From Candidatus Poribacteria bacterium (GTDB lineage Bacteria; Poribacteria; WGA-4E; WGA-3G): a stretch of DNA of 64,000 bases. Each line of letters starts with the position of its first letter. Within the stretch, counting starts at the first letter, position 1. Position numbers and translations under genes: made by a program. The stretch lies in NCBI GenBank assembly GCA_022821725.1, contig JAJEDB010000018.1, positions 30,467 through 94,466 on the forward strand, in the 5' to 3' direction. Under the pieces are notes generated by a model, which ran no database searches, had not been told where the DNA came from, and saw only the letters and a list, made by a program, of their open reading frames with translations. Positions 1-64,000 of the stretch are shown here, in pieces.

Positions 1-1190
1 TGTTCAATGTCGCCATCCTGTTGATCACCGTCAAGAATAAAGAGGGTGTTTTGCAGTTGACCGAATTTGTCTAAAGCCCGGGCGTGCATCGGAAACTCGC
101 TTGCCCCGGTATCACGTCCGATGTGGATGGACTCCCACTTAATTCTTTGATTGGATAACAACAAATCAAACACACCTTTTAAAATTCCCTCAGCGATTTC
201 ATCTTCACAGAGCAGTTTCAAGACTTCACTGGAGCGCCCATAAAGCGCGTTCTGAATCACGTCTCGATATGGAAGACGGACGACAATTTTGCCTGACTCC
301 TCGTCTCGATCAAGAAAAATGCGACCGCGGGCGGGGACTGCGTCAAGAACAACTGGACTGTGAGAAGTGACGATGATCTGGAGATCGTTCCGCAGTGCTA
401 ATTGCTGCAGATGCAACATGAGCAGTTGCTGCACCCAAGGATGTAGTCCAGCTTCCACTTCGTCAATCAGAACCAGGGCCCCTTCCAGCTGTGCTATCTC
501 TTTTGACAACTGCAGAATCGCACGCTCCCCAGCCGCCATGTGTAGTTCTGAGTAAGCAGCACCGCCTTCTTGGGCAGCAAACAAGAGATTCTTATTTCCG
601 CTGGACAGATTAACAACTTCCGAATACCTGAAAGGGAGCATCTGATGTGCAAACGCAATTTGTGAAGGAGTTAAGGGGGTCTCTTCCGGTTCAGATTTCA
701 GACGCGACATGCTGAGAACCCCACGCACTTCTGATGGATTGCTCAGATTGCTCAGCGTTCTGAGATAGACCTGTCGCTCCGGTTGACTTGCATTCTGACG
801 ACCCAGGAAGCTCCGACTCCACCCCTTGGCACGCCGCCATCGCATAGAACGCATGCCTTCTGGGGTCTGATAGTTGAATTCCAGCGTTATTCTTTGTAGG
901 CTATCCTGACGGTCCCCGAGTTTAGGACTATAATATGGGAAAAGTGTGGACGGAACGAAATCCTTAGGGCCTGCTCCCGGCACTTTATAGGCGCACGCAG
1001 CTGTAAAAAGCACTGTTGATTTCCCAGTCGCATTTCCCCCGGCAATGACACTCACTGGATAATCAAACAGCACCCGCAAATCGTCAAGTCCACGAAGTCC
1101 ATCTAAGTAAATCTCCGATAGAAAATGCGGTAGATGTGGTTTTTTCCCTTGTAAGCTGTCCCAGAGTCCTTCTAAGCGTCTCTCAATCAT
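1..1190 (-). CDS. OLD-family-like ABC/AAA ATPase with C-terminal TOPRIM-like region (3' end cut by window edge)
   Basis: Absent from the ORF track because it runs off the left edge. Reverse-strand translation from ATG (complement of 1188-1190) stays open to base 1: MIERRLEGLWDSLQ... Motifs: Walker A GGNATGKST, signature-like AAGERA, Walker B LVLIDEVEAGLHP, H-loop TSHSP, then LLCEDEIAEGIL and LFILDGDQ (Glu plus DxD, TOPRIM-like). Confidence 0.75.
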   Translation of the reverse strand, partial: MIERRLEGLWDSLQGKKPHLPHFLSEIYLDGLRGLDDLRVLFDYPVSVIAGGNATGKSTVLFTAACAYKVPGAGPKDFVPSTLFPYYSPKLGDRQDSLQRITLEFNYQTPEGMRSMRWRRAKGWSRSFLGRQNASQPERQVYLRTLSNLSNPSEVRGVLSMSRLKSEPEETPLTPSQIAFAHQMLPFRYSEVVNLSSGNKNLLFAAQEGGAAYSELHMAAGERAILQLSKEIAQLEGALVLIDEVEAGLHPWVQQLLMLHLQQLALRNDLQIIVTSHSPVVLDAVPARGRIFLDRDEESGKIVVRLPYRDVIQNALYGRSSEVLKLLCEDEIAEGILKGVFDLLLSNQRIKWESIHIGRDTGASEFPMHARALDKFGQLQNTLFILDGDQQDGDIE

Positions 1191-1284
1191 AAGTTATCCC
1201 CTTCGTGCAAGTGCCTTTCTTTTCTTTAATCCTGGGCATATTACCGTCTCGATCTCAACCAGAAGTTACGACTCTGGCTGTATC

Positions 1285-2826
1285 TTAATCCACTTTTTCT
1301 GATTTCAGACTCGTCAAGGCAGTCTTCCCTTTATGCGTCAGGCGGTATTTCTGTAGGCGACTATTGGGTTTATCTGGCAGTGTATATTCAATCATCTGGT
1401 CAGCTAAGAGCGTCCGCACAACCTTATTCAGGGGGCCAGAGATTGCCCTTTGCCCTAAGTTTCTGGACAATTCAGATTTTTGCATTGGACCCTTGGCAAG
1501 TAAGTTTAGTACTCTCGACTTGAGTTCTCTGGGCTGTGACTCTGGTTGTGACTCTGGTTGTGACTCTGGCTGTGACTCTGGCTGTGACTCTGGCTGCACC
1601 TTGATCGGCTCCGGAGGTGTAGCACGCCAGATCGTTGTCTTAAATCCACTGATGTCAGTGAATTCCGGTTCGCGTAAGTTAGCATCCCCGCATCGACGGA
1701 TCATGTCTAACGTTCCTGTCCCCATCTCTTCAATGTATTGAGTGAGGTATAAGGACCGAGCAAGCAATCGGTTGTTGGGTACCGATGGGTGCGTGTCTCG
1801 CAGTTGTTCCAGAGTCAAGGAGGGTGGCAGTCTGCCAGGATTCAATATCTCAAGCCGATCTGAGAAGAGCATCACTTGGACGCTGGCATTACTGGTATAG
1901 TCCCGATGTGCTACGGCGTTGACGATCGCCTCCCTTACAACTTCTTTCGGGATCTCATAGCTAACAGGGGCTTGCACGCTTTCTGCGCGTGTCCCTACCG
2001 ACAGGGCGATCTTGCTAAGCACAAAATCCACGGCTTGATCGACGAGTTGAAATGCTGTGCCCTTGTAGATTTGGTAGGACGGGATGGGTTTCGCAACCTC
2101 TGTTCCATGGAAGTGCGCGCATTTAACCTCCGAGGAAATTAGAAACTGCTGTGGTGCTTTCCCAAATGCCAGCACTGCCGCGTTGGTTGGGCGTCCATCG
2201 TTTAGCAGATTGAGATGAACCAATAACTCTTCGGTTGATACACCTTCAGTTAGCGGAAACTCCCTGGCACTCCGTGCCGTTCGGATAAACCAGCCCATCT
2301 GATCGGTGTCAAGATCATCCAACGATGCTTTTGAACAGGGTGCCGCATCAAAAGGTTCAGAACGGACGAGGTCTTGATTGTCTAAGTATTCGACTAACGC
2401 TGCGTAGAGTGCCGTTATTAACTCTTCCGACGTGTTGAATCGTTTTCGGATGAGTCCGGCTTGTGCCTTACGAATAAGTGCTTGCATCTTCGGTTGCCGA
2501 GCGCTGTCATCTGTCCCTTTTACAAAAATCAGACGATGGATACCGGAAGTGGTTGCCTGATCGAACTCCCGTTCTGTCGGTGATATTCCCTCTGCATCCT
2601 CCGATCCGTAGTCGTTACCGAACAATCCCACATAGACATCCGACTGCTTAACCTCATCCAAATAGAGGTCATCCGGACGACGATCTAATGCCGGAACGTC
2701 TTCAAACAGAAAAACATCAAAGAACCGTCGCATCAACGGATCACTGAGTAGATAGGTGCGTAGTGCCGCGCGTTCCTGCGCTAATTCTCTTTGAACACTG
2801 CTGATAAAAATACGGATAGGGTTCAT
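1285..2826 (-). CDS. DUF4062-type N-domain fused to HATPase_c_4-type putative DNA-binding module and wHTH-like tail
   Basis: 513-aa ORF. N-terminus IFISSVQRELAQER..VYVGLFGNDYG..SPTEREF is DUF4062-like. The C-terminal half has EVVREAIVNAVAHRDYTSN..LEILNPGRLP..YIEEMGTGTLDMIR, typical of the RecG-like/'ATP-binding' regulator family. A PESQ x5 linker separates it from the tail. Confidence 0.8.
   Translation of the reverse strand: MNPIRIFISSVQRELAQERAALRTYLLSDPLMRRFFDVFLFEDVPALDRRPDDLYLDEVKQSDVYVGLFGNDYGSEDAEGISPTEREFDQATTSGIHRLIFVKGTDDSARQPKMQALIRKAQAGLIRKRFNTSEELITALYAALVEYLDNQDLVRSEPFDAAPCSKASLDDLDTDQMGWFIRTARSAREFPLTEGVSTEELLVHLNLLNDGRPTNAAVLAFGKAPQQFLISSEVKCAHFHGTEVAKPIPSYQIYKGTAFQLVDQAVDFVLSKIALSVGTRAESVQAPVSYEIPKEVVREAIVNAVAHRDYTSNASVQVMLFSDRLEILNPGRLPPSLTLEQLRDTHPSVPNNRLLARSLYLTQYIEEMGTGTLDMIRRCGDANLREPEFTDISGFKTTIWRATPPEPIKVQPESQPESQPESQPESQPESQPRELKSRVLNLLAKGPMQKSELSRNLGQRAISGPLNKVVRTLLADQMIEYTLPDKPNSRLQKYRLTHKGKTALTSLKSEKVD
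1535..1594. repeat. 12-nt tandem repeat x5 (TGTGACTCTGGY) encoding PESQ x5
   Basis: Five head-to-tail 12-nt units read directly in the sequence, in frame inside CDS 1285..2826. Confidence 0.9.
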
Positions 2827-2906
2827 TGTTCAGTTCTTACCTTCTGGTATAGCGCTAGTTCGACTTATGATGGATTATGAATGTAAGTGGACATTCGAGG
2901 TTAATT

Positions 2907-2976
2907 GACATAGCACTCCGCTGGAGTGCAGCTTAATGACACTCAATATTCTATAGACATATCGCTCCGCTGGAGC
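2907..2976 (-). repeat. Two units of hairpin + ATATGTCTATAGAA family (inverted orientation)
   Basis: The reverse complement reads GCTCCAGCGGAGC-GATATGTCTATAGAAT and GCACTCCAGCGGAGTGC-TATGTC. Same family as 3181-3259 and 9516-9595. Confidence 0.8.
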
Positions 2977-3180
2977 AAGGAGACCGATTTTTTAGACTAC
3001 CACTTTCAAATCTTGCATGTATATTAGGGCTTACACATTTCCTCTTAAAGTCCCCTTGATAAGGGGGATTTAGGGGGTTAGATAAGACGAAATAACGAGT
3101 TTTGAGCGAAATATATTCTTTTTTTGTTCAATTTGCGTAAGTTCTGTATGTGTTTATGCGTCTGTTGGATGCTCCCTCCT

Positions 3181-3259
3181 CACGCCGAAGGCGTGATATG
3201 TCTATAGAAAATCGTATCGACGCCACCGCACTCCAGCGGAGTGCTATGTCTATAGAAAA
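3181..3259 (+). repeat. Two units of hairpin + ATATGTCTATAGAAAA family
   Basis: CACGCC-GAA-GGCGTG + ATATGTCTATAGAAAA, then GCACTCC-AGC-GGAGTGC + TATGTCTATAGAAAA. Confidence 0.85.
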
Positions 3260-3308
3260 CAGTAAATCCTGATTCAGGCAAAAGGCACAGCAAACACCAA
3301 GCATCCCC

Positions 3309-3356
3309 AATCCGCGTTAATCCGTATCATCCGTGCAAATCCGCGATTCAGACAAC
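3309..3356 (+). repeat. ATCCGYG...ATTCAGACAA repeat family copy overlapping the hsdS 3' end
   Basis: AATCCGCGTTAATCCGTATCATCCGTGCAAATCCGCGATTCAGACAA. Related copies at 33178-33230 and 61966-62070. Confidence 0.7.
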
Positions 3357-4468
3357 CGCACCCGCCCCGTGAGAAGCTGCTGCATCATCCCCTGTTTGAT
3401 GGCGCGTGTCTTGTCCCTTCGCTGCTCCAACGCCGCAATCTCGGCATCTATATCAGAGAGGACAGAGGCGATGGCGCGTTGTTCTGCTATATCCGTCGGT
3501 ATGGAAAAAGAAAAATTCTTGAAGGTTGGCAGACGTAATGAATCAACGGTTGCCTTTACTGTATTTTGCATAGCATGGCTACCAAATTGCAAAACCATGA
3601 TATAATAGACCAACTTACCATAAACGTCTTTCACAAACCGGTTGATCATATAGACGCGCTGATGACAGTCGAAACGACCATTGATGTAATGAAAAATGCT
3701 CTCAATTCCGCCTTCACCGGGAACAAGAATTGCCTCACCGTCATAGCAATAACTATTAATTCGTTCAACAATTGGCGATCGAACGAAAAAAGAATATTGC
3801 CCATCCTCCACTTTGTCTTCGTTGTTTCGACCGCCCGTTTTGATATGGGCAATCTCCCCCAACCGCTTTGTCTCCCACACCCCACTAAACCCCGGCAGGC
3901 GCGTCTTACCCGTCAGCAGTTGCTGCATAGTGGCTTGCTTAATCGCCTGCTTCTTGGCGATGAGTGCCTCCAACGCATTGATCAACCTATCCACATCTGA
4001 TAATGCTTCGGCAATGGCGCGTTGTTCTTTCTCATCGTCAGGGACGCGAAGTCGAAATTGTCCAACTTGTTCCGAGTTTGCCGCGGTAAATGTGCTACCT
4101 TGTTCTAAAGATTGCCATCGATCTTCTGCATGAACCAAAGCGTGGAATAGAAAACTTGAGTTTCCAAAAGGTTTCAGTCCGCATACCCCACGTCCAATAC
4201 ATGCGTTCTTACTCGCAACGGCGACAGCACCAACAGGCGCGCGGACGGTAAGTATTAGGTCCCCTAAATTACAACGTTTGTTCCCTTTGGTGGTCCATAC
4301 GCGTTCTATTGTCTTTCGGGATTCAATATCGGCATTCCCTTGAATTAACGGCAGTCCTTCACCACGTGAATTGTAAAATATTGAAGATGGCGATTGCCCC
4401 ATTGTAATAATTGCAAGATCAGAAAGCGGTTTTTCAGACCACTTTCCGCTAAAGCATGGATTGACCAT
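3317..4468 (-). CDS. hsdS: Type I restriction-modification specificity subunit HsdS
   Basis: 383 aa with two TRD halves, each followed by a conserved helix (AIAEALSDVDRLINALEALIAKKQAIKQATMQQLLTGKTRL and AIASVLSDIDAEIAALEQRRDKTRAIKQGMMQQLLTGRVRL). The ATG lies 1 nt after the hsdM stop. Confidence 0.9.
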   Translation of the reverse strand: MVNPCFSGKWSEKPLSDLAIITMGQSPSSIFYNSRGEGLPLIQGNADIESRKTIERVWTTKGNKRCNLGDLILTVRAPVGAVAVASKNACIGRGVCGLKPFGNSSFLFHALVHAEDRWQSLEQGSTFTAANSEQVGQFRLRVPDDEKEQRAIAEALSDVDRLINALEALIAKKQAIKQATMQQLLTGKTRLPGFSGVWETKRLGEIAHIKTGGRNNEDKVEDGQYSFFVRSPIVERINSYCYDGEAILVPGEGGIESIFHYINGRFDCHQRVYMINRFVKDVYGKLVYYIMVLQFGSHAMQNTVKATVDSLRLPTFKNFSFSIPTDIAEQRAIASVLSDIDAEIAALEQRRDKTRAIKQGMMQQLLTGRVRLSESRICTDDTD

Positions 4469-4469
4469 A

Positions 4470-6920
4470 TCACGCCACCCTCATTTTCCGCAAATGCGCC
4501 TCAACCTTTTCACTAAACGCCTCCACCTCTTGTGCCAACTCAGGCAACGGATCTGCGTAGCGTTCCTCCAATTCCTTTACACGTTCCGTAAGTGCTTGGG
4601 TCAACCGCTGGACTTCCCCATCAATTGCTGCATGAATACTGGCGAACCATTTATCCGCAACCACAAGTATCTTGATGTCATCCGCAGTGAGCATAGCATA
4701 GCGCGCCAGCACCTGTTCATCGAGCGCGAGTTGCGCATCTTTTACTGTTTTGTCCGCTTTCGATTTTGCATCGAGTAGCGATAGGCAGTGCTCAAGGGCA
4801 TCCCGTTCATCGTCGTTGTCTTGCATCTCGTGGAGGGTTAGCATATCGGGAGTAAGTGTCTTGAGACGTGCCTTCACACTGCTGGCGGTGATACTGCCAC
4901 TATTGTTAGTTGCATCTGTGAGCAATCCTTCATCACCGGTGTGTTCCTCGATGTATTCGTCTAATGCACTCACAGCCGCCGCTTGCCTCGCTTGCAACAT
5001 CTCAATAGCTTCCTGCTCAGCCGCGAAATAGCGTGCAACGATCAACGCAGGCGGAATCAGGTCCATCTTATATTTCTTTTTCTTGATGACAAGGTCAGGT
5101 GTCTCCTGCACCTGTCTGTCCTGAATCACTTCGCGCGGTTTCGCAGCTGCAACCCATCCGTCCGCAGCGATGAGATAAACGTCGTCCTGCATCACCGCGT
5201 CCCAATAGTCCATCAGTTTCTGATAGACATCATAAGCGTCGAGCAGGGGCAGCCCTGTGAACTGCTCTAACAGATCCTCTGAGAGCGTTTGAACGATTTC
5301 CCTCGGAGAAGCGTCAACCGCAATACCTGTCAGGAGCGGTTCGTGTGTCTCGCTCCACGCCTGACAGACAGTATCGACCTGCTGTTGGTAGGCGTTGAAT
5401 TCGGGATGCGTGAGGATAGTCGTTTTTACGTGCTGTGTTTCTACGAGCGGATCGCTGTAACCGGGTCTACCGTTACCTTTGAAGAGTGTGTCGCGGAGTG
5501 TTGGAAAGACCCTCCAATAGTCGTTGAGTGCGTCGATATCGGTATCAGGAATGCCTCCGTTGAGGTGTGCGCCGAGGTCGTGCACGTCTTCGGGTTCACT
5601 TGCATCAATATAACGTGGGATATTCAGGTTATAGGCGTTCGCGAGGTCAGCGATTTCGGAGAGGGACACCATGCGCGAGTAGCGCGGTAATTCTGTCTGT
5701 TCATTGAAAACCGAAACGATTTTATGGATGTCCTGGGCGCGGAGTCGGTTTTTGTTACCATCCTTGAGGAACCCTTTACTTGCATCAATCATAAAGATAC
5801 CAGTGCGATGTGCGGCGTTCTCCTTGTCAATCACGAGGATACAGGCAGGGATCCCAGTGCCGTAGAACAGATTCGCAGGTAGACCGATGACCCCCTTGAT
5901 ATAACCGCGTCGGATAATCTCTTTGCGGATGTCTGCCTCTCTGTTGCCGCGGAATAGCACGCCATGGGGTAAGATGATAGCACCTTTGCCCCTGCTTTTG
6001 AGCGAGGTGATGAAGTGGAGCAAAAAGGCGTAATCGCCATTTTTCGCGGGCGGAACCCCGTATTCAAAACGGTTGTAAACGTCGTTCTCAGGGGTGAGTC
6101 CGTTGGTCCACGCTTTATCCGAGAAAGGTGGATTGGCGACAGCGAAATCGAAGGTTCTGAGCCTATCACTATCTGTGAAATCGGGTGCAGCAAGCGTGTT
6201 CCCGTGTCGTAAATCAGCCGTGGCGTTGTCGTGGAGGATCATGTTCATACAGGCGAGTGCGTATGTTGCATTGTCTTTTTCCTGTCCGTAGATACTCAAC
6301 CCACGCGGTGCGGCATCGGCAGCCCGGAGCAGGAGTGAGCCGGAGCCGCACGCAGGATCGTAAATCGTTTCATCCTGCGAAGTGTCGGGACCGATACCGA
6401 TCACCTGTGCCATGATGCGGGAGACCTCAGCCGGTGTATAGAACTGTCCTTTGCTCTTACCGGATTCAGTGGCGAAGTGCTGCATGAGGTATTCGTAAGC
6501 ATCGCCTAAGAGGTCGTCGCCTTCCACCCGATTGGCTCGGAAATCGAGGCTCTCGAAGATAGCGACGAGTTTTGAGAGCCGATCTTGCATCTCTTTGCCG
6601 CTGCCGAGTTTGCTGTCGTCGTTGAAATCCGCCTGATCGATGATGCCTTTGAGGTCGTTCTCCTCGGCGAGTCTTCCGATGATTTTGTTAAGCTTATCTC
6701 CGATATCTTTATCGCCCTTGAGGGTGACCATATCGGCGAATCCACCGCCTTCGGGGACGAAGATAAGCGAATCTGGATCGCTGGCGGCTTTGTCGGAAAC
6801 GTATTTCATGAAGAGGAGTGTCAGGATGTAATCTTTGTATTGGGAGGCATCCATCCCGCCGCGAAGTTCGTCGCAGCTTTGCCAAAGCGATGCATAGAGT
6901 TGTGATTTCTTTATCGCCAT
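4470..6920 (-). CDS. hsdM: Type I restriction-modification N6-adenine DNA methyltransferase subunit HsdM (long form, ~330-aa C-terminal extension)
   Basis: 816 aa. N-terminus LWQSCDELRGGMDASQYKDYILTLLFMKYVSD. SAM motif YDPACGSGSLL. Catalytic motif FAVANPPFS. Confidence 0.95.
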   Translation of the reverse strand: MAIKKSQLYASLWQSCDELRGGMDASQYKDYILTLLFMKYVSDKAASDPDSLIFVPEGGGFADMVTLKGDKDIGDKLNKIIGRLAEENDLKGIIDQADFNDDSKLGSGKEMQDRLSKLVAIFESLDFRANRVEGDDLLGDAYEYLMQHFATESGKSKGQFYTPAEVSRIMAQVIGIGPDTSQDETIYDPACGSGSLLLRAADAAPRGLSIYGQEKDNATYALACMNMILHDNATADLRHGNTLAAPDFTDSDRLRTFDFAVANPPFSDKAWTNGLTPENDVYNRFEYGVPPAKNGDYAFLLHFITSLKSRGKGAIILPHGVLFRGNREADIRKEIIRRGYIKGVIGLPANLFYGTGIPACILVIDKENAAHRTGIFMIDASKGFLKDGNKNRLRAQDIHKIVSVFNEQTELPRYSRMVSLSEIADLANAYNLNIPRYIDASEPEDVHDLGAHLNGGIPDTDIDALNDYWRVFPTLRDTLFKGNGRPGYSDPLVETQHVKTTILTHPEFNAYQQQVDTVCQAWSETHEPLLTGIAVDASPREIVQTLSEDLLEQFTGLPLLDAYDVYQKLMDYWDAVMQDDVYLIAADGWVAAAKPREVIQDRQVQETPDLVIKKKKYKMDLIPPALIVARYFAAEQEAIEMLQARQAAAVSALDEYIEEHTGDEGLLTDATNNSGSITASSVKARLKTLTPDMLTLHEMQDNDDERDALEHCLSLLDAKSKADKTVKDAQLALDEQVLARYAMLTADDIKILVVADKWFASIHAAIDGEVQRLTQALTERVKELEERYADPLPELAQEVEAFSEKVEAHLRKMRVA

Positions 6921-7103
6921 ATTTGAATCCTTTCTTGGGGTATTGAGGGAAGTATACCAAAGGCGACTGATTAAGTCAACAGGTTTAGGAGGGTGTTAGG
7001 GAGTCATTCAGTTTTCGGTTTTCTGATTGTTTTGGGCAGAGTATCGCGACCGGGAGGTCGCTCCTACAGCAGAGTCGTGTATGATTATCTCTGCCCGTCT
7101 TTT

Positions 7104-7418
7104 TTAGAGGTTTAGCCATTGACGCACAGCATCTTCAACTGTGGATAATTGCGCAGGCTGAAGATTTCCCAATTTTCTCAAGAACTTTGCTTCTGATACT
7201 GTGACCAAACTTTGTGCATCGAAAACACCGGTATCCAGAAATCTCGTTTTTATAGGGATTTCAAATCTTGAACCACGCGCGCTCGTTGTATGCGTGACAA
7301 CGGTGACGAGCGCGCGATCTTGGAGACGAGCAGAGATGCTAATGACGAGGCAAGGTCTGACCTTGGCTACCATTCCGAGATCAACTAACCAGACTTCCCC
7401 TCGATTTTGCTTCGGCAT
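7104..7418 (-). CDS. PemK/MazF-family type II toxin
   Basis: MPKQNRGEVWLVDLGMVAKVRPCLVISI..VTVVTHTTSARGSRFEIPI. I start it at the internal ATG (7418), which has a GGAG upstream, rather than at the longest ORF start (7463). Confidence 0.8.
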   Translation of the reverse strand: MPKQNRGEVWLVDLGMVAKVRPCLVISISARLQDRALVTVVTHTTSARGSRFEIPIKTRFLDTGVFDAQSLVTVSEAKFLRKLGNLQPAQLSTVEDAVRQWLNL

Positions 7419-7602
7419 CCTCTGTCTCCATTTTGTCGTGTTCAGCGAAAAGTGCGTCAGCAATTTCCGTGAGTGCCTCGTCTGTCAAGGGTGGAATCTC
7501 CAGCAAAGCTACTTGCTTTATGATTTCAGAGGCGATCGCATGTTTTTCAATCTCAGGAAGTTGATTGAATGCTTCTAATATGTTCTGTGAGGTTGCATGC
7601 AT
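7381..7602 (-). CDS. Putative antitoxin (small acidic protein upstream of and overlapping the MazF-like gene)
   Basis: ATG at 7602 has GGAGG 6 nt upstream; the ORF-track start at 7629 is TTG. The gene overlaps the toxin start by 38 nt. I do not recognise a MazE/AbrB motif. Confidence 0.55.
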   Translation of the reverse strand: MHATSQNILEAFNQLPEIEKHAIASEIIKQVALLEIPPLTDEALTEIADALFAEHDKMETEDAEAKSRGSLVS

Positions 7603-7622
7603 CCGGGACCTCCATAAATCCG

Positions 7623-8678
7623 CTACCAATCCTCATCAAAGAACGGCGTGCTTGGGTAGCTATAGACTCCGCCTTCATAGTTGCGGAGTTGGATTTCGTC
7701 GTCATCAAAGGCGACAACCGGATTAGGAATCAGCGCAATCTTCCCACCGCCACCAGGGGCATCCACGACGTAATGCGGCACACCCAGCCCAGAGATATGC
7801 CCACGCAACGCCGCAACGATGTCTAAGCCTGCTTGGACGGCTGTCCGGAAATGATCCGTCCCGACGACAAGATCCGCTTGATAGATATAGTAGGGCTTAA
7901 CGCGGATACGCAACAATCCTTTCATCAGTTCCACCATCACATCGGGATCGTCATTCACACCTTTCAGGAGCACAGTCTGGTTACCGAGCGGTATACCCGC
8001 ATCGGCTAACATCCCGCACGCCTTCTCGGTTTCCGGTGTAATCTCGCGCGGATGGTTGAAATGGGTGTTGATATAGAACGGGTGATGCCGTTTCAAGATC
8101 GCACACAATTCCGGTGTGATACGTTGCGGCAGCGTTACGGGGACGCGCGAACCGATCCGAATGATTTCCAGATGTTTAATCGCTCGGAGTCCCCCGACGA
8201 TCAGGTCAATCTTTTTATCCGTCAACATGAGCGGGTCGCCACCGGAGATGATGACATCCCGGATCTCTGGATGCGCCTGAATATAAGCAAGTCCTGTCTC
8301 AATGTTATCTTCGGAGATGGAGTGTGGGTCCCCGACTTTCCGTTTCCGAGTGCAGAAACGGCAATAGATGGGACACATGTAATTGACATAGAAAAGTGCC
8401 CGATCGGGGTAGCGATGTGTTACGTTTGGCACTTCGCTATCGTCTTCTTCGTGCAGTGGGTCCTCTACCCCGGTACTTATCAATTCTCTTGGATCAGGAA
8501 CGACCTGTTTCCAAATCGGATCACCGGGTTCTTCTATGAGACTCAGGTAATAAGGATTGATACGGATTGGGAACTCTTTGTGAATCCGCTGCATCTCCGC
8601 TAAGTCAACGTCAAATGCAGCAGCGAGTTTTTCTGGAGTGTTGACAGTATCTCTGACGAGTCGTTTCCATTCTTCCAT
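7623..8678 (-). CDS. KamA-family radical SAM protein (lysine 2,3-aminomutase-like)
   Basis: 351 aa. CPIYCRFCTRKRK (CxxxCxxC cluster), ISGGDPL, and YYIYQADLVVGTDHFR. Confidence 0.9.
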   Translation of the reverse strand: MEEWKRLVRDTVNTPEKLAAAFDVDLAEMQRIHKEFPIRINPYYLSLIEEPGDPIWKQVVPDPRELISTGVEDPLHEEDDSEVPNVTHRYPDRALFYVNYMCPIYCRFCTRKRKVGDPHSISEDNIETGLAYIQAHPEIRDVIISGGDPLMLTDKKIDLIVGGLRAIKHLEIIRIGSRVPVTLPQRITPELCAILKRHHPFYINTHFNHPREITPETEKACGMLADAGIPLGNQTVLLKGVNDDPDVMVELMKGLLRIRVKPYYIYQADLVVGTDHFRTAVQAGLDIVAALRGHISGLGVPHYVVDAPGGGGKIALIPNPVVAFDDDEIQLRNYEGGVYSYPSTPFFDEDW

Positions 8679-8707
8679 ATAGTAAGTCCGTCCTTTCCAA
8701 ATGCATG

Positions 8708-9241
8708 CTACGGTGCGACTGTGTAGTTTTCGATCGTCACGCTGGTCATAACATCCTGTTCACGGAGGGCATCTACCACATCCATGCCTTCAATAACTTT
8801 CCCAAACGTGGTGTAGCTCCCGTTGAGATGCGCATAAGGTGTTGGATCCGAGTTGATGCAGATATAAAATTGGCTTCCCGCGGAGTCAGGGTTCTGGGTC
8901 CGTGCCATCGCAACAACACCCTTTTCATGAACCGGCATCTTGTCGCGAAGTTCTGGATCTTGGAACTCACCCCGGATTGTCCATCCAGGTCCACCTCTCC
9001 CTGTTCCCTCTGGATCCCCGCCTTGGATAACAAAACCCGGGACGTGTCGATGGAAGATCACACCATTGTAGTATCCTGCTTCGATCAATCTCGCAAAATT
9101 CTCTACTGTGGTTGGAGCCGCTTCTGGGTAAAGTTCAATAATGATGTTTCCTTTTTCGGTTTCAATCGTTACATAAGGCAGTTGATTATTATTACATGAA
9201 ATAACTGCCGCGAAAAACGCGCCTAATAGACTAAATCGCAT
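8708..9241 (-). CDS. Cyclophilin-type peptidyl-prolyl cis-trans isomerase, probable lipoprotein
   Basis: FHRHVPGFVIQGGDPEGTGRGGPG and GVVAMARTQNPDSAGSQFYI. N-terminus MRFSLLGAFFAAVISC carries a lipobox. Confidence 0.9.
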   Translation of the reverse strand: MRFSLLGAFFAAVISCNNNQLPYVTIETEKGNIIIELYPEAAPTTVENFARLIEAGYYNGVIFHRHVPGFVIQGGDPEGTGRGGPGWTIRGEFQDPELRDKMPVHEKGVVAMARTQNPDSAGSQFYICINSDPTPYAHLNGSYTTFGKVIEGMDVVDALREQDVMTSVTIENYTVAP

Positions 9242-9419
9242 AATTTGGGTGTGAAAATTTGGGTGTTTTCACGAATTCCTTTTAGAGTTTTATCAAAGAT
9301 TTCCGACGAGCGTCTGCCGGATAGATAGGTTGAGCAGAAACCACGCACGCGTCGAAAGTTGGTATACATTATACACGGATTCGCGCGTGAAGTCAAGGAG
9401 AATTTTAAAGGGGTTCACC

Positions 9420-9448
9420 TTGACACTGCCGGTTGGACATGGTATTCT
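9420..9448 (+). promoter_or_regulatory. Sigma70-like promoter TTGACA-N17-TATTCT
   Basis: Read directly. It lies about 170 nt upstream of the disA-like gene. Confidence 0.4.
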
Positions 9449-9455
9449 ATTAATG

Positions 9456-9482
9456 TAACCCAAGTTGCTACTAACGGGTTTT
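9456..9482 (+). repeat. 27-nt sequence TAACCCAAGTTGCTACTAACGGGTTTT, inverted partner at 30695-30721
   Basis: A 19-nt exact match (TAACCCAAGTTGCTACTAA), and 25 of 27 overall, to the reverse complement of 30695-30721. Confidence 0.85.
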
Positions 9483-9515
9483 GAAGATTTCAAAGAGATC
9501 TTTCAGGGGCTTCCT

Positions 9516-9595
9516 CACCCCAGAGGGGTGATATGTCTATAGAAAACGGCGTATTTAACCCCTGCACTCCAGCGGAGTGCTATGTCTATAGATAA
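9516..9595 (+). repeat. Two units of hairpin + ATATGTCTATAGAAAA family
   Basis: CACCCC-AGA-GGGGTG + ATATGTCTATAGAAAA, then GCACTCC-AGC-GGAGTGC + TATGTCTATAGATAA. Confidence 0.85.
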
Positions 9596-9629
9596 GTGGC
9601 AGCTTAGGTTAATGTAGGAGGTGGTTGCA

Positions 9630-10370
9630 GTGCAAAGCATCTCAACGGAAAATCAAAAAACACGCAAACTCTTTGCGGCACTGAAGTTGCTATCGCCGGG
9701 GACCTGTCTCAGGGAAGGTATGGATTATATCATCCAGAGTAAGACCGGTGGGCTCGTCGTTTTGGGGGATACGCCAGAAATTCTGGATCTGACAGAAGGC
9801 GGCTTCCGAATTAATTGCCCCTATACACCGACAGCCTTATATGAGTTGTCGAAGATGGACGGCGCGATTATCCTTTCTGAAGATATAAAACGCATCGTAC
9901 GTGCGAATGTAACGTTGAGAACCAGCCCGACGATACCCTCTAATGAAACCGGACTCCGCCACCGCTCTGCAGATAAATTCGCAAGACAAACTGAACACAG
10001 TGTCCTCGCCGTATCACGAAGTCGCAATACGCTCACCCTGTATCTCAAAGATCAACGCTATACTTTCCGAGAACGTCCTACACTGCTGGCGGGGGCGAAT
10101 CAAACGATGCTCGTGCTGACGCAGCATCTCAAAGCCCTGCAAAATGCCGTTGCCATTCTGAATTGGGCTGAATTAAGTGGAAACGTCACCTTAACCGAGG
10201 TCGTCTCGGCTATCCAATTGTGTGAGCGCGTTCGCCGCGCTGAGCAGGAATTGGACCGTTACAGGATCGAGTTAGGCACACAGGCGCAATCTCTACAGTC
10301 TGTTATTCCCGAACTCACAACTGAAATTGAGAGTGGACTTCTAATTATAAAAGACTACTATCGTCAGTGA
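9630..10370 (+). CDS. disA: DisA-like diadenylate cyclase (DAC domain plus part of the helical linker; C-terminal HhH region missing)
   Basis: LSPGTCLREGMDYI, LYELSKMDGAIILSEDIKRIVRANV and NETGLRHRSADKFARQT match DisA DAC motifs. I use GTG 9630, which is 9 nt after GGAG; the ORF-track start at 9621 abuts the SD. The protein ends at ..LLIIKDYYRQ, about 95 aa short of canonical DisA. Confidence 0.8.
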   Translation: MQSISTENQKTRKLFAALKLLSPGTCLREGMDYIIQSKTGGLVVLGDTPEILDLTEGGFRINCPYTPTALYELSKMDGAIILSEDIKRIVRANVTLRTSPTIPSNETGLRHRSADKFARQTEHSVLAVSRSRNTLTLYLKDQRYTFRERPTLLAGANQTMLVLTQHLKALQNAVAILNWAELSGNVTLTEVVSAIQLCERVRRAEQELDRYRIELGTQAQSLQSVIPELTTEIESGLLIIKDYYRQ

Positions 10371-10564
10371 CCCAACCCTAAAGGGTTGGGCTTCTGCGAA
10401 GCGCATACCAAGCGTCCACTCCAGAAGTTAAACCATTGACTACCGTAATATATCGCATATCTATGGCGTGGTAGCCCGCACAATGTATCGGATACTCCCC
10501 TCGTCTGATACCGCTTGGATATGTGATCGGGAAGGGGCAATATATACTCGAAAGAGGTTTATGC
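10371..10564 (+). ncRNA. Candidate omega-RNA (HEARO-type) scaffold of the IsrB-like nuclease
   Basis: A 194-nt ORF-free stretch immediately 5' of the nuclease ORF. It begins with the perfect hairpin CCCAACCC-TAAA-GGGTTGGG, then GCTTC-TGC-GAAGC. Position and orientation match where IscB/IsrB omega-RNAs are encoded. No covariance-model search was run. Confidence 0.45.
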
Positions 10565-11587
10565 ATGTTAGTACCAGTCGTAGATAAAAATCAAACCCCT
10601 CTCATGCCTACGAAACCCTCACGGGCAAGGCGTTGGATGCAATCTGGTAAAGCCACACCTTTTTGGAAGAATGGTATTTTCTGTGTCCGCCTCAACATTG
10701 ACCCTTCAGATACCGAACTCCAAGAGATAGCCATAGGTGTAGACCCCGGTAGTAAGAAAGAGGGCTTTACAGTGAAGTCGGAATCTCACACCTATCTCAA
10801 CGTTCAGGCAGATGCCCACAACAAAGTCGGTAAGAAGGTTGAAAAGAGACGAGAACTTCGCAGAGGAAGACGTTCGCGAAAAAGTCCAAATAGAAAGAAC
10901 AGAACGAACCGCCTTGTGAATAAAGAACGCATCCCTGCTGGCACCCGCGCAAGATGGAACTGGAAGCTGCGTATCCTTGAGTGGTTCTCGAAACTCTATC
11001 CGATCACACACGTCTGTGTTGAGGACATCAAAGCGCGGACGAGAGAACGCGCAAGGCGTTGGAATCAGTCGTTTAGTCCTTTGGAAGTCGGTAAGCAGTG
11101 GTTCTACACTGAAATAGAAAGACGTTGGAAACTGCTAACGCTACAAGGCTGGGAAACCAAAGAGATACGCGACAGGCTTGGACTCAAGAAGTCGTCAAAG
11201 AAACTATCAGAGACGTTTGATGCCCATTGTGTGGATAGTTGGTGCTTAGCGTATCATACCGTTGGCGGTTCTGATATACCAGATCATACAGATATATTCT
11301 GTATATCACCAATCCCAATCCGCAGACGTGAACTTCACAGGCAGAACCCACAGAAAGGCGGGAAAAGACCTCGCTACGGTGGCACAACTTGGAATGGGTT
11401 GGTAAAGAATACACTCGTTAGACACGTGAAGCATGGGCTCACCCGTATTAGTGGCTTTGGTAAAATAGGTATCTCACTCTATTCATTAGAGGGAAAACGC
11501 CTGTGTCAAAACGCTAAAACAGACGATTTTAGAGTGCTAACACGCCTGAACTTTAACTATAGAAGCGGGCATTCTTCCCAAGCATAA
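10565..11587 (+). CDS. isrB: IsrB-like OMEGA nuclease (PLMP domain + split RuvC + Arg-rich bridge helix, no HNH insert)
   Basis: 340 aa from ATG 10565, with AGAGG 8 nt upstream. Motifs: NQTPLMPTKPSRARRW; IAIGVDPGSKKEG (RuvC-I); RRELRRGRRSRKSPNRKNRTNR (RRXRR); HVCVEDIKAR (RuvC-II); FDAHCVDSWCLA (RuvC-III). There is no Cys/His HNH block between RuvC-II and RuvC-III. Confidence 0.8.
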   Translation: MLVPVVDKNQTPLMPTKPSRARRWMQSGKATPFWKNGIFCVRLNIDPSDTELQEIAIGVDPGSKKEGFTVKSESHTYLNVQADAHNKVGKKVEKRRELRRGRRSRKSPNRKNRTNRLVNKERIPAGTRARWNWKLRILEWFSKLYPITHVCVEDIKARTRERARRWNQSFSPLEVGKQWFYTEIERRWKLLTLQGWETKEIRDRLGLKKSSKKLSETFDAHCVDSWCLAYHTVGGSDIPDHTDIFCISPIPIRRRELHRQNPQKGGKRPRYGGTTWNGLVKNTLVRHVKHGLTRISGFGKIGISLYSLEGKRLCQNAKTDDFRVLTRLNFNYRSGHSSQA

Positions 11588-11633
11588 ATACTTGGGTTTC
11601 CTGCCCGAAGATCAGATGAAAAGGAGTTAGAAA

Positions 11634-12962
11634 ATGAAACGGTTCATCACTTTAGCACAGAGAGGGAATGTAACACCCAGTGGGATTTTATTCATTGGGA
11701 TGCTTTTTGTTTCCTTCGGTTTAGTCGGATGTGGCGGAAAACTCGGAAAAATAGAACCATCAGCAGTGGATACGGCAATCGCCGACGCAGAGATGGCGCT
11801 CGCGGCCGCAGGAGACGTTGATGCACCGACACTCGCATCGGATCTGTTTGCGGCTGCAGAAACGAACCTTGAAGCTGCAAAAACGGCACGCGACGAGAAA
11901 AAGGGCAACGCTGCCCTCCGCCTCGCGTATCAAGCGATCGCTGATGCCGCGCTGGCTCGAACGAATTCCATGAATGTCACGAAAAACTCGGAATTGAATG
12001 CGTCTATACTCCAGAAAGAGACGGAAGCAGAATCACTTCGCGCGACTGTTAACAGTAAAGCAGAAGAACTCGCAGGACTTCACGCCGAGATGCAAGACAT
12101 TCAGAGCGAGCACACGCAATTGAAACAGACCGTTCGCGCCCTCCAAAAAGAGAATCGTGAGTTAGGTGATACACGGGAAGCCTATGGTGAACAGGTCGCA
12201 CAACTCTCTGACACTTTAGAGGAGATTCAGGGGCGCGCTCGGAGGGCGGAAACGAATATTCGTAACTATGGGAGAGAGGTCGCCGAACTCCGTCGGAAAC
12301 TTGAAGTTGCTGACAGGCGGGTGCAAGAGGAAGGGCATCAGAAACGGGCAGTTATCGCTGAGATAGATTCCCTTAAGAGACAACTCCGCGAACAGGCGGA
12401 AATCTATACCGAGAAACTCGCAGAAGCCAACCAGCAAAATGCGGGTGAAGAGCATGCGGAATATCTCAAACAGAAAGCACAAGAGGCGCGGGCGTATGTT
12501 GACAGCCAACCTCCCGTCCATCCTGTCAAGACAGGGCGTGTTTCCCTCTCCGCAGAACAGATTGCAGCCGGTAAGATGGTGCTTGGTAATTGGGAACGCG
12601 CATGGCATGCGAACGACCTCAATGGACATCTCGCTTATTATGAACCTAATATTATTGCCGATAAAGTCGTGATTCACGAGAGTAAAGAACATCGAAGTAA
12701 AATCGATCTCCAGCAACTCAAGGCAGATCTTCATCAGATGCGCACCCACACGTGGAACAAAGCGAAAGCCGATACCGAAGTCGAAGGAGAAAGCGTTATC
12801 GGTATCCAGCGACTGACCCGGTTGGCGATGCCTGCAGCGGATGAGAACGCGACGGAACTCTACAATATCTGGATCCGCGAAATCTGGATGCATCAAGTGG
12901 GGAACGACTGGAGAATTCATCACGAAATCTGGCAAGTCTATGAAAACGTACCAAATTTTTAA
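11634..12962 (+). CDS. Lipoprotein with long coiled-coil and C-terminal NTF2/SnoaL-like domain (function unknown)
   Basis: Signal peptide and lipobox (FVSFGLVGC). A heptad-rich middle section is followed by a C-terminal W..AW...DL..HLAYY..N module. AAGGAG lies before the ATG. Confidence 0.6.
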   Translation: MKRFITLAQRGNVTPSGILFIGMLFVSFGLVGCGGKLGKIEPSAVDTAIADAEMALAAAGDVDAPTLASDLFAAAETNLEAAKTARDEKKGNAALRLAYQAIADAALARTNSMNVTKNSELNASILQKETEAESLRATVNSKAEELAGLHAEMQDIQSEHTQLKQTVRALQKENRELGDTREAYGEQVAQLSDTLEEIQGRARRAETNIRNYGREVAELRRKLEVADRRVQEEGHQKRAVIAEIDSLKRQLREQAEIYTEKLAEANQQNAGEEHAEYLKQKAQEARAYVDSQPPVHPVKTGRVSLSAEQIAAGKMVLGNWERAWHANDLNGHLAYYEPNIIADKVVIHESKEHRSKIDLQQLKADLHQMRTHTWNKAKADTEVEGESVIGIQRLTRLAMPAADENATELYNIWIREIWMHQVGNDWRIHHEIWQVYENVPNF

Positions 12963-12982
12963 TTTTTTCCGGAGGTTAAATT

Positions 12983-14389
12983 GTGAATAACACGCAAAAC
13001 CGGCAAAACAATCAAAAGAAATTCGCTATATCCCGGAACCTAATGTGGGGAGGGGCGGTTGCAGCGATCGTCATCGCTTTTATTCTATTCCTTGTGATCG
13101 TCATGAGTTCCAGTGAGACCCCCACAGCCTTTTTAGTGAAATGGAAAAGTGCACTCGAATCCGGCGACCCGCAAAGGTATGAAGCACTCTGGGTGAAAAG
13201 TGCACGTCAACGTCCCAATACGGGGTATCAGAGAACCGTGCGGCTCCTGCGGGATAACGTCAATTTTGAAGTTGACCTCGGCGGTGCGAGTCAACCCTAT
13301 CGGGTCCCTCGCTATACGAACCGCTTCCGGATTGAGGGGATTCCGCTCACGGCTTATTATCCGGGCGAAGCGCAACAACAGTTGCGGAATCTTGTTATTG
13401 AAAAGAAAGGTATTATTCAACAGCGGTGGAAAATCGTCCAGGAGGAGGTCGTCGGCAGTGAATTCGCACCTACAGTCTCAACGCCGGGTCCTGCACAAAA
13501 ACCCGAGATTACTGAACAGTCCAACAGTCCTGTGGTCCCGCTCGTGATAGCTTGGAAGACTGCCTTAGAGGTTCAGGATTTAAAGGCATATACTAACTTA
13601 TGGGACAAATCCTCTCGGAAAAAACGCTCCTCCAGTTTCGCACGTGCCAAGGACCTGATGTCGCAAACCCATAGCGTCGATCTCAGTGGAGCCACCTATA
13701 CGCCTGTGCCGCGCTTCAAAAACCGACACATCGTTGATAACATCCAGATAACTTTGCAGAACGGCAGCGATGTTATTGAGACCCATACCCGCACACTCAC
13801 AATTGAGAAAAAGGGGTTTTTCAGACGAAAATGGAAAATCATGAACGATCAAATCAATGTGGTGTCTGATGCGATCGCGCTCGCACCAGAGGTGTCCGGG
13901 GTGGACACTGTCTCTGGCAAGGAATCCGGCGGCACTTTTGATGGGAACGCACCATTGGATACGCACCTCAAAGTGAGACAAGTGTTAGGAAAATGGCAGG
14001 CGGCATGGGAAGACAAGGACCTGAATACCTACATGTCTATCTATTCGGCTAAGGCACAAATTACGCGCGTCAGTGTCAAGGACGGAAGAGAATCTTCGGT
14101 GTATCTTACAAAAGGGCAACTCCGCTCCAAGATGCAGAGACTCAATACGATATATGCTGATATTCAGGTCTCCATCTCGAATTTACAGGTGAATGGAGAT
14201 CGCGCAGTCGCAGATGTGAAGTTTCTACAAAAATTCACTGGCACGCCGGCGAGTGGGAGCCGACCCGCGTACTCCGATTACGGCACTAAAAAACTTAATC
14301 TCATGGTGGATCCAACTGACGGACACTGGCGCATTTACGCCGAGACGTGGAGTCGATACGAGGACGTACCGGATTTTCCCAAAATGTAA
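12983..14389 (+). CDS. Membrane-anchored protein with three NTF2-like repeats (function unknown)
   Basis: GTG start with GGAGG 8 nt upstream and an N-terminal TM helix. Three repeats share W(K/Q).A(L/W)E..D...Y..LW / ..Y. Confidence 0.6.
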   Translation: MNNTQNRQNNQKKFAISRNLMWGGAVAAIVIAFILFLVIVMSSSETPTAFLVKWKSALESGDPQRYEALWVKSARQRPNTGYQRTVRLLRDNVNFEVDLGGASQPYRVPRYTNRFRIEGIPLTAYYPGEAQQQLRNLVIEKKGIIQQRWKIVQEEVVGSEFAPTVSTPGPAQKPEITEQSNSPVVPLVIAWKTALEVQDLKAYTNLWDKSSRKKRSSSFARAKDLMSQTHSVDLSGATYTPVPRFKNRHIVDNIQITLQNGSDVIETHTRTLTIEKKGFFRRKWKIMNDQINVVSDAIALAPEVSGVDTVSGKESGGTFDGNAPLDTHLKVRQVLGKWQAAWEDKDLNTYMSIYSAKAQITRVSVKDGRESSVYLTKGQLRSKMQRLNTIYADIQVSISNLQVNGDRAVADVKFLQKFTGTPASGSRPAYSDYGTKKLNLMVDPTDGHWRIYAETWSRYEDVPDFPKM

Positions 14390-14395
14390 CGGAAG

Positions 14396-14490
14396 GGTTA
14401 TCGGTTTTCGGGTAAGAGTCCTTTGTGGCGGTTGTGTTCGTTCGCAACCGCCCAGACGGCCCACTGATAACCGATAACTCATAACTGATC
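14396..14490. repeat. GGTTATCGG...ACTGATAACCGATAAC interspersed element
   Basis: The termini GGGTTATCGGTTTTCGG and ACTGATAACCGATAACTCATAACTGATCA are inverted relative to each other. Related element at 43494-43636. Confidence 0.6.
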
Positions 14491-14493
14491 ACC

Positions 14494-14901
14494 ATGCACA
14501 CCGAGTACCAAACCAAACGCAAAATTGAGTTTGCTGATACCGATATGGCGGGGATCGTCCATTTTACACGATTTTTTGTCTTTATGGAGACGGCGGAACA
14601 CGAATTTCTTCGGAGTTTAGGGACAAGTGTCGCCACCGAATGGAACGGAGATAAGATCGGATGGCCCCGACTTGCGGCTTCGTGTGAATACTTAAGTCCG
14701 CTCCGATTTGAGGATGAGGTGGACATTCGCCTCAGCGTCATCAAAAAGGGGACGAAATCCCTCACCTACCAATTCCATTTTACACATCAAGGAAAAGACA
14801 TCGCGCGTGGACAGATCACGGCAGTCTGTTGTGTAACGAACCCCGGTGAGAAGCTCCGCACGATCCCTATCCCAGATTTCATCGCTGATCAAATTTTTTA
14901 G
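14494..14901 (+). CDS. Acyl-CoA thioesterase, 4HBT/YbgC-like hotdog fold
   Basis: IEFADTDMAGIVHFTRFFVFMETAEHEFLRSLG is the typical N-terminal catalytic-Asp region. Confidence 0.85.
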   Translation: MHTEYQTKRKIEFADTDMAGIVHFTRFFVFMETAEHEFLRSLGTSVATEWNGDKIGWPRLAASCEYLSPLRFEDEVDIRLSVIKKGTKSLTYQFHFTHQGKDIARGQITAVCCVTNPGEKLRTIPIPDFIADQIF

Positions 14902-14910
14902 GTGAATAAA

Positions 14911-15585
14911 ATGCTGAAAGTCTCCCATATATCTAAACATTATGGGACACTCGAGGTCCTACGGGATATTTCCTTTAGTTTCACGAGTGGCACGTCCGTT
15001 GCCATTACGGGACCTTCTGGCTCCGGCAAAAGCACGCTTCTGCATATCATCGGCACCTTAGAAAAACCTTCTATCGGACAGATCGAGATTAACAACACCG
15101 ATCCATTTACGCTCTCTGAGCCTGAACTGGCGCGATATCGAAATGCTGTCATCGGATTCGTATTTCAAGAACATCATCTGCTTCCACAATATTCTGTGCT
15201 TGAAAATGTCCTTATACCGACACTCGTTTCCGATCGCGGATCTGATGCCACCGAACGGGCATACGAACTCCTCGAACGGGTTGAACTTTCGCATCGAACA
15301 ACACATCGACCCCCTCAGCTTTCGGGCGGAGAACGGCAACGGGTCGCGATCGCTCGCGCACTCATGAATCAACCCGATATTCTTCTCTGCGATGAGCCGA
15401 CCGGAAATTTGGATACTGCTACTTCAGAGACTGTCACTGACCTGCTTTTTGAGCTACACGGCATAGAGCAGAATATACTCATCGTCGTCACGCACAACCT
15501 CGCACTCGTCCCCCGTTTTCAACAACACGTGCAACTTTTAGATGGCACCTTATCGCAAGCCCGTAATGAAATGGAGGGCGGATAG
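14911..15585 (+). CDS. ABC transporter ATP-binding protein (MacB/LolD-like)
   Basis: GPSGSGKSTLL, LSGGERQRVAIARAL and ILLCDEPTGNLD. ATG 14911 is preferred (AGGTG SD); the longest ORF starts at GTG 14902. Confidence 0.9.
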   Translation: MLKVSHISKHYGTLEVLRDISFSFTSGTSVAITGPSGSGKSTLLHIIGTLEKPSIGQIEINNTDPFTLSEPELARYRNAVIGFVFQEHHLLPQYSVLENVLIPTLVSDRGSDATERAYELLERVELSHRTTHRPPQLSGGERQRVAIARALMNQPDILLCDEPTGNLDTATSETVTDLLFELHGIEQNILIVVTHNLALVPRFQQHVQLLDGTLSQARNEMEGG

Positions 15586-15596
15586 GTGGAACGCAA

Positions 15597-18500
15597 TTGA
15601 GAGTTCAAACGCCTTTCATTACACCGCAAGGTATCATTAAAAATTTCAAATATTTTTGGCGGATACATTTCATCGTCGCACTCTGCACGGCTGTGGCGAC
15701 CGGTGTCCTTGCAGGCGCATTGATCGTCGGGGATTCTGTCAAAGGAAGTCTGCGTGGCTTAACAAAGGAACGACTCGGCGCAATCCAACACGCCCTGCTT
15801 GCGGACCGTTTTTTCCCACCAGATGTCCTAAACCGACAGAACACAGTCTCAGCAATCCTGCTGAACGGGACAATCGTCGCGCCGCAAACGCAGACGCGAG
15901 CCTCGACGGTGAACATCCTCGGTGTCCCTGAAAGTTTCTTCGCCTTTTGGGAAGGCAGTGCGACCCCACGCCTGAACAAAACCTCGACGGAAACCTTCAA
16001 TCCCATTGTCATCAACGCCGCACTCCAGCGCGAGCTGAACGTCAACGTAGGCGATACACTCCTCGTAAATGTCCCGCAAGCCCCTGACATCCATCCAGAA
16101 TTCCTTCTCGGTGAACGCGATACCTCCGAGGCTATCCAAAGCCTACGCTTGATTGTCAGTGAGATTGTGCCGACTGAGAACGCTGGAAGATTTAGCCTTC
16201 GCGCCCATCAAAGTCTTCCGTTGAATGCTTTCATTTCGCTCCCGATTTTACAAAGGGTGCTTGGGCAAGAGGAGCGGATAAACGCCCTATTTACAGCGGA
16301 AACAATTCCGATTTCGCCTGACGATCTCGCACTGCACATGGGTGCCCTCGACTTGGAGGTCCAAGAACACGGCACGCACTTTGATCTCCAAAGTCAGCAG
16401 TATCTCCTGAAACCGATCTTTTCTGACCTCGCACGCACCATCGCTGCTGAAAACGGCATCCCAACGCTCCCGACACTCACCTATCTCGCAAATACGATTT
16501 CCGCGAAAGATAAAACCGTTCCCTATTCAACTATCGTCGCACTTCCGACAGGTGAAGGCGAGTTTTCTCATCTTCTTAACAAACACACTGTCGCATCGGA
16601 ACCGGGGATTATCTTTAATACATGGGCAGCGACCGACCTTGGCGTGGAAGTCGGGGACCAAATCAGCATAACATACTATCGCGTTGGAGCAGGAGAAGAA
16701 TACATCACAGAAACGGCATCTTTCCTGTTGCGTGGAATTGTGCCAATTGAAGGTATCACCGCCGATAGAGACCTCATCCCGACTTTTCCCGGTATTCATG
16801 AGACCGCTGATATGTCCGAGTGGGAATCCCCATTCCCGATCGATTATGCCTTGATTCGCAATAAAGACGAGGTGTATTGGGATGAATACGGCGCAACACC
16901 GAAAGCGTTTATTCCGCTCGAAACCGGGCAGCAACTTTGGAAAAACCGATTCGGCGACCTCACCGCGATTCGGTTCGGTGTCGCACCAAACGCAACTCTT
17001 CAGGCAACACGCACGCTTTTTGAAACCGAATTCCTCAAAAAGATTCAACCCGAACAGGCCGGATTCCGATTCTTGGCGCTTCAATCTGATGGACTGCAAG
17101 CCGCCACCGGGGCCACAGATTTCGGGATGCTCTTTAGCAGCCTGAGCGCCTTTATCATAATTGCTGTCGCCTTGTTGGTGGGGATGCTTTTCCGTATCGG
17201 CGTAGAGCAAAGGTCGCGTGAAATTGGGATTTTACAAGCCATCGGTTATCCGCTCACTCAGATTCGCCGTCAGTTCCTTTACGAGGGAGTCATCATCGCC
17301 GGTATCGGGAGTCTATGCGGGTGTCTGCTCGCGATCGGGTATGCACAATTGATGATATACGGGTTACAAACGTGGTGGCTACCTGCCATCGGGACCCCGT
17401 TTATGGAACTTCACGTCAGTATATGGAGCCTGCTCATTGGCGCCGTTATCTCACTATCTGTTGTGATGCTCTCCATCCGCTTGACTGTTCATAAATTGGG
17501 AAGGGCTTCTACCGTTTCGCTCCTCGCCGGTAAAACCGATTTTGTTGATGCGACGCCAACGGACGGCTACAGAACAAAAAAAATGAGATACCTTCGCTGG
17601 TTGGCCGCTGTGATTGGACTCGGCGTAGCTATATGGATAGAGCAACCAGTGGTGAGTCTCCTGTTTGTCGCACTCCTCATTATCGGTATTGGGTCAGAGG
17701 CATTCGATAAATGGTTGAAATCTCAGAATATACCGAAACAGTTGAACAGGACCCGATTTGCTATAAGAAACGCAGCACGCCAACCCGGGCGGAGCAAGAC
17801 CTGTGTTACCACCATCAGTATCGCCTGCTGTATCATCGTCGCCGTGGGTGCGAATCGGCACGATGCCCCACCAGAGACAGAATACGCCTTTGTCGCTGCG
17901 TCCGCCCTTCCTTTACACCATAACCTAAATACCCCGGACGGTAGGTTTGAACTCGGTTTTTCCGAGAAAGCCTCTGCGTTACTCAGCGCGTCGGAGGTGA
18001 TTCCGTTTCGTGTCCTGCCGGGTGAAGATGTCAGTTGCCTGAATCTTTATCAGCCCCAGAAACCGCAAATTCTGGGTGCCTCTGATGCCATGATAGGCAA
18101 AGACCCTTGGGTCGGTTTGTATCTGATGTCTACTGAAAACGGCAAAATTCCTGCGATCGGGGATGAAAAGTCGCTCCGTTGGATCTTGCATCACAACCCG
18201 GACGACGATTTTATCGTCCAAGATGAATTTGGCACACCCCTCCATCTCGAACTTCAGACGGTTGTAAACAGTCTCTTCCAAAGCCAGTTGATTATTTCTG
18301 AATCCAATTTCACGAAGTATTTCCCCAGCCAAAGCGGATACCAATTTTTTCTCATCAAAACACCGCCTGCTTTGCGGGAGGAGACCGCGCAAGTCTTAGA
18401 GAAAACGTTAGGCGACTACGGTTTTGATCTTGCGTCTGCCGCAGCGCGTTTGGCGAGTTATCGAGCGGTTGAAAATACCTATATCTCCACTTTTCAAAGC

Positions 18501-18857
18501 CTCGGCGGTTTAGGCGTGCTGCTCGGCACCTTCGGGCTGGCACTGGTGCTGTTTAGAAATATCATCGAACGTCGTGGCGAATTGGCGGCCCTACGTGCCT
18601 TCGGTTTCGGACGGCGGTTACTCTCGCGGATGCTTTTCCTTGAAAGTAGTTTCCTGCTCGTGAGTGGGATGCTTATCGGGATCGTCGCTGGACTCGCCTC
18701 GATTTTCGCTTCACAGGGACATCTCCCCCCCTTTCCGTGGTTTTCCCTCACAATTACCTTGCTTTTCATCTTCGGTTTTGGTATAATTGCAAATGCCGTT
18801 GCGGTTGCTGTGGCACTTCGAAGCCCGCTCTTGGCAACGCTCAAATCCGATCTTTAA
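15597..18857 (+). CDS. Large FtsX/MacB-type ABC transporter permease (two FtsX domains)
   Basis: 1086 aa with two TM clusters, each followed by an FtsX-like segment (REIGILQAIGY.. and ELAALRAFGFG..). It lies directly downstream of the ATPase gene. Confidence 0.9.
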   Translation: MRVQTPFITPQGIIKNFKYFWRIHFIVALCTAVATGVLAGALIVGDSVKGSLRGLTKERLGAIQHALLADRFFPPDVLNRQNTVSAILLNGTIVAPQTQTRASTVNILGVPESFFAFWEGSATPRLNKTSTETFNPIVINAALQRELNVNVGDTLLVNVPQAPDIHPEFLLGERDTSEAIQSLRLIVSEIVPTENAGRFSLRAHQSLPLNAFISLPILQRVLGQEERINALFTAETIPISPDDLALHMGALDLEVQEHGTHFDLQSQQYLLKPIFSDLARTIAAENGIPTLPTLTYLANTISAKDKTVPYSTIVALPTGEGEFSHLLNKHTVASEPGIIFNTWAATDLGVEVGDQISITYYRVGAGEEYITETASFLLRGIVPIEGITADRDLIPTFPGIHETADMSEWESPFPIDYALIRNKDEVYWDEYGATPKAFIPLETGQQLWKNRFGDLTAIRFGVAPNATLQATRTLFETEFLKKIQPEQAGFRFLALQSDGLQAATGATDFGMLFSSLSAFIIIAVALLVGMLFRIGVEQRSREIGILQAIGYPLTQIRRQFLYEGVIIAGIGSLCGCLLAIGYAQLMIYGLQTWWLPAIGTPFMELHVSIWSLLIGAVISLSVVMLSIRLTVHKLGRASTVSLLAGKTDFVDATPTDGYRTKKMRYLRWLAAVIGLGVAIWIEQPVVSLLFVALLIIGIGSEAFDKWLKSQNIPKQLNRTRFAIRNAARQPGRSKTCVTTISIACCIIVAVGANRHDAPPETEYAFVAASALPLHHNLNTPDGRFELGFSEKASALLSASEVIPFRVLPGEDVSCLNLYQPQKPQILGASDAMIGKDPWVGLYLMSTENGKIPAIGDEKSLRWILHHNPDDDFIVQDEFGTPLHLELQTVVNSLFQSQLIISESNFTKYFPSQSGYQFFLIKTPPALREETAQVLEKTLGDYGFDLASAAARLASYRAVENTYISTFQSLGGLGVLLGTFGLALVLFRNIIERRGELAALRAFGFGRRLLSRMLFLESSFLLVSGMLIGIVAGLASIFASQGHLPPFPWFSLTITLLFIFGFGIIANAVAVAVALRSPLLATLKSDL

Positions 18858-18946
18858 TTTTACCTTGCGGAGAAATAACGGTGTTCGGGCTTTCAAGGTT
18901 TCTGTGTTGGAGCTGAAGAAACACCCAAGCAAAAACCCCTCCATTT
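18852..18946 (-). repeat. Leader-like repeat ending CCGCAAGGWAAAATTAAAG (copy L5, minus orientation)
   Basis: The reverse complement reads GGAGGGGTTTTTGCTTGGGTGTTTCTTCAG...CTCCGCAAGGTAAAATTAAAG. Its TTAAAG end overlaps the TAA stop of the FtsX permease gene. Confidence 0.75.
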
Positions 18947-18996
18947 CATTATGGGCTACATACTTTGGCTCATATTTTAAAAAAGGGAAACGCAAG

Positions 18997-19599
18997 ATGC
19001 ATCCTGTTCCATTCAAAACGAGGTCTCATATTATATGCGTAATTCTACTTGCCTTTTGCTTTCTGATACTGGTCGGTTGTTCCAGCGATCCCGATCCAAA
19101 TACGTCAACGGCGTTGAATCACATGGAGCGGGGATGGCGTTCCTATGAATCGGGGAACTATGCACAGGCACTGCTCAGTTTTGAGCGCGCAGTTAACTTC
19201 GATGAAAATCTGGCGGATGCGTATAACGGCGTAGGATGGAGTCATCTCAGTCTATCGCTGAATCCACCCTTGGCACAAGAAGCCTTCCAAAACGCCGTGC
19301 AACTCGATCCGTCAAATGCGGACGCATGGGTCGGACTTGCGAATCTGCTCTTTTTGCGCCACAAAGATACAAGCGATTTCCGATCTGCGATTCGAGCGAT
19401 TGATAACGCGCTACAGGGGGATGCCCAATACCTCTTCCGGCACGACTATCGTTCCAAAGCCGAACTCTATGTGCTTAAGGCGGCATGTTACTATTATCTC
19501 GGTGAAGATACGTCTGCAAAACAGGAAGTAGACAAGGCACTTCAAATTGAAACGACAAATCGGACAGCCATCGTGCTTCGCGAACTGTTGCAAAAATAA
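18997..19599 (+). CDS. TPR-repeat lipoprotein
   Basis: I start it at the internal ATG MHPVPFKTRSHIICVILLAFCFLILVGC (lipobox). TPR-like ..AL..FERAV..D..LADAYNGVGW.. follows. The longer ORF-track N-terminus is read through repeat L5. Confidence 0.75.
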   Translation: MHPVPFKTRSHIICVILLAFCFLILVGCSSDPDPNTSTALNHMERGWRSYESGNYAQALLSFERAVNFDENLADAYNGVGWSHLSLSLNPPLAQEAFQNAVQLDPSNADAWVGLANLLFLRHKDTSDFRSAIRAIDNALQGDAQYLFRHDYRSKAELYVLKAACYYYLGEDTSAKQEVDKALQIETTNRTAIVLRELLQK

Positions 19600-19742
19600 A
19601 GAGTTGTCAGTTAGGTAGTCATTTATAGTAAATCTTAGAATTAAGTGGTCTCCTATTTCTTAACAAATATCCGTTCGTAGTAGGGCAATTCATTGCCCGT
19701 CATATTAAAGAGTGCCCATTATTTTTCGACCTTACTATAAAA

Positions 19743-19890
19743 TAGGACTTACGCAGTTGTCCCGTTTTTATGCTGTTTTTGGTTCGTAGTAGCGCAATGG
19801 CGCAAGTCGCGTGTGGACTTGCGGGACAATGCGCATTCTTCGGGAATATTGCCTCACTTTTGGCATAGAAGCCAATTTTGCGTAAGTCCT
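19743..19890. mobile_element. MITE-like element with inverted termini TAGGACTTACGCA / TGCGTAAGTCCT
   Basis: The terminal inverted repeats read directly. The interior is nearly identical to the copy at 38941-39093. Confidence 0.8.
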
Positions 19891-19953
19891 GTAAAAGTAA
19901 GCCAGATCCTTCTTTAACTGATAACCGACAACCAATATAAGGAGAAACAAAAT

Positions 19954-20847
19954 ATGTCTCAGAACGTTATCACGTCTACAGACTTAACGAATTATACACC
20001 TGCCCACCGCGGAAAAGTCCGAGATCTCTATGACCTCGGGGACGAACTTCTCATCATTTCCACGGATCGGATTTCCGCCTTTGATGTTGTGCTGCCGAAC
20101 GGCATCCCGGATAAAGGGAAGGTCTTAACCGGTTTATCCAAATTCTGGTTCAAGTACACCGAATCCGTCGCCGACAACCATCTCATTTCAACGGATGTCG
20201 AAGAGTATCCCGATGCTTTACAACCTGACGCAGAACTTCTCGAAGGACGCTCTATGCTCGTCCATAAAGCCGATCGCGTTGATGTTGAGTGTGTCGTGCG
20301 CGGATATCTCGCAGGTTCCGGTTGGTCCTCCTATCAGAAGACCGGAGAAATCTGTGGTCAGAAACTACCCGACGGACTCCAAGAATCTGATCGGCTCCCA
20401 GAACTGCTGTTCACGCCGACAACCAAAGCCGAGCAGGGGGAGCATGACGAACCGATCTCCATTGAGGAGATGCGTAACGAGGTCGGTAGTGAACTGACAG
20501 ATCAGTTGATTGAAACGAGTTTCGCGCTTTTCAGAGCCGCCAGTGAACACGCCGAAAGTGCTGGGATTATTCTCTGCGATACGAAGTTTGAATTCGGGCA
20601 ACGCGACGGAAAACTCATCGTCATTGATGAGGTCTTCACGCCGGACTCCTCTCGGTTCTGGCCTGCGGATCTCTATGAACCCGGTCAACCGCAGCAGAGT
20701 TTTGATAAGCAGTTCGTGAGGGATTACCTTTCGGAAATCGGTTGGAGTAAACAACCGCCTGCGCCTGAGTTACCGTCGGAGGTTATCTCTAAAACAAGCG
20801 AGAAATATCGAGAGGCATATCGCCTCATCGTTGGCGAGGAATTGTAA
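19954..20847 (+). CDS. purC: Phosphoribosylaminoimidazole-succinocarboxamide (SAICAR) synthase
   Basis: HRGKVRDLYDLGDELLIISTDRISAFD, GIILCDTKFEFG and TPDSSRFW. Confidence 0.95.
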   Translation: MSQNVITSTDLTNYTPAHRGKVRDLYDLGDELLIISTDRISAFDVVLPNGIPDKGKVLTGLSKFWFKYTESVADNHLISTDVEEYPDALQPDAELLEGRSMLVHKADRVDVECVVRGYLAGSGWSSYQKTGEICGQKLPDGLQESDRLPELLFTPTTKAEQGEHDEPISIEEMRNEVGSELTDQLIETSFALFRAASEHAESAGIILCDTKFEFGQRDGKLIVIDEVFTPDSSRFWPADLYEPGQPQQSFDKQFVRDYLSEIGWSKQPPAPELPSEVISKTSEKYREAYRLIVGEEL

Positions 20848-20867
20848 GCACATAGGAGAGATAATCG

Positions 20868-22055
20868 ATGGCAGGTCCCCTTGATGGCATGAAGGTTTTG
20901 GATTTAACCCGAGTTCTCGCTGGTCCCTATGCAACGATGCTCCTTGGCGACCTCGGTGCAGAGGTCATCAAGATTGAGCAGCCCGGCACGGGAGACGAAT
21001 CCCGAAATTTCGGTCCCTTCAAAAACGGCTTCAGCCTCTATTTCATGAGCGTAAATCGTGGAAAGCAGAGCGTGACCCTCAACCTTAAAACCGAGCGTGG
21101 ACAGGCAATATTCAAGCAGCTATTGAAGCAGACCGATATCCTCGTTGAGAACTTCCGTCCGGGAACGATGCAAAAATTGGGATTGGACTACGACACATTG
21201 AAGGGTGAGCAGCCATCGCTTATCTATGCCGCGTGCTCCGGTTTCGGGCAGACGGGCCCCTACGCACAGCAGGGCGCTTATGACATGATTATCCAAGGCA
21301 TGGGGGGGATCATCAGCATTACAGGTGAACCCGATGGACCCCCTGTGCGTGTCGGCACTTCTATTAGCGACATCACCGCTGCCCTTTTCACGACAATCGG
21401 AGTCCTCTCCGCAGTGCACCACCGCAATCGAACAGGGAGTGGACAGTTTGTCGATGTCGCCATGTTAGATAGCCTCGTTGCCGTTTTAGAAAACGCTGTT
21501 GTCCGTTATTTTGCTACGGGTGAAGCCCCGAAACCCCTTGGCGCGAGACACCCGGCGATTACACCCTTTGAAGCGTTTGCCTCTGCGGACGGACACGTCA
21601 TTATCGCACTCGGAAACGATACCCTCTGGGCAAAGTTCTGTGAACACGTCGATCGTCATGCGCTCATTTCAGATGAACGGTTCCGAACGAATGCGGACCG
21701 AACCGAGAACCACAGTGAATTGTTTCCCATTCTCTCAGAGATTATGTCTCAGCGTCCGACGGATGACTGGATTGACGCGCTTGGTGCGATTGGTGTCCCG
21801 TGTGGTCCCATCAATGCAATGGACAAAGTCGTCAGTCATCCACAGGTGCAGGCGCGAGAAATGATTACGCGCGTTGCACACGACATCACGGGTGAAGTGG
21901 AGGTCCCAGGCGTGCCGATTAAACTTTCGGAAACACCCGGGAACGTGGACGCGCCTGCACCGAGTCTCGGGGAACACACCACCAAAATCCTGACAGACCT
22001 GTTGAAAATGTCCGCAGATGAAGTAGATCAGTTAAGACGAGACGGCGTTATTTAA
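20868..22055 (+). CDS. CaiB/BaiF family III CoA-transferase
   Basis: LDGMKVLDLTRVLAGPYATMLLGDLGAEVIKIE, ENFRPGTM and GAYDMIIQGMGG. Confidence 0.9.
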   Translation: MAGPLDGMKVLDLTRVLAGPYATMLLGDLGAEVIKIEQPGTGDESRNFGPFKNGFSLYFMSVNRGKQSVTLNLKTERGQAIFKQLLKQTDILVENFRPGTMQKLGLDYDTLKGEQPSLIYAACSGFGQTGPYAQQGAYDMIIQGMGGIISITGEPDGPPVRVGTSISDITAALFTTIGVLSAVHHRNRTGSGQFVDVAMLDSLVAVLENAVVRYFATGEAPKPLGARHPAITPFEAFASADGHVIIALGNDTLWAKFCEHVDRHALISDERFRTNADRTENHSELFPILSEIMSQRPTDDWIDALGAIGVPCGPINAMDKVVSHPQVQAREMITRVAHDITGEVEVPGVPIKLSETPGNVDAPAPSLGEHTTKILTDLLKMSADEVDQLRRDGVI

Positions 22056-22144
22056 TTGAGGGTGGTTCATTATTTACGACATCTTTGTACCGCAAACTGT
22101 ATGAAGTTTCAGAAAATAATGCGGTAATTCTATGTTCCCCCAGG

Positions 22145-22176
22145 CCCGGTAGGTGCGGTTTCCTAACCGCACCGGG
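22145..22176. repeat. REP-like palindrome GGTGCGGTT-loop-AACCGCACC
   Basis: CCCGGTAGGTGCGGTTTCCTAACCGCACCGGG. One of seven copies in the window. Confidence 0.85.
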
Positions 22177-22249
22177 CATTGCTGTGGAATTGCCGAATTA
22201 AATTCTTAATCTTCATTTATGGTAAATCCTAAAAATATATGGACAGTTT

Positions 22250-22344
22250 CGTAGGGGTGTTTTTGCTTGGGTGTTTCCCCTAAGTATACGTAAAGGCACG
22301 AGAAGGTCCTAACCGTCCTGATCGAACCGCAAGGAATAATTAAA
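22250..22344 (+). repeat. Leader-like repeat ending CCGCAAGGAATAATTAAA (copy L1) abutting a start codon
   Basis: CGTAGGGGTGTTTTTGCTTGGGTGTTTC...GAACCGCAAGGAATAATTAAA is followed directly by ATG 22345. Confidence 0.75.
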
Positions 22345-24582
22345 ATGTTACGTGGAACGGAACCTTTAACGTTAGACGGCGATCTTGCCGCACAGATGGT
22401 CGAGGCACTTGATGGCTATGTCTCCCGCGCGCTGGCGGATTCTATCGAGACGCGGGCGGGTTTGTGGAATCGCGATTATAGTTCACACACTGCGTATACC
22501 GGGTCCGTTGAACCCAACCGGGCGCGGCTCCGAAAACGGATCGGCTGTCTCGATTCACGGCTCCCCATTGAAGATCTCATTTATAGTGCCACGACCAAAA
22601 CCGAAGCGCAACTCACGGATGATGACAATTACACTGTTTCGCGCGTGCGATGGCAGGTTTTTGATGAGGTAGAGGGTGAAGGACTTTTGTTGGAACCGAA
22701 ACATAACGTCCCAATGACTGCACAGATTGTTGCACTGCCCGATGCCGATTGGACACCCGAAATGATAGCAGGAGTAACGGATGAATTGCCAGCAAATGCC
22801 CAATTTGCAAGACGTTTGGCGAAAGCAGGATGTCGTGTCGTTGTCCCACTTCTCATCAACCGGGACGATACCTATTCAGGAAACCCAGCCCTCGGTGCGA
22901 TGACGAATCAACCGCACCGCGAATTCATCTATCGGATGGCATTTGAACTCGGACGCCATATCATCGGGTATGAAGTGCAGAAGGTCTTGTCATTAGTGGA
23001 CTGGATGTCTCTTTCCGATGCCCCGATCGGTGTGATGGGTTACGGTGAAGGCGGATTGATTGCGCTCCACAGTGCTGCAGTCGATACACGGATTCAGGCA
23101 GCAGCCGTGAGTGGATATTTCCAATCTCGGCAGGAGGTCTGGCGGGAACCCATCTATCGGAATGTTTGGGGATTGCTACACGAATTTGGCGATGCTGAAA
23201 TTGCGAGCCTTATTGCGCCGCGTCCGTTGGTTATCGAAACAAGCCGAGGCCCTGAAATCGCCGGTCCACCACAAGGGCGTGAGGGACGTGGCGGTGCTGC
23301 GCCCGGTCAATTGGTGTCACCACCGATCCATGCAGTAGCGTCGGAGTTTGAACGGGCTCACGATTTTTATCAGCAGCTTGACAGCGACGATGCCTTGCGC
23401 CTCGTTTCTCCTATAGATCAATTGCCGGGTTCTGAAGAGACGCTAACTGCTTTGCTTACAGGACTCGGTGTTGAAAACGTAGATATTGACAACCACTCCC
23501 TTCTCTCCTCGGATACAGTTGACAATTTTGATGACGAAGCACGACAGCAGCGTCAGTTTATGCAGCTGGTAAATCTATCGCAACGCTTTTTGAGAGAAGC
23601 GGCAACACGACGGCAGCAGTTCTTCTGGGAGAAAACGGATACTTCGTCGCTGACACGGTGGGAGGAAACATGTGCCGACCCCAAAGCCTATTTCTGGGAA
23701 GAGGTTATCGGTAAGTGTCCACCCCCCGACGCGCCGACCCATCCAAGGACGCGGCTCCTCTACGATGAACCGCTCTGGAAAGGCTACGAAGTCGTCCTTG
23801 ATGTGTGGCAGGACGTTTTCGCTTACGGTATCCTGCTCCTTCCGAACGATCTCCAGCCCGGTGAACAGCGTCCCGTTGTCGTCTGTCAGCACGGCTTAGA
23901 GGGACGCCCTCAGGATACCGCTGATCCGAGAATAGAATCCGTTTATCATTCCTACGCCGCCCAGTTAGCAGATAGGGGGTTCGTCGTCTACGCACCACAA
24001 AATCCGTATATCGGTCAAGACGCTTTCCGTGTCATTCAACGCAAAGCGAATCCGCTAAAATGGTCGCTCTTTTCGTTGATCGTCCGCCAACATGAGCGAA
24101 CGCTTGAGTGGCTCGCCGAGCAACCCTTCGTTGATGCGGATCGGATCGGTTTTTACGGATTATCCTACGGCGGTAAAACCGCGATGCGTGTCCCCGCGTT
24201 ATTGGAACGCTACGCCTGCTCCATCTGTTCCGCGGATTTCAATGAGTGGATCGTCAAAAATGCGACCTATCATTCCCGATATAGTTATATGTTTGGGGGT
24301 GAGTATGAGATGCCAGAATTCGATTTAGGGAATACCTTTAACTACGGTGAGATGGCGGGATTGATTGCGCCGCGCCCGTTCATGGTGGAGCGTGGACATG
24401 ATGACGGTGTTGCACCGGATGAATGGGTCGCACACGAATTCGCTGTCGTCCGTCGGCTCTACGTTCAATTGGGGATCGCTGATAGAACGGAGATCGAATT
24501 CTTTGATGGGGGGCATCAGATTAACTCCGATAAGACGTTCCGGTTCCTGCACCGCCACCTGAATTGGCCCGAACCCCAGTAG
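22345..24582 (+). CDS. Two-domain alpha/beta-hydrolase-fold protein (dienelactone hydrolase/peptidase S9-like)
   Basis: 745 aa. The C-terminal half has GFYGLSYGGKTA (GxSxG) and ..ERGHDDGV..GGHQ. The N-terminal half has GVMGYGEGGLIA with no Ser nucleophile. Specific function unknown. Confidence 0.65.
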   Translation: MLRGTEPLTLDGDLAAQMVEALDGYVSRALADSIETRAGLWNRDYSSHTAYTGSVEPNRARLRKRIGCLDSRLPIEDLIYSATTKTEAQLTDDDNYTVSRVRWQVFDEVEGEGLLLEPKHNVPMTAQIVALPDADWTPEMIAGVTDELPANAQFARRLAKAGCRVVVPLLINRDDTYSGNPALGAMTNQPHREFIYRMAFELGRHIIGYEVQKVLSLVDWMSLSDAPIGVMGYGEGGLIALHSAAVDTRIQAAAVSGYFQSRQEVWREPIYRNVWGLLHEFGDAEIASLIAPRPLVIETSRGPEIAGPPQGREGRGGAAPGQLVSPPIHAVASEFERAHDFYQQLDSDDALRLVSPIDQLPGSEETLTALLTGLGVENVDIDNHSLLSSDTVDNFDDEARQQRQFMQLVNLSQRFLREAATRRQQFFWEKTDTSSLTRWEETCADPKAYFWEEVIGKCPPPDAPTHPRTRLLYDEPLWKGYEVVLDVWQDVFAYGILLLPNDLQPGEQRPVVVCQHGLEGRPQDTADPRIESVYHSYAAQLADRGFVVYAPQNPYIGQDAFRVIQRKANPLKWSLFSLIVRQHERTLEWLAEQPFVDADRIGFYGLSYGGKTAMRVPALLERYACSICSADFNEWIVKNATYHSRYSYMFGGEYEMPEFDLGNTFNYGEMAGLIAPRPFMVERGHDDGVAPDEWVAHEFAVVRRLYVQLGIADRTEIEFFDGGHQINSDKTFRFLHRHLNWPEPQ

Positions 24583-24605
24583 TGGATACAAGGTAAAATT
24601 AAAAA

Positions 24606-25667
24606 ATGTTATATGCAATCACCGTAAGTGCAGGACTCGAAACCATCGCACGCCAAGAGTTATCCGAACGCTTGGGTTCCGACACAGGACATCTGAAAAT
24701 CCTTGGACGGAAACCCCAGCGGATCCTCTTTGAATATACGGGTAACCCGCGTGAACTCCTATCGCTGCGAACAGCCGAACATCTCTTTCTCATCTTAAAG
24801 CAGATACCGAAGATGACCCGTTCACGTAGTTCCTTAACCGCATTTAGCGGTGCCCTCTCACGCTTCAATTTCAAAGAGGCGTTTGCGTGTTGTCGGCAGA
24901 TGGGTATCAACACATGGAAACGGATGCCGTTTCGAGTGACAAGCCGGCTTTCAGGAAAACGCAACTTCCGACGGGTGGATCTCCAGCGCGTGGTCGAACG
25001 GGCGTTAATAGAACGCGGATGGTATTCCGGATCATCAAAATCGGCTTTAGATATTTGGGCAGAGGTCCATGGAGACGACGGCTACATCAGCATCAAACTC
25101 TCCTCAAACGATATGGCACAACGTCCGTATAAGCAGGCACATATCCCCGCGTCCCTCAAACCGACACTCGCATACAGTATGGTGCGCCTCTCACGCCCGC
25201 ATCCAGAGGATATTTTTTTGGACGCCATGTGTGGGGCTGGGACGATCCTCTTAGAACGTGCGTTTATCAAGCGGTATCGCTATCTGATTGGCGGAGATGT
25301 TTCCACAGAGGCTTTAGACGCGACCGTAACGAATTTCGGACGTCAACATCAGCCGCGTCAATTCTTTCACTGGGATGCCCAAAATTTGCCGTTAGGATCG
25401 AACACTGTTGATAAAATCGTCTGTAATCTCCCGTTCGGTGAGACGATCGGAGATGTGTCGGAGCTGACGCGTCTATATCGTCAGTGTCTTACGGAATACG
25501 AGCGCGTCCTGAGACCGAGGGGACGGATGGTCCTACTCACTTCGCAAAACACACTGCTTGACGATACGTTGAAACAACGGCGTTCCCTCAGGGTTACCCA
25601 GAAATTGACAGTCGATGTGAGAGGGATGCGGGCATGGATGTCCGTCGTGTGCCCAAAAACAAGGTAG
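24606..25667 (+). CDS. THUMP-domain class I SAM-dependent RNA methyltransferase
   Basis: N-terminal ferredoxin/THUMP-like region, then LDAMCGAGTILLE (SAM motif I) and IVCNLPFG (motif IV). Confidence 0.85.
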   Translation: MLYAITVSAGLETIARQELSERLGSDTGHLKILGRKPQRILFEYTGNPRELLSLRTAEHLFLILKQIPKMTRSRSSLTAFSGALSRFNFKEAFACCRQMGINTWKRMPFRVTSRLSGKRNFRRVDLQRVVERALIERGWYSGSSKSALDIWAEVHGDDGYISIKLSSNDMAQRPYKQAHIPASLKPTLAYSMVRLSRPHPEDIFLDAMCGAGTILLERAFIKRYRYLIGGDVSTEALDATVTNFGRQHQPRQFFHWDAQNLPLGSNTVDKIVCNLPFGETIGDVSELTRLYRQCLTEYERVLRPRGRMVLLTSQNTLLDDTLKQRRSLRVTQKLTVDVRGMRAWMSVVCPKTR

Positions 25668-25680
25668 GTGTCCTTTAAAG

Positions 25681-25710
25681 TCCGGTAGGTGCGGTTTCCT
25701 AACCGCACCG
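25681..25710. repeat. REP-like palindrome GGTGCGGTT-loop-AACCGCACC
   Basis: TCCGGTAGGTGCGGTTTCCTAACCGCACCG. Confidence 0.85.
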
Positions 25711-25735
25711 AAAACAAAGTAGATGCCCCTTTAGG

Positions 25736-25764
25736 TCCGGTAGGTGCGGTTCACCAACCGCACC
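25736..25764. repeat. REP-like palindrome (variant loop)
   Basis: TCCGGTAGGTGCGGTTCACCAACCGCACC, 26 nt after the previous copy. Confidence 0.8.
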
Positions 25765-25779
25765 AATCCAGAACAAAAC

Positions 25780-26865
25780 CTAAATCTCCGGCACTCTCAC
25801 CGCAACCTCTTTCCCCACGGCATGCGATCGGAAAATACCGTCCATAATCACATTCGTGAGGAGGACACCCTCCGGCGGTATCGGCGAGGGTGCGTCCGCT
25901 TTGACGGCTTCACGGAAGGCTATCATTTGTGCTGCCCAGTTATCTTCCTCTGGGAATCCTGAGAACCGGATCGTCGTCATGCCTTCCGGCGGATTCGGTT
26001 CTCCTGTTAATCCCTCTGATTCCACAAACTTCTTGAGATCCCCCGCATACGCATCGGCGTAGATAACCGGTCCACTCAACGAGAACCCCGCCTTCGTCCC
26101 AAGATGGAAGTTGCCACCGAGTGAATCCTGATGCACTGCCCAAGAGATTTTGAACACCATCACACCGCCGTTTTCAAACCGCACCCACGCCGCACCGAAC
26201 TCTTCAACGTCCATGATACCCCGGAACCTCGGATCTTGCTGTGAGATATAATCCTCAGTAATAGCGGAAACCCGCACAGGTTTCGGATACCCCATCGCAT
26301 ACAGTGAAGCGTGCATGTTATAGACACCGATATCGACGGTCGCACCCGCACCCGCGGTTTTTTTGTAGATGAACGTATGTCCAGGGTTCCCGCGTCGCCT
26401 GCACCCCGCAGATTCGGAATAGTAGATGTCCCCGAATAATCCCGCATCGAACGCCTTTCTGAGGAATTGGAGTCTCGGACTAAACGTCGGATTGAGACCG
26501 ATCTGTAATATCTTGCCTGATGCCTTTGCTGCGCGGGTCATCGCCGTCGCATCGGGAAGCGTCGCTGCCATCGGTTTTTCACAGAGGACGTGTTTCCCGG
26601 CGTTCAGTGCCGCGACTGTCGGTCGTCGGTGCCCCTGATTGTAAGTGCAGACGCTCACCGCGTCGAGGTCGTCCATTTCGAGCATCTTGTTGTAACTTGA
26701 AAACGCGTTCTTTTTCGGGACACCCCACTCTTCAGCAGCTTGGTTCGCCTTACTTTTGATAATGTCGCACACCGCGACGATTTCAAAACCACCGACTTTC
26801 TCATAAGTGCTCTGGTGGGCACGTGAAATGCCACCTGTGCCAATAATACCGACTCGGACCGTCAT
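25780..26865 (-). CDS. Gfo/Idh/MocA family oxidoreductase (paralog 1)
   Basis: MTVRVGIIGTGGISRAH (Rossmann fold), EKPMA. ATG 26865 with GGAG upstream gives 361 aa, the same length as the neighbouring paralog. Confidence 0.9.
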   Translation of the reverse strand: MTVRVGIIGTGGISRAHQSTYEKVGGFEIVAVCDIIKSKANQAAEEWGVPKKNAFSSYNKMLEMDDLDAVSVCTYNQGHRRPTVAALNAGKHVLCEKPMAATLPDATAMTRAAKASGKILQIGLNPTFSPRLQFLRKAFDAGLFGDIYYSESAGCRRRGNPGHTFIYKKTAGAGATVDIGVYNMHASLYAMGYPKPVRVSAITEDYISQQDPRFRGIMDVEEFGAAWVRFENGGVMVFKISWAVHQDSLGGNFHLGTKAGFSLSGPVIYADAYAGDLKKFVESEGLTGEPNPPEGMTTIRFSGFPEEDNWAAQMIAFREAVKADAPSPIPPEGVLLTNVIMDGIFRSHAVGKEVAVRVPEI

Positions 26866-26902
26866 AGTGTTCTCTCCTTCTAACAAATTCACCGAATTAA
26901 AC

Positions 26903-27988
26903 TTAAAGCGCCGGCACGCGCACCGCGACCTCTTTCCCCGATTCCTGTGATCGGAAGATACCGTCCATAATTACGTTTGTAAGGAGGACACCCTCCGGCG
27001 GTATCGGCGACGGGGCATCCGCTAAGACGGCTTCTCGGAACGCGGTTATCTGTGCCTCCCAGACATCGACCTCTGGAAATCCTGAGAATTGGATCGTCGT
27101 CATCCCTTCTGGTGGGTTCGGTGCTGCCGTCAATCCTTCCGATGCCACCAGTTTCTTGAGATCATCTGTATACGCATCGGCATAGACAGCCGGTCCATCC
27201 AACGAGATACCCATTTCTTTACCGAGACAGAAGCTCGGACCGAGCGAATCCTGATGAATCGCCCAAGAGATTTTGAACACCATCACGCTCCCATCTTCAA
27301 ACCTGATCCATGCCACACCGAACTCTTCGACATCCATGATACCCCGGAATTGCGGATCCTGCTGTGAGATGTAATCCTCGGTAATGGCGGAAACTCTCAC
27401 CGGTTTCGGGTACCCCATCGCATACAGTGAATTGTGCATGTTATAGACACCGATGTCTACAATCGCACCCGCCCCTGCTGTCTTTTTATAGATGAACGTG
27501 CGTCCCGGATTCCCGCGGCGTCTGCCCCCCGAGGACTCGGAATAGTAGATATCCCCGAGCAATCCTTCATCGATGACCTTCTTAGCGAATTGGAGTCTCG
27601 GATTGAATGTGCTATGGAGACCGATCTGCAAAATTTTGCCCGACGCTTTCGCTGCACGGGTCATCGCGGTCGCATCAGGAAGGTTTGCCGCCATCGGTTT
27701 TTCACAGAAAACGTGTTTGCCAGCGTTCAGTGCCGCAACCGTTGGACGGCGATGTCCTTGGTTATAGGTACAAACACTCACGGTATCGATCTCATCCATT
27801 TCGAGCATCTTATTGTAGCTGGAGAAGACGTGTTTTCTGGGAACACCCCACTGATCGGCTTTTTCGTTCGCTTTACTTTTGATGATGTCGCACACCGCGA
27901 CGATCTCAAAACCGCCCACTCTCTCGTAGGCTCTCTGATGTGCCCGTGAAATACCGCCTGTGCCAACAATACCGACTCGGATAGTCAT
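26903..27988 (-). CDS. Gfo/Idh/MocA family oxidoreductase (paralog 2)
   Basis: MTIRVGIVGTGGISRAH. Colinear with and highly similar to 25780..26865 along its whole length. Confidence 0.9.
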   Translation of the reverse strand: MTIRVGIVGTGGISRAHQRAYERVGGFEIVAVCDIIKSKANEKADQWGVPRKHVFSSYNKMLEMDEIDTVSVCTYNQGHRRPTVAALNAGKHVFCEKPMAANLPDATAMTRAAKASGKILQIGLHSTFNPRLQFAKKVIDEGLLGDIYYSESSGGRRRGNPGRTFIYKKTAGAGAIVDIGVYNMHNSLYAMGYPKPVRVSAITEDYISQQDPQFRGIMDVEEFGVAWIRFEDGSVMVFKISWAIHQDSLGPSFCLGKEMGISLDGPAVYADAYTDDLKKLVASEGLTAAPNPPEGMTTIQFSGFPEVDVWEAQITAFREAVLADAPSPIPPEGVLLTNVIMDGIFRSQESGKEVAVRVPAL

Positions 27989-28145
27989 ATTCTGTTCTCC
28001 TCGTAATCAGGATTGAATTGCTAAATGAGTTTAGACGAAATCGGTTTGCAATGCAAGCGAAAAATGTGATATACTTCAGGGACATACGAACAATGGGATT
28101 TTGATGGTTTGGTGTTAAGCCCTGTCAAAGAAGGAGATTTTGAAA

Positions 28146-28883
28146 ATGAGGCATCAAGACGAGTGGACCGATGCACAGTGGCACCAAATGGCACAGGCAC
28201 ACGAACTTCAGCGACAGCGACTTCTACAGACCCCCGCACTCCACACCGCTGTCGGGATGTCCTCAGGGACATTCTTTGCCATCTGCGAACTTATCAAAGC
28301 CAGTCACGAAGAACCCGAACACTACGAAACGAACCTGCCTTACTTTTTTTGCCACGGCGACATCGCAACAGATATCCACACGTATCGCCAGCAATACCCA
28401 CATCTTTTTCAAAGTGTGGGGTATGGCGGTGGCGGTTTGATCAAACCGGGGATGACTCGGTGGCAACTTTCTTGGTGTGGGCGGTCTTTTTTTAAGGAAT
28501 ATCCCTATCAGATAGATATTTCTTGGGTTGACGAGAAACTACAAACCCATCTCGATTGTACATGGGATGCATGGATTCAGGGTGTCCCGATGTATATTTT
28601 CGGAACGCTCACCTGCGAGGTCGAAACATACAACACCTTAACGGCAACCTCGTGTTTTATCTATGGTGTGGAAGAAAATCCGCACGAGGCATTTGATCTT
28701 GACGCACACGAAATACCGACAGGACCGAATTTTCAGTTGAAGACAGGGGAGATCGTTGAGGACGGAAAAGAGTATCCCGTCAACTTCAATATAGAGGGTG
28801 ACGCGGGGTTCTATGAGCCGTACAGCGAGATTGATATTATAGACGGATTCATGGGATTGGACGGCACGATCCACAGCCGATAG
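28146..28883 (+). CDS. Hypothetical protein
   Basis: 245-aa ORF with coding-like composition. ATG 28146 lies 9 nt after AGGAG. I recognise no motif. Confidence 0.5.
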   Translation: MRHQDEWTDAQWHQMAQAHELQRQRLLQTPALHTAVGMSSGTFFAICELIKASHEEPEHYETNLPYFFCHGDIATDIHTYRQQYPHLFQSVGYGGGGLIKPGMTRWQLSWCGRSFFKEYPYQIDISWVDEKLQTHLDCTWDAWIQGVPMYIFGTLTCEVETYNTLTATSCFIYGVEENPHEAFDLDAHEIPTGPNFQLKTGEIVEDGKEYPVNFNIEGDAGFYEPYSEIDIIDGFMGLDGTIHSR

Positions 28884-29117
28884 CTGTGCTCGCGATTTTC
28901 TTTTAATGTCCAAAAGTTATAAAATAGGGCTTCCGCAGGATGCTCTTTTGTAGCATAACCTGTTAGGTTGGGTTCTCCCTGAGAACGTCTGTGTTTTTCT
29001 ACACTTCATCCACTAAAGGCGCGTCCTATCGCCAAAATTGCGTCCGTCCTGTAAAACTTAACTATCTTTTGCAACACTATCAAACTGGATCTACCAAAAA
29101 TTAATCCTCTGATAAAT

Positions 29118-29147
29118 TTGACATGTATTTGTATGTTGTGATATACT
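29118..29147 (+). promoter_or_regulatory. Sigma70-like promoter TTGACA-N18-TATACT upstream of dndC
   Basis: Read directly, 72 nt upstream of ATG 29219. Confidence 0.4.
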
Positions 29148-29218
29148 TCTCGTATCAGCGACGAAAGCCAAGCGTTATATTTCCCATATATCCGTCTTCA
29201 TGAGAAGGAACCAGATTT

Positions 29219-30622
29219 ATGGCAGAGACACCCTACAGTATCTTCGACTCACGCACCCCAGACGATATCCATCGCGAAATTCAAGAAGTCTACCTTGAAA
29301 ACGCGCGCCCTTGGGTTATCGGATACAGCGGTGGAAAAGATTCAACGACGGCCCTTCAGCTTATCTGGTATGCCCTCGCTGAACTTCCGCCAGAAAAACG
29401 AAAATACCCAGTCTACGTGATTTCATCCGATACCCTTGTTGAAACGCCGGTAATTGTTAGTTACATTACTGGGACCTTAGACCAAATTGAAGCGAAAGCA
29501 CGCGAAGAAAAAATGCCGTTTCAGACAGACATCGTCCGTCCTAAAGTTGATGATACCTTTTGGGTTAATCTCATTGGCAGGGGTTATCCTGCCCCCTACA
29601 CTCGCTTCAGGTGGTGCACTGACAGGATGAAAATCCGACCAGCGAATCAATTTATCTTAGATAGGGTTGCTGAACACGGTGAAGTTATTATGGTTCTCGG
29701 AGTTCGGAAAGGTGAAAGCACAACGCGTGATCAAGTTCTAAGTTTGCACCGCATGAAAAATTCACTCCTTTCACGACATACGACACTGCCGAATGCTTTT
29801 GTTTATACGCCTGTAGTCGATTTTACTACAGATGATGTCTGGATGTACCTGTTATCCGCAGCATCGCCATGGGGTGGTGATAATAAGCAATTGCTAACGC
29901 TCTACCGCAACACGAACGCACAAGGTGAATGTCCACTTGTCGTTGATGAAACGACGCCTTCTTGTGGAAATAGTCGCTTTGGATGTTGGACCTGCACTGT
30001 CGTCACAAAAGACAAGGCGATGGAGGGACTTATTGATAACGGGGAGGACTGGATGATACCGCTGCTTGAGTTCCGAGATTTTCTCGCGAAAACCCAAAAT
30101 CCTGAGAAGAAACCTGAAATTCGAGAACATCGGCGACGGAACGGACAGATTACGATCCTCAACAATAAACTTGTCCACGGTCCCTATAAACTGGATTTTT
30201 GCAAGGAACTTTTAAGAAGGCTTCTCACGACCCAACAGCAAGTTCGAGAAGCGGGGCCTGACTCGAATATCAAACTCATTACGGATGATGAACTTGAGGA
30301 AATCCGTAAAATCTGGCGAACTGAACGTCAAGATTGGGAAGATGCTGTCCCACAGATTTACGCAGAGATTATTGAAGACCGCGACTGGATCGTTGATGAT
30401 GCTACTTCTTTTACAGAGAAGGATAAAGATATCTTGGCAGCGGTCTGCAGCGAAAAGGGGATCCCTGTCACCCTTGTGGCAAAATTACTCGATACAGAAC
30501 GACAAATGGATGGGATGAGTCGGCGTGCGGGGATACAGTCCCGAATTGACGAAATCTTCCATGAAGACTGGCGTTCAGAACAAGAAGTTCGCTCCGGGCT
30601 GGATAACCCTAATCAACAATGA
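29219..30622 (+). CDS. dndC: DNA phosphorothioation protein DndC (PAPS-reductase-like PP-loop ATPase)
   Basis: WVIGYSGGKDSTTALQLIW (PP-loop SGGKDS), RFRWCTDRMKIRP, VLGVRKGES and SCGNSRFGCWTCTVV (Cys cluster) are all characteristic of DndC. Confidence 0.9.
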   Translation: MAETPYSIFDSRTPDDIHREIQEVYLENARPWVIGYSGGKDSTTALQLIWYALAELPPEKRKYPVYVISSDTLVETPVIVSYITGTLDQIEAKAREEKMPFQTDIVRPKVDDTFWVNLIGRGYPAPYTRFRWCTDRMKIRPANQFILDRVAEHGEVIMVLGVRKGESTTRDQVLSLHRMKNSLLSRHTTLPNAFVYTPVVDFTTDDVWMYLLSAASPWGGDNKQLLTLYRNTNAQGECPLVVDETTPSCGNSRFGCWTCTVVTKDKAMEGLIDNGEDWMIPLLEFRDFLAKTQNPEKKPEIREHRRRNGQITILNNKLVHGPYKLDFCKELLRRLLTTQQQVREAGPDSNIKLITDDELEEIRKIWRTERQDWEDAVPQIYAEIIEDRDWIVDDATSFTEKDKDILAAVCSEKGIPVTLVAKLLDTERQMDGMSRRAGIQSRIDEIFHEDWRSEQEVRSGLDNPNQQ

Positions 30623-30771
30623 TTCTCCACAAACTCACCCTTAACAATGTAGGCTTGTTTCGTGACACACAAACTATCCACCTCACACCGATGCAAAATC
30701 CATTAGTAGCAACTTGGGTTAAAGACTATTCTCTGAATCTGTTTTCGCGGTGCCATGCTAATGCTGCCTGA
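30619..30771 (+). pseudogene. dndD: dndD 5' stub (about 25 native codons, then unrelated sequence)
   Basis: ATGA overlap with the dndC stop. MILHKLTLNNVGLFRDTQTIHLTP resembles the DndD/SMC-like ATPase N-terminus, but it is never followed by the Walker A. Homology ends near 30690-30700, where the 27-nt repeat and the convergent HNH gene begin. Confidence 0.6.
30695..30721 (-). repeat. 27-nt sequence, inverted partner of 9456-9482
   Basis: The reverse complement is TAACCCAAGTTGCTACTAATGGATTTT. It lies immediately 3' of the HNH gene stop, at the dndD break point. Confidence 0.85.
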
Positions 30772-31679
30772 GCTGGATAATGTTCTTTGTTCTCTGGTAC
30801 CAGAATTTTCTTATCCTTCAGTGTCCTAAACTTCCATTCTGAAGGTCCCTTTTCCACCATCAAATCAGAAACTATTATTTTGTAGGTATTCGTAAAAGAG
30901 ATCAACCCTCTGTCAAATCCCCAATGATGGAATTGGCACAGCGAAATTCCATTTCGGACATCGTTATTTCCTGAAATGTTGAATGGAATGATGTGGGCCG
31001 CTTCAGCTACACTTTCGCCATCCAGTGTTAGAACATACGATTGACAAACTGCGCAAGTGTAATCGTAAATTCGCATGATTGCTTGGCGGAAACCTGCTGT
31101 CCGAATTGGATTGTCCGTTTCTGTGAGTGCCAAGGGTTGTAGAGATGAAAATGTTTGTTTGACTTGCTGCAGCAGGGTCTGTCTGTACTCATCAATCTGC
31201 TGTTCTTCAGCTATAAGACTTTCGATATCTGCTTTGAAATCTATGAAATAGGTATCTATAAGGGTTTGGCGGATTACCTCTCGATCATGGGTATTAGTAA
31301 GTAGGAGGAAAAGTTCATCGTCAAAACTGGCATACGCAACAATTTCGCGAAGCCGAGAAACCGTTTTTATTTGCGTGGTAACCCTTAATGCTGTTTCGTA
31401 TCCAGCGTTCGAATGGTGATGCCAGAATCCTTCACTTTTCAAATGGAAAAACGGTAAGGCAAGATTAGGTCTGCGGTCGGTCAATATTGACCAATATTTC
31501 ATAAAAATTTCAAACAAGTTCGGAGAAGGCAGGATTTTATTTTCGAGAATTTGTCCTTGCTCAATCAATTCAATGAGTGCTAATAAAAGGATAGGTTTAT
31601 TAGGAGCTGCACCGTGTGCTCTGTCTACACGCAAGTTTCTGAACTTATTCACATATTTGAGCAGAATATTGCTGACCAT
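30726..31679 (-). CDS. HNH_2-type endonuclease with ~200-aa N-terminal putative DNA/modification-reading domain
   Basis: C-terminus: FRQAIMRIYDYTCAVCQ..AEAAHIIPF..NGISLCQFHHWGFDRGLI. N-terminus: KFRNLRVDRAHGAAPNKPILLLALIELIEQGQ. I use ATG 31679; the ORF-track start at 31748 is TTG and overlaps the upstream gene. Confidence 0.8.
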   Translation of the reverse strand: MVSNILLKYVNKFRNLRVDRAHGAAPNKPILLLALIELIEQGQILENKILPSPNLFEIFMKYWSILTDRRPNLALPFFHLKSEGFWHHHSNAGYETALRVTTQIKTVSRLREIVAYASFDDELFLLLTNTHDREVIRQTLIDTYFIDFKADIESLIAEEQQIDEYRQTLLQQVKQTFSSLQPLALTETDNPIRTAGFRQAIMRIYDYTCAVCQSYVLTLDGESVAEAAHIIPFNISGNNDVRNGISLCQFHHWGFDRGLISFTNTYKIIVSDLMVEKGPSEWKFRTLKDKKILVPENKEHYPAQAALAWHRENRFRE

Positions 31680-31707
31680 GTTTTTAGTGATACTATGGAA
31701 ATATAGG

Positions 31708-32982
31708 TTACAACACTTTTTTGGGCAATTCAACCTTTTCCGTTTCAATGCCTATTGCCTTGGCATAATCCTCACGTAATTTATCTGCATCTTTTTGAAA
31801 ATGATTTAACATATAGAGTTGCAAATTTTTAACGAGCGTTTTACCTTTTATTAACATCTTTTTTTGTGTAGGATGCCAGATGACCCCATGATAAGGCGTT
31901 TGAGTCAGATCTGTAGGTAATTTTGAAATCATCCTGAAACACGTGGATAATGGATACTTCAGCACGAGTTCCGCGATGATTTCTGTTAGGATTTTCAATC
32001 CTATGGGACGGAAAAGGATACTACCGCCCTCTGGATGTCTATACTTCTTGACAATTGTTGAATTGTCAGACATGTTGACGAATTCTTGTAGTGGTAAAAA
32101 ACTCTCTGTAAGTCGCTTAAAATAATCACAAGCATTTTGGTAATGTTCGTCAAGAATGTGATCCGGTTGACGCACTTTTGTGAGTTCATCTTTTCTATCT
32201 GCAAGTCCTTTTTTATTTGATATGACGTATGTTCTCGTAAATAATATTTTCAACAAATCATAGAGATTTCCGATCGTGGTAAGGCAAGTTTGGTTACCCT
32301 GTGGGACATTATCAGTTACATTGTTTAAGATTCGATTCTCCATAAACATTGGATTTTCCGTAACCAGTCTCCGGGCAGTAATGGCCATTGTATCATCTTC
32401 ATCAAGAGCGATTGTCTCTCCTTTGGAAACCCGGACAGCGTTTTTGTTCAATGTTGTGAAAAGTCTTCGGGTTCTTTCCATTCCGTCCGGATCAGTCCTA
32501 TGAGCAATAAAGATTATTGACAACTCATCTTCACCCAAGTGAGGTGCTTCTGCCACTGCTTCTTTAATTCCTATGAGACGGTGTTGTCCATCCAGTGTGA
32601 ATAGTTTTTCTTCACCATTCAAACTAAGAATTCCGATTCCAGCAACCACATCTTCCGGAAATTCTTCACTATCCAATTGATTATTACCCTCTATTCGAGT
32701 AATCTCATGCCAGTTGGGATCGCCTTGATAGACTGCTACAATCAGTGAATTGAAAAAGCGTTGTTCCTGTTTGAGAAGATAGTCTTTTATTTCTTCACCG
32801 CGATTTTCTTTTATTTCTCGCTGGACCATTTCACTCAAGGTTTTACTTTGGTAAATCTCTTCAGCAATCTTGACCCTTTCAGCGATGTCTTTAAGTTTCA
32901 TGAGCGTAGGGTAATATACCCAATCACCCATGATGCCTCTTAGCGACGGAAGATATAATTTTTTCATATCTTGATATACCAT
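31708..32982 (-). CDS. DGQHR-domain protein (DndB/ParB-like family)
   Basis: Literal motif KLFTLDGQHRLIGIKEA. N-terminus SLRGIMGDWVYYPTLMKLKDIAERV is DndB-like. ATG 32982 has AGGAG 5 nt upstream. Confidence 0.85.
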   Translation of the reverse strand: MVYQDMKKLYLPSLRGIMGDWVYYPTLMKLKDIAERVKIAEEIYQSKTLSEMVQREIKENRGEEIKDYLLKQEQRFFNSLIVAVYQGDPNWHEITRIEGNNQLDSEEFPEDVVAGIGILSLNGEEKLFTLDGQHRLIGIKEAVAEAPHLGEDELSIIFIAHRTDPDGMERTRRLFTTLNKNAVRVSKGETIALDEDDTMAITARRLVTENPMFMENRILNNVTDNVPQGNQTCLTTIGNLYDLLKILFTRTYVISNKKGLADRKDELTKVRQPDHILDEHYQNACDYFKRLTESFLPLQEFVNMSDNSTIVKKYRHPEGGSILFRPIGLKILTEIIAELVLKYPLSTCFRMISKLPTDLTQTPYHGVIWHPTQKKMLIKGKTLVKNLQLYMLNHFQKDADKLREDYAKAIGIETEKVELPKKVL

Positions 32983-33010
32983 AACATCTCCTGGCACGGT
33001 TTAAGAGGTA

Positions 33011-33039
33011 AGTTTAACACATTCCACAAAAAAAGTCAA
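33011..33039 (-). promoter_or_regulatory. Sigma70-like promoter TTGACT-N17-TAAACT for the DGQHR-HNH pair
   Basis: Read on the minus strand, about 30 nt upstream of the DGQHR start. Confidence 0.45.
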
Positions 33040-33177
33040 ATTTTCGCCTGATTCTTTCAAAATATAGACCCATAAGACATAATCCAAATCATGTTGAGGT
33101 GAACCCTGACGAAAACAACCGCCCAGCGAGATTGATACGAGACTTCACCAAAACTATTGAACACACCAAAGATACCG

Positions 33178-33230
33178 AAATCCGCGAAATCTGTAAAATC
33201 CGTGTCAATCCGCGATTCAGACAATTAACA
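33178..33230 (+). repeat. ATCCGYG...ATTCAGACAATTAACA repeat family copy
   Basis: AAATCCGCGAAATCTGTAAAATCCGTGTCAATCCGCGATTCAGACAATTAACA. Confidence 0.75.
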
Positions 33231-33268
33231 GAATATTTACATACCCAGAAGAAAAGTCAATTTTTTGT

Positions 33269-33297
33269 TTGACAAATTTCTGAAAAAAATGTAAAAT
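33269..33297 (+). promoter_or_regulatory. Near-consensus sigma70 promoter TTGACA-N17-TAAAAT
   Basis: Read directly. No credible ORF follows for about 500 nt. Confidence 0.55.
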
Positions 33298-33303
33298 AAA
33301 CAT

Positions 33304-33653
33304 ACTGTGAGTGCGATGAAGCATTTCTCAGATACCCAAACGCGATGGATGCGATTAACGCCCTCGCTGCTAAGTTCACTATCGCAACGGCTTCTCTAAG
33401 GGGTAAAGACCATGAACCGTAAGGGTCAAGATGTGAATATTCTTAACACGCCAATGAAACCCGTGCAGCACTGCTGTCTCTGGCCGACAGTGCAAGGTGT
33501 CTTGGTCCGCTGTGTAGTTGCTGTTTCAGGCACTCTGCGGGGTAAACGACACCGCTCTACCCCCCCCCTTATATTTACACACGTTAAGTATAAAATCTCG
33601 CAACCTATTTTACGCAGTTGCGTCAGTGTTTACCGCTGCCGCTGTTTTTTCGC
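33304..33653 (+). ncRNA. Candidate non-coding transcript or long structured leader (class unknown)
   Basis: Bounded by the promoter at 33269-33297 and the terminator at 33654-33690. Several local hairpins are present (GGGGTA..TACCCC, ACGCA-GT-TGCGT). The only long ORFs are Cys/Arg-rich and run through the terminator stem. Confidence 0.3.
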
Positions 33654-33690
33654 GCCTGCGCGTGCATCGCACGCTGCGGGCTGTTTTTGT
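33654..33690 (+). terminator. Rho-independent terminator
   Basis: GCCTGCGCGTGC-ATC-GCACGCTGCGGGC forms a 12-bp stem with one G-U pair and one bulge, followed by TGTTTTTGT. Confidence 0.55.
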
Positions 33691-33812
33691 TAGCATATTG
33701 AGATGTTCCGATAAATGTAAATTGTTGAATATTGGTCATAGTGTTCCTACGTGAGGTTTAACACCCTAAACCTCTTAAACTATTATCTCATGTAATAGGA
33801 GGATCTTTTTAA

Positions 33813-34646
33813 ATGAGATTTTTTATGATTGTTGCTGGCGTGCTATGTGCCGCGACCCTCGCACTCTGGACACCCACAGCCGATGCTGTTCCGAAAGTAG
33901 ATATCTTCATCTACACGGAGATAACGCAGTGGATCGGCCAAGGACAGGCACAAGAACAAGCCGATATATTCATTAAAGAAGTCGATGGCCAAAGAGGTAT
34001 CGGCAAGGTTGTCAATGAGAACGCCAAAGCCATTGAAAAGTGGACGAAGGATCACACCGAGGAAAAAGGCTATCACCTTATTAGCCTCTACGGCGATTTT
34101 CCACCTGAAATCTATGGACAGGGCAATAAAGATGAAGATGGTTCCGTTGCTGAAGAATTCTTGGATGCCGGGAATACCTTCTCAAACAGTGCCGACTATT
34201 TCTTCTGGGGCTTAGCCGGAAGAAACCGTGAAGGTGGACTCCAAAACATGATGGACATTCCAGGTATCGTCCAATGGGATGATGACACAGCAATGAAGGT
34301 CACAAAGGAAGGGAAAGAGTTCACACCGACCCTGAAGGATTATGCCACCGATCGTCCGTTCCACGTGGATCAGCTCGAAAAAACCGATTGGGAAGTGGAG
34401 ATCGCATTTGCGACGGAAACAGGGAAATCCAAGGGGATGAACCGGTGTGACCCTTGCATCATCCGGAATACGAAAACAGACGCACGTCTCATTCAGGTCT
34501 ATCAGACGAATGGCCAAGACGATCCGAAGGGTAAAGTCCTCGCGGAAATTATCCTAAACTATTATCTTGAAGTCATTGGGGCACTCGATGTCGATCCCCA
34601 AGAAAAACTCCCCACATTGTGGGCGGATCTCAAATCCAGGAGGTAA
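33813..34646 (+). CDS. Secreted protein of unknown function (paralog A)
   Basis: Signal peptide MRFFMIVAGVLCAATLALWTPTADA. Blocks shared with paralog B: LYGDFPPEIY, ADYFFWGLAGRNREGGLQNMMDI, WDDDT.MKVT and DRPFH.DQL. GGAGG lies before the ATG. Confidence 0.7.
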   Translation: MRFFMIVAGVLCAATLALWTPTADAVPKVDIFIYTEITQWIGQGQAQEQADIFIKEVDGQRGIGKVVNENAKAIEKWTKDHTEEKGYHLISLYGDFPPEIYGQGNKDEDGSVAEEFLDAGNTFSNSADYFFWGLAGRNREGGLQNMMDIPGIVQWDDDTAMKVTKEGKEFTPTLKDYATDRPFHVDQLEKTDWEVEIAFATETGKSKGMNRCDPCIIRNTKTDARLIQVYQTNGQDDPKGKVLAEIILNYYLEVIGALDVDPQEKLPTLWADLKSRR

Positions 34647-34652
34647 AATTTA

Positions 34653-35456
34653 ATGCGAAATATTTTTCTTTCACTCACCCTGATTGCGTTAATGGCACTC
34701 CCTTTAACGCCCGTACTTGCCGCCGGTGAAGTTGCTATCTATACCGGAATCACGCAATGGATTGGTAAGGCTGAAGCTGATGAACAGGCAGAGATTTGTG
34801 TCGGTATGCTCGAAGATGCGGATATCGCTGTCACGTGGTATGATAGCGATGGCCAAGCCGACGACTTAGCCGCTTGGATGGAAAGTACTACCGGCGACGA
34901 TGGCTTGGATGTCTGTGTCCTCTACGGTGATTTCCCTCCCGAAATCTACCCGGAAGGCAATTCACAGACCGACGGCTCTATCGCTGAAACCTTCATCGAA
35001 ACTACCGATGGCGACGTTTTTATCAACCACGCCGATTATATGTTCTGGGGGTTGTCGGGTAGAAACAGAGAAGGCGGTCTTCAGAACATGATGGATATCG
35101 ACGGCATTGTGATGTGGGACGATGATACACCTATGAAAGTCACGGCAGAAGGCAGTGCCATTTCCCCAAGTCTAACCGACTATGCATCCGACCGTCCGTT
35201 CCACACCGATCAACTCGATGGCGATTGGGAAATTGAAGTTTCTCTCGCACAAAACGACGACGGCACCCGTGCCGATCCGATTATTGTTCGCGATGGCAAC
35301 CTCGGTAGGTTAATTCCAACGATACAGACGAATGGTGGCGATGAACCGAAAGGTGCAATTGCTGCTGAAATTATCGTCTGGCTGATGTCCACAACACCGG
35401 TTGAACCTGCGGGTAAACTCTCCACCACGTGGGGAGATCTGAAAGCAGTTCGATAA
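34653..35456 (+). CDS. Secreted protein of unknown function (paralog B)
   Basis: Signal peptide MRNIFLSLTLIALMALPLTPVLA. It has the same conserved blocks as 33813..34646, and GGAGG lies before the ATG. Confidence 0.7.
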   Translation: MRNIFLSLTLIALMALPLTPVLAAGEVAIYTGITQWIGKAEADEQAEICVGMLEDADIAVTWYDSDGQADDLAAWMESTTGDDGLDVCVLYGDFPPEIYPEGNSQTDGSIAETFIETTDGDVFINHADYMFWGLSGRNREGGLQNMMDIDGIVMWDDDTPMKVTAEGSAISPSLTDYASDRPFHTDQLDGDWEIEVSLAQNDDGTRADPIIVRDGNLGRLIPTIQTNGGDEPKGAIAAEIIVWLMSTTPVEPAGKLSTTWGDLKAVR

Positions 35457-35465
35457 GATACAAGA

Positions 35466-35583
35466 TAGGACTTACGCACTTCCCTGGTAGGTGCGGTTTC
35501 TAACCAGGGTTCCCACCCGTTACTGGGAAGGGACGCCGAATCCTGTGAAAATAGGTGAAATTTGGTCATTTTGCGTAAGTCCT
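35466..35583. mobile_element. MITE-like element (TAGGACTTACGCA / TGCGTAAGTCCT) with a nested degenerate REP palindrome
   Basis: Termini read directly. The interior carries CCTGGTAGGTGCGGTTTCTAACCAGGG (35483-35509). Confidence 0.8.
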
Positions 35584-35662
35584 GCAAGAAAAGACGGAAG
35601 GATGGAAGGATAGCAGTCCGCTGCAAGCTTCCAACCTTCCCGTCTTCCAATTTTTATGAGCG

Positions 35663-36562
35663 ATGAGATTTAGCGAAATCAGAATTCTCCGCTGGCGCGC
35701 TTTTCTAACCTCGATGCTTGTGCTTTTGATTTTCACGTTTTTAATGTCCGCGTGTCGCGATAGAGCAGACTCCCCCCTCGTTGGTCCCCTTCCCATTCAG
35801 ACGATCACAACCCCGAAAGATGAAGCCGTAATGGTCTATGTCCCCGCTGGCGAGTTCCTGATGGGAACCAGCGATGCCGATATCGAACGTTTCAAGGAGA
35901 TTTTTCCGCTCCGCGATATTGCTCGGTTCGACAATGAACGTCCGCAACGCACCGTCTTTGTTGATGCCTTCTACATCGACAAGTATGAAGTAACAAACAA
36001 ACAATACAAGCGATTCCTCGCCGAAACCGGTTATATCCCCAAGCAGTATTTGGATTATCCGCCGCATAACACGCCCGACTTCCCTGCCGCAGTCTTAGCG
36101 TGGGAGGATGCGGTCGCCTACGTAAATTGGGCTGGTAAAAGACTCCCAACAGAAGCAGAATGGGAGAAGGCGGCTCGCGGGACAGATGGGCGCTTTTGGC
36201 CCTGGGGGAATGAATGGGATGGAACAAAACTCAGTGGAAATGACGGCACCGGGCTCAAAGATGGATATAAGGAGACCGCACCCATTGGACAGTTTCCACA
36301 AGGCGCAAGTCCTTACGGCGCACACGATATGGCGGGCAACCTCTGGGAATGGGTGTCAGATTGGTATGATCCAAACTATTATCGGACCTCACCCCCCAAT
36401 ATCAACCCGAAGGGCCCCGACACCGGTGATGGACATGTGCTAAAAGGCGGTGGTTGGGCGGAGAATTTAGATTTTACGCGATGCGCCAGCCGTCAGGGCG
36501 GAAACCCCGGGTCTCTCATACGAGGACTTCGATGCGTTATAGACGCGCCGCCTGGAGAGTAG
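35663..36562 (+). CDS. Formylglycine-generating-enzyme (SUMF1) family protein, probable lipoprotein
   Basis: FYIDKYEVTNKQYKRFL, RLPTEAEWEKAARG, NLWEWVSDWY and VLKGGGW. N-terminus ends ..FTFLMSAC. Confidence 0.85.
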   Translation: MRFSEIRILRWRAFLTSMLVLLIFTFLMSACRDRADSPLVGPLPIQTITTPKDEAVMVYVPAGEFLMGTSDADIERFKEIFPLRDIARFDNERPQRTVFVDAFYIDKYEVTNKQYKRFLAETGYIPKQYLDYPPHNTPDFPAAVLAWEDAVAYVNWAGKRLPTEAEWEKAARGTDGRFWPWGNEWDGTKLSGNDGTGLKDGYKETAPIGQFPQGASPYGAHDMAGNLWEWVSDWYDPNYYRTSPPNINPKGPDTGDGHVLKGGGWAENLDFTRCASRQGGNPGSLIRGLRCVIDAPPGE

Positions 36563-36858
36563 GTAATCTTAGGTTCATCTCCCCTGAAAAGAGACTTAAC
36601 TTACACTCGAAAATGTGTAGAGGGGATATCCGAATCCCAACTTCTAATTTCTTTCTTTCCCTCATGAAATTTCATAGCAAATTTCATAGCAACTTCCCCA
36701 GAACCTGCAGGCGAAATCGCTCAAAACCCAGTTACAGTCTGCGGTCACGTCTCTTTCCAAACTTTTCCAAATCTATCACATTTTAGGTTTTGCTATGAAA
36801 ACTGTGAAATTCGCGCGATTTTGTTTTCTGATTTATACGCCTCTGACCCATCACGAAT

Positions 36859-36888
36859 TTGACATCTATTCTTGTGCTGTGCTATACT
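36859..36888 (+). promoter_or_regulatory. Sigma70-like promoter TTGACA-N18-TATACT
   Basis: Read directly. It lies upstream of leader-like repeat L2 and CDS 37065. Confidence 0.4.
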
Positions 36889-36938
36889 TTATAATGGGTA
36901 GACGAGAAAAGTTCGTAAGCCAAATCACGTAGTCCGTA

Positions 36939-37064
36939 ACGTAGTGGAGGGGTGTTTTTGATAGGGTATTTCTGCGTATTGCTTGGGGGTTTCCTCTAGA
37001 TATATCGAAAGGCACGTGAAAGTTTCAGCCAACGTTACTTATCCGCAAGGAAAAATTAAAAGAT
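36939..37064 (+). repeat. Leader-like repeat ending CCGCAAGGAAAAATTAAAAG (copy L2) abutting a start codon
   Basis: ACGTAGTGGAGGGGTGTTTTTG...TTATCCGCAAGGAAAAATTAAAAGA, then TTG 37065. Confidence 0.7.
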
Positions 37065-37553
37065 TTGAAACAGATTATCACACATGCCAATCCAGACCTT
37101 GATGCTATCGTCAGCGCATGGATCGCCCAAGATTTTCTCTTCAACGGACACGAGTCGGAGGTCCTGTTTGTCAGCCGAAAAGTGCCAGAGAAATTCATGC
37201 TACATGCCGATTGTGTGGTGGACGTCGGGAACACATACATCCCTGAAAAATACCGATTCGATCACAAGCCTCCCGCATTTCAGAATAGAAATAGCACGTG
37301 TGCCACCCGACTCATCTGGGAATATTTACGCGACACCGGTGCCGATGTCGCGCATCTTGAGCCTTTGGTCCAGATAACATATCAAGGGGATACGCATCGG
37401 AATTCGGACGCACTCAAACGGAGCCGACTTGAGGGTCCGCACGCGGAATTAGTCAAACTCAAATCAGAAGTTAAAGAGATAACAGAGGTCTATCGGCAGA
37501 TGGTTCTCTATCTAAGGAGTTACACAAATAGGACTTACGCACTCCCTCGGTAG
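37065..37553 (+). CDS. Hypothetical protein with DHH-like N-terminal motifs; C-terminus supplied by a MITE
   Basis: TTG start. IITHANPDLDAIVSAW and RFDHKPP resemble DHH motifs I and III. The last ~8 codons and the stop lie inside the MITE at 37529-37609. Confidence 0.5.
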   Translation: MKQIITHANPDLDAIVSAWIAQDFLFNGHESEVLFVSRKVPEKFMLHADCVVDVGNTYIPEKYRFDHKPPAFQNRNSTCATRLIWEYLRDTGADVAHLEPLVQITYQGDTHRNSDALKRSRLEGPHAELVKLKSEVKEITEVYRQMVLYLRSYTNRTYALPR

Positions 37554-37609
37554 GTGCGGTTTCTAACCGCACCGAATCCCGTGAAATTTGGTCATTTTGC
37601 GTAAGTCCT
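37529..37609. mobile_element. Short MITE-like element (TAGGACTTACGCA / TGCGTAAGTCCT) with nested REP palindrome
   Basis: Termini read directly. The REP GGTAGGTGCGGTTTCTAACCGCACCG lies at 37548-37574. Confidence 0.8.
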
Positions 37610-37623
37610 AACAAAAAAAGCTT

Positions 37624-38934
37624 ATGAAACAGTTTATGCCCCTCTGCATTGTTCTATTGATACTCATCGCGATGCAGACGCAATTTTCAAGTGCCGATGA
37701 ATGGCATCAGTGGCGTGGTAAAGACCGCACGGGCGTTTGGAATGAAACGGGTATTCTGGAAGAATTTGAAGGCGATCAGATTCCGCTGCGATGGCGCGTC
37801 CCGATCGGGAGCGGGTATAGCGGACCGAGTGTCGCTGATGGACGTGTATACGTTACAGACAGGCTCACAAAACCGAAACAGATCGAGCGTGTTCACTGCT
37901 TCGATTGGGAAACAGGTGAACCTATCTGGTCCTACACTTATGACTGCGTATACAAGATTGACTATACAGCAGGTCCCCGTGCGACTGTGACTGTCCAGGA
38001 TGGACTCGCTTACGCGTTAGGGTCGATGGGACATCTACACTGTTTTGATGCGGCTACCGGTGATATCGTATGGAAACGAGATCTCAATGCCGAATATAAT
38101 ATTAATATGCCTATCTGGGGGATCGCCAGCGCGCCTATCGTTGAAGCGGAAAACCTGATCGTTCAAATCGGCGGCAAACCGGACGCGTGTATCGTTGCGT
38201 TTGACAGGAAAACCGGTGAGGAAAAATGGAAAGCACTGGACGATAACGCCTCCTATTCCGCACCGATTGTCATTACGCAAGCCGGTAAACGCGTCCTTGT
38301 CTGTTGGACGGGTGCGAATGTAGCAGGTCTCAATCCACAAACCGGCGCGGTATATTGGCTCTATCCGTTTTCACCCGAGAGTTTCGAGATAGCAATCGCC
38401 ACGCCTATTTTCGACCAGAATGAATTGTTCGTCACTGAGTTCCGTCAGGGCTCTCTTCTTCTAAAAGTGTCACAAGATAAGTTGGCGGTAGAACTCGGCT
38501 GGCATCGTAAGGGCAAAAATGAGCAGAATACCGACGCACTTCAGACGACGATGGCAACCCCCGTGCGTCTCGGTGATTACATTTACGGTGTCGATAGTTA
38601 TGGTGAACTCCGCTGTCTGGACGCGCGAAACGGCGATCGGATGTGGGAAGACCTCTCTGCCGTCCGGAAGGCGCGCTGGAGCAATATCCATCTCGTCAAG
38701 CACCCCGCATCATCGGATAACAAGGTTTGGATGTTCAATGAACACGGAGAACTTCTCATCACGGAACTCTCCCCTGAAGGACTGAATATCATCAGTCGCG
38801 CCAAATTGATCGAACCGACCCGCGACCAACTCAACCGAAGGGGCGGCGTTACATGGGCACATCCCGCGTTCGCCTATAAGCACGTCTTCATTCGAAACGA
38901 CAAAGAACTCGTTTGTGCAAATTTAGAAAAGTAA
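37624..38934 (+). CDS. PQQ-like/BamB-like beta-propeller repeat protein, secreted
   Basis: Signal peptide, WHQWRGKDRTGVW, and repeated ..G.VY.....G.L.CFDA.TG...W blades. Confidence 0.8.
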   Translation: MKQFMPLCIVLLILIAMQTQFSSADEWHQWRGKDRTGVWNETGILEEFEGDQIPLRWRVPIGSGYSGPSVADGRVYVTDRLTKPKQIERVHCFDWETGEPIWSYTYDCVYKIDYTAGPRATVTVQDGLAYALGSMGHLHCFDAATGDIVWKRDLNAEYNINMPIWGIASAPIVEAENLIVQIGGKPDACIVAFDRKTGEEKWKALDDNASYSAPIVITQAGKRVLVCWTGANVAGLNPQTGAVYWLYPFSPESFEIAIATPIFDQNELFVTEFRQGSLLLKVSQDKLAVELGWHRKGKNEQNTDALQTTMATPVRLGDYIYGVDSYGELRCLDARNGDRMWEDLSAVRKARWSNIHLVKHPASSDNKVWMFNEHGELLITELSPEGLNIISRAKLIEPTRDQLNRRGGVTWAHPAFAYKHVFIRNDKELVCANLEK

Positions 38935-38940
38935 AATATA

Positions 38941-39093
38941 TAGGACTTACGCAGTTATCCCGTTTTTATGCTGTTTTTGGTTCGTAGTAGCGCAATTTTG
39001 CGGTGTACTCACCCAAATGCGACGTGCATTATTGCGCATTCTTCGGGAATATTGCCTCAATTTTGGCATAGAAGCCAATTTTGCGTAAGTCCT
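38941..39093. mobile_element. MITE-like element (TAGGACTTACGCA / TGCGTAAGTCCT)
   Basis: Near-identical to 19743-19890 over both arms. It accounts for the spurious N-terminal extension of ORF 38968. Confidence 0.85.
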
Positions 39094-39117
39094 GATATAG
39101 ATACGGAGGTTAAAATA

Positions 39118-42114
39118 TTGGATGCGACCCGAATACCAGACGTAGTTTTACGTCCTGGCGAAAAACTGCACGGCTTTGAAGTAAAAGCCGTCACACCCAT
39201 CGACGAATTGCGAGCCGTAACGATTGAATTAGCACATCAACACAGCGGTGCACGTTTACTGCATCTCTACACAAACGACACAGAGAATCTCTTCTCCATC
39301 AATTTTCCGACCCCACCCTCAGACGATACAGGTGTCCCACACATTCTTGAGCACGCCGTTTTAGCCGGCTCACAGAAGTATCCGGTGAAAGAACCTTTTT
39401 TTGAAATGATTAAGATGAGCATGGCAACCTTTATCAATGCCATGACAAGCTCAGATCATACCTACTACCCCGTAGCGAGCAATGTGAAAAAAGATCTCTT
39501 CAACTTAGCGGAAGTCTACTTCGATGCCGTATTCCATCCGCTTCTCACGCAGGAGACCTTCAAACGCGAAGGGCACCATCTCGCACCTGCCGATCCCGAA
39601 GATCCCACGGGCGATTTGAAGATAACGGGTATCGTCTATAATGAGATGAAAGGGGTCTTCTCGGATCCAGAATCACTGTTGTATCGAGCAATGACAAGTC
39701 GGCTCCTGCCTGATACGCTCTATGCATGTGAGTCTGGTGGAGATCCTGATGCCATTCCGGATTTGACGTATGAGCAGCTGAAAAAATTCCACGAAACCTA
39801 TTATCATCCGAGTAACAGTTACTTCTTCCTCTACGGTGATATTCCCACAAACGACTACCTCTCCTTTCTTGCGGATAAGTTGGATAAGATTCCGACAAAC
39901 GAGGAGAGTGCCGCCTTACGGCCCCTCAGTCCAGAAGTCACCCGTCAGCAGCAGTGGAAATCACCACAAGTTGTGATTGACACCTATCCCGTTGGCGCAG
40001 ATGAACCGCTGGCAGAGAAGACGTATCTAATGCTGAGTTGGTTCATCGGAGATGCGACAGATCCTGAAGAGATTGTTTTGGGGCGCATTTTAAGTCTCAT
40101 CCTTCTCGGCAATGAAGCCGCACCGCTCCGAAAAGCGATTATCGATTCCAAACTCGGCGCAGATCTCGTCTATTCGGGTGCCGGTTCTATCGGGGCTGCA
40201 GCCACTTTTTACCTCCTCCTCAAAGGAAGTGAAACCGATCGCGTCGAAGCGTTTACCCAACTCGTCATTGATACCCTCACACAGGTTGCGGATTCAGAGA
40301 TTGAGAGTGAGAAGGTGGAAGCAGCGTTCCAGCAAGCAACCTATCACTACCAAGAGGTCGCCTCCATGTTCCCGCTCCGCATGCTCCAACGTGTGATTGA
40401 GGGATGGATATATGAGAAGGATTCAAACACCTTCCTGAAAATGGGGGAAACCCTCGCCGATATCCATCAGCAGTGGCAGGAAAATCCAGCGATTTTCAAT
40501 GAACTCATCCGTAAACGGCTGATTGAAAATCCGCATCGCTTGACAAGCGTGCTATCGCCAGATAGAGACAAACAGGCGGAAACCGACGCTGAACTCGTCG
40601 AACGGATGAAAGAGATACGGGCACAATTCACGGATGAACAGGTGAAACATATCGCCGCAGATGCCGCTGAACTCGAACGTCTCAACGCACAACCCAATTC
40701 ACCCGAAGCATTGGCGAAACTCCCACAACTTCAGGTCAGCGATCTACCCGAAAAACCGAGACATATCCCGACAACCGTGGAGAACGTTGAAGGACGCACC
40801 CTTCTCCACAACGATGTCTTTGCCAATGGTGTTAACTATTTCGTGCTAAACTTCGATTTGCAAGGATTGCCGGAGCATCTTTGGACCTATCTGCCGAGAT
40901 ACACCGACGCTATTAGCAAACTCGGTGCTGCCGATATGGACTACGCCGAGATAGCACATCGGACATCCGCAGTTACCGGTGGGATTGGATGTTCACCCGG
41001 ATTCAGCACACACGCCCTTCACCCCAGCCGTTCCTTGCAAAACATGCGTTTTCATCTCAAGGCACTTGATGGCAAAATAGATGCTGCGCTTGACGTGCTT
41101 CATGACCTCATTTTTGCTGTGAACCCGCGCGACACCGAACGCCTGCGTGATGTCTTGGTTCAGGCTGTTGCCGAATACCGGACAGAGATGATTCAGGATG
41201 GATTGAATACAGCGATTCATCACGCCTCGCGCGGTCTATCACCAGAATCCCATATCTCAGAGATGGTTTTTGGGCTTCCGCAACTCCACAACACCGAAAC
41301 GTTCCTCGACAATTTTGACGAACTTAACACCGACTTAATATGTCATATAGAAGCGATTCGGGACTTCTTACTGACCCGTGGACGCGTGACCGCGAGTTTC
41401 ACCGGTTCCGACACCGCTTTTGAGACGACACGCACCAAACTCGGTGAATGGCTCAATACGATGCGTGATGAACCGATTCCGTCAGAATCTGTTGCGTTTC
41501 AACCCTTTGAGACACCGCCGAGAGAAGGATTGGCCGGTCCTATTCAGATTGCCTACTGTGCGCACGTGATCCCGGCACCGCATTATTCACATCCCGACTC
41601 AACGTTGCTCAGTATCGGCGCACATATTTTGCGATTGGATTACATCATGAGTGAGATCCGCTTTAAAGGCAACGCTTACGGGGCATATTTCACCTATAGT
41701 CCGTTTGATGCACAACTGTATCAAGCCTCATATCGCGATCCGCATGTCGCACGGACGCTCAACGTCTTTGAACAGGCAGCCGACTACGTTAAACAGGTGG
41801 AATGGACACAGACGGACATTGATCGAGCGATTATCGCGACCGCGAAAACTGCTGAGAAACCGATCCGTCCGAGCCAAGCCGCAAGTGATGCCCTGAGCCA
41901 ATACCTTGTAGGACAGACACGTGAGATGCGGGAGGATCGTTACGCACAACTCCGACGTGCCACCCCTACTGAGGTAAAACGGGCACTCCTCCAACTCTTG
42001 GAGGGAAATCGAGATAAAGCCGCGGTGTGTGTCGTTTCAAGTCGTGAAAAACTGGAAGCAGCGAATCGTGAATTGGCACAACCGCTTATCATTGAGGACA
42101 TTGTCGCCTCTTAG
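39118..42114 (+). CDS. M16-family (insulinase/PreP-like) zinc metallopeptidase
   Basis: Inverted zinc motif GVPHILEHAVLAGS (HxxEH). About 1000 aa, like PreP. I use TTG 39118, which is 9 nt after GGAGG; the upstream ORF part is MITE sequence. Confidence 0.85.
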   Translation: MDATRIPDVVLRPGEKLHGFEVKAVTPIDELRAVTIELAHQHSGARLLHLYTNDTENLFSINFPTPPSDDTGVPHILEHAVLAGSQKYPVKEPFFEMIKMSMATFINAMTSSDHTYYPVASNVKKDLFNLAEVYFDAVFHPLLTQETFKREGHHLAPADPEDPTGDLKITGIVYNEMKGVFSDPESLLYRAMTSRLLPDTLYACESGGDPDAIPDLTYEQLKKFHETYYHPSNSYFFLYGDIPTNDYLSFLADKLDKIPTNEESAALRPLSPEVTRQQQWKSPQVVIDTYPVGADEPLAEKTYLMLSWFIGDATDPEEIVLGRILSLILLGNEAAPLRKAIIDSKLGADLVYSGAGSIGAAATFYLLLKGSETDRVEAFTQLVIDTLTQVADSEIESEKVEAAFQQATYHYQEVASMFPLRMLQRVIEGWIYEKDSNTFLKMGETLADIHQQWQENPAIFNELIRKRLIENPHRLTSVLSPDRDKQAETDAELVERMKEIRAQFTDEQVKHIAADAAELERLNAQPNSPEALAKLPQLQVSDLPEKPRHIPTTVENVEGRTLLHNDVFANGVNYFVLNFDLQGLPEHLWTYLPRYTDAISKLGAADMDYAEIAHRTSAVTGGIGCSPGFSTHALHPSRSLQNMRFHLKALDGKIDAALDVLHDLIFAVNPRDTERLRDVLVQAVAEYRTEMIQDGLNTAIHHASRGLSPESHISEMVFGLPQLHNTETFLDNFDELNTDLICHIEAIRDFLLTRGRVTASFTGSDTAFETTRTKLGEWLNTMRDEPIPSESVAFQPFETPPREGLAGPIQIAYCAHVIPAPHYSHPDSTLLSIGAHILRLDYIMSEIRFKGNAYGAYFTYSPFDAQLYQASYRDPHVARTLNVFEQAADYVKQVEWTQTDIDRAIIATAKTAEKPIRPSQAASDALSQYLVGQTREMREDRYAQLRRATPTEVKRALLQLLEGNRDKAAVCVVSSREKLEAANRELAQPLIIEDIVAS

Positions 42115-42136
42115 GAAAAAAGGAAAGGAATTAGAA

Positions 42137-43486
42137 ATGAAAAGAATCGCAATTCTGATAGTATTTACCCTTACTGTGGCAGTGATTGCAGCAAGCGCGT
42201 CACAGCCGGTCGGTTTCGAGAAAAACTGGCATCACTGGCGCGGTCCCCACGCAACCGGTGTCGCAGCCGATGCGAATCCGCCCACGACATGGAGTGAAAC
42301 TGAAAACATCCGTTGGAAACTTGCCATCCCCGGCACGGGACATGCCGCGCCAATTATTTGGCAAGACAAAATCTTCATCCAAACCGCGGTTAAGGGCGAA
42401 GCGTCCAAAGCAGAAGCCGAAGAATCTGGAGATGACAATCCGTTCAGCGGTTTCTTTAACCAGAGGCGTGGACGCGGGGCAGTTGAAAACGCTTACAAAT
42501 TTGATCTTATCGCCATCAATCGAGAAGATGGGAGTATTCTCTGGCAAAAAACACTGCGAGAGTTAAATCCCCATGAAGGGACACATCAAGATGCCACTTT
42601 CGCTTCAAACTCTCCCGTCACCGACGGTGAGTTCATCTACGCATATTTCGGTTCGCGCGGACTCTATTGTGTGGATATGATGGGCAATGTGAAGTGGGAA
42701 AAAGACGTTGGCACGATGTATAAACGCAACACCTTCGGTGAAGGAAGTTCGCCTGTTCTTCACGGCAATACGCTGGTTATCGTTCAAGATCATGAGGGCG
42801 ATTCCTTTATCACCGCGCTTGATAAGCGGACAGGGGATGTGCTATGGAAGACCGATCGTAATGAAAGAACAACGTGGTTTTCACCGATTGTCGTTGAACA
42901 GGATGGGAAAGCACAAGTGGTTACCGCTGGCACAAATCGTGTCCGTAGCTACGATTTGGAAACCGGTGAACTTTTATGGGAGGGCGATGGGTTGACTGCG
43001 AATAGTATTCCTTCACCTGTCGCTGCTGATGGGTTCGTTTATCTGATGAGTGGTTTCCGAGGCAATGAATTGCGGGCGGTTCACCTCGCAAAAGCGATGG
43101 GTGATATTAGCGGTTCAGGAGCAGTCGTCTGGGAACACGGTCGAGATACACCTTATGTGCCATCTCCGCTCCTCTATGGAGATATACTCTATTTCTTGAA
43201 AAGCAACGACGGTATCCTTTCTGCCTTCAATACCAAGACAGGGAAGGCGCACTACGGTCCGAAACGGTTACAGGGTGTTTCTGGGGTCTACGCTTCGATT
43301 GTTGGTGCGGCGGATCGTATCTACATCGCCGGACGGAACGGAACCGTGAACGTTGTCCAACACGGTCCTGAGTTTACAATCATAGCGGAAAACACGTTGG
43401 ACGATAGTTTCAACGCCTCGCCTGCGATTGCGGGGTCGGAGTTATACCTCCGTGGGGGGCAGTATCTCTACTGCATCGCCGAATAA
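42137..43486 (+). CDS. PQQ-like/BamB-like beta-propeller repeat protein, secreted
   Basis: I start it at the internal ATG MKRIAILIVFTLTVAVIAASAS (signal peptide). WHHWRGPHATGV and propeller blade repeats follow. The longer ORF-track start overlaps the M16 gene. Confidence 0.8.
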   Translation: MKRIAILIVFTLTVAVIAASASQPVGFEKNWHHWRGPHATGVAADANPPTTWSETENIRWKLAIPGTGHAAPIIWQDKIFIQTAVKGEASKAEAEESGDDNPFSGFFNQRRGRGAVENAYKFDLIAINREDGSILWQKTLRELNPHEGTHQDATFASNSPVTDGEFIYAYFGSRGLYCVDMMGNVKWEKDVGTMYKRNTFGEGSSPVLHGNTLVIVQDHEGDSFITALDKRTGDVLWKTDRNERTTWFSPIVVEQDGKAQVVTAGTNRVRSYDLETGELLWEGDGLTANSIPSPVAADGFVYLMSGFRGNELRAVHLAKAMGDISGSGAVVWEHGRDTPYVPSPLLYGDILYFLKSNDGILSAFNTKTGKAHYGPKRLQGVSGVYASIVGAADRIYIAGRNGTVNVVQHGPEFTIIAENTLDDSFNASPAIAGSELYLRGGQYLYCIAE

Positions 43487-43493
43487 ATAATCG

Positions 43494-43636
43494 TCGGTTA
43501 TCAGTTATCAGTTATCGGCTATCGGTTAAGAAGACTTGAAGCAACAATTCACCACGTTCTGGAGTCCTCCAAGCAGGCTCCGATTGTTACAGAGGGGACT
43601 CTTAACTGACAACCGACAACTGACGACTGACAACTA
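43494..43636. repeat. GGTTATCAGTTATCGG...ACTGACAACCGACAACTGA interspersed element
   Basis: Low-complexity inverted termini read directly. It lies in a convergent intergenic region. Confidence 0.6.
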
Positions 43637-43641
43637 ATTAC

Positions 43642-44388
43642 CTAATACGTGGCTCTTCCGCCGCTGACATCGTAACACTGACCCGTTACGAAACTCGCTT
43701 CATCCGAAGCCAAGAAATTCACCACAGCCGCGACTTCCTCCGGTTTCCCGACACGCCCCAATGGAATTTTACTCACCATATAGTCGACAGTCGATTGTGC
43801 CATGCCGTCCAATATCGGTGTTTGGATCACCGCGGGCGACACGGCGTTCACGCGAATGTTATAGTTTGTTACCTCTTTTGCGAGTGCCTTTGTCAAGCAG
43901 ATCACACCCGCCTTGGATACCGAATACGGGATGAGCGTTGGATTGCCCTCCTTGCCAGCAATCGAGGCGATGTTCACAATCCTACCGTAATCCTGTGCAA
44001 TCATTGGACCAATCACTGCTTTACAGCAGAGAAAAACGCCTGTCAGGTTTACACCCATCACGGCATCCCAATCCGCTACTTCTAAATCCGTTAAGGGTAG
44101 GGTGCGTCCCGCAATACCGGCGTTGTTGACGAGTATGTCAACGCGACCGAAGGTGGAGATCACTTTTTCAACTGCAGCATTGACATCAGTAGATTGCGAA
44201 ACATCTGCTTGAACGGGTAATGTTTGGCATCCGGTAGCCGCAATTTCCTGTGCTACCGCTGCAGCTGCTCCCATGTTTAAATCCATGATGCCGACAGTTG
44301 CGCCAGCGTTTGCGAGTCTAATCGCAATCGCTTTGCCGATACCTTGCCCTGCGCCTGTTACAATCGCAATTTTATCCGTTAGATTCAT
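43642..44388 (-). CDS. SDR-family oxidoreductase (FabG-like)
   Basis: IAIVTGAGQGIGKAIA (TGxxxGxG), NNAG, and YSVSKAG (YxxxK). Confidence 0.9.
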   Translation of the reverse strand: MNLTDKIAIVTGAGQGIGKAIAIRLANAGATVGIMDLNMGAAAAVAQEIAATGCQTLPVQADVSQSTDVNAAVEKVISTFGRVDILVNNAGIAGRTLPLTDLEVADWDAVMGVNLTGVFLCCKAVIGPMIAQDYGRIVNIASIAGKEGNPTLIPYSVSKAGVICLTKALAKEVTNYNIRVNAVSPAVIQTPILDGMAQSTVDYMVSKIPLGRVGKPEEVAAVVNFLASDEASFVTGQCYDVSGGRATY

Positions 44389-44941
44389 TAAAATTTCTCC
44401 CTTCCAGAAAATTATCTAATTCAATTCCGAACGCATCTGCTATCTTGTTGACGTAACAGAAGAAACCGACGACCTCCACAATAGCGAAGAGTGCCTCGTC
44501 CGTGAGTCCATGATTGCGGAGATGTTCCAAGTCCGACGGTGTAAGCGTAGGTGCCGCTTTTGTCACCTTAACGGCGAATTCGAGGATCGCTTTTGTGGTT
44601 TCGTCAATGTCAGCCGTCTGAAAATCCGTTACAATCTGTGAAATCTGTTCATCTGTGAATTGTTCCCGCAATTCATCGGCGTGTGCTATTATTCAGTAGT
44701 GGCATTCATTCACTTTTGAAACGACGGTAGCGATCATTTCCCGTTGCATCCGACTCAACGGTGAGTCTGGGTCGTGCATCACGATTTTGTAGAGTTCCAC
44801 GAAAGCACGCATACTTTTCGGACGCACACTAAAAAGCTTGACGATATTGTAAAGTTGCCCCGCCCGTGCAATCGCCGCGTCATATTCCGCTTTCACGATG
44901 CCGGTGGCATCCGCCTCATCCACGGTTTGAATCCATGCCAT
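44372..44941 (-). CDS. AhpD/carboxymuconolactone-decarboxylase-family peroxidase-related protein, candidate selenoprotein (in-frame TGA at 44693-44695)
   Basis: ORF-track entries 44693..44941 and 44372..44671 are in the same frame (offset 270 nt). Together they give 189 codons. The TGA falls in ..SKVNECHY[TGA]IIAHADEL.., where the family has C-x-x-C followed by H. A hairpin lies 17 nt downstream. Confidence 0.6.
44656..44675 (-). promoter_or_regulatory. Candidate bacterial SECIS hairpin
   Basis: In the mRNA, UGAAUUG-CGGGAA-CAAUUCA forms a 7-bp stem with a G-rich apical loop. The stem starts 17 nt after the UGA and the loop 24 nt after it. Confidence 0.4.
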
Positions 44942-44944
44942 ATT

Positions 44945-46174
44945 TTATTCTCCAATCACGACACCATATTCACCAACAACCGCACCTTTGTGTCCGGTTT
45001 GGTAGTGTAGGTGTCTTTCACCGACAATCGGTTGTGTGCTTTGCACTTCGACAGTGCCGCGCACTTTCCCCATTGCCTCTTCATCCATATCTACACAGCA
45101 GAGCGGCTTAATTTGCCGATGCACTTGCCGACGAATATGTCCCTCCCGATTGCGGACGATGACATTCACAAAGGCATCTGCTTCCCCGACGTTAAGGAAT
45201 CGGAACCAGTCCCAGGCACCCCCCGCAATTTCGGGGAAAAAGAGCCGAATCCCAATCTGCCCGCCCTCCACGGATGCCCCGGGTAGATCGATAATGGCTG
45301 TCCCACTTTGCATGTGTCGTTCCGCCACAACCGGCTGGTTGCTGCGCACTTCTACGGAGGATTTCACTTTAATGTCGTCCATGGGTGGCGTCCAACACTC
45401 AAAAGGTCTCAACCGATCGCGTTTTTTTGTCCATGTCGATTGCGCGTTGTCGTCTTTCCGTGCGATCATCGTGACTTCTGCATCTTCTCTTCCGACGTTG
45501 ACGATGACGACCCAGTCTTCCCATGCGGGTCCGACCTCCGGGAAAAAGAGCGTGCGCGGCGCATCCGAGATTACCTGTCCAAATTGCCCGACACTCGTCT
45601 TACCGCCTTGATAGTGGAGATGGCGTTCTCCGACAATCGGTTGTGAACTTTGCATCTCAACGGTGCCTGTGACGTTACCCATCACACCTTCATTGAGATC
45701 CCAACAGCAGAGCGGTTTGATAACGTGATGGCGTTGCCGTAACACATCCCCGTTCCTGTTGCGGACGGTGATGTTGACGTGCGCGTCTGCCTCACCGACG
45801 TTCAGAACCCGAAACCAGTCGTGAGCACCAGAGACCAGTTCTGGGAAGAAGAGCCGCTGTCCAACTGTTCCATATTCTGGAGCCGCGCCGACAAAATCCA
45901 ACACATTCGTGTCCTTGTGCATGTGTCGTTCTGCCACAATCGGTTGGTCCGCAGTGAACTGCATTGAAGAGTTCGTTTTAATCTCATCAACGGCGGGGAT
46001 CCAAGACTCAAAGGAACTTATGGTTTTCTCCGCAGACCAAGTCGGTTGTCCGTTGTCAGCATGTCTCGCGATTCCGGTCACACGGGTGTCTTCGGTTCCC
46101 ACATTTGTGACTTGAACCCAGTCTTGCCACTCGGGGCCCACTTCTGGAAAATAAAGGGTTGTCGCGCCTGCCAT
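44945..46174 (-). CDS. Four-repeat (A-B-A-B) protein of unknown function
   Basis: 409 aa made of four ~100-aa modules, each containing LFFPE..G..DW....NVG..DA.V and QP(I/V)V(A/G)ERH(M/L)H. The B modules carry KPLCC(W/V)D. Its stop is 3 nt before the start of the AhpD-like gene. Confidence 0.7.
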   Translation of the reverse strand: MAGATTLYFPEVGPEWQDWVQVTNVGTEDTRVTGIARHADNGQPTWSAEKTISSFESWIPAVDEIKTNSSMQFTADQPIVAERHMHKDTNVLDFVGAAPEYGTVGQRLFFPELVSGAHDWFRVLNVGEADAHVNITVRNRNGDVLRQRHHVIKPLCCWDLNEGVMGNVTGTVEMQSSQPIVGERHLHYQGGKTSVGQFGQVISDAPRTLFFPEVGPAWEDWVVIVNVGREDAEVTMIARKDDNAQSTWTKKRDRLRPFECWTPPMDDIKVKSSVEVRSNQPVVAERHMQSGTAIIDLPGASVEGGQIGIRLFFPEIAGGAWDWFRFLNVGEADAFVNVIVRNREGHIRRQVHRQIKPLCCVDMDEEAMGKVRGTVEVQSTQPIVGERHLHYQTGHKGAVVGEYGVVIGE

Positions 46175-46386
46175 TACTGCCTCCTATTTAGAGTCTTTTG
46201 TATTACAACACATATCCACAAGGTTTAATTAAGGACGCTGTTATCAAGATTCCTGTTACTATTTTAACTTGCATATATTTATCTTTTCCACTACAATTTT
46301 GATCAATCCCATTTGATTCGCACTTACGACGATACTTCACTAAATGGCTTTCGCAATTGCACTACACATCTTGAGGAGAATATTTA

Positions 46387-46674
46387 ATGGCAGCGAAGAA
46401 ACTCTCAGACGCTGAGATTCAGGAAAACTTGGGGCAGCTCAACGGTTGGACCGTGGAAGACGGTAAGCTACACAAAGAATTCCAGTTTGATACCTTTGTT
46501 GCGGCGTTCGGTTTCATGGCACAACTCGCCTTAATCGCCGAATCCATGAATCACCACCCGGAATGGTTCAATGTCTATAACCGTGTGACGATTGACCTAA
46601 TGACCCACGATGCGGGTGGCATCAGTGAACTCGATTTTCAGTGGGCAAAGCACGCAGATTCGATGATCGGTTAG
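46387..46674 (+). CDS. phhB: 4a-hydroxytetrahydrobiopterin (pterin-4-alpha-carbinolamine) dehydratase
   Basis: 95 aa. [15 protein letters not shown], and [28 protein letters not shown]. Confidence 0.9.
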
Positions 46675-46721
46675 CCGGTTTTCTATAGATGCAAATGACA
46701 TAACCCACGCTGGAGAGACGC

Positions 46722-47669
46722 ATGGATAATACGAAAGTCTTGATTGGCAGTCGGCAGGCATCAGACATTGAGGCGATGCTTTCGGATCTTCCCTCAACGG
46801 TTGAGGTTCGCTTTTTACCACACGGTGAGTCCTTGCGTGACCACATCGCTGATGTTGATATTTTGTTCGGACACCTTGGCGAAGATGTGATGCCAGAGGC
46901 AACGGCATTGCGTTGGGTGCATCAACCGCATGCAGGGGTTGAAGGATTTATGTATCCTGCTTTCAAGGTGAGCGATGTTATACTCACCAACTGTCGCGGC
47001 TTGTATGGCACACAGATTGCCGAACACGCCTTTGCTTTGCTTTTATCCCTCACCCGTCGGATTCCCGAGCAATTGGAATTTATGAAGACGAGACATTGGG
47101 AACGCGTTCCATGTATCGAATTGGCGGGGATGACAATGGGCGTCCTCGGACTCGGAGGCATCGGACGGGCAATTGCGGCACGCGCACAGGCGTTTGAATT
47201 TAATGTCATTGCCGCTGATGTGGAGCCAATCGGCAAACCCGATACCGTCTCAGAACTCTTTGATTTGGATGGGTTGATGGTGTTCTTAGCGAAATCCAAC
47301 ATCCTCATGGTATGCTGTCCGAGTACCCCCGAAACCCATAAACTCCTATCAGATGCGCAATTTAATCAGATGCCCGATGCGAGTTTCCTCGTGAATGTCA
47401 GTCGTGGCAGGATTATTGACGAAACCGCACTGATAACCGCACTTCAGAGTGGGAAATTAGCCGGAGCAGGACTGGATGTAACGTATACGGAACCGTGTCC
47501 ACCGGAAAGCCCGCTGTGGGAACAGGAGAATGTCATCCTGACCTCACACAGTGCGGGTTCCTCGCAGCACGTCCGGAGACGTGCCATGCAACTTTTTATA
47601 GATAATCTACACCGTTACATAAAGGATGAACCTTTGGTCAACGTCGTTGACAAGCAGAAGGGATACTAA
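46722..47669 (+). CDS. D-isomer-specific 2-hydroxyacid dehydrogenase family protein
   Basis: GVLGLGGIGRAIA (NAD-binding), FLVNVSRGRIIDE, and LDVTYTEP..SPLW...NVILTSH. Confidence 0.85.
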   Translation: MDNTKVLIGSRQASDIEAMLSDLPSTVEVRFLPHGESLRDHIADVDILFGHLGEDVMPEATALRWVHQPHAGVEGFMYPAFKVSDVILTNCRGLYGTQIAEHAFALLLSLTRRIPEQLEFMKTRHWERVPCIELAGMTMGVLGLGGIGRAIAARAQAFEFNVIAADVEPIGKPDTVSELFDLDGLMVFLAKSNILMVCCPSTPETHKLLSDAQFNQMPDASFLVNVSRGRIIDETALITALQSGKLAGAGLDVTYTEPCPPESPLWEQENVILTSHSAGSSQHVRRRAMQLFIDNLHRYIKDEPLVNVVDKQKGY

Positions 47670-47694
47670 ATCACAACATAGAAATGGAGAGAAA

Positions 47695-48768
47695 ATGAGT
47701 CAGAAAACATATCGCGCCGCCGCAATCGGACATACCGGTGCAGGCAACTTCGGGCACGGACTCCATACCCCCTATAAAGATATAGAGAACGTCGAATTTA
47801 TCGCTGTCTCTGATCCGAACGAAGAGGGTAGAGAAAAGGCAGCCGCAGAGGCAGGGGCATCGCGCAGCTACGCCGATTATCGAGAGATGCTTGAGAAAGA
47901 GGATCTCGATATTGTGAGTGTCTGCCCGCGATGGACATCGGAGCACGTGGCTATGGTAACCGCGTGTCTTGAGGCAGGCTGCAGCGTCTACAGTGAGAAA
48001 CCGATGACGAGTACGCTCGCAGATGGCGATGTAATCGTTAAGACAGCGAAGGCACACGGATTAAAGGTGGCTGTGGCACATCAGGCGGTATATCTCCCCG
48101 CGACACATGCGATTAAGGAGATGCTCGACGATGGGAAAATCGGCACGATCCAAGCCATTCACGCCAGCGGTAAGCAGGATCATCGCGGCGGTGGTGAGGA
48201 TATGATTGTGCTTGGCACCCACATTTTTAACATGATGCGTTTCTTCGTCGGTGATGTCGCATGGATGCAGTCTCATGTCACGACGAATGGCAAGGAGATC
48301 GCATACGGGGACGACCACGAACCCACAGAACCTGTTGGACCCGTTGCCGGTGATTCCATCAACAGTTACTTCGCTTTCAAAAATGGTGCCTCTGGCTTTT
48401 TTGAATCCCGAAGGGATCAAGCTGGCTCCGGTAGATACGGCATGGAAATCGTCGGCAGCGACGGTATCTTTTCGCTCCGCGGCGATGTTGCCAATCGACT
48501 CATGGTCTATCCATATCCAGTACTGCTCCCTTCAAATCCGGATCAGGAGTGGGAGGCAATCGACTTAGATCAAACGCCTTTCTCCAGTGGCAATGAACTC
48601 GCGATTCGCGATCTGATTGATGCGATTGAGAACGACCGGAAACCGATTTCCGCGGCGGAAGACGCTGTTGCCGCCTTGGAAATGATCCTCGGCGCCTACG
48701 AGTCTCAACTCTCAGGCGGGCGCGTCCCCTTCCCAATCGCAAACCGTGAACATCCCTTGAGCAGATAA
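47695..48768 (+). CDS. Gfo/Idh/MocA family oxidoreductase
   Basis: I start it at the internal ATG MSQKTYRAAAIGHTGAGNFGH, which has GGAGAG upstream. EKPM motif present. The longer ORF-track start overlaps the previous gene. Confidence 0.85.
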   Translation: MSQKTYRAAAIGHTGAGNFGHGLHTPYKDIENVEFIAVSDPNEEGREKAAAEAGASRSYADYREMLEKEDLDIVSVCPRWTSEHVAMVTACLEAGCSVYSEKPMTSTLADGDVIVKTAKAHGLKVAVAHQAVYLPATHAIKEMLDDGKIGTIQAIHASGKQDHRGGGEDMIVLGTHIFNMMRFFVGDVAWMQSHVTTNGKEIAYGDDHEPTEPVGPVAGDSINSYFAFKNGASGFFESRRDQAGSGRYGMEIVGSDGIFSLRGDVANRLMVYPYPVLLPSNPDQEWEAIDLDQTPFSSGNELAIRDLIDAIENDRKPISAAEDAVAALEMILGAYESQLSGGRVPFPIANREHPLSR

Positions 48769-48818
48769 TTCCAAGAACACTGTCCGTTGGCGAGGTATCC
48801 ACCCTCGCCAATACCTCC

Positions 48819-49535
48819 CTATACCGGAATCATCTTCCGGACACCATCTTCATACCGCACCTGATAATCGGAAGCTGGCACGTCCATTGCTCGGACAGCA
48901 AGCTCACCGAACGTAATCAATGGCTCGGAGAGCAGGAGCAGTTCATCGAGGGATTCGGTCGGAGTCTTATCCGTTGTATCCAACACAATCTTCCGTCCTT
49001 TCTGTGTAAACAGAGACCTATCGATCTCCTCCTGAAAGAGGCCTTTGAGCGTTGGAATATCGGCTTCCTTGATAATCTGATATTCGTGTGGGGCTGTTGC
49101 CATCCGTTCCTTAATCGCATCATCACTCGCAGTGACGTGGATCATCACGACATCTGGCAATCGTGCTTCGATCACCTGTGTTTCATAGCCGCGTTGCGCA
49201 TTGATGTGATACTTCGAGTAGTATGGGCTTTCTGGATCATCGCCATAGAAGGACGAGTAAACCAGTTCCTCGATATGCCACCCTGCGATCATCGTATTCG
49301 CATAGTTTCTAATCACCTCTACGTGATACTGAAGTTGCATCCGTTGCATCCGTTCCTTCACGTCATCTGGGAAATTGACATACGCCGCTCTCGATTCAGG
49401 GCTGAGCGTCGAGTCAGGGATCGTGAAGTGATCATCAACGTGGACACTCAGCTTCCGGTGCCGATAATACTCGGTCATCAGGTCGACCAGGGTCGATTTT
49501 CCAGCATATTCGATACCCACAAAAATACATCTCAT
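48819..49535 (-). CDS. P-loop NTPase/kinase-like protein (AAA_28/NadR-kinase-like)
   Basis: MRCIFVGIEYAGKSTLVDLM (Walker A) from ATG 49535, with GAGG 10 nt upstream. Confidence 0.6.
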   Translation of the reverse strand: MRCIFVGIEYAGKSTLVDLMTEYYRHRKLSVHVDDHFTIPDSTLSPESRAAYVNFPDDVKERMQRMQLQYHVEVIRNYANTMIAGWHIEELVYSSFYGDDPESPYYSKYHINAQRGYETQVIEARLPDVVMIHVTASDDAIKERMATAPHEYQIIKEADIPTLKGLFQEEIDRSLFTQKGRKIVLDTTDKTPTESLDELLLLSEPLITFGELAVRAMDVPASDYQVRYEDGVRKMIPV

Positions 49536-49654
49536 AAGAAAATACCTCGCCATTGGAATTGGTGGTGAATGGTAACGTCCCACAGTTTATCTGCCCTTAT
49601 GTTTATCACGAAAATAGAAAAATGTCAAATACCTATTCCAATTTTTCGGTCGTC

Positions 49655-49683
49655 TTGACAATTGGACATTTGCAGGGTATAAT
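49655..49683 (+). promoter_or_regulatory. Perfect consensus sigma70 promoter TTGACA-N17-TATAAT
   Basis: Read directly, 38 nt upstream of ATG 49722, which has an AGGAGG SD. Confidence 0.6.
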
Positions 49684-49721
49684 AATTTTAATCTGAACGG
49701 TTTTAATACAAGGAGGCGCAG

Positions 49722-50024
49722 ATGAAAAAAAATCAGACCGTCAAAATCCAAAATCCGGAATACGGAGACACCTATACTGTCCACATCGAAAAAAATGGCA
49801 CAGGATGGATAGGACAAATACAAGAGGTTCCCGAGGTGCAGTGTGAAGGAAGCACACCGGAAGCAATACTGAAAATTCTCAAAACTGAACTCCACGAAAT
49901 CCTCATAGCCCGTGCAGATGCCTGGGATAATCAGATTGAGGAAGATATAAAAGCCGGACGGCTGGATCATCTTGTTGAAAAAGCCCTTGAAGATTTGCGG
50001 GCAGGCAGGTGTAAAGATCTATAA
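49722..50024 (+). CDS. Antitoxin, HicB-like N-domain plus C-terminal toxin-binding helix (copy 1)
   Basis: YTVHIEKNGTGWIGQIQEVPEVQCEGSTPEAIL resembles the HicB fold motif. The C-terminus is AWDNQIEEDIKAGRLDHLVEKALEDLRAGRCKDL. It overlaps the downstream toxin ORF. Confidence 0.6.
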   Translation: MKKNQTVKIQNPEYGDTYTVHIEKNGTGWIGQIQEVPEVQCEGSTPEAILKILKTELHEILIARADAWDNQIEEDIKAGRLDHLVEKALEDLRAGRCKDL

Positions 50025-50277
50025 AACTACTCCTGAGTTTTGGGCACATTATCAAGAACTACCACGATCAGTTCAACAACTTGCAGATGAAAAATTTGAA
50101 CTGCTGAAGCGATATCCAAGACATCCATCCTTGAATCTCAAAAAGATTGGCACCTGTTGGGTAGCAAGAGTCGGCATTAACTACCGAACCCTCGCACGCG
50201 AAGAGGATGGGATCCTCGTCTGGTTTTGGATTGGTAAACATGACGAATACATGCGACAGATTCGATCCGCCTTTTAA
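49972..50277 (+). CDS. RelE/ParE-superfamily toxin
   Basis: ..LLKRYPRHPSLNLKKIGTCWVARVGINYRTLAREEDGILVWFWIGKHDEY. The only available start is TTG, overlapping the antitoxin by 53 nt. Confidence 0.6.
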   Translation: MLKKPLKICGQAGVKIYKTTPEFWAHYQELPRSVQQLADEKFELLKRYPRHPSLNLKKIGTCWVARVGINYRTLAREEDGILVWFWIGKHDEYMRQIRSAF

Positions 50278-50320
50278 TAAGTCCTGAGATTGAGATTTTG
50301 TTCAACCTAAGGAGATCCAC

Positions 50321-50623
50321 ATGGACAAAATTCAGACCGTCAAAATCTACGATTCAGAATATGAGACAACCTATACTGCCCATATCCAAAAAAACGGCGA
50401 CGGATGGGTAGGATGGATACAGGAACACCCCAAGGTAAAGTGTGAGGACAGCACACAAGAAGCATTGTTGGAAACCCTTGAGGATACGCTTTATGAAACT
50501 TTAGAAGCCGACTGGGAAGCTTGGGATAAGCAGATCGAGGAAGACATAAAATCCGGAAAATTTGATCGACTTCGCGAGGATACCCTTGAAGATTTGCGGG
50601 CAGGTAGGTGCAAAGATCTATAA
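50321..50623 (+). CDS. Antitoxin paralog (copy 2, orphan)
   Basis: 100 aa, colinear with 49722..50024 (YTAHIQKNGDGWVGWIQEHPKVKCEDSTQEAL...LEDLRAGRCKDL). Confidence 0.6.
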   Translation: MDKIQTVKIYDSEYETTYTAHIQKNGDGWVGWIQEHPKVKCEDSTQEALLETLEDTLYETLEADWEAWDKQIEEDIKSGKFDRLREDTLEDLRAGRCKDL

Positions 50624-50668
50624 AACTGATTTGGCAAACACGACGAATACATACGGCGAATCCAATAA
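50571..50668 (+). pseudogene. RelE/ParE-like toxin remnant with ~225-nt internal deletion and frameshift
   Basis: After ..ATCTATAAAACT the sequence jumps to GATTTGGCAAACACGACGAATACATACGGCGAATCCAATAA. This encodes FGKHDEYIRRIQ* in a shifted frame and matches the last codons of the copy-1 toxin (WIGKHDEYMRQI). Confidence 0.6.
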
Positions 50669-50674
50669 CTAAAT

Positions 50675-50795
50675 TAGGACTTACGCAGCTTGCTCATTTT
50701 CGTGTGATCTTTGGTTCGTAGTAGCGCAATTCATTGTGCATTCTTGGGTTCTGAACAATTAATTTCGTCGCAGGATACAAATTTGCGTAAGTCCT
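50675..50795. mobile_element. MITE-like element (TAGGACTTACGCA / TGCGTAAGTCCT)
   Basis: Termini read directly. It accounts for the spurious N-terminal extension of ORF 50711. Confidence 0.8.
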
Positions 50796-50833
50796 GTAAA
50801 TCTTCTATAAAATTATATCACAGATTACATACC

Positions 50834-51826
50834 ATGCTAACAATCGACAACCTTAACATTCCAGATTTCCCACTGTTGCTCGCACCAATGGAAGATGTGA
50901 GCGACCCGCCTTTTCGCGCCGTCTGCAAAGAGAACGGTGCCGATCTCATGTACACGGAATTCATCTCCTCCGAGGCACTCATCCGTGATGCCGCACCGAG
51001 TGTCGCAAAATTGGACATTTTTGAGGTGGAGAGACCCATCGGTATCCAAATTTTTGGGCATAACATCGACTCGATGCGCGCCTCTGTCGAAATTACTGAG
51101 AAGGTCCGACCCGACATCATTGACATCAACTATGGGTGTCCCGTTAAGAAGGTTACGTGTAAAGGTGCCGGTGCGGGTATCCTACAAGACATCCCCAAGA
51201 TGGTAAGAATGACTGCCGAGATGGTAAAAGCCACGGATCTGCCTGTAACCGTCAAAACGCGGCTCGGATGGGACGATAAGACGAAATATATCGTTGAAGT
51301 CGCAGAGAGGCTACAGGATGTCGGTATCCGAGCGATTGCCATTCACGGCAGGACCCGGCGACAGATGTATAAGGGGGATGCCGATTGGACACTCATCGGT
51401 AGAATCAAGGACAACCCGCGCATGACAATCCCGGTCTTCGGGAACGGGGATGTTGATAGTCCACAAAAAGCAGCACGAATGCGGCAACAATACGGGGTTG
51501 ACGGTATCATGATTGGGCGCGCCGCGATCGGATACCCATGGATTTTCAACGAGATCAAACACTATTTCAAAACCGGTGAATTGCTACCACCGCCTTCGAT
51601 AGACGAACGCATTTCCGTTTTTAGAAAGCATCTCGATTTCTCTATCAAATGGAAGGGCTTAAAACTCGGTATCCTTGAGATGCGTCGGCACTACAGCAAC
51701 TATTTTAGGGGCATCCCACACGTTAAGCCCTTTCGCTATCGTCTCGTCACATGCGATAGTTACGACGGTGTGTTAGACATCGTGGCGGAACTCCGCATGC
51801 ATGCGCTTATGTCAGGGGTTTCGTAA
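50834..51826 (+). CDS. dusB: tRNA-dihydrouridine synthase
   Basis: LLLAPMEDVSDPPFRAVC, IDINYGCPVKKV and AIAIHGRTRRQMYKGDADW. I start it at the internal ATG 50834. Confidence 0.9.
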   Translation: MLTIDNLNIPDFPLLLAPMEDVSDPPFRAVCKENGADLMYTEFISSEALIRDAAPSVAKLDIFEVERPIGIQIFGHNIDSMRASVEITEKVRPDIIDINYGCPVKKVTCKGAGAGILQDIPKMVRMTAEMVKATDLPVTVKTRLGWDDKTKYIVEVAERLQDVGIRAIAIHGRTRRQMYKGDADWTLIGRIKDNPRMTIPVFGNGDVDSPQKAARMRQQYGVDGIMIGRAAIGYPWIFNEIKHYFKTGELLPPPSIDERISVFRKHLDFSIKWKGLKLGILEMRRHYSNYFRGIPHVKPFRYRLVTCDSYDGVLDIVAELRMHALMSGVS

Positions 51827-51968
51827 TTAGCAGTCAGTGATCAGTAAGCATCGCCCAGTGCAGCTTGATTCTACAGAGGAACTGGGTATCTCTGAAAAAA
51901 CGCTTGACGCGTAAACCGGATAATATTATCATATAACACAACTATATCTCCGCAGTAAAGGACTCTGA

Positions 51969-52793
51969 ATGGACAAAATACCCTTTATGAAACTCAGCGG
52001 GGCAGGCAACGACTTCGTCATTATCAATAATTTGGCAGAAATCGTTGATAGCACCGATACAGATTTTGTGAAAAAACTTTGCCAACGCCGTATGTCAGTC
52101 GGAGCTGACGGTGTTCTCCTCGTCGAAAAGGCAGATGACGTTGATTTTCGCATGCGCTACTTCAATGCCGATGGTGGTGAAGTGGAAACGTGTGGGAACG
52201 GTGCCCGTTGTATCTCCAGATTCGCCTATCTCAACGGTATCGCGGCTGAACAGATGCGGTTTCTGACGAACGCCGGGATTTATGAATCCGAAATAGTCGG
52301 TCAGAACGTTAAAGTGCGTATGAGCGATCCTACGGACATACGACTCAATGTACCACTCCAATTGACGGATGGAATGCACACAGTCGGATTCGCAAATAGC
52401 GGCGTGCCTCACGTTGTTTTTTTCGTTGAAGACCTGGAAGGAACGGATGTCTTTGATTTAGGACAGCAGACGCGGTATCACAACGATTTCAAACCCGCTG
52501 GCACAAACGCCAATTTTATCCGTATTCAGTCGCCAGGGCTGATTGATATCCGGACGTATGAGCGGGGTGTCGAAGATGAGACGCTCGCGTGTGGCACGGG
52601 GTCGATCGCTTCTGCTATTGTTGCTGCAACGTTAGGAAAGGTCGTATCTCCGGTTGCTGTCAAAACGGCGAGTGGCGTGGAATTGAAGATTCATTTCGAT
52701 GTCGAGAACGGCGAAGCTCAAAACGTTTATCTTGAAGGCGATGCTCGCGTTATCTACGTCGGTGAGCTCACAACAGACGCATGGAATTATTAA
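51969..52793 (+). CDS. dapF: Diaminopimelate epimerase
   Basis: FMKLSGAGNDFVII, ETCGNGARC and ETLACGTGS (two catalytic Cys). Confidence 0.95.
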   Translation: MDKIPFMKLSGAGNDFVIINNLAEIVDSTDTDFVKKLCQRRMSVGADGVLLVEKADDVDFRMRYFNADGGEVETCGNGARCISRFAYLNGIAAEQMRFLTNAGIYESEIVGQNVKVRMSDPTDIRLNVPLQLTDGMHTVGFANSGVPHVVFFVEDLEGTDVFDLGQQTRYHNDFKPAGTNANFIRIQSPGLIDIRTYERGVEDETLACGTGSIASAIVAATLGKVVSPVAVKTASGVELKIHFDVENGEAQNVYLEGDARVIYVGELTTDAWNY

Positions 52794-52958
52794 AAGTAGC
52801 AGGCCACGCGGCGCAGTAAATGTAGGTTGGGTTGAGCGGTAAAATACCAAGTACCCTCAAATGATAAAGAGCATGTCGGTACTTCACGTCCGAAGGATAT
52901 AAGGAAATATAGCAAAACCCAACGATCCGAACTGATAACTCACAAAAGGAGGGTTTAC

Positions 52959-53834
52959 ATGTTTCAAGGCTCTTATGTTGCACTCGTCACACCCTTTAAG
53001 GACGATGAATCGCTTGACGAAGCGAAACTCAAGGAACTGATTCAATTTCAGCTTGACGGCGGAACACACGGCATCGTCCCGTGTGGCACAACAGGTGAAT
53101 CCCCCGCGCTGTCTGAGACTGAACATGACAGGGTCATAGAACTCACTGTCGAAACTGTAAATGGACAGGTGCCAATTATCGCGGGTACCGGGTCCAACTC
53201 GACAACACGCACGTTGCGGGCAACAGAGCACGCCAAAGCCGCCGGTGCGGATGCTGCTCTGATTGTTACCCCTTATTACAACAAGCCGACCCAAGAAGGG
53301 TTGTATGCCCACTATATGAAGATCGCTGACACAGTGGACATCCCGATCGTCATCTACAACGTTCCAGGACGTTGCGGGACCGACATCCTTTCCCCCACGA
53401 TTGCCCGACTTGCCGAACATCCGAACATCATCGCACTCAAGGAAGCCACCGGCGAACTCAAGCGCGCCAGTGAAGTCGTCGACTTATGTCCCGATGATTT
53501 CGTCGTGCTTTCGGGTGACGATGTGAACACATTGCCGATTATGGCTGTCGGGGGTAAAGGCGTGATTTCAGTTGTGGCGAACGTTGCTCCCGCAGATGTC
53601 GCGGAGATGTGCAACGCTTTCCACGCCGGGAATCTTGAACTCGCTCGTAAACTCCACTACAAAACGTTGTCACTGGCGGTGGATCTCTTTATTGAAACAA
53701 ACCCGATTCCTGCGAAAACTGCCCTCCAACTGATGGGGAAACTCAACGGGAAATTGCGCTTGCCCCTCGCACCGATGGAGCCCGCGAACCTTGAATCCTT
53801 ACGCAAAACGGTTTCGGAAGCGGGGTTGATTTAA
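52959..53834 (+). CDS. dapA: 4-hydroxy-tetrahydrodipicolinate synthase
   Basis: ALVTPF, VPCGTTGESPALS, YYNKPTQEGLY, IVIYNVPGR and ALKEA. Confidence 0.95.
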   Translation: MFQGSYVALVTPFKDDESLDEAKLKELIQFQLDGGTHGIVPCGTTGESPALSETEHDRVIELTVETVNGQVPIIAGTGSNSTTRTLRATEHAKAAGADAALIVTPYYNKPTQEGLYAHYMKIADTVDIPIVIYNVPGRCGTDILSPTIARLAEHPNIIALKEATGELKRASEVVDLCPDDFVVLSGDDVNTLPIMAVGGKGVISVVANVAPADVAEMCNAFHAGNLELARKLHYKTLSLAVDLFIETNPIPAKTALQLMGKLNGKLRLPLAPMEPANLESLRKTVSEAGLI

Positions 53835-53974
53835 ATGACCTGATTTTGGGCAATTGTTCGTTCGGGCTGCCATGCCTGAACGAATAATCCCACATGATTG
53901 CTTCCGGAGGTTAGAGAAATAAAAACAATTCTTGTTTTTTCGCTGGGTGATATATTGTAAGAGGTATCACAATC

Positions 53975-54580
53975 ATGAGTTACAGTAATTTCACCTTAGA
54001 ATCAGCGTTAGAGGCGTTTCAACTGGAAAAGGTTGAATCCGCAGGCACCTTTTCTGAAATAGACCCGATTGCTCCAAGTGCCTATCTCTCAATGGGGTTA
54101 ACGAAAAAGATCCCGTTAGCCGCCGCCATCGGCACTGAGAAGGCGCGCTCCGAACTCATTGTGGCTGACGTACTGGTTGAACTCCGAGAAAAGTTCAACG
54201 ACCGCATCAGCTTCTTCTCAGGGATTGACTTCAGCGTTGATGTTGACAGTGGATTAGTAGGCATCTGCGATTTTTTAGTGAGCCTGTCCCCAGGCCAGCT
54301 TTTGTTAGAGGCACCGCTCATCATCCTTGTTGAGACAAAGAAAGATGACCCAAAACTCGGACTCGGACAGTGTATTGCCGAGATGCTCGCTGCCCAACGC
54401 TTCAATGCCGAAAAAGGCAATGACATTCCTGCTGTCTACGGTGCCACGACTACAGGGACAGAGTGGCAGTTCCTCAAATTGACAGGAAAGAATCTACAGA
54501 TTGATATGGAAATCTATTCGATTCAGCAGTGTGAGAAAATTCTCGGTATCCTTTCCAGTATGGTCAACCAAGAGGCGTGA
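53975..54580 (+). CDS. Hypothetical protein, possible PD-(D/E)XK nuclease fold
   Basis: GICDFLVS...LIILVETKKDD fits a D...E-x-K pattern. I recognise nothing else. Confidence 0.4.
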   Translation: MSYSNFTLESALEAFQLEKVESAGTFSEIDPIAPSAYLSMGLTKKIPLAAAIGTEKARSELIVADVLVELREKFNDRISFFSGIDFSVDVDSGLVGICDFLVSLSPGQLLLEAPLIILVETKKDDPKLGLGQCIAEMLAAQRFNAEKGNDIPAVYGATTTGTEWQFLKLTGKNLQIDMEIYSIQQCEKILGILSSMVNQEA

Positions 54581-54592
54581 AAAGGTTGCTGT

Positions 54593-55912
54593 TTACCGCT
54601 GATACGCTGTTGGCAATAACCGATGCACAGTATCAATCACCAGCTGCTCAACGCCCGGGGCAAATCGAGTAGGGGGACCGAAATAGAGCATCGCGCCGCC
54701 ACCCTCATAGCCGCCCTCGGCTAATACCCGCTCCGACGGAATATAGCACGGAAACGCGTTCGAGTATGCACCCACCCACAGCCGTTCGGCATCTAACTCG
54801 CTTTTCAAACGGAGTGAATAATCAACAACTACCTCACTTGCAAGGAACACGATCGCAAGTTCATCGCCGAATTTCCACGCCTGGACGGGATAGGAAAGCT
54901 CCGTCTCTAACGGTAATCCTTCCTGTAAGCGTTCGAGGTGCTTTTGCGCGTGATAGGCATCGGATCCACCTGCTGCTACCCGTGCCTCCCACTCTTCACG
55001 GGTCGGTAGCGTGTCAAAGGGCAGATTAACCATCTCAAACGCACCCGTAGGAACATTGATGAGTGGCTTAGCCTTTCCTTTCAGGAGACGTTGTACCTCC
55101 TCAGAGAGTGCCTCTCCGTGCGCTTTCGCATACGCGAGACGGGTGCTGAAGACCTCTTCTTGTCCATCCGGCATCGGCATCATCCGTGATTCGGGGTTCG
55201 CATCGGCACCACATCCGATGGAAATTAAAGCGGTGACACCGGGTAGGGCTTCTTGGAGGGCATCTTGTGCAAATCCTGCCCAGTCTCCACAAATGTGATT
55301 ATCGGTGCCCGCCAACGTCGTGGTATGGCAGGCGTAACTTGCCCAGATGGCGCGGAGTGTACCGTCCTTACGTGTGATTTGCATACACGGTAGGGAATGG
55401 TCTACCGGTCCACCTTCAGTGCGCCGATTTTTAGCGAAACCGAGTTCTCCGATGCTCCAACTCAGACGTGATGGCTCGCGATTTGCGAGTGCCTCCAAGG
55501 CAACGGCTTCCATCCAGTCCTTAAATTGAGCGGTGTATCGGTCTATCGTCTCCTGATGTGCAGGCGGTATATCCGAACTAAACAGGAAAGGTGCGGCGTT
55601 TGTCAGGCAAGGCGCACTGTGTGTATGCGTAAAGCATACCACGAAATGGGAACGTGGGATTCCCGTTTTCTCCTGAATTCGGTCGGACACTTCCTCGGTT
55701 AGCGCATCCGGTAACCCGCAGTTTTCGACCATTACTAAGATGACGGGTTCATCTGCGTCACTGCCGATAGCGAGTGCCTTTGCCCATATTCGCTGGATGA
55801 TACCGTCGGATTCCGTGCGACGACTCCCGTAACCGCTCAGTCGGATCGGATAATCTGGTGTGATATCTACTTCAGCAACACCAACCTGAATGACGTTGTC
55901 TCTATCTGCCAT
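54593..55912 (-). CDS. Neutral/alkaline ceramidase N-terminal-domain-like hydrolase
   Basis: VGVAEVDITPDYPIRLSGYGSRR..GI..IWAKALAIG, and CFTHTHSAP. Confidence 0.65.
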   Translation of the reverse strand: MADRDNVIQVGVAEVDITPDYPIRLSGYGSRRTESDGIIQRIWAKALAIGSDADEPVILVMVENCGLPDALTEEVSDRIQEKTGIPRSHFVVCFTHTHSAPCLTNAAPFLFSSDIPPAHQETIDRYTAQFKDWMEAVALEALANREPSRLSWSIGELGFAKNRRTEGGPVDHSLPCMQITRKDGTLRAIWASYACHTTTLAGTDNHICGDWAGFAQDALQEALPGVTALISIGCGADANPESRMMPMPDGQEEVFSTRLAYAKAHGEALSEEVQRLLKGKAKPLINVPTGAFEMVNLPFDTLPTREEWEARVAAGGSDAYHAQKHLERLQEGLPLETELSYPVQAWKFGDELAIVFLASEVVVDYSLRLKSELDAERLWVGAYSNAFPCYIPSERVLAEGGYEGGGAMLYFGPPTRFAPGVEQLVIDTVHRLLPTAYQR

Positions 55913-55931
55913 GTGAGGTTACCTCCCTGCG

Positions 55932-57095
55932 TTAGAAGCGTAGCGTGAATGCAAATAGGTGCTTATATGATTCGTATGTGAAATTTTTGAGCATCACGGT
56001 GTATTCCAAATACGTGGTTCCAAGTCTGAGTCCAACACCGAATGAGAAATGCAGCGTTGCATCTGTCCGTCCTGCCCCGAGTCGGAGTGCCACCGTTTTT
56101 GGTACCCTTCCAGTCCATGTTTTCTGAAATTCGCTGCCAACCGCGAAGCTTATTCCTTTTTGCCCAGAATCCCGCCACAGGTCCCCTGCGACTGTAAGCC
56201 ATTCCAGCGGCTCATACGCAGCACCCATACCGACTCGGAAAGGGTGCGGTTCTACCAAGTCTGCTCTCAGGAGATTTTCAAAAAGGATACCTACCAACAG
56301 CGGCGGGTGCGTCTGCTTTTGGGTAAACCATATTGGACGTTGAAACCCGATGTCCAGTTCTAATCGGTTGACTGTTCTCTCAAGTGTTGATTGGTGATTA
56401 TGGACGATGTCTCGGACTCTGTCCCCGAATTGCAGCTCTTCGACGATTGCCTCAATCAATTCTTCAGGCATATCTACATCTACTTCAGGTCCGTGGCGTG
56501 CTTCCAAATTTAAAGTCGAGATCGTCATTCCTCGGTTTACAACCTGCTTTAGCAGTCTAAGGCGCAGGCCCATTGCTGATTTTCCGAGTTCACGGCTGAT
56601 CCCTATTGTCCAACTTCTTTCTTGAAGTAGGTCGTAGCGTGTGAACAGATCCGTTGTAGCGGAAAATTGCCGTAAGTTTCGACGATATTCGGCATGCGTG
56701 CTTTCAAGTGTGAAGTCCACAAAATTTGTAAATCTTGCAGCATACCCAGCACTCGCCCCCCATTTACCAAATGCGTGTGAATAGTAGAACGCTGGCGAAA
56801 TGTCAATATTGGCTTCAGCCGCAAATTGCACAGTTCCGGGTTTCGGGAGTTCTGCCCAATGGATATTTTCAGCCGTAGCACCCAACGCGAGGTTGTGGTG
56901 TTTTACACCCACGAGCGATGCTGGATTCCCAAATATGCCTGCATCTTCCGCAGACGTTGCAATACGGGCACCGCCCATTCCAGCAATACGGAGCATCTCA
57001 TTTGCTGTGCTCACAGAAGGTATGACGGCAGTTAAGATGCCGAGTGTTAAGATAGCCGTGAAATGTCGGACGTTAAAACACCTCAATAACACCAT
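55932..57095 (-). CDS. Putative outer-membrane beta-barrel protein
   Basis: Signal peptide, alternating amphipathic strands, and a C-terminal aromatic residue (..FAFTLRF). Confidence 0.5.
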   Translation of the reverse strand: MVLLRCFNVRHFTAILTLGILTAVIPSVSTANEMLRIAGMGGARIATSAEDAGIFGNPASLVGVKHHNLALGATAENIHWAELPKPGTVQFAAEANIDISPAFYYSHAFGKWGASAGYAARFTNFVDFTLESTHAEYRRNLRQFSATTDLFTRYDLLQERSWTIGISRELGKSAMGLRLRLLKQVVNRGMTISTLNLEARHGPEVDVDMPEELIEAIVEELQFGDRVRDIVHNHQSTLERTVNRLELDIGFQRPIWFTQKQTHPPLLVGILFENLLRADLVEPHPFRVGMGAAYEPLEWLTVAGDLWRDSGQKGISFAVGSEFQKTWTGRVPKTVALRLGAGRTDATLHFSFGVGLRLGTTYLEYTVMLKNFTYESYKHLFAFTLRF

Positions 57096-57148
57096 ATCGC
57101 TGTCCGCTAAAAGATATCTGCAAGGAGAACGTCCACAGCAGCTCAGAT

Positions 57149-58084
57149 TTAATCGTTAGAAAATTGTGAATCCACACTCATCACCTCGGCGAAAATATCC
57201 TCTAACGTATGTTTCACCCCACGAAGCTGACGAAGCTGGACCCCTGTATCGTAAGCGAGTTTGAAAAAGAATGTCGTCTCCGTTTGTTCCTGATGTGTGG
57301 ACGTAACACGCAAGCGTTTATCGGGGTGCAGTTCGACCTGAAAGTTATGACGTTCCAAAGCGGTGATGTAAGCCTCACTATCACCGACAATCTTCAGATC
57401 GAAAGATTGTCCTTTGTTCTCTTTGAGTGTTTCTATCTGTCCTTGGATAGCAACACTCCCGTGTGATAAGGCAATGATTTCTTCACATGCGAACTCCACA
57501 TCGGGGAGCAGATGTGAAGACAGGATAACATTGATGTTCTTATCGGTTGCGATGTCTTTAACGAGTTCGAGCATCTCTTCTCTACCGCTGGTATCCATCC
57601 CATTTGTGGGTTCATCAAGCAGCAAGAGTGTTGGATCGTGGACGAGTGCTTGTGCTAACTTCACACGTTGTTTCATACCTGCGGAGTATCCGTCCACAGT
57701 GCGATACCGTTCTTCATCTAAACCCACGTAATAGAGCACTTCGTGCGCCCGTTGCAGGGCATCGCGTCTCGGCATGCCACAGAGTTCTCCTGCATAAGAG
57801 ACGAATTGGACAGCGGTCATACCCGGTATTAAACACTCGTCTTCCGGCATATACCCAACCTGTTTCCGAATTTCCAATGGATTCGTCTGCGCATCCAGTC
57901 CGAATACAGTCGCTGCACCTTCGTTCGGTTTAAGGAAACCGAGGAGCGTCTTAATCAGTGTGCTTTTTCCCGCCCCATTCGGTCCGAGTAAACCGACAGC
58001 ACCACCTTCTACCTGCAGTGAAAGGTTGTCTAATGCGGTTGTCGTGCCAAATAAGAGTGAAACATTCTTTACTTCAATCAACAT
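57149..58084 (-). CDS. ABC transporter ATP-binding protein (ABC-2/DrrA-like)
   Basis: GPNGAGKSTLIKTL, YSAGMKQRVKLAQAL and LLLLDEPTNGMD. Confidence 0.9.
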   Translation of the reverse strand: MLIEVKNVSLLFGTTTALDNLSLQVEGGAVGLLGPNGAGKSTLIKTLLGFLKPNEGAATVFGLDAQTNPLEIRKQVGYMPEDECLIPGMTAVQFVSYAGELCGMPRRDALQRAHEVLYYVGLDEERYRTVDGYSAGMKQRVKLAQALVHDPTLLLLDEPTNGMDTSGREEMLELVKDIATDKNINVILSSHLLPDVEFACEEIIALSHGSVAIQGQIETLKENKGQSFDLKIVGDSEAYITALERHNFQVELHPDKRLRVTSTHQEQTETTFFFKLAYDTGVQLRQLRGVKHTLEDIFAEVMSVDSQFSND

Positions 58085-58127
58085 TCTTTAAATTATTGTG
58101 CCTCCACCCAGCTTGACCTTGTCCCAG

Positions 58128-58156
58128 GCCCGGTAGGTGCGGTTTCTAACCGCACC
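58128..58156. repeat. REP-like palindrome GGTGCGGTT-loop-AACCGCACC
   Basis: CCCGGTAGGTGCGGTTTCTAACCGCACCGG. Confidence 0.85.
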
Positions 58157-58200
58157 GGATATGGTTAGAATTACTCAATATTTTATTACTTCATTGAGAT

Positions 58201-59307
58201 TTAAGATTCGTTGTTAGAAGCAACAGAACGAAAGGTTCTTTTTACACGGGGACCTATCTGCGTTAAGATTTCATAGGAAATTGTTCCAGCACGCTGGGCA
58301 ACTTCATCGACCGTAATTTCGGCGTTTCCCTGCTTCCCGATCAACACGACTTCATCACCAATAGATACCGTGTCCGAAGGCTCCAACCGCACCACACTCA
58401 CGTCCATGCAAACCCTCCCGATAATCGGACGACGCCTCCCACCAATTAACACCTCGCCGATACCAGACAGTGAGCGCGGATAGCCGTCACCGTAACCTAT
58501 CTGCACCATCGCCACGCGAGTCGGATAAGGTGCTGTATACGTCAATCCGTAGCTGACACCCGCCCCCTCTGAAAGAAAACCCATCCAACCGATACATGCC
58601 TTCCATGTAAGTGCCGGTTTTAATCGGATAGGTTTCTCAGGTGTCGGATAGACCCCATATAGACTCAAACCGGGGCGGACGGCATCGAAATGGGATTCAG
58701 GCACTGCCAGCGTTGCTGCGCTGTTTGCTACATGAACCATTTTATCACTATTGTCCGAAAGTAGAGATGAAAACCGCTTTAACTGCACAGAAACAAAACT
58801 TGTATCTACCGCATCCGCGGTGGCAAGGTGTGTAAAAAGCCCTTCAACTTCAAGTCGCGACAGCGTCTGCAATCTATCCAGAAACTGCCCTGCTTCTGTC
58901 CAACACACACCACTCCGATTCATTCCAGTATTGATATTGACGTGAACCTTCGTAGGCGAGGTCTCTGAGGCAATTTCATTCAATGCTGTCGCGAATTCCC
59001 AATTCCCTATTGTAGGTGTCAAACTGAATTCAACGATGTGTTCAGCCTGTGCAGGTAAACAACTAAAGAGGGTAAGAATCGGTGTGCGTATATCCGCTTG
59101 ACGCAGTTCAATGCCCTCTTCGACCGTTGCGACCGCGAACATATCAGCAATGGGACGCAGTATTTCTGCGACACGCACGGCGCCATGACCATAAGCATCC
59201 GCTTTCACAACCGCAATCAACTGTTTACCTGTGTGTCTCTTGATTGCTTCCGCGTTATGTTTGATTGCCAGCAGATCAATTTCTGTGTGTGTTCGGAGAT
59301 ACGGCAT
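58201..59307 (-). CDS. alr: Alanine racemase
   Basis: IAVVKADAYGHGAV (PLP Lys) and RVCMD. Confidence 0.95.
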   Translation of the reverse strand: MPYLRTHTEIDLLAIKHNAEAIKRHTGKQLIAVVKADAYGHGAVRVAEILRPIADMFAVATVEEGIELRQADIRTPILTLFSCLPAQAEHIVEFSLTPTIGNWEFATALNEIASETSPTKVHVNINTGMNRSGVCWTEAGQFLDRLQTLSRLEVEGLFTHLATADAVDTSFVSVQLKRFSSLLSDNSDKMVHVANSAATLAVPESHFDAVRPGLSLYGVYPTPEKPIRLKPALTWKACIGWMGFLSEGAGVSYGLTYTAPYPTRVAMVQIGYGDGYPRSLSGIGEVLIGGRRRPIIGRVCMDVSVVRLEPSDTVSIGDEVVLIGKQGNAEITVDEVAQRAGTISYEILTQIGPRVKRTFRSVASNNES

Positions 59308-59409
59308 CTTGTTTTTTACCTTACTGCGTCAGCAAAAGAATTATACCGCAGCTTATACAAATTTGCGAGGAATTTCAAATTTTCGTCAAAGGTATTCAAC
59401 TGAAAACCG

Positions 59410-59495
59410 AGCCTGAAACGAAGTGGAAGGCGACTCGGTATCAACACTTTCAAGGCTCAAATCCATGCCACTTACCCGCAAGGAATAATTAAAAA
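59410..59495 (+). repeat. Leader-like repeat ending CCGCAAGGAATAATTAAAAA (copy L4), no downstream plus-strand gene
   Basis: AGCCTGAAACGAAGTGGAAGG...CTTACCCGCAAGGAATAATTAAAAATC. Its AATTAA end contains the TAA stop of potC on the opposite strand. Confidence 0.7.
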
Positions 59496-60274
59496 TCTTG
59501 TTTTTGGGAGGAGGTAGCACCCCCTTGGAACCACAGGAATAATAAAATAAATACAATGGAGTTTGCCAACAGCATCGTTGAGATAGCGTTAATTTTAGGG
59601 GTAATCCCGAATTTCAGCAGCGAATAGATATGCACGGAAAGCGTCGTATAACCCACACCAGCCGTAAAGAACGTGATAACGAAGTCATCAATAGAGAGCG
59701 TGAAGGCGAGCAGCGCGCCACCGATAATTCCGGGAGCGATCAGCGGGAGTGTTATCCGCCAAAAGGTCTGCCATTCGTTCGCACCGAGGTCGCGGGCGGC
59801 TTCTTCTAAGGTGTTATCGTAACCTTGCAAGCGCGCCCGCACGACAATCGTAACATAAGCGATATTGAAAACACCGTGCGCGATGATGACGGTCATTAAG
59901 CCGAGTGGAATCCTAACTTGCACGTAAAACGTCAACAACGCAATCGCCAACACGATGTCAGGGATAATAATCGGGAGATAGAGCACTCGGACAAGAGCGG
60001 TTCGGAAACGGAAGCGGTGCCGTTCTATAGCGAGTGCTGCCGCCGTCCCGATAACCGTAGCGATCACAGTCGCAACACCTGCCACCATCAAACTATTGCG
60101 ACACGCCCGCCACAACGCCGCATCTTCAAACAGTCTTGCATACCAGCCGAACGTAAAGCCTTCCCAAACGGAGATCTGCTCGCCACTGTTAAATGAGAAC
60201 ACCACAACCGCGAAGATCGGCGTATATAAAAAGAGGTAAACCAACCCAATATTGGCTTCCAGAGCACGTTTCAT
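59489..60274 (-). CDS. potC: Spermidine/putrescine ABC transporter permease PotC
   Basis: LVYLFLYTPIFAVVVFSFNS...W.GFTFGWY, with the EAA loop LEEAARDLGANEWQTFWRITLPL. Confidence 0.85.
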   Translation of the reverse strand: MKRALEANIGLVYLFLYTPIFAVVVFSFNSGEQISVWEGFTFGWYARLFEDAALWRACRNSLMVAGVATVIATVIGTAAALAIERHRFRFRTALVRVLYLPIIIPDIVLAIALLTFYVQVRIPLGLMTVIIAHGVFNIAYVTIVVRARLQGYDNTLEEAARDLGANEWQTFWRITLPLIAPGIIGGALLAFTLSIDDFVITFFTAGVGYTTLSVHIYSLLKFGITPKINAISTMLLANSIVFILLFLWFQGGATSSQKQDF

Positions 60275-60360
60275 TTTTTAATTCTACCCTAACGGGAAGT
60301 TATCAGTTTGACCTGTGGCTATTCAGTTTTCCGTTTTTTTACCCGTTTTTGACCGCTTAA

Positions 60361-60392
60361 CCCGGTAAGTGCGGTTTCCCAACCGCACCGGG
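60361..60392. repeat. REP-like palindrome (variant) between potB and potC
   Basis: CCCGGTAAGTGCGGTTTCCCAACCGCACCGGG. Confidence 0.8.
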
Positions 60393-60438
60393 ACCTCCAA
60401 AAAAGGCGTGAAATCCGATAATTTCAAACTGAATGCCC

Positions 60439-61284
60439 CTAAGGTTGTCCTTCATTCTCTTGTAAAGCGCGGAAATATAACACAGTCCCAACCAAAACGA
60501 TGCCCATCAGCATGAATGAGAGTGCCGATCCAAAGGGCCAATCTCGCGCTGTTTTGAATTGCCGATCAATGACGTTCCCGATATAACTCACTTTTCCACC
60601 ACCGAGGAGGTCTGGTGTTAGAAACGCACCCACCGTCGGAATAAAGACTAACATTGAACCCGCAAGGATACCGGGCAAACTCAGCGGCACAGTTATATGC
60701 CAGAACGCCCGGCGTGGCGGTGCGCCTAAGTCTTGTGCGGCTTCTAACAGTGACACATCTAATTGCTCCAAAGCAGCATAGAGTGGAAGTATCATGAACG
60801 GTAGGTATCCGTAGACAAGCCCTATTTGGACGGCAAGTGGCGTGTTCAGCAGTTCTAACGGACCCCAATTCGGGAGGACGGCTCCCAAAAGGTTGTTCAG
60901 GAGTCCTTCTGTTCGCAGTATCAGAATCCACGCGTAGGTCCGAATGAGGAAGTTCGTCCAAAACGGGACAACCACGAGCAGTAACAAGACGTTTCGATGT
61001 TTCGGTTTATAGCGGGCGAGATAGTAAGCGAAGGGATAACCGAGGAGTAGACAGACTGCAGTGCAGACCGATGCTGTCGATACTGAACGCCAGAGGATAC
61101 CGAGATAGAGACCATCGAACAGACGTTGGTAGTTTTCCCATGTGAAGTGCCACCGCACCCCGCCGTATGTGCCCCGCTCTATGAAACTATAAATAAATAC
61201 CGATACAAGTGGAAGCAAGAAGAAACAGACAAGCCAAAATACAACGGGAAAAAGAAGGATAAAGAGGTGATAGTTACGCCGCAT
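60439..61284 (-). CDS. potB: Spermidine/putrescine ABC transporter permease PotB
   Basis: LLFPVVFWLVCFFLLPL, with the EAA loop LLEAAQDLGAPPRRAFWHITVPL. Confidence 0.85.
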   Translation of the reverse strand: MRRNYHLFILLFPVVFWLVCFFLLPLVSVFIYSFIERGTYGGVRWHFTWENYQRLFDGLYLGILWRSVSTASVCTAVCLLLGYPFAYYLARYKPKHRNVLLLLVVVPFWTNFLIRTYAWILILRTEGLLNNLLGAVLPNWGPLELLNTPLAVQIGLVYGYLPFMILPLYAALEQLDVSLLEAAQDLGAPPRRAFWHITVPLSLPGILAGSMLVFIPTVGAFLTPDLLGGGKVSYIGNVIDRQFKTARDWPFGSALSFMLMGIVLVGTVLYFRALQENEGQP

Positions 61285-61298
61285 ATTCGTTATCGGTC

Positions 61299-61766
61299 CT
61301 ATTCCTCCTCGATCTTCATCATTTTTTGCACGTTCTTGATCGTTTTGTAGATGAGCCGCTTGTCCTGATCAAACTGGTTTGCGATTTTATGAAACACTGT
61401 TGCTGTATCGGTGTTACTATCGAACGCATGCCTTACCATAAGTTCCCAAATTTTCTTTCGGGTATCTGATACCCTTTTAGCGATGTTGAACATCTGCTCG
61501 ATCCGTCCGGTCGAAGCAGCGATTTTTCGTTCTGCGCTCGGAAATCGATAATTATGCCCTAAACCGAAGGGATAAGCAATTTTCGGGGTGCCAAAGATGC
61601 GAGGCTCATTGACAGATTCACCATTGATCTTTTTTATTTTTAGTGAACCGTAATGTCTGTCTCTACTGAAACTGACCTGTCCCTCAACATGGTTTTGAGG
61701 ATTAAACGGGTCTGTCGCGCTAAATTCGGAGTAGTTGGAATCTAAAACTTGCTGGCCTCTTTTCAT
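61299..61766 (-). CDS. Hypothetical protein
   Basis: 155-aa ORF ending 14 nt upstream of the potB start. I recognise no motif. Confidence 0.5.
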   Translation of the reverse strand: MKRGQQVLDSNYSEFSATDPFNPQNHVEGQVSFSRDRHYGSLKIKKINGESVNEPRIFGTPKIAYPFGLGHNYRFPSAERKIAASTGRIEQMFNIAKRVSDTRKKIWELMVRHAFDSNTDTATVFHKIANQFDQDKRLIYKTIKNVQKMMKIEEE

Positions 61767-61965
61767 TTTTCTGCCTCCGTGCTAACCCTATTATACACAG
61801 TCTCCCAAGGAAATTCAAGGCAAATCCAAACCACAAGAAGAGTGTATACAGTGCTTGAGAAACGGTCAGGAGAGAATCCCCTTGTAGCATAACCTGTCAG
61901 GTTGTGCCCCGTGGGAGCAATTCCGAAGTCCGCAAGGAGGTAAGAACTTAGGGAAAATACTCTTT

Positions 61966-62070
61966 AAAATCCGCGTCATCTGTGCCATCCGCGTAAATCC
62001 GTGATTCAGACAATTAACATCCCCTAAAATCCGCGTCATCCGTAGAATCCGCGAAAATCCGCGATTCAGA
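61966..62070 (+). repeat. Two tandem copies of the ATCCGYG...ATTCAGA repeat family
   Basis: AAAATCCGCGTCATCTGTGCCATCCGCGTAAATCCGTGATTCAGACAATTAACA, then AAAATCCGCGTCATCCGTAGAATCCGCGAAAATCCGCGATTCAGA. Confidence 0.75.
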
Positions 62071-62170
62071 TTTTTATTTGATTGCAAACACAAAATAAGA
62101 TAAACTACTTCTTGTATCTTGCCCCGATGGACGATATTACCAAAAAACACAATTTAAAAGGAGACGGACA

Positions 62171-62431
62171 TTGGAAAAGATTCGTGAACTGATCTCTCTG
62201 TTAGAATCCGGGATCGAAGACTACGACGCGCAGATGAAAGTCCTACAGACGGAACGCTTAAAATATATTCGACTTTCCATTACAGATGGATTTGGCACAG
62301 AGGAAGGTGATTCTAAGGAGTCATGGCTGCTGCACCTCAAGCAGCTGGAAGATTCTCTCAGACTCCGACAGGACAGCATACGACAGGCAATCCGAGATGC
62401 CGCAGAAGATATTCAGAAAGAGGGAAAATGA
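62171..62431 (+). CDS. Small hypothetical coiled-coil protein
   Basis: 86-aa ORF with a TTG start and a helical, charged composition. Weak call. Confidence 0.3.
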   Translation: MEKIRELISLLESGIEDYDAQMKVLQTERLKYIRLSITDGFGTEEGDSKESWLLHLKQLEDSLRLRQDSIRQAIRDAAEDIQKEGK

Positions 62432-62450
62432 AAAAATACAAACAAAGATG

Positions 62451-62559
62451 TAGCCTGAAACGTAGTGGAAGGGTTTTTGCTTGGGTATTTCTTCAGATCT
62501 ACGGAGAGGCTATTTATTTATTCAACTTACCTGACCGAACCGCAAGGAAAAATTAAAAT
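62451..62559 (+). repeat. Leader-like repeat ending CCGCAAGGAAAAATTAAAAT (copy L3) abutting a start codon
   Basis: TAGCCTGAAACGTAGTGGAAGGGTTTTTGCTTGGGTATTTC...GAACCGCAAGGAAAAATTAAAAT, then ATG 62560. Confidence 0.75.
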
Positions 62560-64000
62560 ATGATAGTTAGATACACATATCCTAATGCAAGAAAACACAC
62601 AACATATATCCTGCTCTTGATAGGGTTTTTTGCCGTTTGGACGGTAAATGCCCAAGAGATGAACAGCACCCAAATCATCGAGGATGCGATCCGACACCAG
62701 AATTTAGGGTTGGCGTATCTCGAAGAATCGCAGCCCTCGAAAGCGGTCGAGGCGTTTACAGCACTGATTGAACTGCTCCCCGATGAAGCGATCGGTTACG
62801 GAAACCTCGCTGTCGCGTATCTACGCCTACAGCAGGCAGATGCTGCTGAAGAATGGGTCAAGCGTGGAATCGCTGTCGCACCGATGGACAGTCAATTACA
62901 CTTCATCTTGTCCGAGGTCTATCAACTCCAAGGACAGAGCGAATTAGCCGTGGAGGCGATGCAGGAAGCCGTGCGGTTGGCACCCGATGAGTTGGAGTTT
63001 CGCTATAAACTCGTCCGCCACTATCTGGCACAACGCAATGATCCAGAAGCGCAGCTGGAAGCGGTTGGACATCTGCAGGAACTCCATGCCCGGTCTCCGG
63101 TGAATATCGTTGTGCTGTTGAAATTGACACAAGGACTTTTGGCACAGGAGAAACTTGAGGATGCCGAAAATCTTTGTCAGGAGTTGATGCTCCTTTTAGG
63201 CGATATTGACCCAGACAAACTGAAATATCTCACACAAGGGATAACAGCGATACAACAAGGCGACCTGAAAATCGCTACCCGAAACCTCCGAATCTTTGAG
63301 AATGTGCAACGAGCGAGTCCACGGTATCAGCAGGGCATCGGTGAACTGGTAACCGACATCCTCGGCCATCCCATAGAAACCTTTAGCCCAGGCGTTAAGG
63401 CTCGGATTACCGCCAAACTGAGCACACCGATTGCAGTGGAGTTTGTGGATGTTACGGAACAACTTGGGCTCGCTACTGTGAGTGCCCCTACAGAAACATC
63501 TGCTGCTGTATATCTGATTGATTACGATGGCGATGGGAATCTGGATCTGTATATTGCCTCGACAGGGCAACTCCTTCGGAACACAGGCGAGAATTTTATG
63601 CATGTCCAACAGTTTGAAAGCGATCTCAGTCAACACGTTGTTGCGTTCGCGGATCTCAATAAAGACGGGACGCAAGAGCTCCTACTGCCACCTCACGACG
63701 CGATAACATACCTGCGAATGGATGCAGCGGGCAATTGGGAAACATCTTCACCCATTCAAAATGAACAGACAACAGACGAAACCGAACTCCTTTTCCCTGT
63801 TGATTTTGACCATGACGGCGATCTGGACCTCTTTTCGGGGCGAGCCAAGACGACACTGTATCGGAATAACGGCGATGCTGAAGGCAATATAACCTTCACC
63901 GATGTTAGCGAGCAAACCTTTGTAGGGACAGACGCGGATAACATGTCTCCCGTCCAGCGCGCCCCTGCTGAAGCAGTGTCCGCTGATTTTGATGATGACG
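62560..64000 (+). CDS. TPR + FG-GAP/VCBS-repeat (CRTAC1/ASPIC-UnbV-like) secreted protein, 3' end cut by window edge
   Basis: Absent from the ORF track because it runs off the right edge. Frame 62560 is open to base 64000: MIVRYTYPNARKHTTYILLLIGFFAVWTVNAQ (signal peptide), TPR-like helices, then repeated DYDGDGNLDLY, DLNKDGTQE, DFDHDGDLDLF and ADFDDD calcium-binding FG-GAP motifs. Confidence 0.8.
   Translation, partial: MIVRYTYPNARKHTTYILLLIGFFAVWTVNAQEMNSTQIIEDAIRHQNLGLAYLEESQPSKAVEAFTALIELLPDEAIGYGNLAVAYLRLQQADAAEEWVKRGIAVAPMDSQLHFILSEVYQLQGQSELAVEAMQEAVRLAPDELEFRYKLVRHYLAQRNDPEAQLEAVGHLQELHARSPVNIVVLLKLTQGLLAQEKLEDAENLCQELMLLLGDIDPDKLKYLTQGITAIQQGDLKIATRNLRIFENVQRASPRYQQGIGELVTDILGHPIETFSPGVKARITAKLSTPIAVEFVDVTEQLGLATVSAPTETSAAVYLIDYDGDGNLDLYIASTGQLLRNTGENFMHVQQFESDLSQHVVAFADLNKDGTQELLLPPHDAITYLRMDAAGNWETSSPIQNEQTTDETELLFPVDFDHDGDLDLFSGRAKTTLYRNNGDAEGNITFTDVSEQTFVGTDADNMSPVQRAPAEAVSADFDDD

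Follow-up and report, generated by a model that had tools for sequence, protein, structure and literature searches.

Phosphorothioate (PT)-dependent endonucleases that combine a sulfur-binding domain (SBD) with an HNH nuclease domain have now been characterized biochemically (PMC7461809, PMC6224610, PMC10602919). Members of this SBD-HNH family are PT-dependent in biochemical assays and restrict dnd+ plasmids in vivo (PMC7461809, PMC6224610), and the characterized enzymes act alone (PMC7461809). Clusters of dnd genes are found near fewer than 3.6% of SBD-HNH genes, and it has been suggested that these outliers are non-functional dnd clusters (PMC7461809). The locus described here lies in a 64-kb stretch of Candidatus Poribacteria DNA, referred to below as the window, and represents a concrete case of such a cluster. 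The original prediction, made from the DNA sequence, saw in it a candidate undescribed modification-sensing defense pair, made up of a DndB-like DGQHR-domain protein and an HNH nuclease with an unassigned N-terminal domain of about 200 aa, placed beside a broken dnd operon. As set out below, the locus is a member of the known SBD-HNH kind in a writer-to-reader context and not a new two-gene system.

The two genes are located on the minus strand, DGQHR first and HNH second, with a 28-nt spacer between them (31680-31707, minus strand, by direct sequence reading) and their own promoter-like sequence TTGACT-N17-TAAACT, with a TG-extended -10 element, in front (33011-33039, minus strand). All sequence features listed in the original prediction are present, including the motifs FTLDGQHRLIGIKEA, CAVCQ, AAHIIPF and NGISLCQFHHWGFD, and the cassette is indeed more AT-rich than its flanks and compositionally distinct: positions 30695-33039 have a GC content of 0.392, against 0.490 ± 0.026 for same-size segments across the 64 kb, and rank third lowest of 617. 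As a bare consensus match the promoter is unremarkable (14 promoter-like sites, compared with 8.1 ± 2.7 in shuffled sequences). It is conserved in the related loci L001 and L009, where the promoter block sits upstream of a GIY-YIG-like/DGQHR operon; over 252 nt the block shares 90% identity with that of L001, which there precedes the homologous operon. The same 28-nt spacing between the DGQHR and HNH genes is seen in L001, L009 and L024. A second copy of the A-tract/TTGACT box was found by repeat search at 33245-33272 (minus strand), a direct repeat 79% identical to 33024-33051. No terminator was found between the HNH gene and the dndC gene that converges on it. Insertion of a mobile element as the origin of the cassette was rejected, as no tRNA, Rfam match or convincing flanking inverted or direct repeat was found and the island encodes neither an integrase nor a transposase; replacement by recombination inside a syntenic hotspot fits better.

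The nuclease gene (30726-31679, minus strand, starting at ATG 31679) encodes a protein of 317 aa, which its NCBIfam and Pfam HNH_2 matches and its homologs mark as a predicted phosphorothioate-dependent restriction endonuclease; a longer ORF of 340 aa, from TTG 31748, would run into the upstream gene, and its start is not the one used by the homologs (317-318 aa). The NCBIfam model NF045808 ("phosphorothioated DNA-binding restriction endonuclease") aligns along its full length (model positions 7-284 of 284) with 131 bits and E=4.6e-38, below the 180-bit cutoff; the model is of the 'exception' type and derives from near relatives of characterized enzymes. The protein has 1268 homologs, the closest named ones from Candidatus Poribacteria, for which precomputed Pfam annotation gives PF26340 (DNA-SBD_ScoMcrA) and PF13391. 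The SBD comprises residues ~1-168 (31176-31679, minus strand): phmmer against the PDB matches it to 8h0l, the SBD of Hga (E=5e-21, residues 6-145, or 29-168 in the numbering of the 340-aa ORF), and 8h0l is also its best Foldseek match (E=1e-8, TM 0.76), followed by the SBDs of SprMcrA and ScoMcrA. The sulfur pocket of such domains is formed by a His/Lys-Arg dyad on helix 2 and by X-Pro and His/Ala on helix 4. Here K28, L75, P76 and H79 are conserved, and N27 stands where His is usual, this position being Asn in 100 of 120 close homologs and His in 19. Asn retains the beta-methylene that contacts the sulfur. The pocket dyad varies (NK, HQ, HK, YK), and tandem paralogs occur. The HNH_2 nuclease core (residues 209-262; 30894-31055, minus strand; PF13391, E=3e-11) contains all of the family-invariant residues, C209, C212, H229, N243, C248, H251, H252 and D256, and the gene is under purifying selection (dN/dS 0.12-0.33). 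At E<=0.01, Pfam returned HNH_2 alone for this protein and DndB alone for the DGQHR protein, with neither DUF262 nor DUF1524, while PADLOC matched its generic DndB, DndC and HNH models only and no named system. These profile and structure searches identify the N-terminal domain as an SBD, predicted to read Rp-phosphorothioate, and place the protein among the described SBD-HNH PT-dependent nucleases (EcoWI/SprMcrA class). The proposal that the N-terminal domain reads a modification thus stands, but the domain is a known one, an SBD of ~170 aa with a helical linker of ~40 aa, and the nuclease cannot be called undescribed, its kind having been characterized in the studies cited above.

Convergent with the nuclease gene, dndC (29219-30622, plus strand) is an intact but orphaned PT sulfurtransferase gene of 467 aa. 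Its product scores over the cutoff of both TIGR03183 (572 bits) and PRK06850 (651 bits) and is 86-87% identical to DndC of complete Poribacteria dnd loci, and a good TTGACA-N18-TATACT promoter is located upstream (29118-29147); dN of the gene is ~1.6 times that of its relatives at equal dS. The 50 C-terminal residues match Pfam Sp-DndD and are part of DndC, not a dndD fragment. The dndD gene that follows is a stub of the first 24 codons (30619-30690, plus strand; 83% identity to residues 1-24 of Poribacteria DndD by tblastn), and in a DNA alignment homology to dndD ends at ~30690, so that the dnd operon is broken as had been claimed. Neither DndE nor any further DndD is detectable in the 64 kb, no cysteine desulfurase gene (dndA) was found there, and remnants of GIY-YIG, PIN, p602, DUF3644, second HNH, SNF2 or ParB_N genes were not found in the window, leaving only the dndD stub. 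With an intact DndC, a DndD cut at codon 24 and no DndE, the window falls short of what defines a functional Dnd system.

In related Candidatus Poribacteria, the same chromosomal slot is found in alternative states. A complete dndCDE writer occupies it in seven loci, none of which has an SBD-HNH gene, and an SBD-HNH gene occupies it in about 23 loci, none of which has a complete dndCDE; most of the Poribacteria HNH loci lack dndC altogether. Four independent intermediates carry truncated writers, namely the window and L037, whose dndD is cut short (to 33 codons in L037), and L007 and L036, with a truncated dndE or no detected DndE, and dndC is kept beside the HNH gene in both the window and L037. 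The window, with dndC intact, dndD cut and dndE absent, is an intermediate between the two states of the slot. In a tree of the DGQHR proteins, the writer and SBD-HNH states interleave and the outgroups are all writer-type. We favor as likely the explanation that a decayed PT writer island now houses a PT reader-cutter, an SBD-HNH restriction enzyme, and that the DGQHR gene is a resident accessory. A PT-reading nuclease would be tolerable only if the host leaves the same sites without PT, which is consistent with the disabled writer of the window (dndD stub, no dndE, no dndA).

The DGQHR-domain gene (31708-32982, minus strand; the full ORF extends to 32997) encodes 424 aa of the DndB-like ParB/Srx superfamily and probably starts at ATG 32982, although ATG 32967 was the ancestral start. 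The five codons between these starts (MVYQD; 32968-32982, minus strand) are codons 1-5 of a GIY-YIG-like gene, all that is left of it, and now run in frame into the DGQHR start. When the window is aligned with L001 and L009, it shows a clean in-frame deletion of ~500 nt spanning this 167-aa gene, and tblastn found no further remnant of it in the window. The protein matches Pfam DndB (E=2e-34), PF14072 (119.4, cutoff 29.1) and TIGR03187 (119.6 bits, cutoff 58.85), and D131, Q133, H134 and R135 of its DGQHR motif (residues 131-135) are invariant. No PDB sequence was matched at E<=1, and an AlphaFold2 model reached a mean pLDDT of 42, too low to be of use, the homologs supplied all being >=73% identical. 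The gene is under purifying selection (dN/dS 0.10-0.28), also in genomes whose slot has no dndCDE. DndB itself is an ATP-modulated repressor of the dnd operon. The DGQHR protein shares with it the Pfam DndB match, the DGQHR motif, the ParB/Srx fold and a place in a dnd locus, but reaches only 73.8 bits against the 328-bit cutoff of the DndB equivalog TIGR03233, with just the N-terminal 205 residues aligned. Whereas dndB lies upstream of and co-directional with dndCDE, the DGQHR gene is convergent to dndC in the window and in all complete Poribacteria loci, and in relatives it is regularly preceded by the small GIY-YIG-like gene. This GIY-YIG-like/DGQHR module accompanies dndCDE in Erwinia and Pseudomonas, where classical dndB is present separately upstream of dndC, and it also follows sspABCD, which lacks DndB, in L033, L034 and Roseobacter pROLI83. 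The score, the orientation and the co-occurrence with classical dndB and with ssp clusters led us to reject the identification as DndB, and the protein is best classified, from its profile matches and gene neighborhoods, as a DndB-like family member found alongside PT loci of both the Dnd and the Ssp type. The module is widespread and uncharacterized, and we found no literature on it.

Whether the DGQHR and SBD-HNH proteins are partners can be judged from how the two genes travel. The DGQHR gene is directly upstream of and co-oriented with the HNH gene in about 18 Poribacteria loci, among them two-gene cassettes in other neighborhoods (L024, L027), and in a second, independent lineage (L042) the HNH gene comes first and DGQHR follows after 3 nt. 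A true two-component system, in which a ParB-fold NTPase gates or loads the PT-reading nuclease as a split, SBD-equipped analog of GmrS/GmrD, SspE or DndI, would account for these adjacencies, for the 28-nt spacing behind one promoter and for the selection on DGQHR where the local writer is missing, and a ParB-like NTPase with an HNH domain is the architecture of the PT-sensing DndI and SspE (PMC11662687). The selection without dndCDE, the ~18 adjacencies and the reverse order in L042 together make some functional link possible. However, the HNH gene occurs without DGQHR in at least six loci, standing alone in the same slot in L004, L006, L118 and L121, and DGQHR without HNH in at least 11, seven of them with dndCDE; in a metagenome scan centered on the HNH gene, DGQHR was present in 3 of 79 loci and DndC in 25. 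Divergences of the two proteins are not correlated (Mantel r=0.17, p=0.26), whereas those of DGQHR and the GIY-YIG-like protein are (r=0.53, p=0.035). The constant partner of DGQHR is this GIY-YIG-like gene, which is deleted in the window. Between L011 and L013, DGQHR differs by 8% and HNH by 42%, the nuclease having been swapped beside a near-identical DGQHR, and DGQHR is degraded in the HNH-bearing loci L032, L035, L036 and L071. The L042 adjacency looks as if the HNH gene had taken the place of sspD and the GIY-like gene, rather than like a pair made to work together, and characterized SBD-HNH enzymes need no partner (PMC7461809). Because sensor (the SBD) and nuclease share one polypeptide, there is no need for the DGQHR protein to play the sensor role proposed for it. 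The two genes are neighbors in many Poribacteria, but in the same slot either one can be present alone and they do not co-diverge, and the proposal of a new conserved defense pair is not supported. We regard a two-component system as unlikely, and it seems similarly doubtful that DGQHR now serves to regulate or load the nuclease in an NTP-dependent manner, the pair forming a split SspE/DndI-like PT-sensing module that outlives its writer. DGQHR appears to be a leftover accessory of the dnd locus rather than a proven, let alone obligate, partner of the nuclease.

It has also been proposed that enzymes of this type are the restriction arm of PT systems, based on a survey that found wHTH(SBD)+SAD+HNH genes in the dnd loci of 698 taxa (PMC10853773). 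PT would then be the self mark, SBD binding would spare host DNA, and the window would be a dying restriction-modification locus. Outside Poribacteria, SBD-HNH relatives with 30-40% identity are indeed located beside apparently complete dndCDE (L047, L053, L066, L068, L109; in all, five to seven metagenomic loci lie within complete clusters), and therefore writer/reader incompatibility is not universal. The general rule that a complete writer and SBD-HNH exclude each other, true in Poribacteria, fails in these other metagenomic lineages and was rejected, and PT systems may include some SBD-HNH proteins as integral effectors (PMC10853773). For the window, such a role is highly improbable: in Poribacteria complete writers and SBD-HNH genes do not share a slot, the nuclease would become toxic after writer loss if PT were protective, but many loci without a writer retain it in intact form and under purifying selection, and all assayed SBD-HNH enzymes cut PT-DNA, none sparing it. 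Finally, a minimal module in which HNH/SBD replaces DndD/DndE in nicking and targeting beside an intact dndC, on which no literature was found, has a very slim chance of applying here, even though compact DndC->SBD-HNH pairs without DndD/E, with DndC conserved across saturated dS, occur in at least eight low-GC metagenomic contigs (at least four with a cysteine desulfurase gene ~2-3 kb away) and the window and L037 retain dndC, in the window with its promoter, since dndC and the HNH gene of the window converge with a dndD stub between them, which points to deletion and not design, dndC is missing from most of the Poribacteria HNH loci, DndC is frameshifted in two of the eight compact modules, and the window has raised dN in dndC and no cysteine desulfurase gene.

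The reading that we prefer, a PT reader-cutter in a decayed writer island, would work as follows. The SBD would dock the Rp sulfur of PT-DNA in its hydrophobic pocket (N27, K28, L75, P76, H79), the C-terminal HNH_2 domain, probably as a dimer, would cut nearby, and the enzyme, of type IV / IIM, would restrict incoming DNA from PT-modifying hosts. The DGQHR gene would be co-transcribed with the nuclease gene from the old promoter of the GIY-YIG-like/DGQHR module and its product would, at most, regulate that promoter. On this scheme the slot switches back and forth, holding either a PT writer together with restriction partners or a nuclease that reads PT, and several writers, each truncated independently, have been caught in transition; its pattern provides natural-population evidence for writer/reader incompatibility, of which ScoMcrA is said to have been the first experimental demonstration. 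The variable pocket dyad and the tandem paralogs might furthermore bring novel PT sequence specificities to the tools used in PT mapping.

Compared with DndI, SspE and GmrSD, in which a ParB-like DUF262 NTPase is combined with a DUF1524 His-Me nuclease, the window likewise has, in a setting of modification sensing, a ParB-fold DGQ(H/Q)R protein and a nuclease of the HNH type, and separate genes, as here, can also encode GmrS and GmrD. However, the families are DndB and HNH_2, the window pair shows no sign of co-evolution or obligate pairing, and the nuclease has its own dedicated SBD, whereas the PT sensor of DndI and SspE is in the ParB-like domain. ScoMcrA of Streptomyces coelicolor, a type IV enzyme with SBD-SRA-HNH architecture, resembles the window protein in its SBD fold (Foldseek matches 5zmn, 5zmo and 5zmm), its HNH nuclease and its incompatibility with a resident dnd writer, which would be shared; the window protein differs in lacking the SRA/5mC-reading domain and the N-terminal head domain, is ~300 aa shorter and shares 16-18% identity. 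Among solved SBDs the closest belongs to Hga, an enzyme of the PD-(D/E)XK and not the HNH type. The nearest counterparts are EcoWI, SprMcrA and Ksp11411I (type IV / IIM), which, like the window protein, are ~320 aa long, combine an N-terminal SBD carrying the K/L-P/H pocket with a C-terminal HNH_2 domain, and have neither an SRA domain nor an adjacent active writer. From these the window protein departs in its score below the NCBIfam cutoff and in the exchange of the pocket His for Asn, and it is a divergent member of this characterized family from the uncultured sponge-symbiont phylum Poribacteria.

Comparison with related genomes indicates that the locus is a decayed dnd island, which would document turnover from a phosphorothioate (PT) writer to a PT reader in a natural population. 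Judging by the names attached to the closest homologs, the organism is related to Candidatus Poribacteria. In its relatives the same chromosomal slot, bounded on one side by two paralogous 267/277-aa genes and on the other by tandem GFO_IDH_MocA genes, has alternative contents. In seven loci, L008 among them, a small GIY-YIG-like gene and the DndB-like DGQHR gene face DndE<-DndD<-DndC, often joined by a helicase matching TIGR04095 (563 bits; 'DNA phosphorothioation system restriction enzyme'), an additional DndD-like ATPase and dnd_assoc_4; none of these seven contains a gene for a sulfur-binding domain (SBD) plus HNH_2 nuclease. About 23 other loci contain one or two SBD-HNH genes, preceded by the GIY-like and DGQHR genes in some but not in others, and complete dndCDE is found in none of them. 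Poribacteria MAGs with a complete chromosome in the HNH state include OZ251998, OX639973, OX639992 and OZ242354. For the mutual exclusion of writer and HNH genes the Fisher test gives ~1.5e-6 (7 writer-only, 0 both, 19 HNH-only), uncorrected and with counts taken before four further loci were added. The window is an intermediate, with an intact dndC, a dndD cut at codon 24 and no dndE, as are L037 (DndC, a 33-codon DndD stub and then SBD-HNH on one strand), L007 (DndC and DndD, with DndE reduced to a 23-codon stub) and L036 (no DndE detected, the contig stopping inside DndD), loci from other assemblies. In the DGQHR tree, writer and HNH states interleave and the outgroups are all writer-type, implying that either the writer-to-reader switch has occurred repeatedly or recombination may exchange alleles. 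The dndC gene of the window has a good promoter and a dN ~1.6 times that of its relatives at equal dS, a weak hint of relaxed constraint.

Tandem paralogs flank the island on both sides (25780–27988 and 33813–35456), namely two GFO_IDH_MocA oxidoreductases (82% identity) and the two secreted-looking 267/277-aa proteins, and may serve the hotspot as anchors for recombination. The stretch separating the MocA genes from dndC holds a 247-aa ORF (28140–28883, plus strand) with no Pfam, NCBIfam or PADLOC match and no homolog among the compared loci, either variable cargo or a non-gene. A ~50-nt element at 33249–33302, 82–95% conserved in seven related loci, contains a strong plus-strand promoter match (TTGACA-N17-TAAAAT, 11/12) that precedes the 277-aa gene by ~515 nt, and Rfam has no family for the long leader in between. 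On the ENA contig ctg522474l (10.96 Mb; L004 and L007), the slot is present twice in different states: the copy at 5.6 Mb holds only HNH, and the one at 0.2 Mb has dndC-dndD as well as HNH. This suggests either that two strains were assembled into one chimeric contig or that a large region is duplicated.

The SBD-HNH gene of the window (30726–31679, minus strand) is best read from the ATG at 31679 as a 317-aa protein, since close homologs are all 317–318 aa and a longer ORF starting at a TTG would run into the upstream gene. Pfam finds only HNH_2 (residues 209–262). The N-terminal domain is nevertheless assigned by homology as a known PT reader, because NCBIfam NF045808 ('phosphorothioated DNA-binding restriction endonuclease') gives an end-to-end alignment (E=4.6e-38, 131 bits, below the 180-bit cutoff), the N-terminal 140 residues match the Hga SBD (PDB 8h0l, E=5e-21), and PF26340 (DNA-SBD_ScoMcrA) is among the precomputed Pfam labels on homologs. 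In addition, an AlphaFold model, whose confidence is limited to the N-terminal domain, retrieves SBDs from the PDB in the order Hga (E=1e-8, TM 0.76), SprMcrA and ScoMcrA, and no other significant match. The published Hga pocket residues H25, K26, L75, P76 and H79 (PMC10602919) map to N27, K28, L75, P76 and H79, and asparagine is the family norm at the first position (present in 100 of 120 homologs, against 19 with histidine). In ScoMcrA, the beta-methylene of the equivalent histidine contacts the sulfur (PMC6224610); asparagine has the same group and should therefore be compatible with this contact. None of the invariant HNH_2 residues is missing, and selection on the gene is purifying (dN/dS 0.12–0.33). 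SBD-HNH members, including EcoWI and SprMcrA, cleave PT-DNA and restrict dnd+ plasmids (PMC7461809, PMC6224610). Hence, the original prediction was right to suspect a PT reader, but both the domain, which it left unassigned, and the enzyme class have been described before. Tandem paralogous SBD-HNH genes (50–57% identical) occur at L001:10001–12034, L011:3242–5164, L015:9672–11605, L016:11283–13309 and L032:2027–4127, and their first pocket dyad varies (NK, HQ, HK, YK), which suggests diversified PT-context specificity. In a Poribacteria MAG (L014:11567–12712) the gene is split by a ~1.1 kb insertion with a zinc-ribbon transposase (IS1595-like).

The upstream gene (31708–32997, minus strand), whose product carries the literal DGQHR motif, is separated from the HNH gene by 28 nt. 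Its product passes the general DGQHR model TIGR03187 (119.6 bits, cutoff 58.85) and matches Pfam DndB (E=2e-34), but scores far below the DndB equivalog cutoff (73.8 versus 328 bits); a sequence search of solved structures gave no match, and the structure prediction has a pLDDT of 42. In 27 genome loci with this gene, a 166–176-aa gene with a weak GIY-YIG signature almost always precedes and often overlaps it. This module is convergent to dndCDE in Poribacteria, Erwinia persicina and Pseudomonas, a classical dndB being additionally present in two of the Erwinia persicina/Pseudomonas loci. In a Planctomycetota MAG (L028), where DndE was not detected, it follows dndC-dndD in the same orientation. 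It comes immediately after sspABCD in two MAGs and on the Roseobacter litoralis plasmid pROLI83, and on a Rhizobium Ti plasmid it stands ahead of genes whose size, together with an annotated FtsK translocase, led us to read them as DndFGH-like. Thus, the DGQHR protein appears to be a general PT-system accessory. The two-gene module (L001:8204–9972, L033:6763–8540, pROLI83 L115:8459–10239, pTiK1/93 L116:8483–10242) is conserved across several phyla, and after sspABCD it fills the expected SspE position. In the window, alignment shows that the GIY-like gene was lost by a clean deletion leaving its first five codons (MVYQD) in-frame with the DGQHR ATG, and the TTGACT-N17-TAAACT match with a TG-extended -10 (33039–33011, minus strand) would therefore be the ancestral promoter of the module. 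Such patterns are statistically ordinary in this AT-rich DNA (14 sites versus 8.1 ± 2.7 in shuffles), while the block holding this one shares 90% identity with the DNA that precedes the homologous operon of a relative. Repeated AAAATTGACTTTT boxes are located at 33024–33051 and 33245–33272. The predicted layout, motif and promoter-like sequence are all present, and the cassette is indeed AT-richer than its flanks (GC 0.392 versus a mean of 0.490 ± 0.026 for same-size windows in the 64 kb, third lowest of 617).

That the DGQHR and SBD-HNH genes form a new two-gene system, as originally proposed, is not supported. They are adjacent and co-oriented in ~18 Poribacteria loci, but SBD-HNH stands alone in the slot in L004, L006, L118 and L121, and every writer locus has DGQHR without HNH. 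In an HNH-centred metagenome scan, DGQHR was nearby in just 3/79 loci, compared with 25/79 for DndC. The ~18 loci with adjacent genes include cassettes in other neighborhoods that lack the GIY-like gene (L024, L027), and DGQHR dN/dS in writer-less loci (0.10–0.28) equals that in writer loci; however, internal deletions or truncations affect DGQHR in L032, L035, L036 and L071, and its pairwise divergences are uncorrelated with those of the adjacent HNH (r=0.17, Mantel p=0.26) but correlate with those of its GIY-like partner (r=0.53, p=0.035). Between L011 and L013, divergence is 42% for HNH, 8% for DGQHR and 2% for GIY. In an unrelated lineage (L042) DGQHR follows 3 nt after HNH, yet a sibling contig, L040, carries SspB-SspC-SBD-HNH, and the adjacency resembles a nuclease replacing a catalytic writer gene beside a leftover DGQHR. 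In L040 (2610–7941), SBD-HNH sits at the expected SspD position, which looks like a further PT writer interrupted by a reader nuclease; in its siblings HNH is followed by a DGQHR gene that is intact (L042) or internally deleted (L071). On these comparisons, the simplest reading is that DGQHR would be the constant arm of PT islands and SBD-HNH shuffled cargo landing at the writer/accessory junction, with co-transcription a by-product and at most a regulatory link.

Outside Poribacteria, the exclusivity of writer and HNH genes fails. SBD-HNH relatives of 30–40% identity lie beside apparently complete dndCDE in L047, L053, L066, L068 and L109, in most cases together with an additional ORF for an SBD alone, in agreement with a survey of wHTH(SBD)+SAD+HNH genes in dnd loci that proposes a restriction-partner role (PMC10853773). 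On this basis SBD-HNH could be the restriction arm of the PT system itself, which we consider unlikely. At L053:7392–8942, L047:7935–9422, L066:1920–3485 and L109:7414–8945, a ~190-aa SBD-only ORF directly precedes the full SBD-HNH gene; the adjoining dndCDE is apparently complete, with a second DndD-like gene, and reader and writer coexist.

Low-GC metagenomic contigs also contain a compact DndC->SBD-HNH operon (L057:1190–3552, L075:49–2446, L077:1306–3599, L084:6516–8966, also L074, L078, L086 and L090), with DndD/E absent within 3–8 kb and, in L057, L077, L084 and L090, a class-V aminotransferase (cysteine desulfurase) or fragment within ~2–3 kb. We found no paper on this arrangement, which might be a relic that recurs or else a minimal PT module. 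That dndC and SBD-HNH work as such a module in the window is very improbable. The pair recurs without DndD/E, and 59–83% DndC identity between loci at saturated dS implies long-term constraint, but DndC is frameshifted in L074 and L090.

Compared with known systems, the DGQHR protein was rejected as DndB proper on its equivalog score and since its family also follows sspABCD and classical dndB is a separate gene in two dndCDE-linked loci. The HNH protein falls in the same SBD-HNH class as EcoWI and SprMcrA but under the NF045808 cutoff, and is most probably a new, divergent member of these PT-dependent nucleases.

Follow-up and report, generated by a model that had tools for sequence, protein, structure and literature searches.

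AhpD-like proteins have been catalogued as selenoproteins since 2005, when the family was first reported from a Sargasso Sea metagenome (Zhang, Fomenko & Gladyshev 2005). The GOS selenoproteome lists it as 'AhpD-like 1', with 299 Sec forms and 902 Cys forms, and a 2026 review carries the entry 'AhpD-like protein, TIGR01926, CxxU' (PMC13188914), in agreement with the earlier note on this DNA, which had called the family a recognised one. The AhpD-like peroxidase-related family is defined by a five-residue proton relay on a two-helix hairpin (PMC3141380). Described Cys forms include AhpD of M. tuberculosis, PA0269 of P. aeruginosa and the proteins of PDB entries 2pfx, 3c1l (Mlr4105), 2prr, 2oyo and 6k40. 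Where the second Cys is replaced by selenocysteine, the recoding signal to be expected is a bacterial SECIS (bSECIS) hairpin. In the bSECIS model (PMC13188914, Fig. 2), the loop spans 3-9 nt, the upper stem 4-16 bp and the minimum free energy (MFE) is -7.5 kcal/mol or lower. Within the first two positions of the loop there is at least one G, and the next base is usually G or U.

The window, a 64-kb stretch of poribacterial DNA, contains a gene that very probably belongs to this family. On the sequence evidence, positions 44372..44941 of the minus strand very probably form one intact, functional gene, in which one UGA codon is read as selenocysteine and whose product is an AhpD-like thiol/selenol oxidoreductase (TIGR01926) of sponge-associated Poribacteria. 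The gene, its neighbours and its elements are as follows.

44945..46174, minus strand: upstream partner gene, with its stop 3 nt ahead of the selenoprotein ATG; encodes a 409-aa protein built of four ASRT/TM1070-like beta-sandwich repeats
44949..44953, minus strand: GGAGA, a Shine-Dalgarno-like motif read from the sequence, 7 nt upstream of the ATG and within the end of the upstream gene
44372..44941, minus strand: predicted AhpD-like (TIGR01926, CMD superfamily) selenoprotein gene of 189 codons, ATG at 44941, TAA stop at 44372..44374
44738..44740, minus strand: codon for Glu68, the proton-relay Glu (E-x11-C), invariant in 54 of 54 sequences
44702..44704, minus strand: codon for Cys80, the resolving Cys, which opens C-x-x-U; invariant in all 54 sequences
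44693..44695, minus strand: in-frame UGA, putative Sec83, at the second nucleophilic position of C80-H-Y-U83, as placed by conservation and structure alignment
44681..44683, minus strand: codon for His87 (U-x3-H), located past the UGA but ahead of any possible restart of the 3' ORF; invariant in 54 of 54
44656..44675, minus strand: SECIS-type hairpin within the coding sequence, with 5' arm 44669..44675, loop CGGGAA 44663..44668 and 3' arm 44656..44662
43642..44388, minus strand: downstream partner gene for a classical SDR oxidoreductase of 248 aa; its ATG is inside the 3' end of the selenoprotein gene (17-nt overlap)

The earlier note had proposed that two ORFs on the minus strand, 44693..44941 (82 aa) and 44372..44671 (99 aa), form one gene. 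The coordinates bear this out, since the ORFs share a frame across a 21-nt gap and reading through both yields 189 codons with a single internal stop, in the context SKVNECHY-TGA-IIAHADELRE. Its assignment to the AhpD/CMD family likewise holds in a profile search for which U was replaced by C. The NCBIfam model TIGR01926 scores 142.4 bits against a cutoff of 81.8 and is covered over positions 1-173 of 178, and the CMD/AhpD core is found by PF02627 (51.6 bits, cutoff 23) and TIGR00778 (41.2 bits, cutoff 27.8). The classical AhpD model TIGR00777 gives a marginal 18 bits, below its cutoff of 191.95; by its profile scores, the predicted selenoprotein is a relative of AhpD and not AhpD proper. The PDB homologues 2pfx, 3c1l, 2prr, 2oyo and 6k40 align over about 150 residues with E-values of 2.9e-28 to 3e-19 and share the motif N-x-C-x-Y-C-[LIV]-x-A-H with the poribacterial protein. 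Both these alignments and that of TIGR01926 continue through the UGA to approximately residue 173.

The relay residues E68, C80, Y82, U83 and H87 have exactly the family spacing, Glu-x11-Cys-x-(His/Tyr)-Cys-x3-His, and the corresponding E(-15), C(-3), Y(-1), U and H(+4) are invariant in all 54 Sec-form sequences. The same relay is common to M. tuberculosis AhpD and PA0269, and the latter also has Tyr at the middle position, matching Y82. Both have Cys where the poribacterial protein would have Sec. Homology to 2pfx and the other structures suggests that the relay again sits on a two-helix hairpin. With TIGR01926 (COG2128), CxxU, a predicted Sec for the second Cys and a marine origin all in common with the known selenoprotein family, the gene shows no fundamental difference from it; the poribacterial host phylum and the operon are what was not found described in the literature searched. 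Since AhpD-like CxxU proteins have been catalogued for so long, the gene is not of a new kind: it adds to a known selenoprotein family and does not found another.

The location of the UGA is central to this interpretation. Alignment with 2pfx (NKCFYCLVAHG), 3c1l and 2prr (E = 3e-28 to 7e-23) places it in the column of the second Cys of CxxC, as the earlier note had predicted. TGA occupies codon 83 in 57 of 57 homologous sequences, and a Cys codon in none, a constancy far in excess of chance. This set represents about 47 poribacterial species (75-98% amino acid identity) together with Planctomycetota, Terriglobia and one unclassified MAG (39-49%). TGA is also present in two more members of the subfamily (L063 and L064), while three Cys-form genes (L059, L061 and L062) have TGC in this column. 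Complete poribacterial chromosomes with the gene include OY764016.1, OZ242029.1 and OX639992.1, the first of which is 96.5% identical to the window at the nucleotide level over 7.6 kb.

Turning to the region 3' of the UGA, the earlier note had described a hairpin, UGAAUUG-CGGGAA-CAAUUCA. It is present, starting 17 nt and reaching its loop 24 nt after the UGA; as a single-sequence fold, it does not exceed chance. For the 71-nt region the MFE is -6.9 kcal/mol, and 133 of 200 shuffled sequences are at least equally stable (z = +0.48). Its significance comes from comparative data only, a single sequence being insufficient. Across 37 distinct sequences, 97.3% of the cells in the stem alignment are paired, and four of the seven pairs show compensatory changes, although most of these separate Poribacteria from three distant sequences, which leaves few independent events. 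None of 500 shuffles matched the observed pairing and covariation, controls slid along the alignment paired at 39% or less, and RNAalifold independently predicted a 6-bp core. The stem reads GAGUUG/CAACUC in Poribacteria and GACCUC/GAGGUC in Planctomycetota. At pair 36-49, which couples a synonymous Glu site with a first codon position of Phe/Leu, the combinations are G-C (31), A-U (11), G-U (5) and C-G (3), with no A-C. All 50 distinct sequences have the loop C-G-G-G-N-N or C-G-U-G-N-N: C, G and G never vary at positions 1, 2 and 4, and either G or U stands at position 3. No hairpin occurs in the equivalent register of the Cys-form genes L059, L061 and L062.

Compared with the bSECIS consensus (Zhang & Gladyshev, via PMC13188914), the window hairpin has the same location, within the coding sequence directly 3' of the UGA. 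It differs in having no supported lower stem or internal loop, and its loop positions N1 and N2 (C and A) cannot pair. Its 6-nt loop and 7-bp stem, with a conserved core of 6 bp, fall within the published size range, a G is invariant at loop position 2, and the 24 nt from UGA to loop (44669..44692) agree with the published spacing and are identical in all aligned sequences. The energy of the window copy, -6.2 kcal/mol from the UGA to +45 nt, is weaker than the -7.5 kcal/mol of the model, with the reservation that bSECISearch may use another folded region and other energy parameters; of 50 distinct orthologues, 38 reach the same threshold, with a median of -9.0 kcal/mol. With three of the four published properties present and covariation in its favor, the identification of the hairpin as a bacterial SECIS is supported. 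The comparative data give indirect support to its being under selection as a structure, and it is the predicted SelB-binding element.

Translation of the gene would then proceed as follows. SelB carrying Sec-tRNA(Sec) would be recruited by the mRNA hairpin, with its apical loop C-G-G/U-G-N-N 24 nt downstream, and codon 83 would be decoded as selenocysteine. The product would thereby carry the AhpD proton relay of Glu68, Cys80, Tyr82, Sec83 and His87. By analogy to the family, Sec83 would stand where the attacking nucleophile is found (Cys133 of M. tuberculosis AhpD), with Cys80 in the resolving position, and the enzyme may cycle between a selenol/thiol and a selenenylsulfide form. Its role could be to reduce a peroxiredoxin-type partner, or hydroperoxides directly.

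The machinery for this process was sought around the gene and in published data. No tRNA-Sec was detected by ARAGORN in the window or the 57 loci, or by Rfam at gathering thresholds in the window. The genes selA, selB, selC and selD were absent from the window and from about 1 Mb of fetched poribacterial flanks, and a regular-expression search for SelB, SelD and SelA motifs, which is a weak test, returned none when the window and all loci were translated in six frames. A collection of 5.8 billion proteins was searched with a SelA profile made from E. coli SelA (100% match to PDB 8uzw) and Aquifex SelA, and the best 120 of 8000 matches were all from Enterobacteria. No credible candidate for a second TGA-interrupted gene was seen in the window or the poribacterial flanks (about 1 Mb), so that the sequence at hand provides no independent evidence of selenoproteins. 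Evidence for such machinery in the phylum comes from published data. In a COG table, the counts of SelA/SelB/SelD are 2/1/1 for bin70, 4/1/2 for bin44 and 2/1/1 for SAG WGA-3G, all of them Poribacteria; the counts of 2-4 for COG1921 probably include SelA-like paralogues. Poribacteria are also listed among the phyla with Sec-type group 4 hydrogenases.

Could the same SECIS and SelB system insert cysteine instead? A tRNA-ReC (selC*)-type allo-tRNA, or mis-charging with Cys/Ser under selenium scarcity, would have this effect, and the sequence fits Sec and Cys alike. Under such a scheme, however, a one-base change from TGA to TGC or TGT would give an equal protein without the cost of recoding, and none of the 57 sequences shows it. 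Furthermore, the SelA and SelD COGs reported in poribacterial genomes are needed for Sec and not for Cys. Insertion of cysteine is therefore regarded as very unlikely.

If the UGA instead terminated translation, the locus would be a pseudogene or a true split gene that makes an 82-aa N-terminal piece alone or two separate pieces. This is how the databases present it: as the earlier note had anticipated, gene callers cut the gene into fragments of 82 aa and about 100-106 aa in the poribacterial records examined, and public collections hold fragments only, namely C-terminal pieces of 104-107 aa (P0001-P0007) and separate 82-aa calls. The weakness of the hairpin in the window would also fit. The pattern of selection speaks for an intact protein, with dN/dS values of 0.06-0.15 on the 3' side of the UGA and 0.01-0.11 on the 5' side (L043 and L046 were left out due to an internal-indel artefact). 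These values show strong purifying selection on the region 3' of the TGA, which is evidently kept as protein. The seven codons that follow the UGA must be translated, since they precede the first candidate restart and include that of the invariant catalytic His87. The restart itself varies among orthologues in codon (TTG, GTG, ATG) and position, and in the window it is preceded by no Shine-Dalgarno motif. A stop within CxxC-x3-H would inactivate both halves, yet about 50 species retain it. The only true losses seen, L058 and L060, are of another sort, being outright large deletions. Termination at the UGA is accordingly a highly improbable account of the locus.

Another way to obtain an ordinary gene without selenocysteine is a genome-wide reassignment of UGA to Trp or Gly (code 4 or 25). 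TGA is the rarest stop in the window, and the JGI pipeline translated two distant homologues with Trp at this codon. Nevertheless, TGA acts as an ordinary stop for 5 of the 49 long ORFs in the window, and a reassigned code would fragment many genes, where only one credible TGA-interrupted gene occurs in 64 kb. Trp or Gly as the nucleophile of a CxxC redox site would abolish activity, and the covarying hairpin would be left unexplained, making a sense codon scarcely conceivable here. Finally, the earlier note had raised the possibility that TGC or TGT was misread as TGA in sequencing. Such an error, or one of assembly, has nothing in its favor beyond the prior that single-base errors exist and is excluded because the identical TGA recurs in all 57 independent sequences, which come from short-read MAGs, single-cell genomes and complete long-read chromosomes.

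The predicted selenoprotein gene does not stand alone. Together with the genes for the 409-aa protein and the SDR, it is predicted from gene order to form a Poribacteria-specific operon in which all three would be co-transcribed and are probably translationally coupled as well; the GGAGA motif may serve the selenoprotein gene as its Shine-Dalgarno sequence. Of 47 poribacterial loci, about 45 have the gene for the 409-aa protein next to the selenoprotein gene, and the SDR gene likewise adjoins the selenoprotein gene in poribacterial loci. The SDR is readily assigned (PF13561, 228 bits; PF00106, 204 bits). The 409-aa protein has no match in Pfam or NCBIfam. Its AF2 model (pLDDT 93.1, pTM 0.91) identified 1nc7 and 2ii8 by Foldseek with a probability of 1.00, and its family has invariant E-R-H-x-H motifs. 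A role for the 409-aa protein as a thiol redox partner was considered on account of its CC pairs and rejected: the family does not conserve these Cys residues, its fold is an ASRT-like beta-sandwich and distant members are unlinked to an AhpD-like gene. A gene for a pterin-4a-carbinolamine dehydratase is divergently transcribed beside the three-gene module.

Unlike classical AhpD, the poribacterial selenoprotein has no ahpC or peroxiredoxin gene adjoining its own. Elsewhere in the set, the Cys-form L062 adjoins an AhpC-TSA/Redoxin gene and L063 an OsmC gene. The Sec loci outside the operon (L023, L029 and L054-L057) have no redox partner among their neighbors, which encode TPR/FRG proteins, AlaRS, SpoIIE, peptidases and DUF3885. 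It is conceivable, if rather doubtful, that the Sec enzyme acts without a peroxiredoxin, in a lineage-specific module of the 409-aa protein, the selenoprotein and the SDR with the divergent pterin-4a-carbinolamine dehydratase. The substrate of such a module might be a small molecule or derive from the host, and the SDR could either provide reducing equivalents or use them up. If true, it would be a new selenoenzyme pathway tied to sponge symbiosis. A conserved operon with a fourfold ASRT-like protein and an SDR, and Poribacteria as the host phylum of the family, were not found described in the literature searched.

As a further member of a catalogued family, the gene leaves knowledge of selenoproteins and SECIS elements in general unchanged. 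For the organism, joining the fragments sets right the proteome of a dominant phylum of sponge symbionts, and the gene is further direct evidence, at the sequence level, for selenocysteine use by sponge-associated Poribacteria. The codon for Sec is kept in all of the roughly 47 species sampled, with no reversion to Cys and with losses by deletion only, which suggests that the sponge environment selects strongly for an antioxidant-type enzyme in its selenol form.

The minus-strand gene at 44372..44941 is very probably an AhpD-like gene in which an in-frame TGA is decoded as selenocysteine (Sec; U83). The earlier note proposed such a selenoprotein from the reading frame, the TGA and a downstream hairpin; all three observations were confirmed and the interpretation is supported. 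The open reading frames (ORFs) of 44693..44941 and 44372..44671 lie in one frame on the minus strand, separated by a gap of 21 nt, and both were found in the sequence. On read-through, they form 189 codons with a single internal stop, ...SKVNECHY-TGA-IIAHADELRE.... The features of this region are:

44945..46174, minus strand, gene for a 409-aa protein without a match in Pfam or NCBIfam
44693..44695, minus strand, in-frame TGA, read from the sequence
44669..44675, minus strand, 5' arm of the hairpin, UGAAUUG, from the sequence
44663..44668, minus strand, loop of the hairpin, CGGGAA, from the sequence
44656..44662, minus strand, 3' arm of the hairpin, CAAUUCA, from the sequence

A sequencing error, raised beforehand as a way for the reading to fail, is excluded since TGA occupies this codon in all 57 sequences examined. 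UGA is unlikely to have been reassigned across the genome, because 5 of the 49 long ORFs in the window terminate at TGA, and the AhpD-like gene is the only one there to be interrupted by it. Stop codon usage among those 49 ORFs is strongly skewed (TAA 29, TAG 15, TGA 5), with TGA as the rarest stop in a genome of 49% GC.

Scored with C in place of U, the protein reached 142.4 bits against the NCBIfam model TIGR01926 'peroxidase-related enzyme' (cutoff 81.8) and 51.6 bits against Pfam CMD (PF02627), with only 18 bits for the classical AhpD model TIGR00777 (cutoff 192). The best solved homologues were 2pfx, 3c1l, 2prr, 2oyo and 6k40 (E = 2.9e-28 to 3e-19), and in alignments with them the UGA column coincides, as predicted, with the second Cys of N-x-C-x-Y-C-[LIV]-x-A-H. 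In M. tuberculosis AhpD, nucleophilic attack is made by the second Cys, and it is usually the catalytic Cys that Sec replaces; Sec at the second-Cys position would fit this rule. The proton relay of AhpD-like proteins consists of Glu, Cys, His/Tyr, Cys and His, namely E118, C130, H132, C133 and H137 in M. tuberculosis and E36, C48, Y50, C51 and H55 in PA0269 (PMC3141380). The poribacterial gene has E68, C80, Y82, U83 and H87 with identical spacing, and these residues are unvarying in 54 of 54 sequences with TGA at the UGA column.

A species-level scan, in which each species was represented by a single genome, yielded 54 loci, about 47 of which belong to Candidatus Poribacteria (MAGs, single-cell genomes and complete chromosomes; 75-98% protein identity). 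Four remoter loci, at 39-49% identity, come from Planctomycetota, Terriglobia and an unclassified MAG. OY764016.1 matches the window at 96.5% nucleotide identity across 7.6 kb. Between the window and its poribacterial orthologues, dN/dS was 0.01-0.11 upstream of the UGA and, for orthologues without indels, 0.06-0.15 downstream of it. The invariant catalytic His87 is encoded within the seven codons separating the UGA from the first possible restart codon, and gene callers pick different restart codons in different genomes. Two loci carry the gene as an in-frame remnant, of 64 codons in L058 (10001..10192; SAG WGA-3G) and 32 codons in L060 (about 10180..10279; MAG p16x33bins.23). Their deletion breakpoints differ, and in both loci the neighbouring 409-aa and SDR genes remain intact. 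The two remnants look like independent losses through deletion; the L058 remnant may also be an amplification artefact of a single-cell genome. No Sec-to-Cys conversion was seen among the poribacteria examined. Cys-form homologues with TGC at the UGA column are one alphaproteobacterial gene (L059) and two metagenomic ones (L061 and L062).

The hairpin has the arms, loop and position originally described. Taken alone, the window copy is unremarkable, with an MFE of -6.9 kcal/mol, z = +0.48 and 133 of 200 shuffles folding equally well. Among 37 distinct sequences aligned by codon register, 97.3% of the cells of the 7-bp stem are paired and four pairs show compensatory changes, the independent covariation events being few because most two-sided changes reflect the ancient divergence of Poribacteria from three outgroup sequences. 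In 500 column shuffles, which ignore the relatedness of the sequences, the observed stem values were never matched, and pairing fell to 39% or less when the 3' arm was shifted by 1-3 columns. A 6-bp core was independently predicted by RNAalifold. In Poribacteria, the stem reads GAGUUG/CAACUC or GAAUUG/CAAUUC and encodes E-L...Q-L/F; in Planctomycetota and unclassified homologues, it reads GACCUC/GAGGUC and encodes D-L...E-V. A synonymous Glu site (GAA/GAG) covaries within Poribacteria with the first position of a Phe/Leu codon (G-C 31, A-U 11, G-U 5, C-G 3; non-pairing A-C 0). The loop reads C-G-[G/U]-G-N-N in 50 of 50 distinct sequences. Judged by a published bacterial SECIS model (PMC13188914), the hairpin lies within the ranges for loop (3-9 nt), stem (4-16 bp) and UGA-to-loop distance (16-37 nt; here 24 nt), and has a G within loop positions 1-2 followed by G or U. 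The model's MFE limit of -7.5 kcal/mol or below is missed by the window copy at -6.2 and reached by 38 of 50 orthologues (median -9.0). The three Cys-form genes have no hairpin in the same register.

Neither tRNA-Sec nor recognisable sel genes were present in the window or about 1 Mb of poribacterial flanks, and no second selenoprotein gene was seen in the window or those flanks. A SelA profile search was dominated by enterobacterial sequences among the matches listed. Slaby et al. 2017 (Table S4) give SelA/SelB/SelD COG counts of 2/1/1 for bin70 and 4/1/2 for bin44, both classed there as Candidatus Poribacteria, and 2/1/1 for WGA-3G, a Candidatus Poribacteria single-cell genome. A 2026 survey includes Poribacteria among the phyla having Sec-type group 4 [NiFeSe] hydrogenases.

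The selenoprotein gene sits in a tight operon in about 45 of 47 poribacterial loci. Upstream, the stop codon of the 409-aa gene lies 3 nt ahead of the selenoprotein ATG; downstream, the selenoprotein 3' end and the start (ATG) of an SDR oxidoreductase gene share 17 nt. A pterin-4a-carbinolamine dehydratase gene is divergently transcribed beside the operon. The 409-aa family comprises about 150 clusters and is essentially poribacterial. Its AF2 model (pLDDT 93, pTM 0.91) predicts with high confidence four tandem beta-sandwich repeats. Every repeat is similar to TM1070 (1nc7) and to the Anabaena sensory-rhodopsin transducer (2ii8), with the motif E-R-H-x-H(-Y) invariant at its end. A role of the 409-aa protein as thiol redox partner was rejected since its cysteines are unconserved and distant members are unlinked to an AhpD-like gene. 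In L065 (4001..6705; pelagic/free-living Poribacteria-like contigs), the family occurs as two tandem paralogues of 419 and 411 aa that adjoin FGE-sulfatase and TauE genes upstream of rpsF-ssb-rpsR-rplI, and the AhpD-like gene is absent from this locus.

Outside the poribacterial operon, the neighbours of the Sec gene are unrelated. In L023 and L029 (10001..10564), from two poribacterial species, its neighbours are TPR/FRG-domain genes on one side and alanyl-tRNA synthetase on the other; therefore the gene moved, or the operon broke up, at least once within the phylum. Remoter homologues adjoin genes for AhpC/Redoxin, thioredoxin-like or OsmC proteins, in line with a function of the wider family in peroxide defence.

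Elsewhere in the window, neighbouring ORFs of 383 and 816 aa occupy 3317..6920 on the minus strand. Judging by its N-terminus (MAIKKSQLYASLWQSCDELRGG...), the latter may encode HsdM, the methylase of a type I restriction-modification system, and the gene beside it may be HsdS-like. Tandem paralogous ORFs of about 365 aa each (25780..26892 and 26903..27988, minus strand) share near-identical N-termini, M..TIRVGI[IV]GTGGISRAHQ..., suggesting recent tandem duplication of a Rossmann-type oxidoreductase.

That AhpD-like proteins are a recognised selenoprotein family is borne out by GOS, which lists 'AhpD-like 1, COG2128, CxxU' with 299 Sec and 902 Cys forms, and by a 2026 review, whose entry 'AhpD-like protein, TIGR01926, CxxU' is traced to the 2005 Sargasso Sea study. 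CxxU AhpD-like proteins rank among the most abundant marine prokaryotic selenoproteins. The poribacterial gene agrees with this family on sequence-based membership criteria and so is a new member of it. As anticipated, the public protein collection has only split fragments of the poribacterial orthologues. In a distant subfamily, the JGI metagenome contigs L063 (2..460) and L064 (325..777) have TGA in the DNA, and their stored proteins P0011 and P0012 read 'CSYW', Trp occupying the Sec/Cys column; evidently the source pipeline applied a TGA=Trp code to these contigs. Each has another hairpin, GG-looped, directly 3' of its own UGA (about 12 nt past it), and by their sequence both are further unrecognised AhpD-like selenoprotein genes. 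Further upstream, P0011 shows another W/TGA, which probably does not belong to the real gene. No literature description was found of the gene throughout sponge-associated Poribacteria, of its operon or of the split fragments in the public collection. A specialist in selenoproteins would have expected this result; it is of value chiefly for correcting the annotation and documenting the use of Sec in Poribacteria.
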